A stretch of DNA of 62,132 bases, counting the filler, from Choristocarpus tenellus KU-1152 (lineage: Eukaryota; Protista; Phaeophyceae): NCBI GenBank assembly GCA_964200185.2. It is 11 parts of 11 records of this genome, joined end to end, with 100 filler letters (N's around TTAATTAATTAA, not from the genome) between each part and the next. Parts side by side here need not be neighbours in the genome. Positions count along the whole stretch, not along the records: positions 22,914 to 25,954 come from CAXNAD020022744.1; 10 more parts are not named here. One strand, 5' to 3'. Within the stretch, counting starts at the first letter, position 1; every line of letters starts with the position of its first letter. This document shows, piece after piece, positions 1 to 62,132 of the stretch. The notes beneath the pieces are model-generated. The model saw nothing but the letters and a program-made list of their open reading frames with translations, had not been told where the DNA came from and did no database searches. The position numbers and the translations under genes are program-made.

Positions 1-24
1 CCCCTCCCTCAGATACTTTGGGTC
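1..24. mobile_element. MITE family B terminus (truncated by window start)
   Basis: cccctccctcAGATACTTTGGGTC matches the family B terminal inverted repeat. Confidence 0.75.
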
Positions 25-141
25 ATAAAATAAATATATATCCATTATAATTTATTTTAAGTATTGATTTGTCCCAAGGTCAAGGGGAGGAGGTAACGGG
101 GTGGCTGCCCTTACGCCCTTTGTTGGTCCTTAGCCTCTCAC

Positions 142-1218
142 CTCTGGGGTTTCCGCATACTCCTTCACTAGACGCTTTGCCAGTTGCACACGGAACTCAA
201 TGTCCTCTTGCTCTGCTACCTGCTTTTGCCTGGAGTAGCAGGTAGATTTCACAGCGGCCACTGTTGCGTATTTTTGCAAAAATACACTTTTGGAACACAA
301 CATGCGCTGAAAAGGGAAAAAAAAAAAACTCGTTATCAACAGCGTTCTCTTTGTTCCTCTAAGCACAGCAAAGGCGTAAGGAGCTTAGAAGTCTTGACCT
401 GACCATGAAGGGCTTTTTTGGATTTTGGACATTTTCACTACGAGAGAGACCGCTAGGGCGGGCTGTGCGTCAGATACAGATTGTTGTTGGGGGTGTGTTA
501 GGCAAACCTGTCGCACCTTCAATATTTTCGTTTCACCGTGTGGACACTTACTGTCCGGATCATCAAAAGCAATACCAGAGCCAAAGTATCTTAGAGGGTA
601 GAGCCGTGTCCATTTTGGGGCCAATATCCAATGTTGCGATTTTGATGCAATTTTGGTTATCGTTTTTGTCAGGAAGTGTCAGTATCCATGTTCAGGACAC
701 ACCTTTCATAACATGTTCCTTTTACCTACTCCTAAACATTTTGGAGTAGAAAAAATGAGTCAAAGTATCTCAGAGGGTAGAGCCGCGTCCATTTGGGGTC
801 AAAATCCAATGTTGCAATTTTGATGTAATTTTGGCTATCATGTTTGTTAGGAAATGTCAACATCCTTTTTCCGGATACACCTTTTCATAACATACACATT
901 TTACCTACTCCGAAAGATTTTGGAGTAGGTAAAATGTCATCAAAAACCCGTAGGAAGCCAAGCCCCAAATGGACAAACAGGGAAAAACTCGTACCCTCAA
1001 AGATACTTTCACTCACCAAGAATTACATTGTGGCAAACTGATATGAAATAGAACAACAGATTGGCTTAAATGAAATAGAAATAAATCACAACATTCACGC
1101 AACAAAGATCATGGGGATCAGAAGGGTCGAGCTTTGGATCGAACCTTTCTTCCTGCTCCCTCTCCAGGACGATGTCATGTTTGATCAGTGTTGCCTCACG
1201 AGTGCACATCCACCCTAC
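142..1218 (-). CDS. Probable internal exons of an unknown spliced gene (1099-1218, ~404-462, 142-229)
   Basis: AG/GT-bounded, phase-compatible exons reading VGWMCTREATLIKHDIVLEREQEERFDPKLDPSDPHDLCC / PALAVSLVVKMSKIQKSPSW / QKQVAEQEDIEFRVQLAKRLVKEYAETPE; no family recognised. Confidence 0.4.
578..1014 (+). mobile_element. MITE family A: truncated copy (578-756) directly followed by a full copy (757-1014)
   Basis: Left TIR GAGYCAAAGTATCTYAGAGGGTA occurs twice; right TIR TACCCTCAAAGATACTTTCACTC; the whole unit is flanked by ACCA/ACCA. Confidence 0.85.
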
Positions 1219-3186
1219 CTGAGACAGTGGATGAGATATGCTATTGTTAAAAATACACTTATAAAAGAAGAAGCACATTTTGAGCTACCGCTTCATGTCA
1301 ATGCCTTTGCTTAAACATGCTTTCTTGGATGATACATGTATATATACTCCGAGATGGAGAGAGATATTTTGCAAAAAATAAGTGTGAGCTGCAAGCTCTG
1401 CATAACCAAAAACGTACTGTATCAAACGTGGTTTTTTCTGAATATATATATATATATTTTTTTGTTTTTTTCTGAATATATTTATTACTACCTTCAGCTT
1501 GATGCTGTATAACGGTGGTTCTCCATTTTATTGGTTGTGTCTTCTATAGTACAGGTAAGGACAAAGACCCTATTATTCACTTGTCTATACAATTAGCAAG
1601 CTAAAGTCTTGACCACGACCTTCTCAAAGCACCCATTGGGCAAGTTGTCAAGGCTCCCCAGACTTGTGCAATCTGCTGTGCCGTCTCCTTATTCGGAGTG
1701 AATTCATAGTGTTCACTCGGTAAGAACCAGCTGCATGAAGATTTCAGGCCAGTGCAGCCTATTGAAGAAGCCAAAACACTGATCGAGAATATTTTGTTGG
1801 GTGCAAAGTGCAGCAAGGATCATCCCCTACAGGTCTAACACAGATCTTGGGTAAGTGCTATGTATTGGATAGCCCCAAGCCTAAACACTAGAAAAACATC
1901 CTTTTTTCTCTAAGTCGCAAAAACGCCCACAACAATGTCTATCCACAACTGGTTGCAAACAGGCCTTTTTTTGTTGGAACATAATATGGAAATTGATGAG
2001 CTCAAATATTGAACAAGGACACGCTACTGGAGTGCGCATTTTGCACACGCCTTCTTACAAGAAATTCGAATGAATAATAATAATAATAAAAATTTAATAC
2101 CCTCAACCTCCCGGCGTGTATGGGTACATGCTACTTTGAGGAATATCCTCTTACGGTTTTATGAAGAGAATTGCCTCTTTTTTAGAAAAAAAAAGAAATA
2201 GATAAGAGTTAAACAATATATATATATATATATATATTGTTTTGTTACACAATCATCGACGGTTGTGGTTCGAGTAAGAAAAAGGAAATGTGCTCATGCA
2301 AGTTTCCTTGTACTCCATTAAAGGCATTTCGAAGTAATTCAGTTGGGAAGAGGTAGATCAATTCTACAACTACAAGGCGATCCAGCAATCACATATCACC
2401 TTGGGTGGGACACACACTCTTCTCCTGCCATGCTCATCGACACAGCCGCACCTGATTTATGTTGGTTAACACACGTATATCCGTTCACAACATTTTGTGC
2501 TGAAGTCATCCGGTTTGAAACAGGGCTGGGGGAGTACTCATGGATCATCGAGGTCTGTCTAGTGAAGCTCAGGGAATATACTGCGAGCATTCAATAATAC
2601 CAGGGATGTGACTATCCCTGGTTGCAATGAAGCGAAGACACTCCCTCGATTTTATATACAACAGAGAGCAACCGGGACGATTAATGATTTAGGGGGAAAT
2701 AGTACCATTTTCCAAGACCATACGTTACAGTTTAGTTAACCTCATAGGCTTGAAGTCTCAGGGGTAACAGTTCATGCCTCGAGGAAAAAAAAAACACTTC
2801 AGGCCATTTGATACAGTAAGTCTGACTGCGAGAGGCACGGGAAGACAAAGTGACTGAATGCGTTGCCACTATGCTCTTTCATTGCTGTGGATCCCTCAAA
2901 TGCCAGGCTCCCTCAAACACGCTTTGGGCAAGACCCTTTCGGTATCAGTGCTGTGATGCCTTGCAGCATTCTAACCAAGCACACAAGGAGGGAGATACAG
3001 GATGTCCTTCAAAGGGTACCCAGAGCTATACTCTTTCCCACATCGTACAGTCAATGCTCTTTCTTACATGTAAGTGCTGTGGTTGAACCAGCAGCTTTTA
3101 CTGACTTTCCGTAAACATTGACTACTAAAAATCTGAATATATGGAGGGCAATACCCTTCCGACCTAAGTTCCAGCAGCACGCACAG

Positions 3187-3449
3187 AAAAGAAGGGATTC
3201 GAGAGGGTAGGTCCTCGTCCATTTGGGGCCGAAATCCAATGTTGTGATTTCGATGTAATTTTGGCTATCGTGTTTGTTAGGAGATGTCAATATCCTTGTT
3301 CTGGACACACATTTTCATGACATACACATTTTACCTACTCCGAAAGATTTTGGAGTAGGTAAAATGCCATAAACGAACCCATGAGAAGCTAAGCCCCAAA
3401 CGGACAAATAGGGCAAAACTCGTACCCTAACCCTAAGATCCTTTCACTC
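3187..3449 (+). mobile_element. MITE family A copy (degenerate left end)
   Basis: Colinear with 757-1014, including the internal hairpin and right TIR. Confidence 0.8.
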
Positions 3450-3818
3450 TCAGGAATGGAACATTTTGGTTTTGATTAGGTTTTAAAACTTCCTTGCCTC
3501 CGGAAATGCTGCATCTGGGTCCTCATTATCCTCCCAGAGGGATCCTGATATTCCCTCAGCACCTTGTCCACTTCATCCCTGCAGTAGCCAAAGGATGTCA
3601 CTGCTCCTCTCACACCCATTGGATCCTCTGTCCAAGCCTAGGTAGCACCAATATTGCACAGCTCTGCAAAATTAGTCCTCTGTGAGCACCAATATGCTAT
3701 GTTTAGGTGATAATTGTGTACTTTGTATGTTACAACCCTTGCTTCGCGTGTCCAAGAATGTTAAAACATAGGCTACTAATCTTTTGTGTACTTGATACGA
3801 TACAGTATTACCAATTCA

Positions 3819-4001
3819 GGCCAAAAATATCTAGGGAGGGGGGGGGGGTCTTCACCAGGTTGTCCATTTGGGCCAAAATAAGGAAAAGTGAATTTACATT
3901 ATCCATCCGATGTATGCAACCAAACCACCGAAAAATCGCGACATGAAAAAATTGACCCCAAATGGACAGCCGTCACGCCCTCCCCCCAGATACTTTGAGC
4001 C
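3819..4001 (+). mobile_element. MITE family B copy inserted in an LTR-like repeat
   Basis: TIRs ggccaaaaatatct / agatactttgagcc; flanks TTCA/GTCA; empty paralogous site at ~48195-48260. Confidence 0.85.
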
Positions 4002-4937
4002 GTCATACTGACTGTTGATTCGCACGTCAGTACTGGTCGTTACTCACATTTATATCATTAGCACCTCAACATGGCATCATCAATCACTGTTAGAACATCA
4101 TGGTGTCTAGAAAGTAGATAGTCTAGACAGTCGACATCTGTCAAGCATACAAACATAGTACAGGTTTATCAGCCAGATTTCTCTGCTGCTTCCTTGCACT
4201 ATGACACCCCTTCACCACAACCAACCTGCCACTGCACAAAAGCACGATTCATTCAATCACAAGTTTTAGCAAAGAATACGACAATATTGTGGGGCTTCCC
4301 TCCATCTAGTTCTTTGTCTAGTCGTTTGGATTTCAATCTCTACATCCTGGGTACACTCCTCTACATAATAGCTCCTATTTGCAATCTCCGGCTGCATTCA
4401 TGGTGCCACCACCAGTCTGCATCAGTTTCAAGTTCTTTGAGAGATATAATTGTTTATCTCCACTTTCTCCCTTGTCACCATAAGCTCTCATGACTTGCTG
4501 TTTGTTTTTGCAACCTACTTGCCTCTTCAAGGGATGGAAGCATGTCTGTCCAGAACTTCTCGTAGACAAGCGCATAATGATGGTCATCCTTATTTCCTGT
4601 GATCTGCACATCCCCTTCAAAGAAGGCGGAATTGTGGAGCCCTCTTGTCCACACCTATATTCCCAAGCATTAGAGTAGAAGGACAAAGATGTTCAGAGCA
4701 GTTTTTGTTGATCCACAACGCTCCAGAGCATTTCCTAAGGAAATATTTGGACAAAAGGAGACTATGCCCTTAGTTGTGCCTCCCCCTAGCTTTGAGACAT
4801 GCCATGTGATACTTCAAGTCAAGAAATTAACTTTTTGAGGCGCAGTAGATAACAAACAGGTACGGTTGAACGTCGGACTCCTCAACTGTCTATGATGAAA
4901 AGAATATCAAGAGAGCACCACATTTTCGAATCCGCAA

Positions 4938-4979
4938 GAGCCGAAGTATCTTAGAGGGTAGATCCCTGTCCATTTGGGG
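4938..4979 (+). mobile_element. MITE family A left end at contig break
   Basis: GAGCCGAAGTATCTTAGAGGGTAG...GTCCATTTGGGG. Confidence 0.75.
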
Positions 4980-5079
4980 NNNNNNNNNNNNNNNNNNNNN
5001 NNNNNNNNNNNNNNNNNNNNNNNTTAATTAATTAANNNNNNNNNNNNNNNNNNNNNNNNNNNNNNNNNNNNNNNNNNNN
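4980..5079. other. Artificial contig linker (also at 13389, 19038, 22814, 25955, 30104, 37004, 39910, 45617, 55216)
   Basis: Identical 100-nt N-run/TTAATTAATTAA/N-run blocks; the core places stops in all six frames. Confidence 0.97.
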
Positions 5080-5250
5080 TGTGGGGGGGGGGGGGGGGGA
5101 CTACACCAGGGTGTCCATTTGGACCCTGACAACGGGAAGTGCACTTTCATTATCCATCCGACACGTGCAATCAAATCATTCAAAAATCGCGACATGGAAA
5201 AACGGGTCCCGAATCGACAGCCGCCACCCCTCCCCCAGATACTTTGATCT
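5080..5250 (+). mobile_element. MITE family B copy (left end lost in gap)
   Basis: Colinear with 3819-4001; ends agatactttgatct. Confidence 0.8.
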
Positions 5251-5546
5251 ACAACAAATAGCCACCATGGCAGTATTGAGAATACTGCAAACCAAAACCT
5301 CTATACAGCTATGGAATTGATGGAATCACACAAGAATCTTGGAGGAAAAGTTTTTCAGTGAGCCACCTTTTCCTGTTCTCCTTCTTGAAATGCGTGAGAG
5401 TTCTTGCTCCATTCATTTGGGCAAAGTCTCCTACATTAAAGAGACTCGCTGAATCTTGGTGAGATGCCACTACTGTACAGCTTTAGGGAAAAAAAGCTAT
5501 TGCATTTTGCCGGTCTGCATAGGGAGATTCAGTCAAAAGGAAGGCT

Positions 5547-5814
5547 GAGTCAAAACGTTTAGGAGGGTACAGCCGAGTCCATTCGGGGTCATGAATCCAA
5601 TATTGCGATTTTGGTGAATTTTGGCCATTGTGTTTGTTAGCAAGTGTCAATATCCTTGCTCCGGATACATCTTTCGTAGTCGTACTAACTTTTAGGGTTA
5701 GGGTAACTGTGTTCACACAGAAAACTAAAAAAGGGCGTAAAGAACCCGTGGGAAGCCAAGGCCCAAACGGACAGACAGGGCGAAAATCCCTAACCCTGTT
5801 AAATGCTTTTGGTC
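5547..5814 (+). mobile_element. Divergent MITE family A variant
   Basis: Same architecture with variant TIRs GAGTCAAAACGTTT / AAATGCTTTTGGTC and internal TTAGGG/CCCTAA hexamers. Confidence 0.7.
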
Positions 5815-5966
5815 ATTAGTAGTTATATTTTGCTTGTCGAACATGCCAGCACTAGAAGGAGTGAGAATGGTAAAAAATAATTTCAAACAAAAATCGCAAT
5901 AGTGAGGATATGGACGGGGAAAGAGGCGTTCACTGGACAGAAAAATCTACAAGCTGAGTCACTAGT

Positions 5967-6096
5967 GACCCAAAGTATCTGAGGGGGGGGAGGGGTCTAC
6001 ACCAGGGTGTCCATCCACATCAAAACAAAAATCGCGACATGAAAAAATTGACCCGAAATGGAAAGCCGTCACCCCCCCCCCCAGATACTTTGAGCC
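5967..6096 (+). mobile_element. MITE family B, internally deleted copy
   Basis: GACCCAAAGTATCT...AGATACTTTGAGCC with AGT/AGT TSD. Confidence 0.88.
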
Positions 6097-8141
6097 AGTA
6101 TATATATTTGTCCTCGTAATAACCCTAACCCTTAGCGATACCACCGTTCTATTCAAAGCTGGACAATGGGAAAAAATTCGTTCACTCACCAATTTTTTTT
6201 ATTAAGAAAAAAAATTCCCTCTACCAAGTCAATGCCTGAACCCTGTAAGAATTGTGTACTATTTGTTAGCAGCTTGAAAAACGTGCTGTTGTTTCAATAT
6301 TCACCAATCAGATTCACCCGCTTTTAATATCATTTGGCGCACATAAAGTCATGCTAGGGTAGAGACCTGACCAACAGTGTACAATCTGCACCTGTGGGGA
6401 TGGGCGCATACATCTAGTTGTCACATTTTTTCCACTAAAACCTTTCCTATCCAATCAATGTTGACATCACCAATCTTCCTTTACCAGGCCAGCGCATTTT
6501 GTGTTAAACTTGGATGTAAGGCCGCTTGTTGTACTGCTGGAGTATCTCCCGCAGTTGTGGATGGCATGAGCAAGGCGATTGGTCTTAACCTCCTGGCAGG
6601 GCAACAGGTTGGAGCATTATGAACCCACCTTTCTGTCACAAGACGATAGATCCTATGCCACTAATGAAGGAAGGCTGTTTTTATGAGAGATCACAAGGGT
6701 GTCAAATGAATAGATGGAACATACAATCCGTTCAATGATCTCTACTTTGAGTTAAGTGTGGATGAATAAAACCTCCCATTTGGAGTACCAAGGTGTGATT
6801 AGTAATCATGTAGTCCTCGATTAAAGTCAACCCCATTTCCACTATACTTTCAAAGACATTTGATCCTTAGCAGATCCTTTCCTTTCCTTTCCTTTCCTTG
6901 CCGCTGCCACACCATACAACACCAGGAAAAACCATCATGAGAAGTAAGAAGGTTGAGTCATTAAGCACAATACAGGCGGGAAGACCCCTAAGCCAGAAAT
7001 TAAAAAAGCATGTTCAAATAAATGTTTTGTTTCCTCTGAATTTTGGGAAGAAGGGACCCTCCTCCTTGCTTGATAAGAAAATGGCACTGTCATCTCGTGC
7101 TGGCTTTACAAATGAAATGATAGAGACACTGAACATAGACTTGTTGAATTTTCGTAAGGGGGGGGCATTAGTTCCCAAAGATTGACCCTTAGGTTATCTT
7201 ACACAAATTGGAATATGCAAACCTGTCTCTTCCTGGACTTAAGATAGATCATGTTTTTGTCCACTGAGCCTCTTTGCTATTGGGTGCGCCAGTTGCTGAT
7301 TGTTACACGCACTAATCCCTGAATAGATCAGATGAGTCTAAGCAGATCAGATCCAAGATAACTTATTCAGTTCATAACTATCGAGTAACACATCATCTTT
7401 AAAAAAACTTTCATATACTGTCGGATATAGGACCTTGGAGTTTTCCAAATAAAATGCCTTCCTTCTTCCTGATGGTCCATGAAATTGCCTCGTTGGCAGA
7501 GAGCATCCAATTTGTATGTTGGCCACGTCTCCTTAGTGCTTGACACTGTACATCTTGCCCTGGTCCTTTTCGTCTTCATGCAGGTGTCCAAAGCTCTCCT
7601 GTCCTCTGCTGCAAAACATCTCGTCAAGGGAAGTGATGATGATGCATGTCTCATTCTTGATGGTATCAGAGTTGATGTAGGAGAGTCCGATGACATGGGT
7701 GAAGTAAACCTGAAGGAGGGGCAAAGACTGACAGGCAAGAGGAAGGTGTTATAAAACTATCTTAGGGTATCATGCTCCCAAAGTTGGGATCAGTTGGTTG
7801 GGTTTGAGGACAAGATACATGGGACTCCACATTAATCAGATTCTGTACTCATTGTTTCATGCACGTAAAACTGCTTGACTTTGATATGATACACTGAGAG
7901 AGCTTAGTACTTGGAGAAGGCAGAAAACTTGGAGATCCTACTTTTTGCTCATTTTTTTCTGCTGCTGGAGGTCAAGCCTTCATGCAACCTCTGTATCGAT
8001 CTACCTCAACTGACTTCAGTTATATAAAAGCTAGAAAATCGAGCAGAGTGTGTCATATCAATTCCGAATTGTTGGGAGATTGAATCCTTCCATTAGAAAG
8101 GAGCCACCTGATGCACTGCATCCTTTTCACTCGTCAGTTCT

Positions 8142-8215
8142 CTAACCCTAACCCTAACCCTAACCCTAACCATAACACCAACCATAACACTAAACATAAC
8201 ACTAACACAAATACT
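8142..8215 (+). repeat. Interstitial telomere-like (CCCTAA)n grading into degenerate hexamers
   Basis: ctaaccctaaccctaaccctaaccctaac then cataac/accaac/actaac units. Confidence 0.75.
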
Positions 8216-10658
8216 AAGTTGCGCATATCAAGAAGTGTCCAAGTCAGGAGTCACAGTCTTTCACTTAGGATGCAAACAAATCACCTGGGCACGGTACATA
8301 CATAGCCTCTGACTTGTGGTTGAAGTAACATATGTGAATGGTTCGCTTCTAGCGAACAAGTTTATTTGAATGTCAATGAAAGTGAGAACATCTCCTTCCT
8401 CTCTGCTCGTAGCACTATGAATTGTGTCTAAAGCACTATGTTTTGACTTATAAACATAAGGGAATTTCGAGAATCTTTGGCAGGTCCGACCTTCAACAAC
8501 ATGACATTTTGGTGCTCTGAACTTAAGACATGAAATTTCAAGTACTTATCCCTCCTAGTATGTTAGAGGTACACAAACTATATCGGAAGGTCCTGCACAT
8601 TTATCTTCAAGACAGGCAAGCTGATCACTTGCAGGTGCCAGACAAATGAAGAATGTTTCTTCTTGAGGTTATAGAGACAAAGTATCCAAGAGGGAGGTTC
8701 TACTAAGTTCTAATGGCAAATTTGACTTTCTCGTGGCACATGTGTTTGGAGCGCTCAATCTACAGCTAGAGGGGTACATTCAGTTTGTATTGGCAACTTA
8801 TCCTTCTCGATGCCCTAGTTAGTTAGTCTTAACTGTAAAAAACGTTTTTAAAAAAAAATCAAAACGGCCCCCCCAAAAGGGCATCAAACTGGAGTCGTTT
8901 TGCAACACCTCATTGAGCCCCAAAATGGATGCCCTCTCTTAAACCCCCCCTCCCTCTGGGACACTATTGACCTGACCTGAAATTCGTTGATGAGAAAAAT
9001 AATTTTGCGTTCTACAGACAAAGCAATGCAAAGAGTCAAAGTAGCTGGGAGGAGGATTTTGTTTAGAATTTTGTACAGAGAGGAGGATGGCAAAAGGAAG
9101 TGTTTATAGATGAAAGAAAATTGCCCTTTCATCTGATGCATTCACTCTATAACATGGAAATCACTGCAGGGTCACAAAGGCTCCCGAGTGGACGATTGAA
9201 CCCCCTCCCCCTAGGATATTATTGGCTTTCATTATTTCCTTGCTGAGTTCATCTGCACAATCAAGAAACTTCGCAATTTCAGATTAAACACATGGTCGTC
9301 GACCAGTGGTATACTGGGAAAGTATCCAACTTCCACGGTGCATTTGCCCTGATCATCTAACCGGAATTCGATCAGTAGGATATGAGATCATTCTGGCCTA
9401 CCTGGCACTAGTTGTTCCCTTGGAGGAAAATATACTTCACAAATATCCCTAAACTGTTCAAGCAACGACTGGGAAGTAGTCAGGACACAGATTATTGCTT
9501 GTGGACACTACCATATCCTTCGCTCACACAGCAAGTCTTTCAAAGGCAAGCTTGTGTTTTTTTTGTGGGTTATGTATGCATTGCTGTATCGATGAAAAAT
9601 ATGAACATAGAGCAAGCATCACAAATGTTAATCGGAGATATTGATAAACAAATAACCCAGCTCATGCACAGCACGAATAAATAACAACAGAACAAGAGCT
9701 GGTCTAAGAATCTTCGTCATCGCTGCTGGCAGGTGAGGCCTACGAGGCCCTTGTGGCATACCTTGACGACAACCACGATGGATGGAGAGTCCAACTCAAG
9801 GCGGATATGACCAGAGGATGTGACAGGAGCGGGAAGGTGAATTGATTAATCTGCTGCTGCGATTTTGATATCTTCTTGTATGTCTTGTGTGTCATCAATC
9901 ATAGATTTGCACTTTAGGGATCCATACAATATATTACTTGGCAGTAAGGTACCCTGGACCTGGAGCGCCTTGAGCGGGGGAATTAACAATAGTTCATTTT
10001 GCTCTTATTTATAACCAATCCCCTTGGCAATCTCCACTGCATGTTCAAGGGGAAATGTGGGCGACTCTGAACATTGTCTCACCAATAGTCTACCACAACC
10101 CCCAACTCAGACAACCACGGCAAGATGTGGGATATATTTATATTATCTTGCTAATAAACTGTATCATTTGAATTCTCTTCCCTCACTTCCCCTCCCCTCT
10201 TCATCAGGTATCATGGGTCTGCCATTCTCATTCGTCAGTGTGGGGTCTTGCAGCATCAGTTGAAAATGCTTCCTGTCCTGTGAAAGGCATTCCCGGGTCG
10301 ACAGAGCAATGTTGCACAACCCACAAGGACACAGAGCATTTCAGCAAGCAGATCCAGGAAGGAGTACCACCTGGGTACACTCCTCTGACTCTTCCGCCCA
10401 AGTCAATTGAAACAAAAAACACTCAAGCTCAGATTGCAGAGAGATCGTCATCTCCATTGAAACAGTTGGGTCCCCAAGGGGGGGGGTGATAAGCAGGCTC
10501 AAGGGAAAGTTTCATAGGCGAAAGTGGACTAGTGGGGGAAAACAGTAAGTCCTTGTCTTCGAGTTGGGAGGCATCCAGCTTTAAATTGGTTGGGGAGACA
10601 TACTGTTGTAGCACTTGGTATTTTCATTCCTTAGGCAGTGGTGGACGGGTAAACAAAG

Positions 10659-10917
10659 AAGTCAAAGTATCTTAGAGGGTAGGGCCGTGTCCATTTGGGG
10701 GCCAAAATCCAACGCTGTGATTTTCATGTAATTTTATCTGTCGTATTTGTTAGGAAGTGTCAGTATCCTTGTTCCGGACACACCATTTCATAACATATAC
10801 ATATTACCTACTCCGAAACATTTCGGAGTAGGCAAAATATCTTTAAAACCCCATGGGAAGCCAAGCCCCAAATGGACAAACAGGGAAAAACTTGTACCCT
10901 CTAAGATACTTTCACTC
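10659..10917 (+). mobile_element. MITE family A full copy
   Basis: TIRs present; AAG/AAG TSD; 259 bp. Confidence 0.88.
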
Positions 10918-10919
10918 AA

Positions 10920-12620
10920 GGTGGAGCAGCCCTGACCTTGTCCTTGAGCGACAATGGATGCTTGGTATTCTCTCTTTCAATGTTCAAAGGTGTCCGAAGG
11001 TTTGTTTGGAAGGACCAAGGATCTCTAGAAAGACAGAGAGAGGTTTATTGTTTAGTTATGGTTGCCATGGATCTTGGAATGCGTTTTAGAGGTGTCCGCA
11101 TCTGCTTCGGTCCAGGTTATGCCAGGTGGCCGGGGGTTGTACGGCTGGGACTGAGCACATCAAAAGTATTGTGACCCCACGCTTGAGTATCCCTGCGACA
11201 TACTGAGTTGAGTTCCTCCCCAGCAAAAGGATAAAGATCCATTTTGATTGGAGGTACGGTGTGGTTGTGTAAGAAACGATTGGCAATATCATTGGGTGCA
11301 TACCTTGCACTATTGATGTTGAATACTTCTATAATGCCATACCTCTCTTCTAAGATATAATAGGCCTCCAGTATAGAAACCCATGCTCGTTCATGTGCAT
11401 TCTTTACTACTGGAGCATATTGTACCTCTCGAAGATAAATCCTTGCATTCATTGCCTCTCACCCGTACCTAATAGAGAGAGGAGAAGTGGGGTCTCCAAG
11501 GTCATTGTTGCATTGTATCCATGTTAAGCTGTCCTTGGCGATCTGTTGTCCCACACAACTAGTTATATTATTGTTTATTAACTTGTACCACAGTTAAGAA
11601 GAGAGTGAGATACCTTCACTAGGTGGGGCTCACCAGTCCTTACACTTAATGACTCAGAATACCAAATGACTCAACGTATCTCTAGTACACGTCAGAAACA
11701 CTCCGACTCTAATAGTCCGCCGATTACTTCTGGTCAAATACCCCGCCTAAATATCCCGAATGTCCCGCATTATCTTCTGTGCGTACATAAAATAATACTT
11801 CAAATCATATTCTCACAAATGGTCAAGGATAATGTTGACAACGTTTTATATACCCAAACCTTGGTGACCACATTTGAGTATACGGGTATCTACACAGGGA
11901 TTGACATATAGCACCCCCACATCTGTCATACACATGACACTTCCCACAAAAGAAAATTTTACTTTTTGCAGTTGAGACAGTTTGCCCGACATGAGATAGA
12001 ACCGCAGTGAAGGGAGTTTAGGGGGGTGGAGGTGTTGGCAATCAGTGTCAATATTCCCACTTTGGGCCCCCACTACCGTTCTGGATATGGGGTCATGAGG
12101 TTTTCTCTCCCTGGAGTGTTACTGAACATCACCTACCTGTCCCACCTTTATCCTGATATCTCGTGTGCTATATATACAGTTGGAGGAGGCAAATGCCCTA
12201 CCTTGTAATATGCCCTCTACTGCATTCCACACTTGTATCCCTTCCTATCGAGATTGTACCACTGCGATTCCCATACTCAACCTATGCCTCCTCCCCACCC
12301 CCACCACATTTTTTTCATGTACTCTCTGCTGGAACCCAAGCCTCAGAATATATACCCGTGAGTAATCTCTGAAGTCTATCCAAATATGAAAAGCTAGGAC
12401 TCCATTGTGTCCCCAAGGATACTACAATGTCCAGCATGCCTTCCCCCCTCTTCCTCAGTGAGGTTTCCCCTTGACGTGCCACTTCTACTCTCCCAATTCT
12501 AAATTGTCCTGCTTGTACCTCCTACAGATCTACTAATTCATCCTCTGCCGAAACAAGACATATTTACGTGACTAGCTGACAGTATCGACCTTGGCAGTGT
12601 CTTTTAGAGGAAGTAATCTG
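10920..12620 (-). mobile_element. Decayed LTR-retrotransposon internal region (gag-like); 11845-12620 is homologous to 26975-27660
   Basis: Shared blocks with the 27-kb region (tatacccaaaccttgg; gctaggactccaYtgtgtc; ttctaaaYtg); broken ORF at 11117-11452; PBS-like TGGTGAGCCC on the minus strand near 11626-11635. Confidence 0.4.
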
Positions 12621-12853
12621 ACGACTTGTTATCTTCTAATGACTATATATTTTCCTGTTTCCAGCGGAGGTGTAATCTAAATACGCTGCCAAATGGCTGT
12701 TTCCACAATTATTCTAGCTCAAATGGGAAGAAGATTCAATTAACTACTTTCTATCTTCACACCTTGTCCTGCTGTCTCTTGTTGCATCTTGTTCTGATTG
12801 CTATGTAACGTACACTACCTCATCCCCTACATTCATTCCCGCAAAGAAAAAAA

Positions 12854-13038
12854 GACTCAAAGTATCTGGGGGGGGGGTGTCCATTTGGGTCAATTTTTTC
12901 ATGTCGCGATTTTTTTGGTCGATTTTTTTGGTCATTTGACGGCCTACATCGGACGGACAAGGTAAATGCACTTTTCCTGATTTTGATCCAAATGGATTCC
13001 CTGGTGTAGACCCCCACCCCCCCCAGGTACTTTGGGTC
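12854..13038 (-). mobile_element. MITE family B full copy
   Basis: GACTCAAAGTATCT...GGTACTTTGGGTC; AAA/AAA TSD. Confidence 0.88.
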
Positions 13039-13488
13039 AAATGTTAAGTTGTACGGTGTGTATCCTGCACGATCGATGCTGTTGTCTGTCTCATAAATAT
13101 CGGTCTCATCCTTAAATATTTAGCAGTCTGCATTTATGTCAGAGAAATATTACATCTACTGTCTTGTGTAGAGTAAAACATCTTAGAGAGAGAGGCTTCT
13201 GTGATTGCCTTCTAACAGCCGATCATCAAAATCGAGGATGGAGCATACTATGGAGGATGAGTTGGACCCAAAATGGTGCGCGAAAAGTGCCCATATGTTT
13301 TTTTTGTAAATGTTGCGGCACTTTTTTAGGGCCCCGCTACGAATGGGAATCCATGCCAAAGGTGGTAGTAGGACAGTGTGTGGGGGGTNNNNNNNNNNNN
13401 NNNNNNNNNNNNNNNNNNNNNNNNNNNNNNNNTTAATTAATTAANNNNNNNNNNNNNNNNNNNNNNNNNNNNNNNNNNNNNNNNNNNN

Positions 13489-13720
13489 AGACACCCTAGT
13501 GTAGACCCCCCCCCCCCTCCCAGTTACTTTGGGTCATAATCTTAATTAACCTAAGCATCATTGCTTGTTTCAGTAAGAACATTAATTAATCCCAATGTCG
13601 CCATTGAAGTAGCGGCTGTCCATTTGGGGCCCCTATTCCCATGTCGCGATTTTTGGGTGATTTGGTTGCATGCGTTGGATGAATAATGTAAGTGCACTTC
13701 TCGTGGTCAGGGTCCGAATG
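13489..13720 (-). mobile_element. MITE family B end (13489-13535) and internal fragment (13611-13720)
   Basis: Similarity to the other family B copies. Confidence 0.7.
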
Positions 13721-15386
13721 TGCATACCTGCATTACAGATCATGCCGCATTGTGTTACTTACTTAGAATACCGGATATCAGTAACATTCTTACTCGTTGA
13801 GCTATTGCACTCCGACCTTATGATTTCACTGTTGAACACAACTCTATTTCGTATTATCAAGTTTGAGGAACAGGGGAAATCCGGTGCTCCAATGCTGGCA
13901 CCAATCCGTCGTAGTGTACCCAACAGTACTCATCCATTTTACCACATTTGTTCAAAAGGAATATGAGGTGTCTGCATCTAACCTTGTCTAAGCAACTCCC
14001 GTCCAAAGTGTTCGTGAACCATTTACTAGTTCCACTAGTGTGTTCCTTCCAGTGGATCCAGGGCAATTGCGCAAGGACCAGAAATCCAAGTTCGGACTAA
14101 ATTTCAGAGTCCGTAAACGCAATTGATTGCTCGTACGAGAGTAGAACGTGTATTTTCGATTTTTGGTCCATTTGAGTTGTTACACTCCGATCAAGGTACT
14201 GAATTTGAAAGCAGTATTGTCATGCACAGAGAGTTGCAGCCTGTCTTGTTAAAGTATCCGACAGTTCATGCATGGATGGAAGAGATGAATACAGGAGTAC
14301 AACCGAATATTGTAGAGTGATTCTTTCCAAGCAGAGAGGGGGAACCTACAACCCCAAAACCATGTTTAATGGAATCAAATTCTATCCATCCGTTCGCATA
14401 CAAGAACGAATTTGGATTAACTAACTAATAATTCTTATACTCCGACTCTGCATATATATATATAGTGATATCCGTTAAAGTTGAAGGAGTCTATTCGAAC
14501 ATGTCTTCGAGTACAAGAAAACCAAAACCACACCTTATCAATTCTGTGTTAGAGAGAGTACATGCTACGTTGCATTCTATGCATGGTCAAAATATCTTAG
14601 AGGGTAGAGCCGTGTCCGTCTGGGGTCATAATCCATTGTTGTAATTTGATGTAATTTTGGCTATCATGTTTGTTAGAAAGTGTCAATATCCTTGTTTGGG
14701 ACACACCTTATCAGAACATACATTTTAGGTACTCGGAAACATTGCAGGGAAAAAAATGTCATTAAAAGCTTGTGGGAAGCCAGGGTCCAAACGAACACAA
14801 AGGACAAAACTCGTACCCTCTAGGATACTTTCACTTGCAAGCAATGTATATCTCGGTTTCCGAGGATAACTGGACATTGTTACCACTGTTCGAACAGTTT
14901 AGTACATAACACAGCTTTCAGTGCAAAGTTGCATGGAACCCGTTTTCCTTCTGTTTGGAAGACAAGCACGTTTACCTGTTGATATAATTCTTCGTCTAAC
15001 GGTGATTTAGATATTACTACTGAAAAGGACTCTCAGCAAATCAAGGATAATTTATAGCTTGCATTCAAGCTGACACACTGCAAACTTTATGAACACGTTC
15101 CTGATGTGCCAACCCAACGTCTCGCGTTCCCCGTTTTCGTACGTGGTTATCAAGTTATAGTCCGTAGACCACATGAGAGTACTGATGTTCCGAATCCAAA
15201 GTTACTTCACCATTGGAGGGGTCTGTATAAAGTACATCCGAAGGTATCACCTAACGTGTAAAGGGTCGTATTACCTGGAAACCCACGCCCATTTTCCGTT
15301 CATCTAGGTAGAATGAAAAGTTACTAACCTCTAGTTCAACCTCCCAAACCAGACTTGAATGAACTGGTCTATTTGTACCTGGGAAA
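13720..15386 (+). pseudogene. Ty3/Gypsy integrase remnant interrupted by a MITE
   Basis: rve-type motif FGPFELLHSDQGTEFES in ORF 14123-14320; GPY/F-like KLLHHWRGLYKV at ~15200; multiple stops. Confidence 0.7.
14584..14836 (+). mobile_element. MITE family A copy
   Basis: Slightly degenerate TIRs; GCA/GCA TSD. Confidence 0.85.
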
Positions 15387-15644
15387 GAGTGAAAGTATCT
15401 TAGAGGGTACTATTTTTGCCCTGTTTGTCCATTTGGGGCTTGGCTTCCCATGGTTCTTTTATGACATTTTGCTACTCCAAAATGTTTAGGAGTAGGTAAA
15501 GTGTGTATGTTATGAAAAGGTGTGTCCGGAACATGGATATCGACACTTCCTAACAAACACAATAGCCAAAATTGCGTCAAGATCGCAACATTGGATATTG
15601 GCCCCCAAATTGACGCGGCTCTACCCTCTAAGATACTTTGGCTC
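15387..15644 (-). mobile_element. MITE family A full copy
   Basis: GAGTGAAAGTATCTTAGAGGGTA...TACCCTCTAAGATACTTTGGCTC; AAA/AAA TSD. Confidence 0.88.
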
Positions 15645-16162
15645 AAAACCGTTACCATTGCCGGACGTTGACAATCAAAACTCTCAACCAGCTGTTGGCC
15701 AGTACACTATTTATAGCGTTGATGGACGTTGATGGATATAGGCGTGGTCTTGGTTCTGGTCGATGTTCGTCCACAAATATTACATACTGCCTTTGTCTTT
15801 GTGGCTATAGACCTTCTTGTGACCTTCACACAAAAGAGTAGAAGAGATCCCACAATCCCATGAAATGATTACAGCCTATCGTGTAGTATATGGATTCGAC
15901 AACCAGTAAAATATCATCCTACATAGTGTTGATCTGAGAATTCCTACATTTAACATATTCCTTTGTATATTCTGTAAATCATGCATTGCTGCTGTAATAG
16001 TGTAACCTGTCTCTTCAGCAAATAGTTTATTGTATGTATGTGCGGAAAGATCTTCGCCAATTTATTGCTTACTTGTGTGTTTGTTTGACTTGATTACTTG
16101 CGTGTCTTGGCGTGGATCTCGTGTTACCTACATATCACAGTCCCTTACATAGGTTGATCATC

Positions 16163-16590
16163 TGTTACAGGCGAATGGCGCGAGTATTTCTTCTCGCGTT
16201 CTAACAAGCGCGAGCAGTATACACGCGTGGGGAACCTTATAAGAGGAACTCCGATTTGCTAAAGATCGTAAGTGTAAGATCTGTTTTCAGATGTATCCAA
16301 CTTCTGTTTACCAAAAACAAAATAAAACGCAAATGATGATAAAAATAATAAAGAGCGCTGCTTAATAAGAACCCCTCTACTCAGTTATTTTCTTGATGAG
16401 AGAGGTACCCCCTGTTCTGCTGAGTTGACGTTCGACTAACCTGATGTGCGATGGACTCCTCTGGACTTTTGAAGTATCCTGAGAGGCTGGCGCGAGCATC
16501 AGAATTTCCTATAAGCTTGTGGATTGGAGCTATACATCCTGTGGAGGTAAGCTTCTGGAGCGTGCCGTAACATGGGGGTCCTACCGAGAC
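16163..16590 (+). mobile_element. LTR (16163-16572) followed by a tRNA-Pro-like PBS
   Basis: TGTTAC...GTAACA ends; next bases TGGGGGTCCTACCGAGA resemble a tRNA-Pro PBS; homologous to 26103-26589. Confidence 0.6.
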
Positions 16591-17429
16591 TTCCGCGTTG
16601 TAACGCATCTAGTCTAGACAAATCGTTTGTATGTAATTTTGTCACAGATGGCTACTATCTCTCGTTTTGCGAATATACTATTTAACTGATGTTAAAGAAA
16701 TTGGTGTTCCCAAGACTTGTGTATGTAAATGACTCGTCGATTAATTTCTTATTATGTAGAACAGGTTGTACATGAAGTAAGGAAGGTGCAAGGAAGGAGA
16801 GTGAAAAAACACAGCTCAAAGGGGGTTGTCGCCTTACCGTTCATATTATAATAGCACATCACTCATTATCTGTGTCACTTGCTACAACCTTCATGCGTCA
16901 CTCAAATAACACGTCAGTCACTTAACACGTTACTCATTCTTTGTGTTGTACTATAATAACCTGGATAATATTATCACGATTACTCAACAGAAAACTTTCC
17001 TATCAATTATCCTGTTATCGAAACATAATTCCAAGAACTGATTATTTATCCCACGAAATCTTTTACACATGAAAAAAGAGCATATTCTTAACAACTGGTA
17101 ACATATGTCATTTAACGACCAGCTCTGACTTGGAATCTCGTCTTTACCAGGTTTATCAACCCTTACAAATAAATTATACATACATGTTGGTGGCATTTAG
17201 ATAAATTAACAATACAATTTATTTATTTCTCAACTCTCCTCGTTTGCATGAGTGGACACATGTGGTAGTGAAGAGATCGTATCACGGGGCACATTAGCAC
17301 CTGTGTACTTAGAGGTGGCTGTTCATTATATCATGTCACGTTTTGCTTTGCTCAAGAATTCTGGCTTATTATTACTTATTTTTCTGTTCGCATCCCACCG
17401 ATTCTACTCCTCCTTCCCCATTGTAACAC

Positions 17430-17780
17430 CACTGGTGACCAACCAATGCGACTACTTCCTTCACTGATTTCCAATCATCCCAATGCGACCAATCTTCACA
17501 ACTGAGTTCCAGTCACCAGCCTATCCAGTGGCCAACCAGTGCAAACAGCCTTCACCCCTGAATTCCATTTACCAACCACATCCGATGACCAACTAGTGCG
17601 ACCAACTTCACCACTGACGTCCAGTCACCAACCAATGCGGGCAATTTCCGCGAATCCATCCACCTTCCTCCACACTACTTTCCACCACTTTTCGCTCACC
17701 CCACCATTCAACACCACTCAACCCTACCACACTTTCCACCACGTTCCCCTCCACCACACCACTCGACACCACTCAACAAT
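17430..17780 (+). repeat. Imperfect C/A-rich tandem repeat
   Basis: Recurrent caaccaatgcgacc...cttcaccactga motifs, then (ccac)n-like low complexity. Confidence 0.5.
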
Positions 17781-18069
17781 CATATAAGAACACCCCTTCA
17801 TCACCCACTTCAATACAATGTCTTTGAACTAGAAGACATATACCCCGCAAAACTTGACCTCCTCCCCTTTTCCCAGCATTCCAGTCGATCGTGAGCAATG
17901 GAAAGGATGGTTGTGTGGGAAAGGTTGCTCGGAGGTTGCGCCTTGTTCTAGTCCTGCTTGTTTGTCTCATCAACCTCAAGTTTAACCTTTTGTTCTGTCC
18001 CTTCTCTTCCTACCCCTTCTGCCTCCTAGCCACCCAGTACTTAACTCTTTGTCCAACTCTATATGTTCT

Positions 18070-18246
18070 GACCCAAACTATCCGAGGGGGGTGGGTCTTC
18101 ACCAGGGTGTCCATTTGGGTCAAAATCGGGAAAAGTGCATTTAAATTATCCATCCGACGTATGCAACCAAATCACTCAAAAAATCGCGATATGAAAAAAT
18201 GGAACCAAAATGGACAGCCGGCACCCTCCCTCGGATACTTTGAGCC
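18070..18246 (+). mobile_element. MITE family B full copy
   Basis: GACCCAAACTATCC...GGATACTTTGAGCC; TCT/TCT TSD. Confidence 0.88.
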
Positions 18247-19399
18247 TCTTTTTGCACTAATCAACACTCCCCTCCCCATACACCGTATATCCCAGAATTG
18301 TCCTGTCCACAAACTCAGATTAGATCATAAACGTCCACTTTTATGAAACGGATTTATTGATCATGACATAACTAACTGTGAAACAGATGGGAACAAGTCG
18401 ACAGGTTCTTCAGACTGAAGGGGAGTGGGAAGACCCACAGGAGGCAAGAAAATGGAGAGAGACAAGGCAAGATGGAGATCAATCCCCCAGAAGATCACTC
18501 AGGAAGAGTGAACAAGTGAAAAGTGAAAGAAGGGGGTTTGCAAGGTCCCCTCAAATCGCCCGCTACTCACTTCAAGCAGATGTTAACTTCAACATGCAAA
18601 AACAGGTGCAATATGAACAACATATTCTTCAAGGTAGGTTACCTTAAGGTATACCTTCTTTGGAAGATGGCTGTCACATAACCCTATTAAATACAAAGAT
18701 TAAAACCTACCACCAGAAAAAAGACGGAGACTTCAGACGAGTCACACTTGTTCGTTGTTTTTCAAGTGGCATAGACCCCCTGACATAATGTAATGACTCT
18801 ACAGTCACCTCGTATCGTTTTGGAGAGTTGAGCCACCAAGATCTTACGTCTAAGTTGTCCGCTTGGAATATTGCAGTCGTCGTGAGCAATATTCCAATCA
18901 ATGTCAGAATGTGAGGAAGGAGAATAGGTCCACACATTGATCTCGTCGTCTACTATTTTGGTATTGATCATGTACACGGGCTTGTGTTTTCACGCAACGA
19001 ACAGCCTCTCGTCAAAATTGAGGATGGAGCATTTAATNNNNNNNNNNNNNNNNNNNNNNNNNNNNNNNNNNNNNNNNNNNNTTAATTAATTAANNNNNNN
19101 NNNNNNNNNNNNNNNNNNNNNNNNNNNNNNNNNNNNNGAGACCTTGTTCTCCACTACAGCAACACCAACATCCACCACATAGACAATGCCATAGCATAAA
19201 GAGACACCATTGATTGCTTCACACAGACAATGCCGCACAATTGCCATTTGGGGGGGGGACCAACCAAGGCAGCCAGTCAACCTATTACTACTAATTGAAC
19301 AGTTAAGATTCGCAACAAGAAATACATTGGGAAATACCATTCACTTGAAATATAATATGGGACATGGAAAAAAAAAAAAAAACACTCTCCTCTCCCTCA

Positions 19400-21140
19400 C
19401 TCCCTCAATCTCTCACACCCCCGCATAGATCTCTTTGATACCAGAGAAGGTGCACTAGGAGTCACAGGAGAGGATACAAACATGGATGTACAACACCACA
19501 TAACACTCATGCACATGTCTGTGCAAATGCACTACCTAAACAGACTGAGAAAACGGCAATTACAAATAGGAACCCTCACCAAAAGCAAAACAAAGGAAGC
19601 TGGCTTACCAAATGCTTTCCTTGATTGTTGGAAGCGCCACTGTCTTTGTGGAATGACTAAACAACTCAACAAGGGCACAACTGGAGGGCAATCTCATCCC
19701 TCCTTTCAGCAGATAATTCCAGCCTAGTCCTAACTATCAAGAAGCAACAAAGCCAAGGCAAGGCTCTACCTCTAGATAGAACAGCATACTAGGCAGGGAC
19801 AAAACAAACATTAACAAAGCAACAAGAGGAGAACAAACACAAGAACATCGATATTTTTTTGTCATTCTCAAAAGAGCACATATGACAATAGAAATATGCC
19901 AAAACAAAAAAAACACAAAAGGCCAACGCCAGGCAGATCAATTACTCCGCCTGCTGAAAAGATGGACTCAGCAAACATATCTTCACAAGGTGCAATGTAG
20001 GATGCCACCTTGCAGAACCGTACTACAGCTTTGAGAGCAGTACCAGCTATTCAAAAGCAACCTCAAGTACAAGCTTTTCTTCGTTTCACCCCTTGGAATC
20101 AGGGCGAGAGAGCTGGCGGCGTTGAAGAGTATCTGCCCTGTGGGCCGCTATGAAAGCAGCCACAGAGTCAGCATTTACCACAGTACTGGGTCCCTCAGTA
20201 GGGAAGAAGTACGAAGCATTGCTAGGAAGGTCCACGATGACCATCTGAGGAACAAAAACAAACACAAACACGGAAGCAACATTTTCGCACCAACAAGGAA
20301 AAAATAAAAATGAGACGAGGCATTTGAACCTACACGTTGAAGCAGATAACTCTGATACAGATTCTTTGAAAACTTGGCTACAAAAGTGCTACTTCTGTCC
20401 TCAAATTAAGATCCGTAGGTGTTTCAGCCCATTGGGGCAGTTGATTATTACACTATTGATTGGGTTGCACATTCCCTGCACACTCCAAACATCCTGGACC
20501 AAGCGCCACACCATCACATTGCATGGAAGCCTTCTAGCATGAGCTCTCCCAGATCTTATTTTCCCGTCCTTCCTTAGATGAGGCAATCTGTGGTGGGTTG
20601 TCCTCCTTCTCGAGCACGATCAAGTCCAAGATTACCTGCGGGGACGTCTAAACCTTCCCCAGTATTTCAGCGAGACTGCATGGATCCCCAACCGCCCAAA
20701 CAATGCACTCCTGATTGGGATAGCATTCACAGCCTCCTGAAGCTTCATCCAGATTGATGCCTTTGCGACCACATTTCCCATTCCGAAGCAACCCAATGGC
20801 AGGATCAAGGATGCCCCGATCTTCCTGCACCTCGAATCACTTCCATATCCTGACGACACTCATCCAGGAGATGCTCAACACGCCAGCAACTTGTATCAAG
20901 TCCCCTTTGGCCAGAACAACATTTCAGGTGCCTGCAAAGAGATACATGATCGCAGTCCTTCTCTCTGATGTCCTTGGGTTCTTCCTCTTGTTTCTACTAG
21001 CGACTCTTTCTTTTGTCAGAAACGGTCTCAAGGTGGACGGAATACCTTCCTCCAGAGCTTTCAAATATCGAGGTCTGTTTGCCCCCCTCTTAGAGCTCTG
21101 GATTGGAGGGTACCCCACCCAATATCCGATGATCAAAAAA
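19400..21140 (-). pseudogene. Possible non-LTR (LINE) retrotransposon remnant, APE endonuclease region
   Basis: FAGT*NV resembles the APE start motif (ATWNV); many stops and frameshifts. Confidence 0.3.
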
Positions 21141-23359
21141 GTGCGTGAATCGATTAATCACAGGTCTCGACTATTCCAACAGAAAAAAAAAACTCTTCAA
21201 CAAAATCATTATATGAAAGGGGTTGGAACAAATGAGATCTCTCATATAAACTCGACAATTTTCTCAACGGAAACGTAGCAAAAAAAAATTAAAACCTTGC
21301 GAAAAAAAAAGAAAAGATTTGTCACTCTTACTACAAATTGCAACAAAAATGTAATGAAGTAATAAAATAAAAATCATCACCATTACGTCACGATCACTTG
21401 AATAGCAAACAAATCAATGCTCTCACAAAAAAAAACAAAGACCCCAGCAGATTTGAATACACCTACTTCCACAGTTGTCAAAGTTTTCTGGGTCACTTGG
21501 TACACAAAATGGTCGGGCAGACAGGAGGAGAAGACACCTTCCGGTCAACAAAAAACACTGAGTAAGCTACACCTGTGCCTTATATCCGCAGCCAGCGACA
21601 GTTACATACTACAACAGAATAAAATCCCACAGAAAAAAAGAAAAAATAATACGATCAGGTGTAGAGCAGTAACTACAAGCGAAGATTCTTGATGATTAGA
21701 ACCAAAACTTCAGAACAATATGCCAATAAGAACATACATGCACACAAGGAGGCAAAGAAGGCTCAGACGACTCATGGCAGTCAACGCTCAAAATTATTCC
21801 CTTTCTATCGCCTCGGTCAAACTCCTCCACCTCATGTAAGCCCCCCCCCCCCACAGCATTGCTCTTCATCCCTAACACCACTCACTATCAACACCCCTGA
21901 TAGAGACAGACATATAGGAGCATCATTCTTCTTGGGGAGTGAGCTAGACTCGTGCATCCAGAACGTGCGTTCCAAGACGACGACAAACACCATACTTTTG
22001 CCTCACTACAAAATGTGGTTAAAATTGACAGCCAAACACACATAGCCAGTACATGCAATAAAGTACATTACAACACTCCGAATTCACAGCAAAGGGGTTC
22101 ACACCTTTTCAAGTCCCGCCCCCCTTGCATGTGGTCAAGATTTTTCGCCTGAACGGAAACAAATAGCCCCAAGTATAGATATACATAGATCCAAATACAT
22201 ATTTTCAAACTGTGATAATCAAAATAAAACCTGCCCTCCCACTTGAGCTGAAGTAATGCTAGGCATTGATGGTATCATTTTAAGGTATCATTATAAGGAT
22301 GCTGACAAAAAAGGGTACAAAATTCTCCTCTTTTTTTCTTTTTTACAATTGCACGTAGAGGCTTTTCAGAATTCTGTTGAAAATTTTGATCACAGTATAG
22401 AAATCAACACTCTCTAGTCAATTCTAGCACACATGCACATAGACAATAAATGAGAGTGAATAGCAAGAGACAAAAAAAAAAAATGTCTTCAAATGAGAAA
22501 AACGACAAAAACCCGGGTATATCTTGTATACTCTTCACTCACATCATACAACACAGGGTAGGGGGAAGAATCAACTCAGGAATTTTCTTTCTTCAACCGA
22601 CTCATTTTCTTTTATTTTTGTTTTTCACAAAGAACAATATTTATTTAAAACTACCACTCACGGTACAAAGCAGAGACAATGCTCACATTCACCTTGTACC
22701 TGCCCTCGCAGGAAGAGAGTCTCTCCTTAAAAGGGGGAGGGGAAGGGGATAGTTGAGGTTTGTGCTCACAAGAGGTCCCCTCTCGACGCCTATCCTCCTC
22801 CCCCCCCCCCCCCNNNNNNNNNNNNNNNNNNNNNNNNNNNNNNNNNNNNNNNNNNNNTTAATTAATTAANNNNNNNNNNNNNNNNNNNNNNNNNNNNNNN
22901 NNNNNNNNNNNNNATATATATAATATTTTTTGGTAGACTGGAGAGAGGGGGGGGGGGGGGGGGGGGGGAGGGGGGGGGGGGCTTGTGGCCTACCACTGTT
23001 ACAAAACAAAAACAAGTACACTCAAAAATAAAATACTTCAGAAGTAGTCAGTTCAATAGCTGTATCCAATCTATTAATCATAGCACTACACTCTCTCTCT
23101 CTCTCTCTGCCTAACAAAGTCTGACCTAAGCCCCAAAAATTGAAGCCTTTGCTCGGAGAGTGTGTATCACCGATAGCAAGAGAAACTGGGTCTGAAATTT
23201 CTATGAAATTTCTATGAAATTTCTATGGTCAATTTGAATTAGGCCAACAAAGACCCACACAACATAATCTTACTTATAATAACAACATACAATAACAATA
23301 AATAATAATAATAATAATAATAATAACAACAACAACAACAAACAACACATGCGTGCCCT

Positions 23360-23894
23360 ATCAGTCCACATCCACAACATTTCAACAGCAACCATCACAT
23401 CAAAATAATCTTTCTCAAATGTCCACACCCCATGCCTCCCTCCCTCCCCTCCCCCCCACAACAGCTCACATCCCACGACAAAAGGAGCGCACCTCTCTCC
23501 CCTCACATCTTCTTCTTCCTCCTCCTCCCCACCACCCCCCGCTGCAAACTTATCGAAGTCACCCATTGCAACCCTTGCCCTCTTCCGTCCCTTCCCACTC
23601 CCAGTCTCCTCATCCTCCCCCTTTCCGCCGCCGCCAGCAGTGACCCCAAACCCTCCTGACCCCTGCACGCCTCCGGCCCTTCCTCCAACTCCTCTCGCTT
23701 TGGCCTTTCCTACCTTGTTATTTGAGTCCTCCTCATCATCATTACCACAACCATCATCATCACCATTCCCTTCTTGCCCAGTTTGGGTTTGTCTCAGTGA
23801 AGGAAGGGAATTGACTTCGGCTGCGATGTTGTTATCTCCAGGTCCATCGCCCAGGGATGATGATGACGCAAAGTTCATGTCCGGCAAAACTGTC
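23360..23894 (-). CDS. Probable internal exon of a host gene, possibly a METTL21/Methyltransf_16-like methyltransferase with an acidic/Gly-rich insert
   Basis: Polypyrimidine + gctgcag acceptor; open frame ending CELLWG...FDVMVAVEMLW, similar to the LxWG...FDxI motif; donor not certain. Confidence 0.4.
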
Positions 23895-23936
23895 TGCAGC
23901 AACAGAAAGAAGCAGAGCACCAGCAAGATGAGAGCG

Positions 23937-23990
23937 TTGGGGTGAGGGTTGGGGTGAGGGTTAGGGTAAGGGTGAGGGTTGGGGTTAGGG
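23937..23990 (+). repeat. Degenerate TTAGGG-like hexamer array
   Basis: ttgggg tgaggg ttgggg tgaggg ttaggg taaggg tgaggg ttgggg ttaggg. Confidence 0.75.
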
Positions 23991-24267
23991 CTATAATACT
24001 ACAAGTACTATTATTATTATTGATATTTTCTTCACATTGGTCTGAAGGAACCGTGAAAGGTATATGGTAGTGTACTCTACATGGTAGTGTACTCTACATG
24101 GTAGTGTAGAGTAGAGGGGGGGAAAGTTAGGACTTCACCCAAGGTAGTGCCGGTGGTGGTAAATAAAATGAAAAGGTTACTACTATTGGTTGTTGATGCT
24201 ACTACTACAGTATTCTTTATTATTATTATCATTAGCTATTTATTATTTCAATAGTTAATAGTACTAC

Positions 24268-24513
24268 AGGTGTATTCATAGTATTGTATAAAGCAGTTTT
24301 TATTATATCTAAATGTTCTTTTTTTATCATAACTTGTTTATATTCAGTTTTGCCTTTGGCTATTCTTGGAGTAAAGAGTTTGCCATCAGAAGCAATAGCT
24401 GCCACAAGTCCTGCAAGTTGAATAGGGGTGCATAATAAGAATCCTTGACCTATAGATAAGTTTAGAGTATCTCCTAATCTCCAGCTGCTGCCATAAGCTT
24501 TTTTCTTCCAGTT
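24268..24513 (-). pseudogene. mrdA: Penicillin-binding protein 2 transpeptidase-domain fragment, Rickettsiales-like
   Basis: Manual translation (absent from the ORF track): NWKKKAYGSSWRLGDTLNLSIGQGFLLCTPIQLAGLVAAIASDGKLFTPRIAKGKTEYKQVMIKKEHLDIIKTALYNTMNTP; the W..GDTLN.SIGQG...TP.QLA signature is typical of PBP2. Confidence 0.85.
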
Positions 24514-24560
24514 TTATTAAATGTTATTCTGCTAGTCAGATTAATTAGCTCAAATAACAT

Positions 24561-24910
24561 ATGCTCTCCCCAAAGAAAAAACCATTTAGTAATTCCAGAA
24601 AACACTCTAAATTTAAAATCATCAATTGGCCAAAGTACAATAATATTCTACGTAATAGAGGTCGTATAGATTTTATGATCTCAAAGAATTTAGGAGAGAA
24701 TTGGTATGAACAAAACAACAATGATAAAAAATCCCGGAGGTCGAATAAGATATAGTGATCAAGCTATTCTTGTATGCTTGCAAATTAGATGTTTGTTTAA
24801 ACTAAAACTAGGACAATCCCAAGGATTCATTAACTGGATATTTGAGATATCAGGTTTACAAATAACTTGTCCAGATTATACCACTTTAAGTAGACGTGGT
24901 AAGAGTTTAG
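24561..24910 (+). mobile_element. IS5-family (IS903-group) transposase N-terminal fragment, frameshifted and truncated
   Basis: KFKIINWPKYNNILRNRG + GGRIRYSDQAI...LFKLKLGQSQGF...CPDYTTLSRR; frameshift at the A-run near 24725. Confidence 0.88.
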
Positions 24911-25215
24911 ACGTAAATGATTAGTTGATTATAGGATTTGGTAGTTACCGTCTCTTTATGCTTAAACCCTCTTTGGATAAGACCTAGCTTTTCTAATTTA
25001 ACGATTTTTCTACGGATTGTTTCAGTGGAACATCCATGTAATTCAGAGAGTTTTTTATAAGAAAAATAAATGCCTTTGGTTTTAAGCTTTTTTATAGCTA
25101 TAACATTACCATCTACATCCTTTATCTTATTTGGAGTATACCAAGAACGAAGAGTGTCGTAATATATATTAATTGCTAAATAATCAGGGCTTCCATTATC
25201 ATTTGTGACGATGTT
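24907..25215 (-). pseudogene. Fragment of a Rickettsiales plasmid-type DnaA-like/HTH replication initiator
   Basis: DNGSPDYLAINIYYDTLRSWYTP...GIYFSYKKLSELHGCSTETIRRKIVKLEKLGLIQR (winged HTH); AT-rich; no own start; ends at the IS junction. Confidence 0.7.
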
Positions 25216-26102
25216 GTGAATCTGAGACTTGCGGGTTAAGCAAAAAAGTATTATTACTAGTATTATTATTATTATTATTCTCATTAGTCGGAGAGGTCCC
25301 AGACCCATGGTCAAAAGGTAGCCAGAAGGAGACAGGACAGTACGCACAGGTTGAGGAGATACAGAGTATCCGAGAAGAAAAAAAGAGCACTGAAGAAAAA
25401 AAAAAGAAAGAGAAAGAGAAAGAGAAAGAGAAAGAGAAATATTGGATCCAGGCTATCTACGAGGTTAACTAAGAGAACCAGGTGGTAATGCACACTTCAA
25501 CATCCTTCTAAAAAAATAAATAACAATGTCGTATCAGGTCCGTCTACAACTAATCCAAAAAAACATCACCCATAACATGTAGCAAGAAAAAGGATGCGAC
25601 AATAGGGAAGGGGGGAAAGAGAGGGACAAGATTTATTTTTTTTAAAAGGAGATATGATGAGAATACATTAGCACATTCAGCAGGTGATTTCTATATCTGC
25701 CCAAGATGCAGAGGTGCATATCCTACAACAAGGTGGAGGGGGGGGGAGGGGGGGGGGGGCACTTCCAAACAACAGACAGAATAGGCATTTCCATGTCTTT
25801 GGAAAAACTCCAAACCACTCCCAACAGCAACAGCCACGATAAACATAAATAAAATAAAAAATAAAAAATAAAAAGGAGAATAATACGAAGCCACCATCAA
25901 AATAATATTTTTTAATAGAAGTCTACATCTTGCGACATGACATGGGGGGCAGCGNNNNNNNNNNNNNNNNNNNNNNNNNNNNNNNNNNNNNNNNNNNNTT
26001 AATTAATTAANNNNNNNNNNNNNNNNNNNNNNNNNNNNNNNNNNNNNNNNNNNNCCCCCCCAGTTACTTATTTCTTCTCATGTTTTAGCAAACACGAACA
26101 TT

Positions 26103-26589
26103 TGTGACAGACATATAGTGTGGGGATTGTTTCTCGCGCTCTAATAAGTGGGAACAATATACGACATTAGTAACATATAGGTAGCCTTACAGAGTAAATG
26201 ATGATTTCATAGAAGATACAGAGTAAGATACGGAATGCATACGTAACATTACAGAAGAAAATGACAAAGTCCCTAAGGAGTTGCAGAAGAAAGGTTTATG
26301 ATTGGAGTATGTGTAGAGCAGTTGCATAGAAGACTAAAGAAATTGGGTGGAAGATGAAAATAATAAGAGGGCTTGTGGTCATACGATCGCCCCTTTTTAC
26401 CTCCAGTCTTACCTTTTGAACAAAGATTGAGTCAAGCTTTGAACTAAGCACTGAGTGGAGTATCAAGAGAAGGCTATCTGACACCCTACAAACTGTTGTA
26501 AAGGGCAACGCCCCCATAGTGTCGTTTGAAGGTCGTTGGATTTGAGTTGCACATCCTGTGGAGGTGAGTTCTGAGGGGCGCCTGTAACA
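26103..26589 (+). mobile_element. Probable solo LTR
   Basis: TGTGAC...GTAACA ends; homologous to 16163-16572; flanks CATT/CATG. Confidence 0.55.
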
Positions 26590-27874
26590 CATGTTCAAAC
26601 ATTAATAGGTGTTGGCTACTCTCTTGGCCTATCCTGAGAAGTCCATCTCTTGATCTCCCTGCTATACCTCTATCACCCTTGCCTCCCTCTAGCACCAGTC
26701 TGCCCAGCCAATCCGTTTTCTGTTGTAATCCCAAACAGATATACCAACCGACGAATGATAAAAACAGCCAGGCGAGACCTGTGATACCAGTGTTCCATCA
26801 CCACTCACACATCCCCACGTATCCAACACCTGCACTAGCCCCAGCCTCCAGTAAAACATCCATGGATGATGGAGGTATAGTACAGTATGAGTATCCAGCA
26901 CTATAAAATTCTATCATCCTAGGGTATGTCTCCAACTAACAAAAAAAATGAAGTCCCTGACTACAAACGCACTCATTGTATACCCAAACCTTGGCAGCTC
27001 CATTAGAGTCTATATGGATCTACAGGTATTTGATGGAAAGCACCACACTCACTCTTGTTACCTATGACCCTTCCACTAATTACTTTTACAGTACAAATAC
27101 TCCGCAAGACATGACGTAGAATCGTACTACAAGGCACTTGGGGGAGGGGGGGCGAGGGGGCAGTTTGACGATCACTATCAGGATTTTCGAATTCGGACCC
27201 CACTGTATCCGGGATGTGTGGTCATGAATGTTTATCACCTTTGAGGGTTCCTGAACACCATCGACCGGTTACACCACCTTCATCCTGGTATTTTGTGTGC
27301 TATATTATTGGTGGAGGCCAATACCCTAACTCGTAACATGTCTCCTGCTACCTTCTACAATTGCGCCCCTAAGGTGGTGAACATGCATAGCTGTGATTTC
27401 CGTATGCAAGCCTATCATCTCCCCCCTATTTTTTTGTTGTACTTTCCCTGTTGGATCCCAAGCCTTAGAGTATTTACCTAGAGTAATATCTGACTCCGAT
27501 TCCAATCTGAAAGGGCTAGGACTCCACTGTGTCGCCAAGCACACTATCACTTCCCGATTCTAAACTGGCCTTCCTGTACCTCCCACAGATATTCTGACCT
27601 ATCCTCTACCAAAACCAGAAAGAATCAAGTGAATAGCTTACAATTTTGTCATTGGCATAGTTTTTCAAGGAAAGCATTTAGAGATAAACCTTTCAGGTTA
27701 TTTCCTCTGAGAGGGATCAGTTAGATCCATATGTGGTTGGTATGCTTGTGCCTTAAACCCCACAGTCCCACTAGAACTAGTCAAGTACTTCGAAGTGTTT
27801 TATCTGTCGCTTAGAGTTTCATGCATGGTACACACCAGTATTTTGAATGTTCTGTAAATGTCTAAGCCCGAGAG

Positions 27875-28119
27875 AAATCAAAGTATCTTAGAGGGTAGAG
27901 CCGCGTCCGATTGGCGGCCAAAATCCAATGTTGCGATTTTGATGTAATTTTGGCTATATCGTGTTTGTTAGGAAGTGTCAATATCCTTGTTCTAGACATA
28001 TACATGATACCTGTTTACCTGTATTTCGGAGTAGGAAAATGTAATAAAAATCCGCGGGAAAGTCAAGCCCCAAACGGACAAACAGGGCAAAACTCGTTCG
28101 CTCTACGATACTTTCACTC
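27875..28119 (+). mobile_element. MITE family A copy
   Basis: Colinear with other family A copies; flanks AGAG/AGGG. Confidence 0.82.
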
Positions 28120-30064
28120 AGGGTTACTCTGGGCAAATTGGACGGAGACACACAGCATACAAGTACTCTCTTTCATAATTATCTCAAGGTGATGGCGAAC
28201 CATTGGTTACTCCAGAAGTGGAAATTCATGTTGTAGTTATCTTCGTGGCACCAGTAAGATAAGCAATGTACTTGACATCTCGGTGGCCAACTTTAAACAA
28301 TCCAACCGCATCTGGACAAATATCTGCAAATGCTCCAAGTTTCCATCCTGCACACTGGCACCATCTGCCATCAGTCATGATGTTTTTCAGTTTTTTACAT
28401 ATAGTTCTGAGGAAATCATGTGGACGTAAAGACTGCGTCATACGGTATACATGCACTAAAGTGTCATTCCCAATATTGACATGGTCATGGCAACCCATGA
28501 TTCATTTCGATAGTTCTGCAGAGTTTCGTGGCATCTTGGTCGTACAGTGTTTTCATATACACGAATGGGTAATTACCTAAGTGTGGACAGTGCTTGTGAC
28601 GATAGCAGCACGGACTAGGATTACTCGCATAGCATGACTACGAAAACGTGCACCTCCCCCTATGTGCCAACCCTAGAATCTACACTGATTAACCAACCAG
28701 TTGTTACCTTATTATTACCCTGGAACCTCCAATTATGTCTTTCATGAAGTTCTACACTAAATATCGACCTAGAATGAGTCCTCACCATCCAATTTCATCA
28801 CTGATGCCCAAGAAGAAAACTACGTTGGCTACAGGAATGACACAACCTAGGATTGATCACATAGACGCAGTGTCCCCAAATGATGACCTTCTTCATGAGT
28901 TATCAAACCAGCTATCACCCTACAATTTGATCTACTCCATACATTTCATCGCATATTCCAAGGAATATCTAAGTTCGTGACCACTGTGGCATCACCTACG
29001 ATTGATCCCTTAATCAGGACTCAAAACAAGTGTATCTATCCCTAGTTATCACCCTATTGTTATGTTAGATCCTTCAATTATTACTTTCACAGATTATCAC
29101 AGTAAGTGCCGCACACAATGATGAAGCCTGATCTTCCAAACTCTTCACGAATGCAAGGGATGATGATATTGGCGACAGGAACAACACAATCTACGACTAA
29201 TCATGTAGATCTGATGTCTCCCGAACATGACTTTCGCGGAGTATCCCACCAATTACCAACCCACTCTGTGCACTAATATGTCAGTATTGTCGTGTATATA
29301 TAGGACTGTCAGCACTTGCGACCAGAACAGCTATGACTGTTTGCTTAGACCTCACCACGAAACTATGTATCTTATCTTATCCCCATTTGCCAACCCTACC
29401 ATTATCTCCATGCCCAACTATCACTTTCACTGTGGTTCATCACGCCAGATATCACCCTACAATAGTAAGCCCAACTTTTAAAATTTCATCTCCAATGCCT
29501 AGGTAACCTTCTGATACCGTTTCATCTCCTCAGCACACATCTCCACCATTTGACGCAGGACACTCCCCCTCTCCTCTCTGAGAAAGATTGCTCGACAGTA
29601 CAGTTAGTTGCCTTCAGTCTGCCCCCTATTGACCCTTCTTCCAAAAACTTGACCCTATCCCATCTTCCGTCTACCTCCAACCTAGGTCCTTTTTTTCAGT
29701 TCCAATTATTTCTGTTAATTCCTCGACCACCAGGTCCCCCTTTGAGTCAGGTGATGGATCACGGTCAAGTTTTCTTGACCTGTTGGCGCAGCCAGAAATG
29801 TTAATTTTTGCTGGGTCTCAACTACTGGGAATGCCTTCCGAAATTTATGAAAGCTCCTCTACAATTTTGTCTTCTACATCTCATGCTTCTTGGAGGGTCA
29901 TTTTTCTTGTCACATCAGTAATTATTGTATTGTCCATCTGTCTGTTAGAACATCACCATTATCAACTCTCTCACATATGTACAGTACACAACCACGTATT
30001 TCCTGTCCACCTTTCATGTACGTGTATACAATGGAAGTATGACTCTTGTCGATACGTGTAGGCT

Positions 30065-30103
30065 GGGTCAAAGTATCTTGGGGGGGGGGGTGGTTTGTGA
30101 GGG
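30065..30103. mobile_element. MITE family B end at contig break
   Basis: GGGTCAAAGTATCTTGGGG... Confidence 0.7.
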
Positions 30104-30290
30104 NNNNNNNNNNNNNNNNNNNNNNNNNNNNNNNNNNNNNNNNNNNNTTAATTAATTAANNNNNNNNNNNNNNNNNNNNNNNNNNNNNNNNNNNNNNNNN
30201 NNNCCCCCGCCTGTCTTGTCTGCAAGCCGTATGCTGTTGTCTTCTTGTATTTAAACGGATTCTGCTCTTTCTTTTTCTTTTTCGACAACA

Positions 30291-30321
<31 letters not shown>

Positions 30322-30777
30322 CAGCGCACATACTTCAGTGCTACATGAGGTCAAATTGCTCGACAGTATTTGGTGGATAAAAATCGCAGTATTTGAGAGT
30401 GGAGCCAGTTACATTTCAGTTACACACTCACCAAACGATTCGCATGTTTTCTGTACATTTTTATTTTTTATTGTACCAATCGGGAACAAAGGGATGCGCT
30501 GATCAATACGCTCTGAAACGTTTATCGTTATTTTTATTTTACACTGCGTGAACTACACACTTGTTCCTCTTTCTTGAACCATAAACAATAATAAATAAAT
30601 ATAAATAATCATATATATATATATATATATTTTTTTTTTAATGCAAAGCGAGAAAGTGGAATTTTTGTTGCTGTTAGTATTGTTGTTACAGTTACATACA
30701 GGCAAGGCAATCAAAGGAAAAAAAACCCTTCCAAAACAAAGAAGAATGAATGATCAAGCTCCAAACAATGACAGCAA

Positions 30778-30826
30778 TACACCAGAACGTTACCAGAACG
30801 TTACCAGAACGTTACCAGAACGTTAC
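30778..30826 (+). repeat. 11-bp tandem repeat (ACCAGAACGTT) x4
   Basis: Direct inspection. Confidence 0.9.
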
Positions 30827-31432
30827 CCAGGCGCAGCTAAAAAGAGTAAGTGCACCCAAATCGCTGCTAGCAACAAACTTGACCTTTTGACAGCAATGAG
30901 CAATGCCATCAATAGGACCATCTTCGGGTTGGTTCAAGGGGGCTCACGAGTACAGTCACGAGGCAACTTCCGTTGAGAAGAAAAAAAGATAAAACAAATC
31001 AAACTAAAAAAAGAACTAAAAAAAGATAAAATACTGAGGAAGGATAGGGGGTCGGTGCAAAAAGACACTGAAAAAACAAACAAGATTCCAAACTTTTTTT
31101 TTGTTTGTGAACACAGGAACAAAAAGAGTCCCCTCCCCGCAAAGGTTCTGAACAACAGAACAAATAATTTCTTTTTTTTTTAGTAACACCAGAGCAAAGA
31201 AAAGCACCGTAATATGAACCTTGAAACAAGCAAAATTTTGAGGGTTCTTCTGATTACCGGAACATTTTTTATTAATTCAATGGAACGCCGGGGAAAAACA
31301 TAAATATATATATATATGTTCTCAAATTTTTGAATAAAAAAAACAAACAGACCGATATCGCCACTCAAATCGGGAGCGGGTAATGAATTTCATTTGACTT
31401 TTGACTATCATACAACATCTTCCCCCCCCCCC

Positions 31433-31512
<80 letters not shown>

Positions 31513-32154
31513 GAAAGAGGTTTTGTTGTTCTTGCATTCATCGAAAAATATATAAATAAATAATAATTAAAGAAAATTGTGCGGTTTTCAAACCGAACGA
31601 TGAAGTTGAGTGACTCGGTAGTCCACCCTACAAATTCTCGTGTAACCCTTCCAAGCAGCAAACAAAAAAAAAGTGCAACAACACGCATCCGATTTCAACT
31701 GCGCCTCCATTATTATACCAAACCCACTGACGCAAGCCAACAACCAAGCTCTTACATCTCTGCAAACTCCCTCTATCGAAGTGTGTTTGCATCACATATA
31801 TATGTGTGTCTCATCAAAACCCTCGTAATAAAATATATTTTTTTAAATTGCAACAGAAGACATGTCGGGTATACTTTTTTTTTTTATCAATTTTTTTTGT
31901 TACTCTTACACCGGTATTTGTGTGACCACTTCTATTTCTTTCAAGTATGTACGACCTCGTGACAAGCTGAAACCACAAAATAATATAAATATATATATAT
32001 ATATGAAAAGCCCTGAAAAAAAAAAAAAATCTCATTATTTTGAATATTTTCGGGTTAGGATTTCTTTTTTTTTATGTTCAGTGAAGATTTTAAAATATAT
32101 CTATATATATATATCTTTGGTTGATCAGATTTCCACATGTTCCACCAGTGGCAA

Positions 32155-32191
<37 letters not shown>

Positions 32192-32871
32192 TAGATATAG
32201 ATATAGATTTTTTTCTTAATGACTGTTCATGAGGTTGACGCATCAAATACAGCACAATCTAAGACAGAAATGAGAAATAAGAAATAATAAAACATTAACA
32301 TCAGTATAAAACTATTAAAGCTGCAAATCAACTACATACTTCCATTCTTAGGCAGCTTATTGCATCCTGTGATCATGAGGGGTATGAAGCGATTTCTGTG
32401 GAGAGTTTTTCATGGTGCCACACAACCGTATAATGCCGTGTGCAGGTCAATTTGCCCATCCTGCTGCCCTCCGAAAAATGCCCCTGCAAGAAAAGCTCCG
32501 AAAAAACCCAGCATACGACACAGCAGTGGTTTGCAGTAGAAACTAGGGGGCCAAATCCCACATGTATGTTCCTACATGAGGAAGACCTTGATATTAGAGC
32601 AGAGTTGTCAGTGCCTCACGATCCTGCCTCATCATCAGCTCCCAGATTCGCAAGAATTTCAATCCGATTTGAGGGACCGGCTACTGCACACTGAGAGGGC
32701 AGATTACCCTAAACTGAAAAAAAAATCACCAACTCTATTTCGGCACCCTAACATCGGAACAGAATTATCAAGAGGCGAATCAGATCATATTACGTGAAGG
32801 ACCCCCGAAGGGGGATCGAAGGGTTGGTTGGGGCATGCCGTCACTCACGAATTCTAGTTTGATACACTCTC

Positions 32872-34700
32872 TGTTGTAACAATCGGTAACAGCGAACGTT
32901 TCTTCACATATGTTGTAACACGTAATGGCGAAGGGGGTACTGATTTGTTCAATGCGGTATGTTTGCCGACAATGAGAGTACAGGGGAGGGATAATGAATA
33001 GGAAAGAAATATCGACTGGTATCTTGCACGGGGTTGTAGCGAAGGGATATGATGATGGACACCTGAGGAGAAGGAGGAGGGGTCGGTTGGGATGTAGTTG
33101 AAGACTTACCAGAGTCACATTTTTCGTGATATAAGGGGGCCATTCTCTGCACCAGAACAAGTGAACCACAGTCAGCATAACCAACACTTGATGCCCCCCC
33201 GCCAGTGCCAGCATCAAAAAATCCGCTGTTGTCAGGGGATACTCCATCGGTATCGGAAACTCCCCCTTATGCACCTATTTCAGGCTAGAGCAGGATCCAA
33301 AATCGCAAGTTGGGGGTCAAAGATCAGTATTTTGCTTTCCTCGACGACCATGCTTTAAAAATGCAGGGGGCAACCTCTGTGATTAGGTGTGCAAGGGGAG
33401 CAATTTGAATCTCTCCCAGGTTAGTGTCACAGCAGGACACCCCCTCTGGAATGTCTTGATCGCAGAGCTTCTGGTGCTGAAAAATAATGTACCTAGGGTA
33501 GTATTTAAGCCGACTGTTATCATACTCCATCGTTACGTCGAGCATGTGCACTTCGGGCTAGAGGTCACCATGATGCAACATGGAATCAAAAAAGTTCCTC
33601 GTACCTATTTGCTGAGGCGATACCTTTCCGTATGGCACCTCCCCGTCCCTCCTGTCGAAAGGAGTCTGGAGAAGAATCTCACAATTTCGGACTATCTTAG
33701 GGGGAGACTCGACAAACCACGAGTATGGGTCTCACAACCTGTAACCCCCTCCCTTCCCCACCACAGACAGACCAGAACTTGATGAGGATGCCCCAAGCAG
33801 TTTGCGAAACCTGAGTCCTTTGGTGCTACTGATATCAGCCAGATAAACTCACGCATTCACATGGGCATCCCGCTGTGCTTCGGCCACCCGCATCACTTCC
33901 TGGTCCCTCAAGGTCGCGACTCTGTGGAGATGGTCAGCAGGTTGCCCCATAACGCGATCGTCCCAACTAGGTATATAGATGAAGGGGAAGGTCACATCAC
34001 AAAAATCATAGAGGACAAACATGATACAATTGTAAGGATAGAATATGTGAGAAAGATATTTGTGGTGAAAAAAATAATACCGAAGAGACATTTAGACCAC
34101 CAATCCATCTCCATTTTCAATTTCCCTCAATCACAAATTCGTAGTGTTGTTGTTGAGGGGGTATACAAGTGATTTGATTTTTTTTTAAATGTGCCAAAGA
34201 ACGACAGGTACTGACAGGAAGGCGAGGTAAATGAGGAGTAGATTGGAAACATGGAAACGACTGTGATCACCTTGAAACTGAAAGAAATTTTCTAGGATAT
34301 GACAAAAGAAATACCTGTCCCCCCCCAAAAGAGTAACCCACAGGATAGAGAGATCAACCCATTATTTCCAGATTCGACATCACAACAAACATCTCCAACC
34401 AAGAGATCAAGTTGTTGAACTACATCTCCCACACAAAGAAATGCAGGTTGACAATAGTCTCACCATCGGTATCTATCTGATTCGGAGACACAACAATAAT
34501 ATAGACACAACAACTCTTCAACTTCGATCTACCTTCAACTTCAAGCCAAACCTGATGCTATTGCTTCCTCATAACAAGTGAGAGTTACGCCCACCTTTCC
34601 TGTGGTCTGCCTCACTCAGGTGGTGTACTACCCACCATTGAAGCAAATATCGTAAATTAAAAGACTTTTTCAGTTTACACATTACATTAGTCTCTGATTT
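32872..34700 (-). mobile_element. Ty1/Copia remnant: degenerate RT/RNase H, PPT and 3' LTR (32872-33186)
   Basis: LTR with TGTTG...CAACA ends, preceded on the minus strand by a purine tract GGCGGGGGGGC; MEYPLTTADFL (RNase H-like end) and FIYIPSWDDRV (YVDD-like). Confidence 0.6.
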
Positions 34701-36983
34701 TGTGATCATACGAAGATGAACCCGCATCATCTTTTTTTGTAGCCTACCCATTATTTCCTTACGGTATTTTTAAATTTTGATATATAATTGTTACGAACAA
34801 TGTGTGATAACAGGATGAATTCAAGAATGATGAATGGTATGACGTAGGGAGATTGTGTGGGATAAGGATCTTGGAAATATGATAGTGATCCTGTTGTCTC
34901 TGGTCTGCTGTCATCATAGTCCTTATGTAATGGTGTGATTGGTGATGGATGCTAAGGTGTCAATCACATAATAACGTGGGTACTCCAGAGTAGTAGTAAG
35001 GTCTAACAAAGTCAGCGTAACTAAAAAAAAAAGTATCAAATGTCGTATGAACGCCTTCCAAATCATGGAACTCCCCCTCTTTTTTTTCCTTCTTTTCATG
35101 GCAATTCCGTGTGTTAACTATATGCGCGCGGAAAAGTCTGTCCTTCTGCACATGGAAGTACCTAAAATGAAAACCCTTTGCCACCTTTATTAAGTATGTT
35201 TGAAGGATGTCCTCTTGTATTAAAAACCTTGAAAATGAGATGACTCACCAGCCTCCTTATCCAAGATAGCTTCGATCCCTTCCGCTCCCACCTGACAAAC
35301 CTCCCTACAGACCCCAGACATGGACTGGAATCCTCTACAATTACTTTATTTAGCTCAGTTCAGGAGCCAGTGTGAGCAAGGGGCCAACACTTGGGCAATC
35401 ACCCAACCTCCCAAGCCACCAAAGTGAATACCTTCCCCAGAATTCCGCCTTGCAGTCTTTGGGGGTAGAGGAGACATTTTCCAGTGGCTGCCCCATGGGT
35501 AGATGAAGGAAACAAAGGGTGTACAATGGTCATGCATATACGTGCCAAAAAGTGGAGGATAAGTCCGGCAGCACTTGTCTATGGTTAGGAAACCGGGTAG
35601 TGTGTGTATGCAGGTAGATGGGCATCCCTTGCACCCTGGGAGAATGAACTGCCTTCACCATCAACTGCAATTTCCGTATTGATGTGGCAATTCATGTGGG
35701 GGCACTCTCTAATCAATGCTGCCACTTGCTCCTTACTAGGAAAAAGGGAATAATTTTCTCAATGTGGCCTTCACTGATGTTCAAGCGGACTGCCACCTTC
35801 GACACTCATCAATAAACTCTTGCATTGGTACTGCCGAAGCTAAGCCTCAGAGGCAAAATCGCTAGAAGGGATTCTTTGACCCCATGGATTTATCTCAGCA
35901 CCTTCCCAGTGGACAGGTTTGACTACTGAGGTGCACAGACAGGTAGAGCATTTTCTGGAAGAGCTGGCGAGTCATACTGTGGGTGTACGGGAGGCAAAAA
36001 TATTTGCTTGGAAGGAAACAGTGAAGGCACACCTGGGACGGATTTTCCCAGTGCCTGCTCAAGTAGCAATCTCCAAACAGACGTGCCATGCACGTCAAAC
36101 TAGAGACATCAAATTGATGGTCTAGGAAGAGCTTGACCAATTCTTCTCTTATTTCTCTTTCTTCTCGACCACCTTCATAGTGTCCACCTATGCCCTGTGA
36201 GCAGTCTCAATTTGCTGTATTAGTAGTCCTGTTGATATCTTTTTTCTTGTTTCGCATACTCTACAACTCCTCTTACTGTGGTTCTGCGATGCTTGTTATG
36301 TTCTATATTTGTTGTTTCTTCTCTTACAAAGACTGTGGTGGTGTTGCTGTTTTTATTATTCTCTTTACTTTTATATTTCTTCTTTCTCGTGGATGACAAC
36401 ATATGGAAAAGGTGAAGGTGTGAGAGCCATATTCCACAGAAGATATACCCTGTTTCCACCTGTTTCACAAAAAGGAAAATATAATATGCATATTTTTTTA
36501 TCTATTTTCTTTGGAAATTTTCTGTCCTTTTTCTCTTTTTTAGTCCATGTTTCGTGTTTTATGGTTTATTATTTTTCTGAACGAATGAAAGGGTGACATT
36601 GAACCTTGACGTATTGATGGTCTGGTGCATCTTGGAATCGAATGATTGCTTGGTAAACCTAGGTGCGGGGATTTTATCTACTTGCTTTCTTGGTTCTTTT
36701 TTTTTCTCTCTTTCGTTTCTTCTTATTTTATGGTTTGTCCAATTCATTCCAATTCTCCATTTTTTCTACATTTTCTCTGTCACATGTTTTGCTTTTTTTC
36801 CAGATACTATGGAGCAGGTTCTTTTTTCTGGCATCTTGTGATTGTTGTCATCAACTACGTGGGTCCGAGCGTTCTGTATGTCACTTCTTTCTCCACTATA
36901 ACTCTATCAGCACGATGTTTTAGCACCAGTGCATGATGCATCGAACTACTGTTGCCGGTCGATCAATCGATCGATCGATCAAT

Positions 36984-37003
36984 GGGTCAAAGTATCTGGG
37001 GGG
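36984..37003. mobile_element. MITE family B end at contig break
   Basis: GGGTCAAAGTATCTGGGGGG. Confidence 0.7.
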
Positions 37004-37144
37004 NNNNNNNNNNNNNNNNNNNNNNNNNNNNNNNNNNNNNNNNNNNNTTAATTAATTAANNNNNNNNNNNNNNNNNNNNNNNNNNNNNNNNNNNNNNNNN
37101 NNNTTAACCAAGAAAATATCACTCGCAAAAAAAAAAAAGCATAC

Positions 37145-39457
37145 CTCGAGCAATCCTCATTCCCTTGCCCCCCCCGCCAGCACTGGCCTTGATCATAACA
37201 GGATAGCCAATATCCTTGGCCAGTCTCACTGCTTCATCAGCTGAATCAATTGCACCCTTAACCATTATCAACACGTAATAGGAAGCACAATACAGTGGAG
37301 CAAGAGACAGAAGGGGTGGGGACGGGGGGTGGGGGCGGGGGCCAAGGACCAGGGGGGGGGGGGATAGACTCTCAATAGACAGTTTGTCTCCTCAGGTTTG
37401 GATATCACCACTTGTCCATACTGAACCAGATGTCAAGCAGACGCTGCAGAGCTATCATCCCGCCAAATTTTCAAAGACGACAGTGGGGGAACAAAGGACT
37501 AAAAGTGGTCCGTGTCAGCAAACGTATGTGTCTGCACACATGCATGCATTTCACTCTCATCAGCGCTGACCAAGGCAGGACCAGATTGAGTACCTTGAAG
37601 ATGGCATCAACCAATTACCCTCCTCCTCAGAGGAGAAACACACAAAAAGGTTCCTCCTTACCTGGACACAGACCCTCTCCACCCAACATGACTCACCAAC
37701 GTGACTCACCTCTACTCCTGACCCAGTAAACCTAACTCCTTGACGCTAGATATGCAACCTAAAAGGGCGCACCAGTCTAAGTGGTACCTAGATGTCTGAG
37801 AGTATGGATGAGCATAACAAAAGCAATTACATTGCATGGCGATGTGGACATGGACAACAAGCCTAGTCTGCACAGCGTTCACATTGTGAGTCACCCACAC
37901 CTTGAACCCTGGGATTGTGTTGACCCCAGCTTCTGCAGCAATCTTCTTGGACTGGAGCTTGTCCCCCATGCTCTTAATTGGTCCTGATGGGGGACCAATG
38001 AAAGTCACCCCTGCTTCTTCACACGATTCCGCAAAAATAGCGTTTTCGCTGAGAAACCCGTACCTGTGTGTACACCCGACAACAGCCACAGAGGGGTGTG
38101 AGCACTTGCAGAGGCGTGAGTCCAGGGGAGGTAGAATCGGGGGGAGAGGCAATGAGCTCATAGACCGATATTTCTAGAGTTCTTAGCGTCTTTGTGTGTA
38201 AGATCTAGAGAAAACACTACGTATGCGCTTCCTCACAGAAATGTAGGTTGTCAAAAAAGTTGGCCTTCACATACATGTCATTCGGTTGTTTAGACCTATT
38301 GAAACTGTGATGTGGAGGAATTCGTGCTTCCTTTCCACATTTCTATGCCTACCCTTGCTTCGACCCTCACAGATTCATTCACCAGGGGGAAAGGCGCATG
38401 CCCACCAGGGGAGGGAAAACACAGAGGAAAATACTCGAGGTCTCAATTCTCCTGAAAAGGGCAACCATCTACCCCACCAACTGAGCAGGCAGACACTCGC
38501 AAAGAGGTCAAGGATACGCAAGGGATAAGAGGCATATACACAGCGAAAATGAACGATAGGGACGTTTGGGTCCTCTGCAACACTTCCCGTCCCCATTGTC
38601 TTATTCCCTTCTCACCCAGGGTGCACAGCTTGGGCGCCAGTCTGCTTGATAGCTCCCAGGATCTTCGTGGCGTCCAAGTAGCTCTCAAGGGCGGGTGCAG
38701 GCCCAATGCACACTGCCTCGTCTGCCATTCTCGCGTGAGGAGCCTGTGAATATTCAGCCAAGGTTATTGAGACGCTATTCAAGAGAAAATCATAGTAAGG
38801 GCTGTCGCGTTGAGGTGGCGGGACTGGAGTTCTAAAACAAGCGTGATCGGGGGAGGGACGACAGCAAACCCAGGGTCAATCAACGAGAAACAAGGTGATA
38901 TCTTCTGATCACCATCAACTTTGCGGTACTGGCAAATTGATAGAGGTTTTCCTCAACCTCATTCTAGGAGGGTGGATGACAATAGTAGCTGTATTCACGT
39001 CGTCTACCCTCTGGCTCTATTTGCATGCCCCCCTTCAAAACTGCTACATTGATCTGACGTTCTTAAACTACCCAGCGTTGATCACAAGGGTTTACAAATC
39101 CCTCCCGTACGGATAGAATAGTCGTACTAAAAAATGCAAGCTAGACTGTGTGCTTCAATGAGGAAGTACAGGCCCTCACAGATATGGCCACTGGCTCCTT
39201 CCAGAACTTGCCTGGTCGTCCACGTCGCTATAAACCGCAACAGTTTTCACTCCCATTTCTCGAGCCGTTCGAATTACCCGGCAGGCAATCTCCCCTCGAT
39301 TGGCGATGAGAATCTTGTCGAAAGGTGGGGATGCGGGTTCAGACGAGAAGGTATTCAAAGGACGATATGTGCTGTAAGATGCCAATGCTCTGCTTGCTCG
39401 CGTCGAGCTTGCAGTGAGAAGTCGGCCCACTGGCCATAGACGACGAGTGTACGACAT
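37145..39457 (-). CDS. PCCA: Propionyl-CoA carboxylase alpha chain (mitochondrial), 5' part; exons 39212-39457, 38616-38743, 37901-38063, 37145-37256
   Basis: Transit-peptide-like N-terminus; [14 protein letters not shown]; [15 protein letters not shown]; [12 protein letters not shown]; [20 protein letters not shown]; [18 protein letters not shown]; exon phases consistent; the VNTIPG signature favours PCCA over MCCA. Confidence 0.9.
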
Positions 39458-40527
39458 TAAGGAATGATCCTTTCGGCTTGCGATGATAGTGTCCACTCTG
39501 GTTGCTGGGATACACTGTTGTCTTTTGGGTTGTATTTGGAACGCTGAAGATCGAGGAAGACAAGTTTATGCTGGCTCTCTTCTAAGTTCAAATGTTACAC
39601 ATAATCAATCCAATGATACATACATCGTATCCCTGGACCATGTTAACTCACCCAATAATATAATACACAATTTATTTCTTATTTCATTAGGGCTAACAAC
39701 GACATATATATAGTTTTCATTGGTTTCCCCCCTGATAGATCTGCAAAATGTCAGAGGGCATAATAATAAATATAATACACAACAATATGATTCAGGAGAG
39801 CCAGTACAAAATCTCAGTTCATCATTGTATTTAAGACGTAAGTGTGTGTCATGGAGTTTCTTGGCATGGTTCGGGGATGAAGGGGGGGGGGGAGAAGGGG
39901 GGAGGTAAANNNNNNNNNNNNNNNNNNNNNNNNNNNNNNNNNNNNNNNNNNNNTTAATTAATTAANNNNNNNNNNNNNNNNNNNNNNNNNNNNNNNNNNN
40001 NNNNNNNNNGGGGTTCACGCTCAATTCCACACGGACCACACTTCTTTCATCTCTTGGGGGCGAGTGTGCTGTCCTCATCAAGGCCCACTCGCCTTCCAAG
40101 TGTATGCAAATGAAGATGCGCATGCAGGACTATCTCGTCAGAGGGACGTGACAGAGTCACAGGCAGCAAGAGAGCCAGTGCTAATTAAAAAAAAAAAGGG
40201 TTTGAACTCGTGCGTCAGGATGATGATGCGCGCAAGACGTGCGGACAACCCCCTGCTTTGGTTTGCAATTTGTTGCTCGGGAGCAGTAGTGGTGAGAGTC
40301 CACGTCGCGCTCCTCCAGTGATTGTTTTTTACGGAGTAGTTGATATCCCTAACCCTATACAGACCGATATCCCTAACCCTATAGACCTGAAAGCGTGTGG
40401 CATTCACAAATTGTGCGTTACCCGTTATTTTTTCGCTGGTCTGGAGGGAGGTTAAGGGGTCGGTCCGTCGGCCGGCCCGGGGTATAACTAAAATGCGCCT
40501 ATGGCTAGTGTCTTGAATTTTGACAAT

Positions 40528-40796
40528 GAGTGGAAAGTATCTTAGAGGGTACGAGTTTTGCCCTGTTTGTCCATTTGGGGCTTGGCTTCCCTCGGTTTTT
40601 TTTTTTATGACATTTTCCCACTCCAAAATATTTTCGGAGTAGGTGAAATGCGTACGTCATGAAAAGGTGTGTCCGGAACAAGAATATCGACACTTTCTAA
40701 CAAACACGATAATAGCTAAAATTACATCGAAATTACAACATTGGATTTTGACCCCCAAATGGACGCGGCTCTACCCTCTAAAAGATACTTTGGCTC
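40528..40796 (-). mobile_element. MITE family A full copy
   Basis: TIRs present; AAT/AAT TSD. Confidence 0.88.
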
Positions 40797-40968
40797 AATT
40801 CAGTCTATTACACTCATTTGAAAAAAATAAAAAAATAAATATATATATATATTTATCTATCGAAGAGGAAGGCGGTGAAAACCTTTCGATTGATCCCTTT
40901 TTTTAAATATTTTTTTGAGCTCGTCGTTTTGATTGGTCGCTGCATGATTCGCTTTGACCTTCCTTTTG

Positions 40969-41076
40969 CGGTAATGTAGATCAGGGTCAGAGTCAGTCTC
41001 CTTGTGGTAATGTAGATCAGGGTCAGAGTCAGTCTCCTTGTGGTAATGTAGATCAGGGTCAGAGTTGATCTCCTTG
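40969..41076 (+). repeat. 36-bp tandem repeat x3
   Basis: tggtaatgtagatcagggtcagagtcagtctccttg units with no spacers. Confidence 0.9.
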
Positions 41077-42518
41077 TAGTGCTTGCTTGTTTTCTCCTGG
41101 TGAATGCCTTGCGATGCTCTGTGCTTCGATTCGATCTAGTTAGTGTGGTTAATGTATTTTTTTAATGTTATTATTAGTGAAGCGCCAGCGAGTAATCTCA
41201 GCGTGAGGCGTTGGTCTTGAAGCAGGGCCAGCCCAGGGCCGCCAGAGGTTTTGACAGTGCTGGACGGCCAGTGGGCCTTGGCCCATAAAATGTGTCTTAA
41301 CTGGAGTGTTCCAAGGGGGGCAACCATTTTTACGGGGCTGGTTTGGGTCTACCGCTTGGTCAGGCTGGGTTGTTTTGCCTGATATATATATTTTTTTTCT
41401 ATCTCGACCGTGCAAAATCTGAAGATATGAAATTTGAATTCAAAATGTCAAGATATGAAATTTGAAATTGTTGTGCCTTTTAACCTTGTTATTCTTCCAC
41501 GAAGATGCTGCAAGCACTACAGAACTATTGGTGTTTGGTTCTGACGATAGTATGCGTCTATGTCTCTTTGTTCCCCCATGGTCAACTTGTGGAAAACATC
41601 CGTGGGTATAAAAAATAAATAAATATATATATATATATATATGCTGCTGTCCAATGTGTATGTCTTGACACCTCGGGGAGTGAACGGGTTCGCTTGTGGT
41701 GTTTGTGCCTCAGATGGAGAGACGAGAGGCCTCAGAATTGAGTGTGTGAGGGGCCGTTGGTGTGGGCTTGGTGCTCAGGGGAGAGAGAGTCGGTGACAAA
41801 CGGTGGTGTCAGAGTGTTACGGTCTGGGTACCAAGTTACTCTTTGTCCTGCGGATATTGAGGTACTACTGCTTGTTCTTTACTTCTTGACCTCGTGGGTG
41901 GGGAGTGCTACAATAGTGGAAGGCTGAAGCTGCCGTACAAAAAGAGAATGCACTCATTTATGTAGAACAGTTGTGTGGAAGGATACTAGTTTGTATTTGT
42001 AGAAGGTGCGAGATGTGAGGCGGCGAGTGGTCGCACGAGATTGAAGGTGAGGTATGGGTGTGGAGCTGGTTGGACCCAGTAGGTGGAAAGCACCTGTGGG
42101 AGGTGTGTGTGTGGTTTGATGCAGGCGTATGTATGCAGGGAGACTGAGAGGGGGTATCTGAAATTTGGACGCAGGAGGTGTGGCACGGAGAGGAGTAGAG
42201 CGATAGGGAGGAGAGGAGAGGAGAGTCGACAGTTGTTTTTGTCATCGATTTGCAGGACTGGTTTATAGAGCTGGCTCAATGAGGTTTGAAATGATTTTTT
42301 TAAAATTAGTAACCCTCTACCCTAACCCTATCGTGATAAAAAAAAGAGTATGAAAGTTTTAGCTGTTGAAGTATTAATAGAGAGATAGACAGCAAGTCGG
42401 ACAGATGGATGGATGGATGGATGGACAGACGGGGTTGATTTTGCTTTGCTCAGTGTGTACGTTATCGGCGATTGGATTCCTGTTTTGCGCAATTCTGTGC
42501 TATGAAAACATAGAAACG

Positions 42519-42830
42519 CTAGTGGTACTATCCCTAGTGGTACTATGGTTGGTGGTACTATCCCCAATGGTACTATCCCTAATGGTACTATTCCTAGTGG
42601 TACTATGGCTGGTGGTACTGTCCCCAATGGTGCTATTCCTAATGGTACTATCCCTAATGGTACTATCCCCAATGGTACTATCCCTAATGGTACTATTCCT
42701 AGTGGTACTATCCCTATTGGTACTATCCCTAGAGGTACTGTTTCTCGTGGTACTATGACTGGTGGTACTATCCCCAATGGTACTATCCCTAATGGTACTA
42801 TCCCTGATGGTAATATCCCTAGAGGTACTA
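42519..42830 (+). repeat. 15-bp minisatellite (GGTACTATCCCTAAT-like), ~21 units
   Basis: Direct inspection; translates as GTIPN / VLSLM / IVPLG / DSTIR repeats. Confidence 0.92.
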
Positions 42831-44427
42831 AGTGTGGCTGTCACTGTTGCTGCAGGTAGCGGAGAAGATGAAGAGGGGGGAACTCGTGGAAGCCACAACT
42901 GTTCTGGTGAGTGAGTTGGGAGGGGCTGGAACAGGCCCTGGGGGATCGTAGGTACATTGAGCGACGGTTAGGGATTGAGTACGTTACTTCCAAGTGTCTG
43001 TAGGGTTATAACATGCTTGACCAGTATGCATGCAACCTGTCTTGGGGTTCTTGTAAGTGGGGAGGAGGGGTGGGGGCTGGGGGGTACTGTTGCTAGTAAG
43101 TCTGTGCAGTGTGCTGGTGTGATAATATCCAGCTCAAGTATGCTAGATGGTGGTGCTACTGCAACTGTTTGTTGTGGTACTTGTGGAGTTTTGTACTTCC
43201 ATTGTAGTACTTCAATGGTGGTACCTATTGCTGCAGGACTGTTGTGTTGATAGTAGTACCTCCAGAGTGGTTCCTTTACTTCACCCCTTTCTTCTGGTTG
43301 CTGTGTTCCTTGCACAGTTTATCATTATATGTTAAAAGAGTTGCTTGTACTGTAGTATCATTGTTTCGTAGTAGTACATGTATGGTGGTAGTGGTACAGC
43401 ACCTTAATTTGAATTTTGGGTACAATTTTACCTCCATGGTAGTATTTTGGTGTTGTGAACTGAAAGGTTACACGAGTGTATCTTAGTTCATTTGAAATAG
43501 TTTTTGATGTACTGCACTGTGATCAAGATGTATGTCAGTGCTGAGCAGATTTTTGTAGTAAGCGTATATGTGAGAAAATATAACTAATGGAGTACTACCA
43601 CTCTATCTTTGATGTTGATTTTTTTTAAATTGTAGCAATGTACACAGTGTATATTGTGCATTGCTTTAGTTCTCAACAGTTGAGTGTTGCATCCACTTTA
43701 GTATCTTCTTTCCAGCACATGCACAATAGCTTTAATTGATGCTTAGTAGTACTCTTTAGTTTGATGCTTAGTACTTTTTCAATGGATGATTTGTAGAACT
43801 TTTGTGTTTATATTGATGCTTTGTAGTACTTTTGCAGTCTGTATTGACAGTTATGATTTAGTTGTAAGAATGGCTATTGTCCAGTGAGAAAAAGAAGAGG
43901 GCAGGTGCATGAACAGAATTTTGTATAGCTCATGCTTACCAACAAGTTGTTTTTGTCAATAGGAATATTTCCCTTAGACTACAGCTATCCCTAAGCCCAG
44001 TTGTACTTGTGTATGCTTAGGGTTAGGGTTAGGGATATTAGACTACAGCTCTATCCCTGGCAATGATCGAACTTGTGTGTGTGTGTGTGTGTTTAGAGGT
44101 ATGCTTCACTCTCAGAAGATGGGCAACGGTTGGCCCCTCCATGATGATGATGCATGCGTTGCTGTTTTGATCAGCACAGTGATGAGCATAGTGTTCAGAA
44201 CAGGCTAACTGCTTGGGGGTTTGGTTTAGGTTTACCTCAGGAGTTAGGATTGATTTGATGGTGTGAATCCCTTGGCTGATTTGTGCCGTGGCGACAGCTG
44301 CCTAGTTTTTCCTTGAACTTGGTATGGCTTACAACGATATCATTAATGACTTCATGTATCCCTTTCTGTTCATTAACTCACACATTAAAGTCTTGTACTC
44401 TTTGCGACATACCCTGCTACTTCTTAG

Positions 44428-45143
44428 GCATTGCTAGAGATATTCTTGGCGATGAACCCAGGGAAGTATGTTCTGCTTGACGGCTTCCCCCGCTCCCTTG
44501 ATAACGCCAGGGACTGGTGTAGGCTATTTGGACCGCCAGAAGCATATATCCGGTGATGATTATATAGTGGCAGTGACTGTTTTTGTGGGGGGGGTGGGGG
44601 TGGGGGGGGGCTAGGGGATGGAGGTTGTGTGCTGTGGTATGGTGTGATACTAGGGGAGGGAGAAATTGAAAGGGTTTGTGATTCAGGTTCTGTCAGAGGG
44701 GAGGATGGTAAGTAAGCAGAGGAGGGAGGTTTCGTTCTAATTTTTTTTCTGATTTATGGCAGTAGTTATTTTCTTCCTTGTGTACAGGAGTGGGACAGAA
44801 TCCCCCTTGAGAATAGAATGGATTCAATTACCTTTTTATTTATGGTCTATACCGGCTGCAGTACATTTGATCGTCATTCCTTCCAATGACACACACACAC
44901 ACACATACATGTACACATATACATGTACACATATACATACACATGTACATATAGACACATAGACACATGCGCGCGCACACACACACAAACCAAATAGTTT
45001 TTTGCTTTTGATTTTAGGTTAGATGTGCCGGATGAGGAGATGTTGAAGCGAATTGTTGAACGGGGAAGGAAGTCTGGGAGGTCGGATGACACGGCGGAAG
45101 CTGCCCGGGTTCGCATTGCCACTTACCATCGGCAATGTGCTGG
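44428..45143 (+). CDS. Adenylate kinase / UMP-CMP kinase family protein, internal exons 44428-44552 and 45018-45143
   Basis: YVLLDGFPRS motif, then LDVPDEEMLKRIVERGRKSGRSDD (short-LID NMP kinase); AG/GT boundaries with matching phase. Confidence 0.82.
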
Positions 45144-45716
45144 GTAAGAGAGGTATCACGAAGTTTTGTTTGGGGAGGGGGGGAGGGGGAGGGGGGAAGG
45201 GGGGAGGAGGTGTCAAGTTTTGTGCTTGAGTGCTTGTGTGAGAGTGTTTGGTAGATTGGCATTGTGAGGAGATTGTTCAGGTAAGGGAAACAGTAGAAAT
45301 GTGCTTGGAGGTAGTGAGAGAGTTGTTGGAGCTATTTTGTAGTGGAGGTCTAGAAACAGTACGCAGGTCAAGGGAGAATTGTATCTGGAATAGTTAAGCT
45401 TGGGAGTATGGGTAGGGGTAGAGCGGCCTCCACACTAGCTGTTCAGTTGCTCAACAACTGGGTAGGTAACAAATATTAATATGTGAGGGATGAAAGGGGA
45501 ATCCGATTTGGGCATCGATTCACCTATTTGTAGGGGGAGTGGGGGCGGGGGGGGTGGGGTAGGGACATCATGTAGTTGGTGAGAATGAACAGTTTGTGAT
45601 AGAGGAGCGGTTGGAGNNNNNNNNNNNNNNNNNNNNNNNNNNNNNNNNNNNNNNNNNNNNTTAATTAATTAANNNNNNNNNNNNNNNNNNNNNNNNNNNN
45701 NNNNNNNNNNNNNNNN

Positions 45717-45743
45717 CCCCCTCCCCCCCAGATACTTTGACCC
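45717..45743. mobile_element. MITE family B end at contig break
   Basis: cccccAGATACTTTGACCC. Confidence 0.7.
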
Positions 45744-47399
45744 TGTGGTCTATCAACAAAAGCAACCCACGCTTGTGGGTACTACCTATGAGAAACATAA
45801 TAGTGAGTGCCAATGGATGCAATATCCCTACTACACCAAGCTCTGAATATATCACATGCCTTCTCTCACTGTGATAGGAATTTGTTTACTGCCTCTCTCA
45901 TGCATATAATCCCACCACCTTACTATATTGTCTATTTTGCAATCCCCTGGTCTCATAGTATTGCCACAGAATTTTGTTATACCGAGGCTATTCTAATATT
46001 TTCAGCATGACACATAATGTAGAGTACATTGTAATTTAGTTGTAGTCAACAAAATAGTCAATTTCTTGCTACAGGGAACACCCAATCCAGGTATATAACA
46101 CAAGCGCCCCCTTCCTTGCTTTGTCCCCCTGTCACATTACAGTATGCTCTTGCTGGAGCCAAAGCTGTTCCATCAAAGGACCTGATGTTGCCCCCATTCA
46201 ACTCAGGGGATCAGACTCAAGCCAATATCAAGATCTTCCGTAGTACAGCAGTTCGGGTTATTAAGTAACCTGGATTACTTACAACACTCTTTCTTCCCTT
46301 GTTGGCTGGTAGGGGATGCCTTCAAGAAAGTGTATGTTTGAATATGTTCCACTTTTGCAGGGTTTTCCAGGTGTCCTGACAAGGATATAGTATGTGTGCA
46401 TTCATGTTCTGTATAATACACATATGACGTTGATGCGAGATCTCGATATGGGGTACCTTCTACATCACTACCTCTGTCAAATACACCAATAGGAACAATT
46501 CTATTTTCAAGTGGGCGAGAGCCTCAAAGCTCGACCTCAGGTCAACTGTGTATCTATTTGTAAGAATATAATACTCCGGAACTGTGTATTAACATCTACG
46601 TAAAACGATAATCAATATTTCAAGTTCAAAATATCAATCAATGGATGGAAAGCGTCTTGGTCACGAAGTATAATACTTTACAGCAAGAAGCAGCCTTGAA
46701 GCCTCAGGGATTAAACCAGAGGAGAGTAGAGAGAGAAACCATAAAAGAGATAACACCGCACTCATAGTAAGGGAGCACGGTACAATGAGCTCAAAGACCA
46801 CGTCCCAATACCCCCCAAACATGGAAACAGTCAATATACTAACTTTGCTCCATCAAGAGGAGATTGGATAGAGAGAAGTGGGAGGAGCCCACTAGCTTTT
46901 GAGAGAGGCTCTATGGAGCAGAAGAACGACTTTGAATCGGACTTAGGAAAAGGTCTACAATTTTGTACTAGCACATGTTATAGGATAGGCTGGCAGTCCC
47001 TGCAAATCTCAAACTCCTACCAAACTATATTTGTATTTGAAAAGGGAAATATAACAAGCGGTAAGAGTGTGACACTTTGACAGACTTACCAAATACTTAT
47101 CTCTCTGTTGTAAATTGATAGCAGATATTTCAATTTATATAGGTAGAGCAACCACTTCGAAGTATGTACATCGTGCAGATCACGTGATAGGTATGAGACT
47201 TGACTCAAGTCACAGGTACAGGTAGGTTGTTTAAGGCTCGTGTGTTGCTCCTGAATCCAAACACCATTTCTCATTCCTAGATACACCAGCCGATTCTTGT
47301 CAACCACCGGGCCCCTCCTGGTTCCGAGCTGTGTTTAGTTGAGCTGGTGTCCTCCACCTTCGGTCTTGGTCATTCATTTCCTGAGTGGGCAATACCGTC

Positions 47400-48050
47400 A
47401 CCCCCCCATTGCAGCACATCAACATCCAGTAGCCCATACCACCGCAAAGAGACCACATTTCCCATCATATGTGCAGCAGGGACGTTTGTGCAATTTTGAA
47501 CAACTGCTGCATTTTTTACCTTCCGCATTGGTGTTGCAGTCACTACTCTTGTGCTGTTGACGATGACCTTGCTGGCTCAAGAATAGAGCCTGCCTCAACT
47601 CTACCCGGTCCTCTCGCCCCTCTGTAAGGCTAAGTATCTGGCTGGTCCTTAGCAGCGTCCTGGATTAGCTCAAAGTATCTGGGCGGAGGTGGCGACTGTC
47701 CATTCGGGGCTCATTTTTCTATGTCACGATTTTTGTGTGATTTGGTTGCATGCGTCGGATGGATAATGTAAGTGCACTTTTTCTGGTCAAGCAGGGTCCG
47801 AATGGACACCTTGGTGTAGATCACCCCCCCCCCCCCCCAGATACTTCGAGCCATTGCCTCTCTCGTCCGCCCACCCTTTTCATGCTGCCGTAGGTACTGC
47901 TTGGTGATCTTGTAATCGCCCTCCAAGCGGTCTAGCACAACGACTTTAACCGTCTGCTCAGACATCTCAGAGCTTATTAACTCCAGCGTATGAGCCCATT
48001 CTACCAGCTTGACAAGGGTTTCTTGCAGGTCGCTACCCTGCCGCATTCAT
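47400..48050 (-). pseudogene. Copia-type gag remnant interrupted by a MITE
   Basis: MRQGSDLQETLVKLVEWAHTL...VVLDRLEGDY (UBN2-like); removing the MITE and one TSD restores TREAIQDAAKD. Confidence 0.6.
47667..47852 (-). mobile_element. MITE family B full copy
   Basis: AGCTCAAAGTATCT...AGATACTTCGAGCC; ATT/ATT TSD. Confidence 0.88.
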
Positions 48051-48649
48051 AAAGTTAACACTTTTCTCTGAAGTCCTGCAACTTCCTCATCCGACCTCAC
48101 CAGAAAATGCGGCACTGGTTGTGCCTGGGGTCCTGATGGTGATACAGCATTTCTCACATTGTTTTGTACAGTCGGTTAATACATAGACTACTCATCTTTT
48201 GTGTACTTGATACGATACAATATTACCAGCTCAAACTAACTGTTCATTCACACATCGGTACCAGTCGTTAATCACATTACATCAGATTACATCACATCAT
48301 TAGCACTTCATCGTAGCATCATCAATTGCTGTTAAAACATCATGGTGCATGGGAGGTATGGAACAGTCGACATCTGTCAAACATACATAGTATGTGCCAT
48401 ATGAATTGTCCCAGATATTGGTTCAAGTTTTTTCTTTGTTCTTCTTTTGATCTTCACATCAGAGCCATCAGTTCCATCTCATATGTTGATTATTCTTTTT
48501 CTGGCTTTGCCCCTTCTGAGACATCAAGCTCATTCTGCAGTAAGTGTACCTCTATACAACAGGATGTAATATATATGAGTTAAAACATCTTCATAAACCC
48601 TTCTTCACAACGTGCCAAGCTTCTACTCAGAGCATGTACTTCTTCCTTT

Positions 48650-49728
48650 CAACGTCTCCAGGAATACCCACAACCTTGCCAAATAATCTCTGACTATGTA
48701 CATCATGTCACTAGGTTCATCCACCAAAATTCACATATGCTTCATTGCACTATGAGACCCCTTCACCACAACCAACCTTCCACAGTACAAGGGCACGATC
48801 CATTCAATCCCAGGTTTCCACAGGTTATGAGCCTCAATACATGAACGACATGTACAGCCTGGTCTTGTCCTACCAGCACCCTGCAACGCACACTGAAACC
48901 ACCCATGTTCTCCAGCGATGACTCCTCATGGAACACCTTTAAATTAACCTTGGTAGGAATCTTGAACTGCGTGGCACCTCGGGTCCATCGCATCCTGGTT
49001 CAGAGCAGGTCCCGCCCATTGGTCACCACAACCCTCTCCACCACTGTCACATCTATTTGTGAGTAATGCCACGACCAGATGTTCGGGGTAATCCTTTTCA
49101 CCTGCCACAGATTGACCCAAGACCTTCGACATGGACGACAGCAGCATGATGTCAACAACCTCAGTGATGGCCTCTCTGCTTGGCTTGCCCTGACCACCAA
49201 TTATGAGGCGGCCACTGAACAAGGGATGCTCGCTGTCCACTGCTGGTTGGAACAGTCCATGATGGAACCTGGCAAGGATCCTGACCAGTGGCTCCTTCAA
49301 CTCTATGTGGCTCCTTCAACTCTACTGGGCCAAGACTGATCCCGAAAGGATTTGGTAGGGCCATCAGCAACTCCTGCCTACAGGCGCCCTTCCTCTCTGA
49401 ACAACATTCTCCCCAGCCAAGTTCGCTTCCACTATGCCCAAGTCCGTCCTTGCCACCACTGCCACCAGCCTGGTATTTAGCTGCGCCAATGCCCCCATTG
49501 CCACATCACCCCCACTCAACGTCCCAACCTTCCACATTCCAAACTCCACTGATATTCTGGCAGCGTCTCTAAGAATACCCACAACCTTATAACTAAATAA
49601 CCTCTGACTTATGCACATCACTAGGTTCATCGGACAGAAATCACCAGTGCTTCATTGCCCTATGTGACGCCCCTTCACCACAACCAACAAGTACAAGATC
49701 ATGATTAATTCAATCCTAGGTTTCAACA
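48650..49728 (+). mobile_element. Copia remnant: LTR-like direct repeats (~48650-48822, ~49562-49728), PBS-like GGTTATGAGCC and gag fragment
   Basis: Repeat pair ends in CCACA/CAACA; gag-like DGLSAWLALTTNYE...MEPGKDPDQWL in ORF 49079-49339; a third related segment lies at ~4195-4270. Confidence 0.6.
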
Positions 49729-50869
49729 CAGCCCGTACTCTCCATGAGAATGTCAAATGATCTCTTGGCCTTTGTAACATCCTCCACGCTTGATGGAGTT
49801 GTTACAACCACAATAACCAGAGCTTGGTCATTTACCTCTAGACCTGTGTCCAGGCTCCCTTTGGCCTGCAGATAGGACCTGATTGTGACAAACTAGTCGA
49901 ATAGTTGTCGACGGTCAGCTGTGGAAGCTTTGTGACATAAATAGCTGAGCCCATCCAGGCTGATTGTGGAGGTCAGTTGTCCCAAAGCTCCAATCTGACT
50001 ACGCCTCTCATTATCTAGAGATAAGGTCACTTGTGCGTGTTGAAGGGTCGGGAAGAATGGGACTCGTTTCTGAGGTTGGACAATCAAACAAGCGGATATC
50101 CCCGATTTTATTGGCAATCGTTATTTTCTTATTAGCAGATAAGTTGCTTTACTCAGTGTGTGCGATGGGGGGTGCATGTCGGCGCAGCTGTATTTGATCC
50201 ACGGTGGCGTTTTTGATATTGTTTGTATAATATCCTTGTAGAGTGGAATTGAATACGTAGGGTAGGGCATTGGAGGGAGATTGACTTTGAACGTTGATTT
50301 AATACGTCTGTCCAGCCATCCAATGGTTTGCAGATGCTTTTCTTGGGAAGGTGTACTATACATACGGATGAATACATCGTAATGAGTGTAATTTACGAAA
50401 GTTACAGCACTATGTACATGTGACACTGGTATACTATGCAGGGGCGGTGTAGATGTGGTGCTTGCTGCACCATCACAGCTTCATCGAAATGGGCTCATCG
50501 AGGACAATTTTCTATACATATCTACATGTAACTACTCTTGAAGGCACATGGGAAGCACATATAGCAAGGACATCGCTCTGTCATCGTTCAGATACAAGTA
50601 TAAAGTGCAAACGACGACTGTTTTTTTATATAACATAGGTTTCTCTTATCATGATCCTTTGGTTTAAGAGAAAAAACTCTTATATAAATAAGAGAGGATC
50701 GGGATATAAGAAAGGGTTTTTCGCTTGTAATTACTGCAATGTATTTGATTTTTCCACCTTCTTTTTGAAGGCTTGTTGATTTGAACATCCATCAATTTTT
50801 TCAATTTTCCACTTAAAACTAATTCAACTCTTGGACCGCCTATAAAATTGAAGTACATAGTTTGAATAG

Positions 50870-52450
50870 TTGTCAACATAGTATCAGAGTTAGGTTAGAA
50901 ACAGGGAATGGAGGAATGGAGGGGAGAAAACCAGGTGATGTAGGATGTGAAGCATCCACATTATTGACCCTAGACGATTCTACGGAACAGGCATGGAATC
51001 TGAGGTGACTACTTGTACAGTAGTAGTTGAAGTTCCGCAAATGCTGTTTGGATCTGCAGTCCAGTTCGGCGCCCGGGCGCCATGGGATCTTGATGCATCC
51101 TTTCGTGTCCTCACTACAGAAAGATATTGTGTAGGCAAACGTTGAATGGTGTGGTGTCTCTCGCGCTCCTTAACCTAAATGAGATAGTGCTGTGGAATTA
51201 CATCCTTCGAACTTCATAATCTCCACACCGTCTTCCATCTTGCGCAGATAACAATATTAGAGAAACGCAACTCTGAGAAGGAAGTTCTGATCCAAGCATC
51301 TTCGTCGCTCGGGGGGAAGAGGAGGGCTCGCATAGTAGAAGCATCTAGGCAACATGAGGTACGAAGTCCAGCATTTTGTCGAACTCATGTGGATGTAGGT
51401 GACACTTTGTGGTCGCTTTGTGGGTGACTTATTTTCTTTCCGCATCGAACTATGAATGGTGTTTCCCACGTCAATTGACAGCAGCGTATGATATAGGAGG
51501 ACATCTGTTGGGTGCTTATGACGTTGTGAACGTTGCTTGCGGCCTGTTGGGGCCTGACTTGTTGACATCGACGAGGATGAGGATACTTTTCTACATTTTC
51601 ATCCTATGGTCAAGTGAAACTCCAAAGGGGATGGCCATTGTGATGTTTCCATGAAAAATGTCATGCAGAAATTTGGTACAGGAAGAAAAGGAAAGCAGAT
51701 GCACTACTTTGCAAGGGTGTCTTTTCTTGGATGCGTTCAATTTTTTATTTAAGGTGCAGCGCTTCCCACAGTGCCAGCTCGGTTCCATCTCAGGGAAGAA
51801 CCAGTATTTGGGAGCCCAAGGTACATAGAGTGAATAAACTTCTTGCGGGGATATGCCTGATATAATTTATGGTGTTGAGCAATCTTTCTTTGTATCTTTA
51901 CCTCAATGACATCTGCGTGTATGATGAAAACAGGGTGCAGATAATGCAATTGCCCTTTCTGTTACTGTTGTTGGACTAAACGATGTGAAGAACGTATCAA
52001 TCTACTGTTGCTCCCACAGGTGATTGCCGTAGACAATCCTAATTTTTTGAAGAAAAAATCAGAACACACAGAAAAGGCCTTGAGAGAGGAGGTGAGCAGA
52101 GACCACCATGGTCAGGACATAGTTTGCTTGGGTCATTGGTTCACAGATGTGCATTTGAAAGTTATTGCTTTTGCATCCGGCCTCTGTTCTCTTTTGTTGA
52201 ATAGAAAGAAGCATCTTCAATTTCACCTGGGAAAAGGGGGTGAGTGGGGGGTATGGGATGTGCATTTGTGTTGCTCTAAGCATACATACATTCCTACTAA
52301 TTATATCTCTGTGGAGGACCGATTTAGGGTTCAGCACATGACAGAAAATCTTGGGCATCATTGTGATATATCGATCCTACTTCAGTGCCTTGTATGTTGC
52401 CCATTACTCTACAATATGAGTGTCCGTTTCTGTCAATTTCTTTGAGTTGA
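50870..52450 (+). mobile_element. LTR end, tRNA-iMet-like PBS and decayed internal region
   Basis: tgtcaaCA followed by TAGTATCAGAGT (cf. TGGTATCAGAGC); downstream sequence has only broken frames. Confidence 0.4.
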
Positions 52451-53681
52451 CGTCTTGTCTCGTCATGAGCTTTTCATGTTCCAGCTACCCCTTCAATGAA
52501 AATCTTTCAGCTCAAAGTTAGCAGCATGAACTAGTGGCTGTTTTGGCCATGATGGAATGAAGTTTCTCTTATTGTTGTCTTGTCTTTAGGGTGCCCCAAC
52601 CCCAGCCCTAACCCTAGCCCCAACTAATGCCTTCCCCCCCACAGCTTGGGTAAGGCCACAGGTGTTTGTTCCTCCATGGCAAGTGCACAGCTCTTGTAGA
52701 ATCAATTTTTTGTTGACTCTAATTCTAGTTTGTACTGTGACGTGCTAACCTTCATCTGACTGATGGCATCCCCTCTTGATAATGGTGTTGGTATCTTGCT
52801 TGAGCAGGTACTGGGCAGTAGCAGTGAGGAAGCAGAGTGCCGCATCGTTGAGATTCCAAGAGGTGCATGGCATGCCTAGATGTTGCCATGTGGCGAACTA
52901 TCACATCTATTTATAACCTGAGTTTATACTTTTTTTGAAAATATAATTCGAATTATGTGTATATTTTCCCCCCATGTTTCAATAATTGAGAATTTATAAT
53001 AGGCAGGCTCTTCAAAAGTAAGAGCGTAGAACAGATCACATGGAAGCAGTGATAATGACCCCTGAACCACCCTTAGTACTTACCTTCTGTTTTCCCAATT
53101 AATGCAATATTAACTGTGACATCAAAGCAGCGAAGGGGTTGAGAATGGGGGGCCGATCCTCTTCCACAAATATTTCAGTTGGGAACCTGACTCATGAGGA
53201 CGCTGCTGTTATTGACATCAGTCAAGCAGATTCAGGGGAAGGAGCTAGAGAGGCAGGAATGCTCACAGAAGCAGATATTGAATTCATAGAAGAATGGGGA
53301 GAGCTATTGGATGGGGTGGGGGAGGGAGCAGGTGGTAACATGGGATCAGGGTCAGGATCTAGTATGGGGGTAGAAGCAGTGATCCCTGACATGAGCTTTC
53401 AAAATTTTCTGGGATCACTTCCTCCAGGAGTTGTACAGTGTCCAGGGTGCCCTCAGGTATGATATGACATTGCTGGACAGGGCTTTCCTTTGAAATTTGG
53501 CATGGTGACTGATTGACTTCTTTATCTTTTGTAGCCTCGTGTGTTTGTTCCCACTTCATGGTGGTGGCAGTCAACAATATGATCAATGAGATCAAGAGGT
53601 TGGATGTGGTACTGTCCATGAGTACTTCAGCCTCCTGTATTGCACAATGTTTTTATTTTCTTTAAAAAGCACTCTTGCACG

Positions 53682-53741
53682 TTTGAGATTGTTACCTTTG
53701 AGATTGTTACCTTTGAGATTGCTACCTTTGAGATTGTTACC
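53682..53741 (+). repeat. 15-bp tandem repeat (TTTGAGATTGTTACC) x4
   Basis: Direct inspection. Confidence 0.88.
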
Positions 53742-55171
53742 CTTTATTCTATTTGGGTTTTGAGAATCGACGAACTTAAGCAATGTAGAGTTAGTATTCA
53801 GCTCTTTCTATGTGACTTGACAGTTTTGTGGTATACCCCTAAGTAGTAGAGCAACACTCAAGCATTGTCAATTGAGAGGGGGTTTGAGAGTGTTGATAAT
53901 TGTGATGTCATCCAATTAGCATCTGATCCTTTGCTGCCTGGGGTAATGATGAACTCAGTTATAGTACACTCCTTGTTGCATCATGGTGGAATGGTGAGGA
54001 TGAACAATGTGTTAACATGTACTCCTTCTCATGTCAAGTTTTTTTTGTTCTGCTTCTATTCTGATTGGCTACTGACTCTCCCTCGTCAACATTCAAGCAG
54101 GTCTATGAATTGGTGCCAGATGTAAATGTATCCAGGGGTGCCGGGGGTGGCCTGGGGAACCAGCCCTTACCTGCAGGGAGCAACCTCACCAAACGTGCTG
54201 CTATGAGGTGTGTCCCAATCTGCAACTGCTATTGTGCTCTACTATTGTTATCACTGATTATTGTTATCACATTGATTTTATAGTCGCGAGCAGCATGGAG
54301 AGTGGGCAGGGGCAGGTTATGAGATTGCAACTCCTTGGCCATATTTCTTTTTTCAGTTGGTTCTCTGTGCTGCTTCTCCTGTTTTTACCGTTAGTTGGTC
54401 ATATTTAGCAATCTGAACTTATTTATTATTTTATTGGGGATGGTACTGGGCAGGAGACTGAGAAGGAGACTGAGAAGTGAACAAATTCTTGTTTCCTTAT
54501 TTAAAAAAAATGTTAGCCATTGGTATACTTTGTTGCCAGTAGGTTGCTTGTCCTGACACAAAATCGATGTATAATTATCATTAAACCATTCCAAGTAGAT
54601 GTCTTCTAAAACTATTTTTAGGAAGGAAAGGTTAGCAATATTCTCCCAAGTAGTTTTTTAATGGTCAGCTTGGTTGTACCTAGGATTTTTCCAGCTTAGT
54701 TCTTGCATGCAGAAATCTATTATTTTGTTGTTGTTGGGGACAGGCTGATATTTGTTTTTGGTTATGGTGGGTGGCACCGAAAGACGATATTTGTTTTATA
54801 GATATCTTCCCTTCCTAAGTACTGGGATGGCGTGTTGGTTTTCCGCTAACAAGAATTTGTGGTAAGTATAAAAATAGGAATAGATATCTAAAAATGATAG
54901 ATGGATACTATTGTAATAGCGATGTTGATGCGACAGTTACTATTGTTAGCGTTTATGTATTGAAAGGTTCATGTGGGAAAAATGATCCTCGTATTACTCA
55001 AGATATTGGTCCCAGTAGTATGAACTTGTGCTAATTTCAAGTCTCTTATACTTTAGGATGGTACAAGATAACTCAAGGTCTTGGGTTAGGAATGATTTTT
55101 GCAATCAAAGAGGACCCCATGCTGCTGGCATCAAATAGTACAAAGGAAGAGTTGGAAATTCGAAGGTTACA

Positions 55172-55215
55172 GAGCCAAAGTATCTTAGAGGGTAGAGCCG
55201 TGTCCATTTGGGGGC
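55172..55215 (+). mobile_element. MITE family A left end at contig break
   Basis: GAGCCAAAGTATCTTAGAGGGTAGAGCCGTGTCCATTTGGGG. Confidence 0.8.
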
Positions 55216-55315
55216 NNNNNNNNNNNNNNNNNNNNNNNNNNNNNNNNNNNNNNNNNNNNTTAATTAATTAANNNNNNNNNNNNNNNNNNNNNNNNNNNNN
55301 NNNNNNNNNNNNNNN

Positions 55316-55445
55316 TACATTTTATGGGGTATTGTATGTATACATTTTATGGGGTATTCTGTGGTATACATTTTATGGGGTATTGTATGTATACATTTTA
55401 TGGGGTATTCTGTGGTATACATTTTATGGGGTATTCTATGGTATA
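55316..55445 (+). repeat. 25/26-bp alternating tandem repeat (51-bp higher-order unit)
   Basis: tacattttatggggtattgtatgta / tacattttatggggtattctgtggta. Confidence 0.88.
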
Positions 55446-55745
55446 CTCTTCGGGAGCATTTCTGACGCATGCACACATATTTCATTTCACACTACCCACC
55501 AAAACCAAACTTGAAACAAATATTCTACCATGCCCCACATTAAGAGTGAGCATGCATGGTGTACTGAGCTAAATATATATATATATATATCAATAGCATG
55601 AGTTGTAGGAACCTCTATCCCAACATTTTGAAAGGGAGGAAGGCTCTACAATATGAACAAATTGAACAATGCATGGGCAGGTTGGGGTGCAGGGATGGAT
55701 TTCGCAAGCAAAGTGTGAGGAAAACACTGAGCATGAGTCTGTCAC

Positions 55746-58700
55746 CATGATCATCTGAGAGTGGCGCCTCTGCCAGGCCTGCCTGCGCCGCAAAGCAGGT
55801 GGATGGCATCCAATTCCTCATGGCCTCCAGCATGGCCTGCTCAGCACTTCCAAACAGGGCGCTGATGCGACATCGAACACACTTGTATCCCTCTTTAGAT
55901 CTGCGAATTGCCTCGGCCTCCTCTGAACTGATTCCCATACACACACCATGATAGCCCTCTGTGCAACTCACACATTCCACCAGAAAACCCTGATCATCAC
56001 CAGGTCGAGTGCAGATACAATAGCTGCAAGTGGCCTGCTTGAGGACACGGACTTCCTCTGACAAGTTGACACGGATGGAGGTAGCCTCAGGGATTAGGGC
56101 TTTGAGCTCAGTAATGCTGGCTGTGCCCTTTTCTATGCCTGTCTTCTTCACTCTCTGAAGCCACTTGGTTGCAACTTTCAAATGCTGCTTAAGCTCTTTC
56201 AGCTTACCCCCACAGACCTTGATAATGGATAGCATAGGACAATACAGAAAAAGGGAAATAATCACCAGGGGGCCCTGTATTCATATATTCCATAGTCTGT
56301 TGGGGGGGGTCCTATCAGTGCCTCAACAGTCACTATTATGATTTCACACATTGAAGAACATCTCAATGCCCCGTTTCACTAATGCACTTAAGGGAACCAC
56401 CGAGTGCAACATGATAAAACATTATACACTTTTCTCATGTGAGAATATTCACCTACACTGTGATATCTCTCACCTTAATTTTCTCCCCCTCCAACACAAT
56501 TTTCTTGAGTACATTGAAGAAACATTTCTCATTGCCGTACAGGGCAGCATCAGCCTTAGCCAGCCACCCCCGTCCACGTGCAAGCTCTGCCTTCATCTTC
56601 TTTGCCAGGTCCTCATTCTCCATCCCCAATTGCTGGGCTGAATGCAAGGCAGTCTCAAGGTCTTCCACCTTCACATGATCTCGCCCCAGAAGATCTTTAG
56701 CCCACACAACCCACGTCTCTGCATGTTCAAGCTTTTCCTTAATTGCCTGCACTTTTGCCTTGTAGCATTTTATCACAGTCTGTAGCGCATCCACAATGGC
56801 AGGTGTGAGAGCTGCTGCCTCGAGGCCCTTTCCCATTTCCACAGTTGTCAGGTCACAGACACCTTCACCAACCTTGACTATCTCCTTTGCCTGGGTAAGC
56901 TGGAAGCCTTCCTCCATGTATGAAACACTTTCCCGAACTTTCCTGTTGAGGTGGAAGGCAAGGCACAAGGGGGGTTAACAAACACATGAAACATTCAACA
57001 TGCACCTTGAGTCGTACTCCGTCACTGTCCAAAATCCGTAAACATTAACAACCACCGTCATAACAGCAGACCTAAAGGCAGTAGCAATCAAGTGAATTGG
57101 TTAAATTTGAGGTGGTACCGTCAGACAAATCCTGACAATCAAGAGCTGTCGATTGGGTGTATACATGTGTGGTCTGATATCTCATTACAAGTTACCTGCA
57201 TAAGGTTTACAGGCTCTTGGATGGCGTGAGAAGGAAGGTAGTGTCTCTCTCTCTCTACCACTCTTACCATTCAAAATGGTATTCAACCCAGCAAGTACTA
57301 CAATGGGAACTCATCTACCACCTGCAAGGCCTTTCAGTCATAATCTACTCCAAAACAGTGATCGTTCATTTCACCTCTCACCTACTCCACTGCATTATCT
57401 CCACAACTCTTTCTGCAACCATCTCCTCAGGCATGAACACATTGATTTCCCTCGCCCTCTCGAGTAGTTGGGTAAGTTCTCCAGCATTGGCCTCCTCGGC
57501 CTCATCCAGCTCCTCCTCCTTGTCAGCCCTACTCTCCTCCTCCCTATCACAATCATCCTCACCTATCAATCTGTGATCACTCACAGAGCTGGCTTCTCCC
57601 CGCACACTATCTCCATCAACTGACTCTATTCTAATTGTACTATTCCTGCCATTGAGCGCAGCGCTTGCATCTTTGTGTCTCCTACCTTCACTATTAACAG
57701 CAATGCCTCCCTTTCCTATCAAAGAGGCGGCCACAGATGGACTGCTGTAACAACCTTTGTTTCCAGTTGTGTTGTAGTCCACTGGATCGTTGTTCCCCTC
57801 AACCAATGACAAACCCGTATCAGGGGTCGACTCTTCTTTGCTCTCACCGGCATCATCTCCATCTTGCTGCCACAACTCCATCCGTTGCATTGCCTGATGT
57901 GCTAGTGACCGTGTCACAGTTTCAAGAACTGATTGGGCCTTCATTTGCCAAGATGATGCCACTGTGTTGTGGTCCCTTACACGTGATACCTCCTCATCTA
58001 TGTTCACCGGAAATGCCAACCCCTCAGCAATCAATTCCTCAAGTTGGGCAAAAGTGGGTTTGTTGCTAGGCTGAACATGTCGCTTGCTTTGGCGACGTGG
58101 ACACAAAGCCTGACATTGCTCAGTCCAATCATTAATTCGAGTCATGAGCGCCCGCATCTCCCTCACCTCCTTCAAACTGCGTCCAACAGAGAGCTTCTCT
58201 GCGGCATATACGCATGAGGACAGGTCATGCTGGGAAATCTTGGTGGAGTCTTCCGGTGGTTGTTCACCATCTTCTTCATCATCCTCCCCATCCGAGTTCC
58301 TTTCGGACATATCTGAATCAGAATTTTGCTTTCCATTCCCAGCATTACTCTCTTGGTCTCTAGGAAGAGTGGAAGGGGACAACATTGCAACACTCTCAGT
58401 TGATCTTTTTGATAGAATATCTGGAATTTCAATGCTGCTGTTCAGCCCAAGAACACGTAGCAAAGTCCTGTTTGTAGTGAACCAGTCGTGAACCTCCCGC
58501 ACACTGCTCTCTATAGCATCGGCCTGATAGACACAAGGGTGAGCAAAGACTGTAAGAAACACTCACAAGTAGACAAGCTTCAACCTTACTCGGTCATGAC
58601 TGGATTCATCTTCCTTAAGTGTCATGAACATCATAAGGTACTACCCGTAATCCATTCAAACAACTGGAAAACCAGATCATCTCTTAAAATAAACCTCAAA

Positions 58701-61700
58701 TAAATAAAATAATAATAAAAACTCCTCACTTAACAGGCAGCAACAACACATACCTCCGGCGACAGGTTCACATTGATTGATGCGGCTTCCATCAATAAAA
58801 CCTGAGGCTCCTCAAGACCCATAGGACGTCCCGCTTGCATGTCGGCAATAGCTTTCTTTGCCTTATCTTTCCACGCCAATCCTGCATCAAGAAGTCCTTG
58901 GAGAGCACTTGCATCAAGCACATCAAACACCTGATGACTCCTAGCATCTTTAGGAAAGGCTTTCCGGAGCTCCTCTCCCTATATGGTCAAGGGAAAAAAA
59001 TAAGTAAGGGTTTCATTAAAACAACATGAGGACTTTGTAAATAAGGCATTAAGGACAACCATCAAAACGAATGTAGACCTTAAGCACAGCTACACCTTCT
59101 CACCTCCTTTGCAAGATCTTTGAGATATTTCAGGGTTGCAGGAGTGCCAGTGAGAGTCTCATCCACACGTAGACGCCATTGCCGAGCCTTTATCCCTACA
59201 GTAAGCAGCTGCTGTTCATCCATGGTCACTGGTATACTCTCAGCTTCTGCAAGTAACGCTCCAAGTGATTCAAGAGTAGCAGATTCGCCTGACTCAAGGA
59301 CCTCCCTTACCCTGCCCATCCACTCCTCAGCACTCTCAATAAGGTTGTTGGTATGGCTGAACTCCTTGAGGTCCATCTCAACACCCGTTGTGGGGAACTG
59401 GTTCAGCAAGCTCTTTACATGACTTAGGTCCACCTGCTATAGTGCGTTGAATAGTTGGCAACCAAGGTATCAAGGTTTTGGTAAAATTCTACATGGCATT
59501 TCCAGCAACATGGACACCAACAAGTACCATACCCTATGTCAATGGTGCTTATATACCGACAAGTATTTCCTGCGCAAACAAGGGAAAGTGTGACATGCGG
59601 TCACTGAAAGAGTCACTGAAAGAGTCACTGAAAGAGTCACTCAAACAGTGTACAAGCCTCCAAGCCTGGCCAGGAATTCAACTGGATACAAAAATTGCGT
59701 TCAAAGCTTGAAATCTTTTTCAAGTTAAATCTTTTTCAAGTTAAATCTTTTTCAAGTTAAATCTTTTTCTCCCCAGTGGTATACACCTGTGTGTGTGTGT
59801 CAGTGCACAACTGCTAAAGAAATTAGAGCACAAGACAGGTGTGCTGTTGCTGATATCATGCCTGCTGGACTGGCCCTCTTTGTAATAGCAGAATACAAGG
59901 GAATACCAACAGAGTTCACAATCCAACTCAAAAGCAACAGCCCAACAGGACGCCCACATCTTCATGTAAGTGCAAATGTTTGTGCAGCATTTTCGAAAGA
60001 CTTTTTATTACCCTAACCCTATTAAGATTTCAAAAACAAATCATTATTGTAGCAGAGTCTTGAACATACTAGTAGTATGAAACAGTTAACCAGCATACAC
60101 TGGTATGTGTTGACCTCAAAATCAACATGCAATCCTATTTTCAGACACCACCGCATGCTGCCTCTTTCAGCACAACTTCTTTCTCCCAGACTGGCTCTCA
60201 TTGGGAAGTCCTAACAGAAAATAGAGCAGGAGGAGACTGCGAGATTTAGAGCATTTGGGGGTTCTGTACCAATTGTATTGGGGCTTACGCATGCCCCTAG
60301 GATGGACAAGTTCAAGAACACAGTAGCAACACTACCACCATGCATTTCATCCCAGACAGTACATACAACTGTTGATCGTGATGGCAGTATGTAGAACTCC
60401 TAACCTTGACTCGGAGCACTCTTAACTTTTGGTAAAACCACGCATGCCATGTCAAAAAAAAAATCAAGAAAACTATGCAGGCTCAAATTAGTGCTCACCG
60501 GTTGGATAGGAAAAAGAAGAAATAAAAGTAACAAAAATGTGTCACACCTTATCTTGAAAAAAAACAAAACAAGAGCACATCTGGTCAAAAAATAGAGTTG
60601 TGGAATTGAGATTTCAGTAAACAGCAAGCCATTGCACCAACACCGTAGAAAAAATAAATAAACAGGGGCTCTCTGTAGGCCACCGCCAAATCTGACCTTG
60701 TCTGTGTCCATGTCTGAAGCATTCCTGCGAGTTGCCCTCTGTCTTGGTACTGCCTTCCTGACCTTCTCCAACCATGCCAACGCCTTCTCCATCTTGACTT
60801 GCAGATCCGCCAGCTTGGGGCCTGGGTCGATAGGTAGTGCTGCAGCCTCACTCAAAAGTGCCTGCAAGTCTCGCAGAACTACAGAGCCATCCAGAGCAAT
60901 GCTTGCCCTTTTTGACCACTCCTGAGTATTGCGTAGGTGTGATTGAAGTATGCGTACCTCTGGAAACCCAATTCCCAGCACCTTCACCTTTTCCAAGAGA
61001 GATTCAGCCTGGTAATTGCATCAAAGAACCAGAATTTAAAAAAGGATTGAGGATCACAAAAGGATAGAAGATAGCACAGAATAACTCAGCAAGCATTCCA
61101 TGGCTCGATGCCCCATTACACTTTTTTTCATAGATTGCGACCATGGCCAGGTTATTGGAGGGGGGTACATTTAACACATATAATGTACTGAGGTCCTACT
61201 TGTTTAGAAAGTGTTCCTGTATAAAATAACAATTAACAATAACAATATGAAGAAGAAGAACATTATGCTTCAATGAACACATTGGAAGTAGAAATATGTA
61301 GCGGCACACCATATAAGCTGCATTTTCAGTTGAGGGTTTTTTCAATTATGTCCAAGGATGTTCTGCCTCACCTCTACTCGATCAAGCTCCACTACACCTA
61401 CATCAGCAGGAAAAATACAACTCTACACACTAAGAAATGACTCAAAAAAATAACTCATTCCTATTTTTTGAAGGGTGCTTACACCTATGGAACTGGATTG
61501 CCTCACCATGGACAGAGCAATCTTCGGACGGCTGCGTCGACCCAATGGGAAGGACTCTCGGATGCGAGCAGCAAGGGACGTCGCACCTGCCACAAACAAA
61601 GTAAGTACACCATTGCATAAGGAGTTACTGATATATCCTCAATCTTCATTGCTGTGAACAAGAAGCATCAGGAGAGAACTAGACGGGGATGTCAAGTCAA

Positions 61701-62079
61701 ACAAGAAAATTAATGTGGAGACCTTCGAGGCAAAACACGATAATGAGGCTGACTCCCTTTGTACGGATGTGCAGGCGTTTTACTCTGCCCCCATACTCAC
61801 TTTGGAGTTTGTCTTGGATGTCTTTCTTCTGATGGAAACACACTGGAATGACTTCTGCCTTATCCAAAAGATCCTTTACTTTCGCAAGGGGAATGTACTC
61901 CTGGCCACGACTACTCCTCGACCTCAGAGATGCATTGAGAGCATCAAGCATTTCATCGCTTCTGTGTTGCCAGTCCACAGCCGAAGCAATGATCCTACCC
62001 AAATGTTCTGCCTCAGAGACACGAACAGGGAGGCTGTTTGAATCATGGAGTAGTTTCTGAAGCTCACCCAGGCCCACAC
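55746..62079 (-). CDS. KDM5/JARID1-like chromatin protein, part with PLU-1-like helical repeats and a PHD finger; exons 61801-62079, 61507-61586, 60697-61008, 59104-59433, 58754-58978, 57382-58523, 56474-56942, ~55746-56217
   Basis: Phase-consistent GT-AG exons; recurring W..+A...L....L..LL.EA..IPV repeats; C4HC3 PHD YCIC...VECVSCTEGYHGVC...YKCVRC; JmjC domain not in window; last exon end uncertain. Confidence 0.8.
59600..59768 (+). repeat. Intronic tandem repeats: 12-bp GTCACTGAAAGA x3.5 and 16-bp AAATCTTTTTCAAGTT x3.5
   Basis: Direct inspection. Confidence 0.85.
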
Positions 62080-62089
62080 CTGCAAACCC

Positions 62090-62120
<31 letters not shown>

Positions 62121-62132
62121 ACCCACGCAAAA

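Follow-up and report, generated by a model that had tools for sequence, protein, structure and literature searches.

The locus described here raises the question of how a tract of bacterial genes came to lie between eukaryotic repeats in the assembly of a brown alga. Is it DNA of an intracellular bacterium that was captured by the host nucleus and, if so, from which bacterium and by which route? The window is a stretch of 62,132 nucleotides from Choristocarpus tenellus KU-1152 (assembly GCA_964200185.2), in which 11 parts are joined by filler. The DNA analysed was the piece of this window at positions 22914-25954 (3041 bases, no N). An initial annotation had described the tract at 24268-25215 as Rickettsiales-type DNA joined to eukaryotic nuclear DNA, probably within an intron. 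This description is supported by the contigs that cross both junctions, the host-level depth, the exon and the Rickettsiaceae relatives. We consider it likely that the tract is a 975-base mosaic of three end-joined Rickettsiaceae fragments in a eukaryotic nuclear intron, and that this mosaic is non-functional and young.

Three truncated bacterial gene pieces lie within 24269-25245 (~975 bases), in the orientations minus, plus and minus. Their previously assigned identities (PBP2/mrdA, IS5 transposase and DnaA-like helix-turn-helix initiator) were borne out by profile and sequence matches far beyond chance. The extent of the annotated tract also stood, except for its right edge, as the DnaA-like homology ends ~30 bases later, at ~25245. 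The description of the tract as sharply AT-rich was correct as to AT-rich, but "sharply" was overstated: the insert has 31-34% GC and its immediate flanks 34-39%, and the exon region alone is GC-rich at 55%. Rfam and tRNA scans of the piece 22914-25954 were blank. The coordinates of all features are collected in Table 1.

Table 1. Features of the insert and its host surroundings, in window positions.
Feature	Position	Strand	Size or reading	Remarks
Probable host exon	23493-23893	-	401 bases	GC content 55%; no stop in the frame of a 218-aa ORF
Degenerate interstitial TTAGGG-like (6-base GGGTTA-type) array	23932-23990			In intron; TRF period 6/12/18, 75-85% matches
Left host flank	24195-24268			(TTA)n at 24217-24247 (TRF) and ACTAC..AGTATTATTATT repeat motif
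mrdA (penicillin-binding protein 2, transpeptidase domain), internal fragment	24269-24510	-	81 codons without stop
Filler or ambiguous bases between PBP2 and IS pieces	24511-24518		8 bases	From register comparison with L001, L002 and L097
IS903-group IS5-family element, internal fragment	24519-24911	+		N-terminal part of transposase
Rickettsial plasmid "DnaA-like" initiator gene, fragment	24911 to about 25245	-	112 codons without internal stop	Winged-helix part only
Right host flank	25246-25292			(TAT)n at 25249-25279 (TRF); repeat motif as in left flank

The PBP2 piece aligned with model positions 411-502 of 593 in the NCBIfam family TIGR03423 (pbp2_mrdA; E 5e-19), and a shorter part of 57 residues gave a weak match to the Pfam Transpeptidase family. 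TIGR03423 describes the full-length protein with its transpeptidase active site, and the piece scored 68 bits against the family cut-off of 455, as a fragment and not as a gene. In a scan of mrdA loci that covered one genome per prokaryotic species, the amino acid identity of the piece was 93% to the Rickettsiaceae MAG loci L001 and L002, 86% to L003 and 84% to L004. The corresponding values were 64% for Megaira polyxenophila and 50-59% for Tisiphia and Rickettsia. The nucleotide identity to L001/L002 was 86.4%; the alignment spanned precisely 24269-24510, and no other part of 22914-25954 matched. In L002, mrdA is an ORF of 592 codons, of which the PBP2 piece represents residues ~419-499. A tree built from these 81 residues placed the window sequence with L001/L002 (support 96/85), inside a clade with L003 and L004.

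The IS piece matched PF13737 (1.3e-16) and NF033579 (3.8e-15), with its reading split over two frames. Relatives were found on 19 aquatic metagenome contigs with 76-92% nucleotide identity, the closest copies being L095 and L097 (both 92.4%). In nearly all metagenome contigs containing this part of the element, the similarity started at 24519 and ended at 24911. The frame split results from an extra T at 24732, after an A6 run, which is private to the window and absent from all six aligned environmental copies. To the left of 24519, the environmental copies stayed alike for 43 further bases, up to a common terminus GGCTTTGTTGCATGAATAAT (seven copies), which resembles the IS903 inverted repeat. 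Absent from the IS piece are the first ~43 bases of the element, with the terminal repeat, and all sequence past about base 436. Homology to the IS5 family is clear, but the terminal inverted repeats and intact DDE transposase of an IS5/IS903 element are missing: the piece begins 43 bases inside the element, without the GGCTTTGTTG... terminus, and ends, frameshifted, after the N-terminal domain PF13737. Because it carries no terminal repeat, transposition did not place the piece at this position. An early idea, that the piece starts at a true IS end and thus marks an IS insertion in the donor, was dropped because the element actually extends another 43 bases to its terminus. A full bacterial version of the element, ~97% identical to the IS piece and continuing past both breakpoints of the window copy, was present in an unrelated sediment metagenome (X4). 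IS903-group elements had been proposed as a hallmark of Rickettsiaceae. This proposal had to be given up, as thousands of enterobacterial plasmids match and the IS family alone is not diagnostic.

The DnaA-like piece shares one base (24911) with the IS piece at their joint. It matched the HTH_DeoR/HTH_36 profiles, and an exhaustive HMMER search with it returned 265 relatives. Most of the closest relatives had 435-692 residues, with the match near the N-terminus. In those tested, a winged helix of DeoR/HTH_36 type is accompanied by a DnaA_N domain (PF11638) at the C-terminus. P0151 (620 aa), the best relative, showed 82% amino acid identity over 112 residues (P0151 residues 75-186), and the DNA of its gene on L083 aligned with the piece gap-free at 86.5% nucleotide identity. 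The P0151 gene lies on a plasmid-like contig of 33% GC, where it directly follows a ParA-type gene and two small genes, one of unknown function and one encoding an HTH protein; a second relative has ParA and toxin-antitoxin surroundings. This ParA-flanked setting is that of a plasmid partition/replication module. The relatives thus hold the winged helix and DnaA_N in one protein of ~500-620 aa encoded beside parA, whereas the window holds the equivalent of residues 75-186 only. The plasmid-database matches to the piece were six Megaira plasmids only, some of them annotated "DnaA-like protein".

All three pieces have their nearest relatives within Rickettsiaceae, and thus not outside Rickettsiales, an outcome that would have spoken against the initial annotation. 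The PBP2 piece nests among Rickettsiaceae MAGs, and the nearest relatives of the DnaA-like and IS pieces are of Megaira type, which together indicates bacterial origin from an intracellular lineage. Best matches to Megaira, Rickettsia or Tisiphia had been anticipated. The family was predicted correctly, but the nearest clade consists of Megaira-like MAGs, and M. polyxenophila reaches just the 64% amino acid identity given above. In a tree of full-length MrdA, L001-L004 formed a clade (100/100) within a larger group (96/97), in which many MAGs of freshwater and marine origin are found together with the Megaira endosymbiont of Nemacystus, a brown alga. This larger group is placed apart from the M. 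polyxenophila clade and from Tisiphia and Rickettsia. The contig L097, which holds one of the two closest IS copies, also carries an IS256 transposase with 98% identity to plasmid sequences of M. polyxenophila from Euplotes. Judging from these sequence comparisons, the donor is a Rickettsiaceae bacterium of the Megaira-like radiation, and not M. polyxenophila, Tisiphia or Rickettsia proper. With about 14% DNA divergence from the nearest genome, this predicted donor has apparently not yet been sequenced.

Each of the three pieces derives from the interior of a larger unit: the PBP2 piece from a chromosomal gene, the IS piece from a mobile element and the DnaA-like piece from a plasmid gene. The internal position of the fragments, their mixed orientations, the 8-base filler at one joint, the 1-base overlap at the other and the missing IS terminal repeat correspond to an end-joining pattern. 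Most likely, DNA released from intracellular bacteria reached the nucleus, where end joining linked several fragments to one another and sealed them into a double-strand break of a chromosome, the way complex nuclear inserts of mitochondrial, plastid and Wolbachia DNA arise. The insertion site lies in microsatellite-rich DNA with one repeat family (D4) on both sides. Comparable structures are known from complex NUMTs and NUPTs, in which organelle DNA is captured at double-strand breaks by end joining, often in introns or repeat-rich DNA. In these mosaics, non-contiguous fragments are combined in mixed orientation, and the joints show short filler or microhomology of 0-1 base. The present insert resembles them in being a mixed-orientation mosaic with filler and 1-base joints, and differs from them in its donor, which is bacterial and not an organelle.

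A genuine nuclear insert could also have arisen from a mosaic that was already formed in the donor, so that the transfer involved one contiguous ~1-kb segment from a decayed region of a rickettsial plasmid or chromosome that was rich in IS elements. Transposases and remnants of genes abound in Megaira-type replicons: a partial transposase of 198 aa adjoins integrases on L082, and on L097 an IS903-like copy, which itself carries a stop, lies side by side with IS256. In addition, all three pieces are similarly diverged from their nearest sequenced relatives (86-92% nucleotide identity). However, mrdA is a chromosomal housekeeping gene and the DnaA-like gene belongs to a plasmid partition/replication module, and tblastn found this IS or the DnaA-like gene within 5 kb of mrdA at none of 80 mrdA loci. 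Moreover, the IS is cut inside both of its ends, unlike the products of IS-mediated rearrangement. We therefore regard assembly of the mosaic in the donor as somewhat unlikely, and favor the ligation of separate fragments during insertion.

Support for the integrity of the locus was sought in three runs (X1, X2 and X3, from samples S1-S3) of one organism and one study, in addition to the sediment metagenome X4, which matches part of the piece. The data are k-mer contigs with mean depths and not raw reads, and this one study is perhaps the source of the window itself. The left junction (24268/24269) was crossed with zero differences by X1 record 4 (23680-24600, 921 letters, depth 22.7), which runs from the exon side over the left junction and through the whole PBP2 piece into the IS piece. 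It was also crossed with zero differences by X2 record 10 (23680-24443, depth 7.2). The right junction was crossed, again with zero differences, by X1 record 7 (24882-25388, depth 29.5) and X2 record 14 (24894-25388, depth 7.4). The junction contigs reach over 589 host and 332 bacterial bases on the left, and over about 364 bacterial and 143 host bases on the right.

The depth of the insert contigs was 22.7-29.5 in X1, compared with 14.5-19.2 for pure host contigs, and 5-7.4 in X2, compared with 6.3-12, with a threefold difference between the two samples. A second PBP2 copy with at least 90% identity, such as that of a symbiont, was absent from the X1 and X2 contigs, where the summed depth equaled that of the single contig. 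Two of the checks proposed by the initial annotation, junction-spanning data and host-level coverage, thus gave the anticipated result at the level of contigs and contig means from one study: both junctions are crossed without mismatch in two samples, and the insert has the depth of its flanks in X1 and X2. Mismatch-free junction contigs at flank depth make a chimera with a co-sequenced symbiont unlikely. If the contigs are the source data of the window, their agreement may test the assembler rather than the biology. The joint 24231->25732 and similar skips were considered as empty-site alleles and rejected. They have 20-21 letters on the short side and land in a poly-G run, and as empty-site alleles they would also delete about 490 bases of right-flank host DNA.

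The linkage of the left and right halves of the insert runs through the IS piece. The IS is multi-copy in the samples, and variants with 90-95% identity are present in X1, X2 and X3. Over 24834-24858, none of the X1 and X2 contigs aligned to the piece agrees exactly with the window; only a variant of higher depth is present at this position. The joining of the two halves into one 975-base insert thus rests partly on the source assembly. This leaves room for a collapse across the repeated IS, either of two nuclear inserts (one locus running from host through PBP2 into the IS, the other from the IS through the DnaA-like piece into host) or of one much longer insert. Such a collapse would fit the contig breaks at 24882 and 24911, which overlap by 30 letters (k minus 1) and mark a branch of the assembly graph at the IS/DnaA-like joint. 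On the other hand, exact pieces with zero differences tile the whole IS fragment (X1 records 4, 5 and 7; X3 records 22 and 23), and the same host repeat motif (family D4) is found on both flanks, although this second argument is weak. Taken together, a collapse appears distinctly unlikely, and a single insert is preferred.

An artefact of assembly or library preparation, in which AT-rich low-complexity sequence or chimeric molecules linked the DNA of a co-sequenced symbiont to that of the host, could draw on the (TAT)n-type DNA at both junctions, on other rickettsial-like sequences in the same samples, on the shortness of the 3-kb contig with its poly-G runs typical of two-colour Illumina chemistry, on the recurrence of the same poly-G words in the unrelated sediment metagenome at depths up to 25,000 and on the origin of all supporting runs in one study, but it is very improbable, given junction contigs that reach hundreds of unique bases to each side with zero differences in two samples, an insert depth equal to the host depth in both samples despite their threefold difference, no PBP2 copy at symbiont-like depth and a private IS frameshift that fits a dead copy.

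The DNA around the insert has the features of a eukaryotic nuclear genome, namely an exon with GT..AG borders, microsatellites and a TTAGGG-like array, with X3 being taken as RNA by inference. On the minus strand, the exon is bordered by a donor GT (23492-23491) and an acceptor AG (23895-23894). X3 record 17 (2129 letters, depth 129) matched the piece only at 23493-23896, with zero differences, and was unlike the window beyond both ends. The three extra letters (CAG) included in this match are as expected from the end of the upstream exon. The X3 depth over the rest of the piece was 0-7, except in repeats and diverged IS and DnaA-like copies. Because record 17 matches the exon alone and the borders are GT..AG, the exon was read as spliced. 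This suggests that X3 behaves like RNA, and that 23493-23893 behaves like an internal exon of a minus-strand gene. A probable spliceosomal exon had been annotated previously, and its GT..AG borders and its isolated presence within the 2.1-kb X3 contig agree with that assignment. On the remaining 2 kb of the piece 22914-25954, no other part of record 17 was found among the matches listed, which comprise the longest records. This is suggestive of an upstream intron of at least about 2 kb that contains both the telomere-like array and the insert; the insert lies about 375 bases upstream of the 401-base exon.

The host repeats fit the earlier description in part. Microsatellites of (TAT)n type are present on both sides of the insert, as described, but the TTAGGG-like array, although present, is not adjacent to it and lies ~280 bases to the left. 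The very high summed depth over 23932-23990 shows that the array is repeated in the genome. The ACTAC..AGTATTATTATT motif of the left flank (family D4) recurs at 23995-24034 and 25244-25292, and TRF detected further microsatellites and poly-G runs in the piece 22914-25954. When the two flanks were rejoined, the host repeat motif was recreated, but random joins in this piece, rich in repeats, reach similar scores, and the result was given no weight.

The insert itself has no start codon context, active-site region, DDE domain, transposon end or DnaA_N domain; it is therefore predicted to be non-functional and dead. An ORF of 146 codons (24907-25347, minus strand) extends from host repeat DNA into the DnaA-like piece and shares its strand with the host gene; in the X3 contigs, it had only trace depth and no splice joint. 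Exact-protein look-ups with the product of this ORF and with the MrdA proteins of L001 and L002 returned no record, and thus gave no link between the nearest MAG and the plasmid-like contig L083. Relative to its 14% distance from sequenced relatives, the insert is probably young, as no stops are found in 81 + 112 codons and one frameshift is the only visible decay. The changes in the PBP2 piece that are private to the window (i.e., at positions where L001, L002 and L003 are identical) point in the same direction. There are 14 such changes, 10 of them at third codon positions and 9 synonymous. This bias suggests that the piece diverged mostly while it was still under selection in a living bacterium.

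Host nuclei are already well known to acquire Rickettsiales DNA, and the insert is a further example. The nuclear genome of symbiont-free Volvox carteri strains contains a ~9-kb block from the hydra group (Megaira-type), which holds 16S rRNA pieces and murB, ddlB and ftsQ-like remnants and is partly syntenic with the symbiont genome (2015, PMC4324946). In both cases, Rickettsiaceae DNA in the host nucleus consists of non-functional remnants that include cell-wall genes (mrdA in our case) and is read as a trace of past infection. In contrast to the large, partly syntenic, 16S-containing Volvox block, the present insert is ~1 kb long, scrambled and intronic, contains sequence of plasmid and IS origin, and had a donor from another clade. 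Transfer from Rickettsiales to the nucleus is also documented by the Wolbachia nuclear inserts (nuwts) of arthropods and nematodes, e.g., in Drosophila ananassae (PMC4558871). Nuwts share with the present insert the source in a Rickettsiales endosymbiont and the diagnosis by junctions and host coverage, and they are mostly non-functional and decaying. They differ in that they come from Anaplasmataceae and reach up to whole-genome size, whereas the donor here is of Rickettsiaceae.

In the favored reading, the insert is a molecular fossil, which would indicate that the host or a recent ancestor carried a member of a Rickettsiaceae clade that had been represented by metagenome bins alone, and would link this clade to a host. 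The insert would also be a small and clean case in which several bacterial fragments, of chromosomal, plasmid and IS origin, are combined within an intron, a case that bears on the capture of such DNA. For annotators and contamination screens, it serves as a warning that not all rickettsial matches in this assembly are contamination. It reveals neither a new mechanism nor a new function.

The samples contain other rickettsial-like sequences besides the insert. Diverged copies of the IS piece had depths of 80.6 in X1 and 7.7 in X2, and diverged DnaA-like copies had depths of 20 in X1, 7.7 in X2 and 177 in X3, the last on a contig of 1254 letters. The diverged DnaA-like copy was about 90% identical to the window over 25138-25218, with host-level depth in both DNA samples (20 and 7.7). 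The depth of 177 of the 1254-letter contig exceeds that of the host exon (129) in X3, the sample that looks like RNA. These extra IS and DnaA-like copies may stem from additional nuclear inserts, of which one would be transcribed, or from a living symbiont. That the insert is one of several rickettsial inserts in this host, with at least one other perhaps expressed, is a reading to which we give little credence. If true, the host nucleus could contain a transcribed gene that came from a rickettsial plasmid, or DNA could still be passing to the host from a living symbiont of an undescribed Megaira-like clade. Within the most conserved part of the DnaA-like piece, over roughly 25127-25185, the summed depth was about 7100 in X1 and 3900 in X2, and it was about 50 at 25186.

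Over ~60 bases of the DnaA-like fragment (25127-25185), contigs carrying the reference letters summed to a depth of ~7100 in sequencing run X1 and ~3900 in X2, falling to ~50 at 25186. No peak in summed contig depth was seen over 25127-25185 in X3, the RNA-like run of the same organism and study. The peak may come from a symbiont or plasmid that is abundant and shares this conserved region, or from short AT-rich unitigs of high depth.

Further copies of the IS and DnaA-like pieces, 90-95% identical, were present in the X1-X3 samples (window 24521-24626, 24792-24888, and 25138-25218). In X1 (depth 20) and X2 (7.7), the DnaA-like variant was covered at the level of the host, and in X3 it lay in a 1254-letter contig of depth 177. 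At diagnostic sites, this variant was unlike L083, the plasmid-like contig with the closest DnaA-like relative.

L083 and L085, the contig with the second DnaA-like relative, are AT-rich and share a conserved module consisting of ParA (CbiA/AAA_31), small genes (including a small HTH gene in L083), and a 540-620-aa protein with winged-helix and DnaA_N domains. In L085, the module adjoins ParE toxin-antitoxin, ankyrin, RecT/YqaJ, and SocA_Panacea genes. The module looks like the plasmid replication/partition core of this Rickettsiaceae clade.

L097, the JGI metagenome contig whose IS copy is closest, also encodes an IS256 transposase 98% identical to plasmids of Megaira polyxenophila from Euplotes woodruffi. 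The IS903-like copy on L097 is interrupted by a stop at a point where other copies stay open. Across aquatic metagenomes, mobile DNA of the Megaira type appears to be widespread.

Host repeat families are represented by two short, perfect tandem repeats within the intron and by a dispersed motif, all listed below.

Coordinates of repeats and of mobile or plasmid-type features
Feature	Location	Unit or motif	Copies
Tandem repeat, 17-base unit	24064-24108	ATGGTAGTGTACTCTAC	2.6
Tandem repeat, 11-base unit	23193-23227	TGAAATTTCTA	3.2
Dispersed motif	23995, 24195, 25244, 25253	ACTAC..AGTATTATTATT	
Poly-G runs	22947-22981, 25735-25759		2
IS256 transposase	L097:3065-4345		
IS903-like copy	L097:1995-2990		
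ParA/DnaA_N-protein module	L083:4204-7863		
ParA/DnaA_N-protein module	L085:4565-7617		

The two long poly-G runs share a near-identical 29-base pattern (93% alike). The same poly-G words were found in X4, an unrelated sediment metagenome, where they form contigs of 31 letters with depths of 6,000-25,000, a hallmark of poly-G artefacts from two-colour Illumina sequencing. The second run may be genuine sequence because X1 and X2 contigs bridge it, with unique sequence on either side.
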